18,028 nt of DNA from Kofleriaceae bacterium (GCA_046597055.1 JBKJLC010000081.1:1-18028); one strand, 5' to 3'. Counted from the stretch's first letter, positions 1 through 18,028 are shown. Notes: generated by a model not told the origin, from the letters alone. Numbers and translations are program-made.

Positions 1-1
1 G

Positions 2-91
2 ACGCGCGAATACTTCGAGAACCTCGGCCTGCACCGCCTTCGCGGGACCATCCGCTACCCCGAGCGGCCCTTCTGGAAGGGGCCCGCGTAA
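2..91 (+). CDS. C-terminal fragment of a probable group II intron reverse transcriptase/maturase (partial, 5' end outside window)
   Basis: Open frame TREYFENLGLHRLRGTIRYPERPFWKGPA* ending in TAA at 89-91 with GC-rich third positions. It sits directly before DV. From memory (not searched), the 'F..LGL.RL' ending resembles maturase/DNA-binding C-termini of IEPs that lack an endonuclease domain. Confidence 0.75.
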   Translation, partial: TREYFENLGLHRLRGTIRYPERPFWKGPA

Positions 92-116
92 TGCTGCGAC
101 TCGAGAGATCACCGGT

Positions 117-149
117 ACGCCGTGTGCGGGTAATCCGCACGCACGGTTT
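117..149 (+). ncRNA. Group II intron catalytic domain V
   Basis: Lower stem GCCGTG(119-124)/CACGGT(142-147), 2-nt bulge (140-141), upper stem TGCGG(125-129)/CCGCA(135-139), GTAA(T) loop. About 34 nt long; the triad position reads CGC (118-120). Confidence 0.88.
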
Positions 150-153
150 GAAA

Positions 154-211
154 GGGGGTTCTGCCCTTTCACCTACGACGCAAGTCCCCAAGTGAAAGGG
201 CAGAATCTACC
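154..211 (+). ncRNA. Group II intron domain VI with branch-point adenosine
   Basis: Perfect 14-bp stem TTCTGCCCTTTCAC(159-172)/GTGAAAGGGCAGAA(192-205), extended by GGG(156-158)/TCT(206-208), bulged A209, then GG(154-155)/CC(210-211). Apical GAC-GCAA-GTC GNRA tetraloop at 177-186. Confidence 0.82.
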
Positions 212-212
212 A

Positions 213-983
213 ATGGGTGACCCAGCCAACGCGTTCGGCGACGGCCGCGGCGGTTCGCGGGACGAGCTGGCGCAGCTCGAGACGATCTTCGATCGAGCGC
301 TGGGCACCATGTGGATGGCCTTCCAGCCGATCGTCACGGCCACCGACCGCACCATCTTCGCCTACGAGGCGCTGATGCGGTGCAAGGACAAGGACCTGCC
401 CCACGTGGGCGTCCTGCTCGATGCCGCCGAGCGGCTCGAGCGCACCAGCCAGCTCGGTCGCCTGTCGCGCTCGCAGATCGCAGCGACCTTCAGCACCGCG
501 CCGCCCGAGCGTGGCCTGGTGTTCGTCAACCTCCACCTCCGCGACCTGTTCGACCCGACCCTGTCGTCGCCGTTCAACGGGCTGACCCGGATCGCGCGGC
601 GGGTGGTGCTCGAGATCACCGAGCGCAGCTCGCTCGACGGGATCGATGGCCTCGCCGATCGCGTCGCCGAGCTGCGCGAGATCGGCTACGGGATTGCCGT
701 CGACGATCTGGGTGGTGGTCACTCGCGCATGGCGCACCTCACCCCGCTCGAGTGCGACTTCGTGAAGCTCGACATGTCGCTCGTGCGGGATCTCGACTCG
801 CATCCGGTAAAGCAGCGCCTGGTGCAGTCGGTGGTCGAGCTGTGTCGTGAGAATGGCGTCCGCGTGATCGGCGAAGGGGTCGAGACCGAGCCCGAGGCGG
901 TGACGCTGCGGCAGCTCGGTTGTGACTACCTGCAGGGCTATTTGATCGCCAAGCCCGGCCCCGCGTTTGTTGATCCAGTGTAG
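213..983 (+). CDS. EAL-domain c-di-GMP phosphodiesterase family protein (stand-alone EAL, or 3' exon of an intron-interrupted gene)
   Basis: Motifs AFQPIV, YEALMR, FVNL, LEITE, AVDDLGGGHS, VKLD, EGVET and QGYLIAKP. ATG 213 is preferred because GTG 192 lies inside intron DVI. Confidence 0.9.
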   Translation: MGDPANAFGDGRGGSRDELAQLETIFDRALGTMWMAFQPIVTATDRTIFAYEALMRCKDKDLPHVGVLLDAAERLERTSQLGRLSRSQIAATFSTAPPERGLVFVNLHLRDLFDPTLSSPFNGLTRIARRVVLEITERSSLDGIDGLADRVAELREIGYGIAVDDLGGGHSRMAHLTPLECDFVKLDMSLVRDLDSHPVKQRLVQSVVELCRENGVRVIGEGVETEPEAVTLRQLGCDYLQGYLIAKPGPAFVDPV

Positions 984-1110
984 TGTCGCGTACGTGAGGC
1001 CACACGTTGGTCTCGCCGCCGGCTTGTCGCGGCGATTACCTGCGGTCCTGGGCGGGCTCGCCCTGCTCTCGACCGCGTGCAAAACACGAGACGACGGGGA
1101 GATAATGCCG

Positions 1111-1851
1111 ATGGACGGAATGCCTAGCCCTAGCGAAATTGCCGGATATCTCGGTTTCGCAATCATCCCCACGTTCGTCATGCTGGGGTATCTGTTCTTC
1201 TTGCTCGATCGACGCGACGATCGGCCAAGCAAGGACGACAAACAGTTCGGCGCGAAGCTGGTCGTGTGGGGCTTCATCCTCGCCGGGATCTCGCTCGTGC
1301 TCGGTGGCGCCAACTCGCTGGTCGCGTTCATCCTGGGCGGCTTCAAGGGCGGCTTTGGCGCAATCAAGGGATCGCTGGCCACGCTGGTGTCCGGCGGTGT
1401 GGTCGCCGCAGCGTTCGCGCTGCTGTTCCTGCCGCGCACCAACAACAGCACGGCCTCGCAGGCCGAGCGCTTCGCGATGGGCGTGCTCGGCCTCGCGAGC
1501 GGTCTCGCCGCGGTGATGGCGTTCTCGGGCCTCATCCGCGCCCTGTTCTTCGGCGAGGGCTGGAGCACCATGTCGAGCATGCTGTCGATGCTGGCCGTCT
1601 ACGGCGCGGCGGCCGGCTTCGCGCTCCTGCGGCACGGCAGCCTCTCGGGCTGGACCGCGGCGCCGCCGCGGGCGATGCCGATGGCGCCCCCGGGCGGCTA
1701 CGGCGCCGGTCAGCAGGGCGGCGGCTATCCGCAGCAAGGCGGCGGCTACCCGCCCGCCGGCGGTGGCTATCCGCCCCAGGGCGGCGGCGGCTACCCGCCA
1801 CAGGGCGGCGGCGGCTATCCTCCTCAGGGTGGCGGCGGCTATCCGGGCTGA
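1111..1851 (+). CDS. Hypothetical multi-pass membrane protein with Gly/Tyr/Pro/Gln-repeat C-terminal tail
   Basis: About five hydrophobic segments, then a (GGGYPPQ)n tail. SD GGGGAG at 1096-1101 is 9 nt before ATG 1111 (in-frame ATG 1105 is an alternative). Codon usage is host-like. Confidence 0.8.
   Translation: MDGMPSPSEIAGYLGFAIIPTFVMLGYLFFLLDRRDDRPSKDDKQFGAKLVVWGFILAGISLVLGGANSLVAFILGGFKGGFGAIKGSLATLVSGGVVAAAFALLFLPRTNNSTASQAERFAMGVLGLASGLAAVMAFSGLIRALFFGEGWSTMSSMLSMLAVYGAAAGFALLRHGSLSGWTAAPPRAMPMAPPGGYGAGQQGGGYPQQGGGYPPAGGGYPPQGGGGYPPQGGGGYPPQGGGGYPG
1693..1848 (+). repeat. Coding tandem repeat, about 7 units of GG(G)(G)YP(P)Q
   Basis: GGYGAGQQGGGYPQQGGGYPPAGGGYPPQGGGGYPPQGGGGYPPQGGGGYPG; units diverge at synonymous positions. 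Confidence 0.9.
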
Positions 1852-1871
1852 GCAGCGACTGACCCGCTGAC

Positions 1872-1909
1872 ACCGACGGCCACGCGCGAGCGTGGCCGTC
1901 GGTCGTTTC
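1872..1909 (+). terminator. Probable intrinsic terminator hairpin between convergent genes
   Basis: Perfect 14-bp stem ACCGACGGCCACGC / GCGTGGCCGTCGGT with a GCGA loop, followed by CGTTTC; 20 nt after the stop at 1851. Confidence 0.7.
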
Positions 1910-2024
1910 GGGTCGCCGCGCGCACCGGCCGCGGCCTCGGCGACCGCGGACCCGAGTGGCAGGCTCCCCCGCCAAGGCCCAGGTGGTCGGGGCACTCGCG
2001 CGCCCTGCGCGGACCCCAGCTGGG

Positions 2025-3173
2025 TCAGAGGACGCGGAGGTCGAGGGCGTAGAGAACGCCGCGGTTCGAGAGGACGAACAGCTCCTGCTCGCCGACCACA
2101 GTGGGGTCGCCGGACACGCCATCGCCCGGATCGAAGTACTCGAGGACCTGGCCGCTGCGCTTGTCGGCGACGAAGACGCCGGCGCCTGCGAGCGCGTAGA
2201 TGAGGTAGTTGCCGGAGACCAGCGGGGCCGCGGGCTCACCACCGCCGCGGGCGCCCTGGCGCCACAACAGGTTGCCGCCGAGGTCGAAGGCGTAGATGCC
2301 CAGATCGGCCGCGGTGACGTAGAGGCGCTCGCCGTCCGTGGTCAGCCCACCGGCGGTGCCGACCGCCTGTGACGGCGACGGGCCCTGCAGCGGGGTCCGC
2401 CACCGGACCAGGCCGGTCGCATGATCGATCGCCCACAGGCCGCCGGTGGACGAGGTCACGTACAGCGTGTCGCCGACCACGACCGGGGTGCCGTCCACGT
2501 CGACGAAGCGGTCGCTGTCGCCCTTGATGGTCGTGAGCCACGCGACCGAGCCGGTCGCGACCCGGAGCGCGACCAGGGTGCCGTTGGCGAACCCGGTGAT
2601 CGCGAGGTCGCCCACCACGGTCACGGCGGCGTGACCGCGGAGCGTGTACTCCTCGGGGGTCTCGCCCTTGTACTGCCAGCGGAAGGTGCCCTTGCGCGCG
2701 TCGAGCGCGTAGACTTGGTCGGCTTCGTTCGAGAAGATCACCAGGTCATCGACGATGACCGGGCTCTCCAGGATCGGGCCGCGGGTCTCGTACTTCCAGG
2801 CCACCGCCCCGGTGAGCAGGTCGACCGCGAGCAGCTCGCCGTCGTCGGTGCCGACGAACAGGCGGGTGCCGGAGATCGTCGGGCGCGAGCTGATCGAGCC
2901 GAGCTGCTGCTGCCAGCGCAGCGCGCCGTCGTCGGCGTTGAGCGCGAAGAAGCGCCCGCCCGACGAGCCGGTGTAGACGTGGTCGCCGGCCGCCGCGATG
3001 CTGGCGAACTCCTGCGGCTCGACCTCGCGCGCCCGGTCGCTGGTGACCAGGCGCCAGCGCATCCGCAGCACCGGGCGCCCGGTGTCTTGCTCCGGCACCG
3101 TCTGCTGGCAACCGCCGCCGAGCAGCGAGGTCGCGGCGATCAGCGCCGCGACGATCCCCGACCGACCGATCAC
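2025..3173 (-). CDS. bamB: BamB-like PQQ-repeat beta-propeller lipoprotein
   Basis: Signal peptide with lipobox-like LGGG-C and repeated 'A(L/V)D..TG...W' blades. Directly downstream of a yfgM-like gene with a 4-nt GTGA overlap, and close to der. Confidence 0.8.
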   Translation of the reverse strand: MIGRSGIVAALIAATSLLGGGCQQTVPEQDTGRPVLRMRWRLVTSDRAREVEPQEFASIAAAGDHVYTGSSGGRFFALNADDGALRWQQQLGSISSRPTISGTRLFVGTDDGELLAVDLLTGAVAWKYETRGPILESPVIVDDLVIFSNEADQVYALDARKGTFRWQYKGETPEEYTLRGHAAVTVVGDLAITGFANGTLVALRVATGSVAWLTTIKGDSDRFVDVDGTPVVVGDTLYVTSSTGGLWAIDHATGLVRWRTPLQGPSPSQAVGTAGGLTTDGERLYVTAADLGIYAFDLGGNLLWRQGARGGGEPAAPLVSGNYLIYALAGAGVFVADKRSGQVLEYFDPGDGVSGDPTVVGEQELFVLSNRGVLYALDLRVL

Positions 3174-3925
3174 GTCCCCTCGCTGGCGCCGAGGGCGCTC
3201 AGCCGCATCTCGATGACGCTCCGCAGCGCGCTCTCGGGCGCGACAACCAACGCCTTCTTGAGTGGCGCGACCGCGTCGCCCGGCTTGCCCATCGCCTCGA
3301 GCATGCGCGCCTCGTGATAGAGCGCGTAGTCGCGGCGCGGGCCCTTGTCGTCGGCCTGCACCGCGCGGAAGGCGGCGAGCGCCTCCTCGAGCAGCTTCTG
3401 GCGTTGCGCCGGATCCTTGGCCGCGGCGGCCTGGGTCTCGAGCACCACGCCGACGCCCTCGCGGGCGATCGCGCCGTCGAGGCCGGCAGCGCCGCCGAGC
3501 CTGCGATACCGGGCGAGCGCCTCGTCGAGCTTGCCGGCCTGCACGAGGATCTGCGCCTCGTAGAGCGCTGCGGCGTCGCGCACCTCGCCGGCCTTGCCGA
3601 GCTCGCCGAGGGTCGCCTGGGCCCGATCGGCCTGGCTCTTGTAGTGCTCGGGCATCTTGTCGCCGAGATCCATGTCGAGCGGAATCACCGCGCGATCACC
3701 GAGCTCGAGCGCACGCGCGAGATGCTCGGTCGCTTGCTCCGCCTCGCGGTGCTGCCACCAGCGCCACAGGAAGAAGACGGTGAGGACGACCGCCGCCGCC
3801 ACGAGGGCGAGGGCGACCTTCTTGATATGGGGGACCAGTCGATCAAGCAGGGAATCGCCGCCGACGTGAACCGGCGTGACCTGGAGACCGAGGGATGGAT
3901 CGTGCTCTTCTTTTTCGATTGCCAC
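3170..3925 (-). CDS. YfgM-like membrane-anchored TPR protein
   Basis: Single N-terminal TM segment (VALALVAAAVVLTVFFLWRWW) followed by TPR-like helices (AQILVQAGKLDEALARY; ARMLEAMGKPGDAVAPL). SD GAGAGG upstream; syntenic with bamB. Confidence 0.8.
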   Translation of the reverse strand: MAIEKEEHDPSLGLQVTPVHVGGDSLLDRLVPHIKKVALALVAAAVVLTVFFLWRWWQHREAEQATEHLARALELGDRAVIPLDMDLGDKMPEHYKSQADRAQATLGELGKAGEVRDAAALYEAQILVQAGKLDEALARYRRLGGAAGLDGAIAREGVGVVLETQAAAAKDPAQRQKLLEEALAAFRAVQADDKGPRRDYALYHEARMLEAMGKPGDAVAPLKKALVVAPESALRSVIEMRLSALGASEGT

Positions 3926-3952
3926 GGCTGTGCCTCTCGAGACCGACGTCGG

Positions 3953-3981
3953 TGTGTATCACCGGGGGACAGTTCAGTCAA
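3953..3981 (-). promoter_or_regulatory. Putative sigma70-type promoter for the yfgM-bamB operon
   Basis: On the minus strand: TTGACT (3981-3976), 17-nt spacer ending TGA, then TACACA (3958-3953). Confidence 0.5.
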
Positions 3982-4088
3982 TTCGCGCGGTTCCGGTGCG
4001 GTGATCGACAGGGTTCGTCGCCGCGATAGTGACTTTCGGGGCGGCCCCGCGGTTGCCTCGGGCCGGGCCGGCGCGTAACGCTCGCAAC

Positions 4089-4604
4089 GTGCGACGTGCC
4101 CTGGTGACCGGCCTGCTCCTGGTGGCGAGCCCGGCGTGGGCCGGCGAGGGTGAGAACGCGGTCTCGGCCGGGGCTGGCTACGCGACCTACGCGACGCCCA
4201 ACGAGGCCAACGACGCCATGCTGACGCCGACCGCGGGCGCCACCGCGACCGTCACTTACGAGCGCGGCTTCGGCGACTACGCGGCATGGCGGGTGCGGGC
4301 GGCCGGCGCGATCTACGGCGGCGGAGGGATCGTCGGCAGCGGGCTCGCGACCGTGGGGTTCTCGTACCGGGTCGACGTGCTGAAGTACGTTCCGTACGTC
4401 GCGGCCGGCGTCGGCGCCCTGGTGCGCGGCGGCGGTCCGTTCGAGACCGGGGTCGAGCCGGCGCTCGAGCTCGGGGCCGGGGTCGACTGGCTGCGCGGTC
4501 GCAGCCGGTCGTACGGGCTCGACGTCGCCCTGACCGGGTTCGCGAGCGACACGACGACCTTGGTCGTCACGGTTCGCTCGACCTGGCGCTGGGGCTACTT
4601 CTGA
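4089..4604 (+). CDS. Small outer-membrane beta-barrel protein
   Basis: From GTG 4089: signal peptide MRRALVTGLLLVASPAWA, alternating amphipathic strands, a 'YVPYVAAGVG' strand, and an aromatic C-terminus WRWGYF. Confidence 0.75.
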   Translation: MRRALVTGLLLVASPAWAGEGENAVSAGAGYATYATPNEANDAMLTPTAGATATVTYERGFGDYAAWRVRAAGAIYGGGGIVGSGLATVGFSYRVDVLKYVPYVAAGVGALVRGGGPFETGVEPALELGAGVDWLRGRSRSYGLDVALTGFASDTTTLVVTVRSTWRWGYF

Positions 4605-4639
4605 CCCGCTGACCGGCTGCGGACGACCTCGCCCGAGGG

Positions 4640-6258
<1,619 letters not shown>

Positions 6259-6262
<4 letters not shown>

Positions 6263-7335
6263 TGGGCTCCTCCACCGCCACGGCGTTTGCCGCCGCTCTT
6301 GCTCGGCTTCCTGGCGCCGGTCCCACCCACGCCGCCGGCGCTGCCCCCGACCTGACCGACGTAGCCGACCTTGCGCAGCCCGGCTTCCTGGGTGCTCCAG
6401 TCGGGGACGATCTTCACGAACAGCGACAGATGGACCGGGCACCGGAACAACTCGGCCATCGCCTTGCGCGCCGCGATGCCGAGCTCCTTGATGCGGGTGC
6501 CGCCCTTGCCGATCACGATCGCCTTTTGCGAATCGCGCTCGACCGCGATGTAGGCGTCGATGCCGAGGTCGCCGGCGTCGCGCTCCTCGAAGCGCTCGAT
6601 CACGACCGCGGTCGCGTACGGCAGCTCCTGGCCGAGCTGCAGGTAGAGCTGCTCGCGGATCAGCTCGCCGGCGAGGAACTCCTCGGCGCGGTCGGTGACC
6701 ATGTCGGGCGGGAACATCATCGGTCCCACCGGCAGCTTGCGCGCGATGGTCGCGATCAGGTGCTCGACCCCGTCGCCGTGCAGGCCGGCGATCGGGACCA
6801 CGTCGGCGTCAGGCTGGCCCTGGGCGCCGGCCCACGCCGCCCACGCCTCGATCAAGGGCAGCAGGTCGAGCTTGGCGATCTTGTCGACCTTGTTGAGGGC
6901 GATCACGAACGGGACCGCGGCGACCGTGGCGGTGAGGCCCTCGGCGTCGGGATCGGTCAGGCGGCCCGGGTTGCGGCCGCGCGTGTCGGACGCATCGATC
7001 ACCAGCAGGGCAACGTCGCAGTCGGACGCGGCGCCCAGCGCCTCGTCGCGCATGAAGCGCCGCAGGGCGCCCTTGCCATGCTGGATGCCGGGCGTGTCGA
7101 CGAAGCACAGCTCGACGTCGGGTGGCTCGAGATCGGCGATCTTGGTGCGGTGGACGCCGAGGATCCGGTTGCGCGTGGTCTGCGGCTTGGGCGACACCGC
7201 CGCGATCCGCCGATCCAAGATCCGGTTGAGCAGCGTTGACTTGCCGACGTTGGGCAGGCCGACAATCGCGCTGGTCCCGGCGTGGGCCGGGGGGCGCTCG
7301 GAGGCGGCAGGCGTCTCGGCGCCGACGGCAGGCAT
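6259..7335 (-). CDS. era: GTPase Era
   Basis: [38 protein letters not shown], and KH motif [11 protein letters not shown]. Confidence 0.97.
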
Positions 7336-7471
7336 GGCGGGGGCGTATAGCGCGCGGCGTGATCCGGCACAAGCCTCGTGACCGTGGCCAGTCGCCGGCC
7401 GTCCCGGGGACAGCCGCGGCGCCGACCGCCGAAAACAGGCCCACCGGGGGCGGTGCCGGTAGGCTGCGCCA

Positions 7472-7735
7472 ATGGGTGCGTTCGCCCTCGCCGCCGCCGT
7501 GATCGCGCTGACCGCCAGCGCCCTCCCCTATCCCGGCATGTTCGTGGCCATGGCCGCCGGCATCCTCGCCGTCGGCACCGGCACGCTCGCGTGGCAGCGC
7601 CGCCATGCGCCCGGTGCGGTGCGCCTGACCGGTGCCGCCGGCATCGGACTGGCCTCGCTGGCGCTGGTGGTCGCGGTCGCGCGCTACGTGCTGACGCTGG
7701 CGGCGGTAGCCCGGCTGACCGCGCTGGTCGGCTGA
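7472..7735 (+). CDS. Small hypothetical membrane protein (2-3 TM)
   Basis: 87-aa hydrophobic ORF with host-like codons filling the gap between era and the next gene; TAGGCT lies 6 nt before the ATG. Confidence 0.7.
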
Positions 7736-7783
7736 CAGACGGACCGGTGCGACCGCGGCGTGCGGCTGCGGCGCGCGACCACG

Positions 7784-9316
7784 TCAGCGGCGGGTCAGGA
7801 CCAGCCAGGCGAGCGCGGCGAGGGTGGCCGCGATCAAGACCAGCCCGGCGATGCCGCGGGCCAGGGCGCCGCGGTGGATCGAGCCGAGCACCTCGCGCAG
7901 CTCCATCACGCGCCGCTCGCCGGTGGCGATCGACAGCTCGTGATCGTCGACGTCGCGCAGGGGGCCGGCCAGGGCCGGCACGCGATCCAGGGCGAGCCGT
8001 TCGCCCAGGTCGGCGAGCGCGCGGTCGCGCTCGGCGCGGGTCCCGGCCAGGGTCCGCTCGATGACCTTCTTGGAGGCCTCGACCACCCGCAGGCGCTCGC
8101 CGAGCTCCTCGGTGATCGCGATCAGGTCGGCGCGCGCGCGCTTCACCCGGTCGCCGGCGTCGACCCGGCGGGCCTCGAGCTCGGCGATCCGGGGCAGCAG
8201 CTCGTCGAGCTCGGCGGCGATCGCCGGCTCGTCGCGCGCGACCGTGATGCGATCGGCGCGCAGCATCGCGAGCTCGGCGTCGCTGGCGTTGCCGTCCTCG
8301 CGCTGGCCCTTGATCGACACCTTGCGTGCCTCGGTCGACGCGATCTTGCCGTCGATGCGCTCGAGGGTCGAGGCCAGCTCGGCGGCGCGCTTGCGGACGG
8401 CGGCGGCCTCGCGCTCGAGCGGCACCAGCTTGGTGGTGAGCGCGGCCAGCTCGGCGTCGGTCGCGATCACCTCGGCCTCGAGGCGCTGCTTCTCGATGTC
8501 GTGATCGCGGCGGGCGGCGTCGGCGCGGGCATCGGCGGCCGCGACCTGGCCGGCCTCCTTGGCGTGCTGCTCCTCGATCGCGAGCAGGTGGTCGCTGGCA
8601 GCGGCCAGCGCCGGGTGCTCGAGCCGGTCGTCGGCCAGCGCGTCGGCGGCGACGTCGATCAGGCGCTTGCGACGGGTCGCGCGCAGGCCGTCGAGGTCGA
8701 CCTCGAGCCGGGTCAGCTCACGCCGGGCCCGGGTCACCCCGAGGGTCGCGGTGGCGACGTAGCGCAGGTCGCCGCCGAGGCCGCGCCGGCGCGGCAGGCT
8801 GGCGAGCGCCCGGATCGAGCCGGTGGTGCCCAGGCTGCCGCGGCGGGACGGGCTGCCGGGCTCGTGTCGGCGCGGCGGGTCGAGGCGGGTCGCGTCGCCG
8901 CGCGGCTCGTCGTCGGTCGCTGGGCGGTCGGCCGCGGAGGGTGCGCGCAGGCCGGTGTCGTCGAAGCGCGGGACGTCACGGGTGGTCGCGTCGGCGGACG
9001 GCGGTGGGGCCGGCGCCCGCGGGGGCGGGGTCGATGGCGGCGCGGACCGCGATCGAGGCGGGGGTGGCGGGGTTGCCGAGGCGCGCTTGGCCCGGGCCGG
9101 TGGCGGGGGCGGCGGGGCTCCGGCGGCCGGCGAGACGGGGGTTGCCGAGGACTTCCGCGGGACCGGCGTGCCGTTCGCCGACTCCGGCTCGATCGATGCG
9201 TCGGGATCCGCGACCTGGCCGGCCCGACCGGGCAGGCTCCAGCCTCCAGCCAGCTCATCGACGCGCTGGCGGGTCTCGTCGCCAGCCCGGCGTCGGGACT
9301 TATCGTTGTCCCCCAC
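7784..9316 (-). CDS. Hypothetical coiled-coil protein with Pro-rich disordered N-terminus and C-terminal TM anchor
   Basis: About 170 aa of Pro/Ala/Arg-rich sequence, about 300 aa of heptad-rich helix, and a terminal GIAGLVLIAATLAALAWLVLTRR segment. Confidence 0.8.
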   Translation of the reverse strand: MGDNDKSRRRAGDETRQRVDELAGGWSLPGRAGQVADPDASIEPESANGTPVPRKSSATPVSPAAGAPPPPPPARAKRASATPPPPPRSRSAPPSTPPPRAPAPPPSADATTRDVPRFDDTGLRAPSAADRPATDDEPRGDATRLDPPRRHEPGSPSRRGSLGTTGSIRALASLPRRRGLGGDLRYVATATLGVTRARRELTRLEVDLDGLRATRRKRLIDVAADALADDRLEHPALAAASDHLLAIEEQHAKEAGQVAAADARADAARRDHDIEKQRLEAEVIATDAELAALTTKLVPLEREAAAVRKRAAELASTLERIDGKIASTEARKVSIKGQREDGNASDAELAMLRADRITVARDEPAIAAELDELLPRIAELEARRVDAGDRVKRARADLIAITEELGERLRVVEASKKVIERTLAGTRAERDRALADLGERLALDRVPALAGPLRDVDDHELSIATGERRVMELREVLGSIHRGALARGIAGLVLIAATLAALAWLVLTRR

Positions 9317-9363
9317 TTGCGCACCCTATCACACCTCCTCTCGTGCGCGGGAGCGCAACGTCG

Positions 9364-9382
9364 TTGGCAGCCATGCTGCCAA
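9364..9382. promoter_or_regulatory. Inverted repeat TTGGCAG-N5-CTGCCAA; fits sigma54 -24/-12 spacing on both strands
   Basis: Perfect 7-bp arms in the divergent intergenic region; TGGCA with GG-N10-GC geometry in both orientations. Confidence 0.5.
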
Positions 9383-9424
9383 TCAGGTTGACAGGCGTGC
9401 CACCTCCGCTGGCATGCTGGACCC

Positions 9425-14416
<4,992 letters not shown>

Positions 14417-14427
14417 TACGGTCGGGC

Positions 14428-15144
14428 GTGCCGATCGCGCCTCACCCGTACCGCATCGACGATCGCGATCATGTCGGCTTCCTGGCCGTGCCCGACGGCG
14501 ACGCCGGGCCGCGCCCGGGCGTGCTGGTCTTCCCCGAGGCGTTCGGCGTGGTCGAGCACGCGCGCGCCAAAGCCAGCCAGCTCGCCCAGCTCGGCTACGT
14601 CGCCCTCGCCGTCGACCTGTACGGCGGCGGCCAGACCTTCACCGAGCTCGAGCCGGCCCGCGCCGCCACGGCGGTGCTGCGCGCCAACCGCCGCGAGTGG
14701 CGCAAGCGCGCGCGTGCTGGCTACGACACGCTGGCCGCGCACCCGGCGGTCGACGGCGCCCGCCTGGCGGCGATCGGCTTCTGCTTCGGCGGCGCCTCGG
14801 CGATCGAGCTGGCGCGCGCCGGGGCACCGCTGGCGGCGGTCGCGACCTTCCACGCCGCGATCACCCTGCGGATGGCCGACGACCCGCCGTTTCGCAGCAG
14901 CGTGCTGATCTGCGTCGGCGCGGCCGACCCGCTGATCCCGGCCGACACCGTGCACGCGCTCTGCCGCGAGCTCGACCAGGGCGGCGCCGACTGGCAGGTG
15001 CACACCTACGGCGCCACCGTGCACAGCTTCACCAACCCGGCGTCGACCGCCCTCGGCCGGCCCGACACCTTCGGCTACGCGCCGGCCGCCGACCGCCGCT
15101 CGTGGGCCGCGCTCGAACAGCTCCTGCGCGAAGCGCTCACGTGA
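14428..15144 (+). CDS. Dienelactone hydrolase family protein
   Basis: PGVLVFPEAFG, GYVALAVDLYG, nucleophile elbow GFCFGG, GAADPL, and YGATVHSFTN (Cys-Asp-His triad). Confidence 0.92.
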   Translation: MPIAPHPYRIDDRDHVGFLAVPDGDAGPRPGVLVFPEAFGVVEHARAKASQLAQLGYVALAVDLYGGGQTFTELEPARAATAVLRANRREWRKRARAGYDTLAAHPAVDGARLAAIGFCFGGASAIELARAGAPLAAVATFHAAITLRMADDPPFRSSVLICVGAADPLIPADTVHALCRELDQGGADWQVHTYGATVHSFTNPASTALGRPDTFGYAPAADRRSWAALEQLLREALT

Positions 15145-15174
15145 CCGGTCACGCGGGATGCGGACGGCGGCGCG

Positions 15175-16104
15175 CTACGGCGGGGCCGGGTCGCCGCGGC
15201 GGGCCAGCCGCTCGAGGCCCGCGCGGGCGTGGTCGGCGACCGCGGGGTCACGGTGGCTCGCCAGGACCTCGAGGAAGTCGCGGGCGTCGGCGCCGCCGAT
15301 CGTGGTGACCGCCTCGACGACCGTCGCCAGCGCGGTGCGGTCGGCCACGTCGGCGATCGCGGTCAGCGCCGGCACCGCGCGCGGATCGCGCAGGGCCGCC
15401 AGCGCGGTGATCGCGGCCGCGCGCAGCGACGGTTCGCGCTCGAGCCAGGGCACGACCGCGTCGGAAAGCCCAGGCGCCGGCGGCCGGCTGGCGACCAGCT
15501 GCAGCGCCCACAGGGCCAGCGCCGGATCGGCGCCGGTGAGCGCGGGTCGCAGGTCCTCGGTCGACCACAGCGTGATCCGTGCGCCCAGGTCGGCGCACAC
15601 CGCCTCCTGCAGGCGCAGCGTGACCGCGACCACCGCGGTCTCGACGATGCCGCCGATCGGGGTGGCATCGCCAATGACGATCGCGGCCGGCGCCGGGGCG
15701 TCGCCGCTCGCCCAGGTGAGCTGCGCGTCCATGACGACCGCGATCTTGGCGCACGGCGCGGGGCAGTCCGCGGCGACCTCGACCCGCAGCCGCGCCGGGC
15801 GCGGGCTGCGGCCGGGTGGCACCTGGCTGGGCAGTGGGACCAATCGCCCGCCGTCGACCAGGCAGCGGGCCAGATCGCGGCCGAGCTCGCGGCCGAGCAG
15901 CGCGGTCTCGGCGGCGCCGCGCAAGCGGACCTCGACCTCGTCGAGCACGACGGTCTCGAGCACCGGCGCCGGGTCGACCGCGGCGGGCGCCGGCTCGGTC
16001 ACGGTGGTGGGGGCGGCGTCACCGGCCGGGGGCTTGCCCCGGCTGCCCCCGCGGCAGGCCGTCGGCGCGAGGCCAAGCACCAGGAAGAACAGCGCCCGGC
16101 TCAC
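15175..16104 (-). CDS. HEAT-repeat-containing putative lipoprotein
   Basis: Signal peptide with lipobox-like PTA-C and C-terminal HEAT/PBS-like repeats (LRAAAITALAALRDPRAVPAL). GTGA overlap with the GNAT stop. Confidence 0.75.
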   Translation of the reverse strand: MSRALFFLVLGLAPTACRGGSRGKPPAGDAAPTTVTEPAPAAVDPAPVLETVVLDEVEVRLRGAAETALLGRELGRDLARCLVDGGRLVPLPSQVPPGRSPRPARLRVEVAADCPAPCAKIAVVMDAQLTWASGDAPAPAAIVIGDATPIGGIVETAVVAVTLRLQEAVCADLGARITLWSTEDLRPALTGADPALALWALQLVASRPPAPGLSDAVVPWLEREPSLRAAAITALAALRDPRAVPALTAIADVADRTALATVVEAVTTIGGADARDFLEVLASHRDPAVADHARAGLERLARRGDPAPP

Positions 16105-16586
16105 AGCTCCTTATAATAGGTGATGAGCGCGTCGCCAGGCGCGTAGAAGTCGCGCAGCCGGGCGACCTCGGGATACCCGAGTCGCGCGTAGAGCCGGCGC
16201 GCCGCCCCGTATCCCTCGGTCTCGCTGGTCTCGACCCGGACCTGGCCGCCGCCACGGCCGCGCAGGCTCGCCTCCATCGCCGCGACCAGCGCGCCCGCCA
16301 GCCCGCGCCCACGCGCACGCTCGTGGACGATCACCCAGTACAGATCGTAGGTTCGCGCCGTCATCGGGGTGCGCCCGAAGCACACGTACCCGACCACCCC
16401 GGTGGCGTCGACCGCGACCAGCACCTCGTAGTCGGTGGTGCTCTCGATCGCCGAGTCGACCAGCTCGAGCGCGACCTCCTGCTCGTCGGACTTGAAGGTC
16501 GCGTCCGACCCGATCACCGCGAGCAGGCCGTCGCGATCGCCGGGCTCGACCGGTCGGATCGCGGCGTCGGTCGCTCGGTCGGTCAC
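16101..16586 (-). CDS. GNAT family N-acetyltransferase
   Basis: The C-terminal 161 aa of the listed 605-aa ORF: VVGYVCFG, YDLYWVIVHERARGRGLAGAL (acetyl-CoA motif A), VETS and ARRLYARLGY. GTG 16586 overlaps the stop of the ATP-grasp gene. Confidence 0.9.
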   Translation of the reverse strand: MTDRATDAAIRPVEPGDRDGLLAVIGSDATFKSDEQEVALELVDSAIESTTDYEVLVAVDATGVVGYVCFGRTPMTARTYDLYWVIVHERARGRGLAGALVAAMEASLRGRGGGQVRVETSETEGYGAARRLYARLGYPEVARLRDFYAPGDALITYYKEL

Positions 16587-17608
16587 GGCTGGCCTCGGCC
16601 GGCCCGACGCCAGGCCAGCTCGGCGATCCGCGAGACCAGCGCCGGGTAGCTCATGCCGGCGACCGCCGCCGCGCGCGCGACCCCGGCGTCCGGCGAGATG
16701 TCGCAGTTGGGATTGACGTCGATCACCCACGGCACGCCGGCGGCGTCGATGCGCAGGTCGATGCGGCCGTAGTCGCGCAGCCCGACCGCGTGCCACGCCG
16801 CGCGCGCGGTCTGCTCGATCGCGGCCTGCAGCGCCGGCGATGCATCGCGGATCGGCACCGGCCGGGTGCCGTCGTAGTCGACGTGGGCCTCGTCCCACTT
16901 GGCCGCATAGCTGACGATGTGAGGGCGCCCGGCCGGCATCGCGGCGAAGTCGATCTCGTGCATTGGCAACATCTCGACGTGGGGGCCCCAGCCGAGCAGC
17001 GTGACGTTGACCTCGCGGCCCTCGACGTAGCGCTCGGCCAGGAGCGGCGAGCCGAACTCGGCGAGCAGCGCCTTGGCCCGGGCCGCCAGCGCCGCGCCGT
17101 CGACCAGCACGTTGGCCTCGGTGATGCCGACCGAGGCGTCCTCGTTGGCGAGCTTGAGGAACCACGGGTAGTCGAGCGGCTCGGCGGCGACCCGCTCGAC
17201 GTCGGCGAGGGTGGCCATGACCCGGTAGGGCGGGGTCGCGATGCCGCGGCCGATCAGGACGTCCTTGGTCCGCGGCTTGAACAGCGCCATGCCGAGGCCC
17301 ATGGTGTCGCTGCCGGTGTAGGCGATGCCGTGGAGGTCGAGCACCGCCGGCACCGCCAGCTCGTTGCGGGCGACGCCGCACAGCGACTCGCACAGGTTGA
17401 AGACCAGATCGGGCTGGTCGCGCACGAGCCGGCCGAGGACCTCCACGAGGTCGCGGCCCTGCATCGAGACCAGATCGGCGTCGTGGCCGGCGACCACCAG
17501 CGCGTCGCGGATGGCCTGGGCCGAGGCGCGCACCGCGGCGGCGTCGGCGCCAGCGCCGGCGATGAACTCGAAGTCGTTGTTGAACAGCACCGCGATGCGA
17601 AGGCCCAC
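16583..17608 (-). CDS. D-Ala-D-Ala ligase-like ATP-grasp enzyme (non-canonical subfamily)
   Basis: PDLVFNLCES, YTGS, FLKLANEDASVGI, ERYVEGREVNV, SYAAKW, RDYGRIDLR and IDVNPN. It lacks the canonical Ddl GG.S.E and HG..GEDG motifs. Confidence 0.88.
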   Translation of the reverse strand: MGLRIAVLFNNDFEFIAGAGADAAAVRASAQAIRDALVVAGHDADLVSMQGRDLVEVLGRLVRDQPDLVFNLCESLCGVARNELAVPAVLDLHGIAYTGSDTMGLGMALFKPRTKDVLIGRGIATPPYRVMATLADVERVAAEPLDYPWFLKLANEDASVGITEANVLVDGAALAARAKALLAEFGSPLLAERYVEGREVNVTLLGWGPHVEMLPMHEIDFAAMPAGRPHIVSYAAKWDEAHVDYDGTRPVPIRDASPALQAAIEQTARAAWHAVGLRDYGRIDLRIDAAGVPWVIDVNPNCDISPDAGVARAAAVAGMSYPALVSRIAELAWRRAGRGQP

Positions 17609-17614
17609 GCACCG

Positions 17615-17620
17615 ATTCTA
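17615..17620 (-). promoter_or_regulatory. -10 element TAGAAT, 6 nt before the GTG of the ATP-grasp gene (probable leaderless promoter)
   Basis: The minus strand reads TAGAAT-cggtgc-GTG; it lies in an AT-rich patch within very GC-rich DNA, with no SD. Confidence 0.6.
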
Positions 17621-17671
17621 CATGATTGTGATCTGCCCGTGCCGGCTCGCGTTTTCGCTGGCGTGGCTGCG

Positions 17672-18028
17672 CTACAGGCCGAGCGCGGCCGCGAGGCGCG
17701 GACCGACGCGCGCGGCCATGACCGAGACGGGCGGCGGTGGCGGCAGCCCGCGCGTGGCACAGGCCTCGGCGAGCGAGACCACCGGCGTCGGCAGGCCGCA
17801 CGGCACGATCGCCGACCAGGCGTCGGCGGGCGTGGCCAGGTTCCACGCCCAGCCGTGGATCGCGACCTGCCGGCGGAGGTGCAGGCCGCACGCGGCCAGC
17901 TTCGCGCCGTCGAGCCACAGCCCGGCCGGCTCGCGGCGGAACGCGGCGCCGTCGACGCCGAGCTCGGCGCAGGCCTCGGCGAGCACGCCGGCGACCGCAG
18001 CCAGGAAGCTGATCACGCCCGCACGCAG
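17672..18028 (-). CDS. lipB: Lipoyl(octanoyl) transferase LipB, C-terminal part (partial)
   Basis: GLWLDGAKLAACGL, IHGWAWN and IVPCGL match the LipB catalytic Lys and Cys motifs; the frame is open to the window end. Confidence 0.88.
   Translation of the reverse strand: MRAGVISFLAAVAGVLAEACAELGVDGAAFRREPAGLWLDGAKLAACGLHLRRQVAIHGWAWNLATPADAWSAIVPCGLPTPVVSLAEACATRGLPPPPPVSVMAARVGPRLAAALGL

Follow-up and report, generated by a model that had tools for sequence, protein, structure and literature searches.

The stretch of DNA analysed in this study, referred to below as the window (18,028 nt, G000:C251:1-18028), begins at the end of a contig, within a group II intron the body of which lies outside the window, and raises the question of why the 3' end of this intron should fall on the start codon of a downstream gene. 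The first feature on the plus strand (2..91) comprises the last 29 codons and the TAA stop of an intron-encoded reverse transcriptase/maturase, recognised by its sequence and cut by the contig end: nt 2-88 encode ..YFENLGLHRLRGTIRYPERPFWKGPA, followed by the stop at 89-91, the same C-terminus as that of protein P0001 of a full-length relative (L042). On the same strand follow domain V of the ribozyme (113..150), assigned from the fold and from an Rfam RF00029 match at 115-172 below the gathering score; a domain VI hairpin (154..211), in which the candidate branch point A209 is the single bulge (fold z -5.4); and the intron tail AAUG (212..215; A212, A213, T214, G215), delimited by junction comparison, with the preferred 3' splice site at 215/216. 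The ATG at 213-215 is an intron-borne start codon, in frame with codon 2 of the host gene (213..983, plus strand), which codes for a stand-alone EAL-domain protein of 256 aa of the c-di-GMP phosphodiesterase family (Pfam PF00563, 4.8e-47, residues 31-248). This layout, with the domain VI hairpin and its bulged A followed by AATG and with ATG213 opening the EAL gene, had been proposed in a preliminary description of the locus and was confirmed by the fold, by Pfam and by sister copies of the intron.

The region 108-216 folds with -50.7 kcal/mol (z -5.4; equalled by 0 of 200 shuffles) into a domain V-like hairpin (about 113-150) and the long domain VI hairpin, after which AAUG follows. The Rfam model Intron_gpII matched the window at 115-172 with 29.3 bits (E 8.8e-4), which against a gathering score of 40 leaves no match at gathering level; two sister copies reached 37.9 bits, likewise below the cut-off, and five full-length relatives exceeded it (41.3-47.4 bits) and were also matched by group-II-D1D4-4 at 69-86 bits. 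Features of group II introns found here were domain V with a catalytic triad, the bulged A in domain VI, a 5' GUGYG and an enzyme with reverse transcriptase and maturase (X) parts. The domain VI sequence differs among sublineages, and its closing strand ..TCTACC is kept.

All three intron 3' ends in this genome read ..CTACCAATG and are followed by three unrelated open frames. The other two, on contigs C191 and C155, share their terminal 115 nt with the intron end in the window (99% identity); the frames behind them encode a 250-aa protein without a Pfam match and a 370-aa protein containing a His_kinase domain. Four contig ends (C32, C126, C128 and C129) hold an intron 5' end, reading TA(T/C)CCT, 6-7 nt and ATG/GTGCGTCGTGACG, with GTGCG at 4/4 of these 5' junctions; the 5' end with GUGYG that the preliminary description had called for was found on C32. 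Window nt 1-101 are unique in the assembly, contig ends overlap by 115-117 nt, and the maturase domain GIIM (PF08388) gave 0 matches in the genome (completeness 94%): the multi-copy intron body is simply unassembled here.

The same ending recurs far beyond this genome. A DNA search of the family covered 138 genomes, this one included, of which 53 matched (a count that takes in one genome, G038, otherwise unused); 29 of 29 family loci end in CCAATG and continue into unrelated sequences, several of them encoding lipoprotein-type signal peptides. Furthermore, an exact scan of GTDB species genomes for the domain V pattern, which samples only loci bearing it, yielded at least 120 loci, 115 of them assessable. 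Among the matches listed, 91 of these 115 end in ..CC(A/T)(A/G)TG with an unrelated ORF starting next, and they are spread over Myxococcota (29), Acidobacteriota (21), Pseudomonadota (18), Planctomycetota (9), Gemmatimonadota (2), Spirochaetota (2) and Actinomycetota, Rokuibacteriota and Eiseniibacteriota (1 each), with 7 lacking a phylum, so that the lineage spans at least nine named phyla. The other 24, again among the matches listed, are introns of other types with the same domain V, mostly from Paenibacillaceae and Lentisphaerota and of a 'GACTCTAC' type. A replicon of Embleya (Actinomycetota) displays the same layout, TACGGT gcgtcc ATG/GTGCG...CTACCAATG/. The suggestion that an intron lineage sits on start codons and keeps an in-frame ATG was thereby borne out at all three levels.

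The last triplet at 122 unique 3' junctions was ATG in 117 and GTG in 5, and at one locus (L049) no 3' motif was found. The GTG end is common to related Vicinamibacterales copies (L068, L085, L100), one of which, L085, has ATG in its 5' exon; hence the 3' triplet is part of the intron rather than of the target. At 102 of 116 junctions no stop interrupts the frame set by the 3' ATG for 60 codons or more, compared with 29 and 63 for the other two frames; as the latter, too, are often open in this GC-rich DNA, little weight can be put on frame statistics by themselves. The remaining 14 junctions lack an ORF of that length behind the 3' ATG.

The other end of the intron proved equally uniform. A profile of the first 130 nt of the intron located 35 junctions in relatives, nearly all with GTGCG (exceptions: TCGCG in L052, GTGTG in L124 and a partial match in L114). 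Removal of L091 and L114, in which the exon/profile match is incomplete, and addition of the family copies gave 38 unique 5' junctions; L037 and L041, which carry a candidate GTGCG with neither a preceding ATG nor an enzyme frame, were left out of the junction counts. The 5' exon ends in ATG at 37 of the 38 and in GTG at one. A TANNNT hexamer precedes this codon at 37/38, with a spacer of 6 nt (22 junctions), 7 nt (11) or 8 nt (4), and the lone exception reads GACAAT; with the four junctions of genome G000 added, the hexamer is present at 41 of 42. By comparison, a box of this kind precedes only 23 of 2753 control ATGs (0.8%) from these loci. SD-like 4-mers occur at four 5' junctions, three of them overlapping a TAGGAT box and one (L124) in the spacer. 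No conservation of the 5' exon was detected beyond TANNNT, a GC-rich spacer of 6-8 nt and ATG. Identical copies within one genome (L044/L045/L046; C32/C126/C128/C129) differ in hexamer, spacer and upstream DNA. As only the box and the ATG are conserved and identical copies lie in different flanks, the 5' flanks are best read as host promoters of leaderless genes, each consisting of a predicted leaderless promoter plus start codon. The proposal of a leaderless start site with almost no 5' exon is well supported by these boxes, as far as promoters can be read from DNA.

Comparison with intron-free relatives revealed the insertion site of the window itself. Each of the other 16 genomes of the genus yielded a matching orthologue of the EAL gene (73-81% identical), and no intron was found at the 11 orthologous loci that were read. 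At 9 of these 11, a TANNNT box is followed after 6-9 nt by a single ATG or GTG start without a Shine-Dalgarno motif (L177 has no TANNNT and L173 is uncertain), and at 8 of the 11 a conserved upstream gene ends before the promoter region. These loci supply the intron-less alleles called for in the preliminary description, with a single start codon at the position of the intron. One of them (L182) reads TATCTT GCGGTC GTG GGC GAT CCG, encoding V-G-D-P, as compared with M-G-D-P at the start of the window protein. In genome G000 the homologue of the gene upstream of EAL lies at the end of C32, where it is followed by TATCCT GACGGGG ATG/GTGCG; the 5' junction and 5' exon belonging to the window are, by this gene order, those of C32 (TATCCT-N7-ATG/GTGCG). 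From the C32 gene order and the intron-less orthologues it follows that the occupied site should read -10 box, 7 nt, ATG, [GTGCG ... CCAATG], GGT GAC CCA. Compared with the empty EAL site, the predicted insertion consists of the intron plus one extra ATG. No empty-site allele was present in contigs from four public DNA runs, and among the runs listed as containing the window none is catalogued as RNA. The EAL host gene appears to be natively of leaderless type. No Shine-Dalgarno motif was found before ATG213, as had been stated earlier; the reason offered then, masking by the domain VI stem, is not needed, since the intron-less EAL orthologues have none either.

The intron-encoded enzyme was characterized in the full-length relative L042, where Pfam identified RVT_1 (1.2e-35) and GIIM (9.9e-16); the protein ends 44 residues past GIIM, and no HNH or other endonuclease family was detected in it by Pfam. 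Among full-length copies, 21 of 28 hold a frame that opens at the 5'-exon ATG, passes through domains I-III and the YADD motif and ends at the enzyme stop (626-680 codons); the remaining 7 are visibly frameshifted or contain stops. Over nt 1-540 of the 21 intact copies, this frame contains 0 stops and each of the other frames 3-8. Furthermore, 22 copies show eight different spacings between intron nt 1 and the RT0 motif (639-693 nt), each a multiple of three, and the six out-of-frame distances belong to decayed copies. These observations point to selection for frame continuity with the host start codon. A methionine located 25-30 residues before RT0, behind a purine-rich GGGAAGGG-like stretch, is found in 18 of 19 distinct intact copies; as this conventional internal start is conserved too, the open upstream frame could serve another purpose. 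The enzyme may be started at the host ATG, at the internal methionine, or at both.

The closest solved structures are group II intron reverse transcriptases, namely IIC enzymes (7e-59 and 1.6e-55), a IIB enzyme (2.8e-50) and LtrA (1e-48); a class assignment from PDB similarity was dropped, the IIC, IIB and LtrA scores not being decisive. In a quick maximum-likelihood tree, the 22 lineage enzymes all lie to the same side of a branch; the exact split from a long-branched Paenibacillus row has weak support (51), and the separation from four other introns sharing the domain V has strong support (99). The phyla are intermixed within the lineage, which argues for horizontal spread.

Taken together, these data describe what is very probably a lineage of group II introns that occupies a single position, immediately after the start codon of leaderless genes, and makes use of the host's promoter and ATG. 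Since the -10 box lies 6-8 nt upstream of the ATG, transcription should start at its A, which would leave AUG alone as the 5' exon of the precursor. The EBS1 loop of domain I, reading CAU, would pair with this AUG exon and set the 5' splice site before GUGCG, and the intron ends in a further AUG (GUG in one sublineage) that leads in frame into codon 2 of the host gene. The original leaderless mRNA would be regained on splicing, and at the DNA level the ORF is always intact. As the frame is free of stops through domains I-III, leaderless initiation at the captured host ATG probably accounts for at least part of the translation of the enzyme. A free 5' exon of three nucleotides held by three base pairs would be mechanically awkward for the second splicing step.

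For how the lineage comes to occupy this position, two explanations were considered. The first supposes no active targeting: the intron would insert after many ATGs by means of its 3-nt EBS1, and only copies at leaderless starts would persist, because only there would the host gene be preserved and the enzyme be produced, its frame following on from a 5'-terminal AUG. The variable middle of the hexamer and the variable spacer length argue against recognition of the 5' flank by base pairing, and both this limited conservation of the 5' exons and the dependence of the enzyme frame on the host ATG are what such selection would leave behind. However, the -10 box is present at 37/38 junctions including those of decayed, internally deleted copies of 190-1338 nt, and the three copies with known 5' junctions and downstream ORFs of only 7-11 codons (L052, L099, L121) all keep both the -10 box and the ATG. 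Moreover, no dead-on-arrival copy at an internal ATG was seen among the sampled loci bearing domain V, a scan that could miss some. Selection without targeting is on this evidence doubtful. The second explanation assigns the choice to the intron RNP, which might recognise the open promoter complex and would thus represent a new type of target; we regard it as rather unlikely. At a leaderless promoter the non-template strand would be single-stranded from the -10 box to about +3, and the 3-nt EBS1 might read the ATG at the edge of this bubble, allowing reverse splicing exactly at that codon. Transcription from +1 would then produce a 3-nt 5' exon, the enzyme would be made by 70S leaderless initiation and read straight through the ribozyme, and either splicing or the spare terminal AUG would return a start codon to the host. 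Translation would in this case gate the folding of the ribozyme and tie intron activity to the host promoter.

The exact position of the splice sites cannot be fixed within the triplet by DNA comparison, as ATG flanks both junctions, and it was approached through the exon-binding loop. A hairpin located about 230-280 nt into the intron (GAGCCG-NNCATNNN-CGGCGAAG) carries a loop CAT that is invariant in 28 of 28 full-length copies. The homologous loop in 3/3 related introns of the ordinary homing type shows complementarity to the final 6 nt of the respective 5' exon: AACAAA with exon TTTGTT in L087, TGAATA with TATTCA in L076, and TAAGTA with TATTTA, including one G.U pair, in L084. Owing to these matches the hairpin loop is taken to be EBS1, which in the start-codon lineage is reduced to CAU, complementary to AUG; exon position -4 is variable, and so is the loop base facing it. 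The GUGCG start, the CAU of EBS1 and a branch A in the 7th position from the end all favour the register ATG/GUGCG...CCAAUG/codon 2. The preliminary description had proposed insertion as NT/G, rebuilding an ATG: the in-frame ATG stood, and a different register is preferred; the 5' exon itself ends in ATG. An intron ending in AU at T214, inserted inside the start codon (AT/G) with its 5' boundary one base before GUGCG, would have the AY end normal for group II introns according to the consensus given in Abebe et al. 2013, and the empty site and spliced mRNA expected are identical for all registers within the triplet. In that case, however, the intron would start with GGUGCG, the branch A would be the 6th from the end, and EBS1 CAU is seen to pair with the whole AUG, so this register is in our view improbable. 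The shortened spacing between branch point and 3' splice site, reported earlier as an anomaly, disappears under the preferred register. The UG at the intron end, instead of the AY of the consensus, is an unusual feature of the preferred register.

Two further explanations fare worse. A mobile element that itself carried the -10 box and ATG would display the same 5'-flank architecture at every copy, as is indeed the case, and the host gene starts would then be coincidental. This is highly improbable, considering that identical copies in one genome differ in hexamer, spacer and upstream DNA and that the intron-less EAL orthologues already have the box, the spacer and the start codon. Chance adjacency of the intron end to ATG213, conceivable for a single case and so short a word, is practically negligible given 3/3 ends in the genome, 29/29 in the family and 91/115 GTDB loci (among the matches listed).

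An outward promoter in the intron tail, of the form (T/C)A..(A/G)T-CTACCA-ATG seen in many copies, was also considered and rejected, the sublineages with TGAGAT, CTGATT and CCCCAT not fitting it; a simple scan of window positions 1-400 detected no outward promoter of sigma-70-like type.

An association of group II introns with the translation signals of coding genes has been described before. As summarised in Gomes et al. 2025 (PMC12584367), Michel et al. 2007 reported a clade of IIB1/CL1 introns located at start or stop codons, in which, as in the present lineage, insertion leaves a working codon (UAA of groEL becoming UAG there, ATG being supplied here). According to the same summary, members of that clade encode a CL1 reverse transcriptase that includes an endonuclease domain, home to one gene, use long EBS1/EBS2/EBS2a pairings, and have a subdomain Ia of 300-700 nt and a proteobacterial distribution. 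The present lineage, in contrast, lacks an endonuclease domain, has a 3-nt EBS1 and dozens of unrelated host genes, carries domains I-III that together span about 560 nt, and extends over nine or more phyla (among the matches listed). A variable hairpin of about 40-55 nt follows its GUGCG, and no large subdomain Ia is present. Identity with the IIB1 clade was rejected on account of subdomain Ia, the endonuclease domain and gene-specific homing.

Class C (IIC) introns, including the IIC-attC group, share with the present lineage targets defined by context, a very short EBS1-IBS1 pairing and an enzyme without an endonuclease domain, and IIC-attC introns have been reported in PMC3001079 to provide the gene behind them with outward promoters. 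Insertion of IIC introns takes place behind terminator hairpins or attC sites, whereas the present lineage lies at the other end of genes, with promoters as its flanks. Its boundaries, 5' GUGCGUCGUGACGA ... GAUCUACCAAUG 3', are also unlike the IIC consensus 5' GUNYGCCNRGCAUGG ... CCUACYCGAU 3' (as given in PMC4028801). Membership of class C was rejected, as neither flanks nor boundary sequences fit.

A resemblance was noted to class F. The class F intron of Mycolicibacterium vanbaalenii PYR-1 (NC_008726.1:2360135-2362110), in the supplementary Tables S1-S3 of Waldern et al. 2020, lies immediately before an amidase gene of the same orientation, and its enzyme shares with the lineage the motif strings KVRQLQR.LWAAAK...RRFHALYD...RNRGAAGVD, a text match and not an alignment. 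A Paenibacillaceae intron with similar motifs is labelled F in these tables, and the Paenibacillus intron L087 groups with the lineage in our tree; L087, L076 and L084, of the ordinary type, have a 6-nt EBS1 as opposed to the 3-nt EBS1 here. The enzyme thus looks like proteins labelled class F, by motif strings in a supplementary table.

Introns with an ORF fused in frame to the upstream exon are known from organelles, e.g., aI1 and aI2 of yeast. As in the reading preferred here, the intron ORF is read from the host translation start through the ribozyme; those are mid-gene mitochondrial introns with long exon fusions, whereas the 'exon' here would be the start codon of a bacterial leaderless gene only. 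Organellar group I and II introns with 'core creep' and phase-0 bias are discussed in PMC8393795.

Three specificities of bacterial group II introns, for homing sites, terminators and attC, are distinguished in the parts of Zimmerly and Semper 2015 consulted. These parts, and those consulted of the main text of Waldern et al. 2020, contain no mention of start-codon or leaderless targeting. Our literature search found no description of group II introns at leaderless starts, and Michel et al. 2007 and Simon et al. 2008 may hold one. If the reading of the lineage proposed here is true, it would add a fourth way of target choice to these three. It would also raise the questions of how splicing proceeds with a three-base 5' exon, how a site made of promoter plus ATG is found, and whether the enzyme is translated through the ribozyme as in yeast mitochondria. 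Each intron copy would mark the start of a leaderless gene to the single base in uncultured genomes, and gene callers are liable to misplace or fuse starts around elements of this lineage. A retroelement that leaves the host gene formally intact might also suit the development of gene-neutral insertion tools.

The state of the copy in the window deserves separate mention. Position 118 is C in the window, giving a domain V triad CGC, as compared with AGC in the sister copies, and all contigs of four public runs covering this position have A. At the end of C32 the sequence passes abruptly from domain I (about nt 85) into the RT0 region and continues as an inverted repeat. The intron copy of the window may be a decaying deletion derivative, as C118 and the jump in C32 would indicate, or these may be assembly artefacts. 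In three public DNA runs, the intron part was covered at about 6-7 times the depth of the EAL gene, a value that may include other organisms.

Numerous copies of the intron lineage in other genomes have lost the coding region of the intron enzyme. These enzyme-less derivatives carry internal deletions and measure 190-1338 nt (L010, L033, L036, L058, L060, L088, L099, L108, L118 and L125), and they retain both intron ends together with the usual setting of -10 box and ATG. Since three deleted copies in Burkholderiales-type genomes share the same length of 919 nt, our analysis suggests that such copies are non-autonomous and are mobilised in trans.

In the public DNA runs X1-X3, the contigs covered the intron part of the window (1-216) at approximately 6-7 times the depth seen over the EAL gene (window 239-1000), an excess which agrees with several intron copies per genome and to which other organisms in the metagenomes may add. 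The window's intron has its 5' junction outside the window, in the first ~350 bases of contig C32 of the same genome, read as the reverse complement. This contig end comprises ~85 nt of domain I, an abrupt switch to the region coding for RT0, a motif of the intron enzyme, and then a perfect inverted repeat; it could stem from an intron copy with an internal deletion or from a contig end that is chimeric.

In the window's own copy, the catalytic triad of DV is altered from AGC to CGC through C118. An A occupies this position in both sister copies (ends of contigs C191 and C155) and in all contigs of four public runs placed on the window. Judged from these sequences, C118 would be either an inactivating change specific to the window's copy or a consensus error.

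Atypical junctions and targets were also encountered. The copy L056, from a Hyphomicrobium MAG, ends 3' in ..CTACCAGGAC and lacks the terminal ATG; its 5' junction (..ATG|GTGCGCC) and its EBS1 hairpin are ordinary. Downstream of the copies L052, L099 and L121 the in-frame ORF spans 7-11 codons only, despite the usual -10 box and ATG in the 5' flank, and these copies may have targeted leaderless mini-ORFs, or else transcripts merely starting with AUG.

In many copies the closing strand of DVI and the tail resemble a second leaderless promoter core, e.g., TAGGAT-CTACCA-ATG. The counterpart at window 199-215 reads CAGAAT-CTACCA-ATG, several sublineages do not match the pattern, and no promoter emerged when window 1-400 was scanned with a simple promoter search.

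Elsewhere in the window, a 1663-aa ORF (9425-14416, plus strand) encodes a fusion of a Ser/Thr protein kinase domain with GAF, sigma-54 activator AAA+ and Fis-type HTH domains. Among its neighbours are genes for BamB-like (2028-3173), Der/EngA (4643-6442), Era (6262-7335) and GNAT-domain (16104-17918) proteins, all on the minus strand, and for a dienelactone hydrolase (14428-15141).
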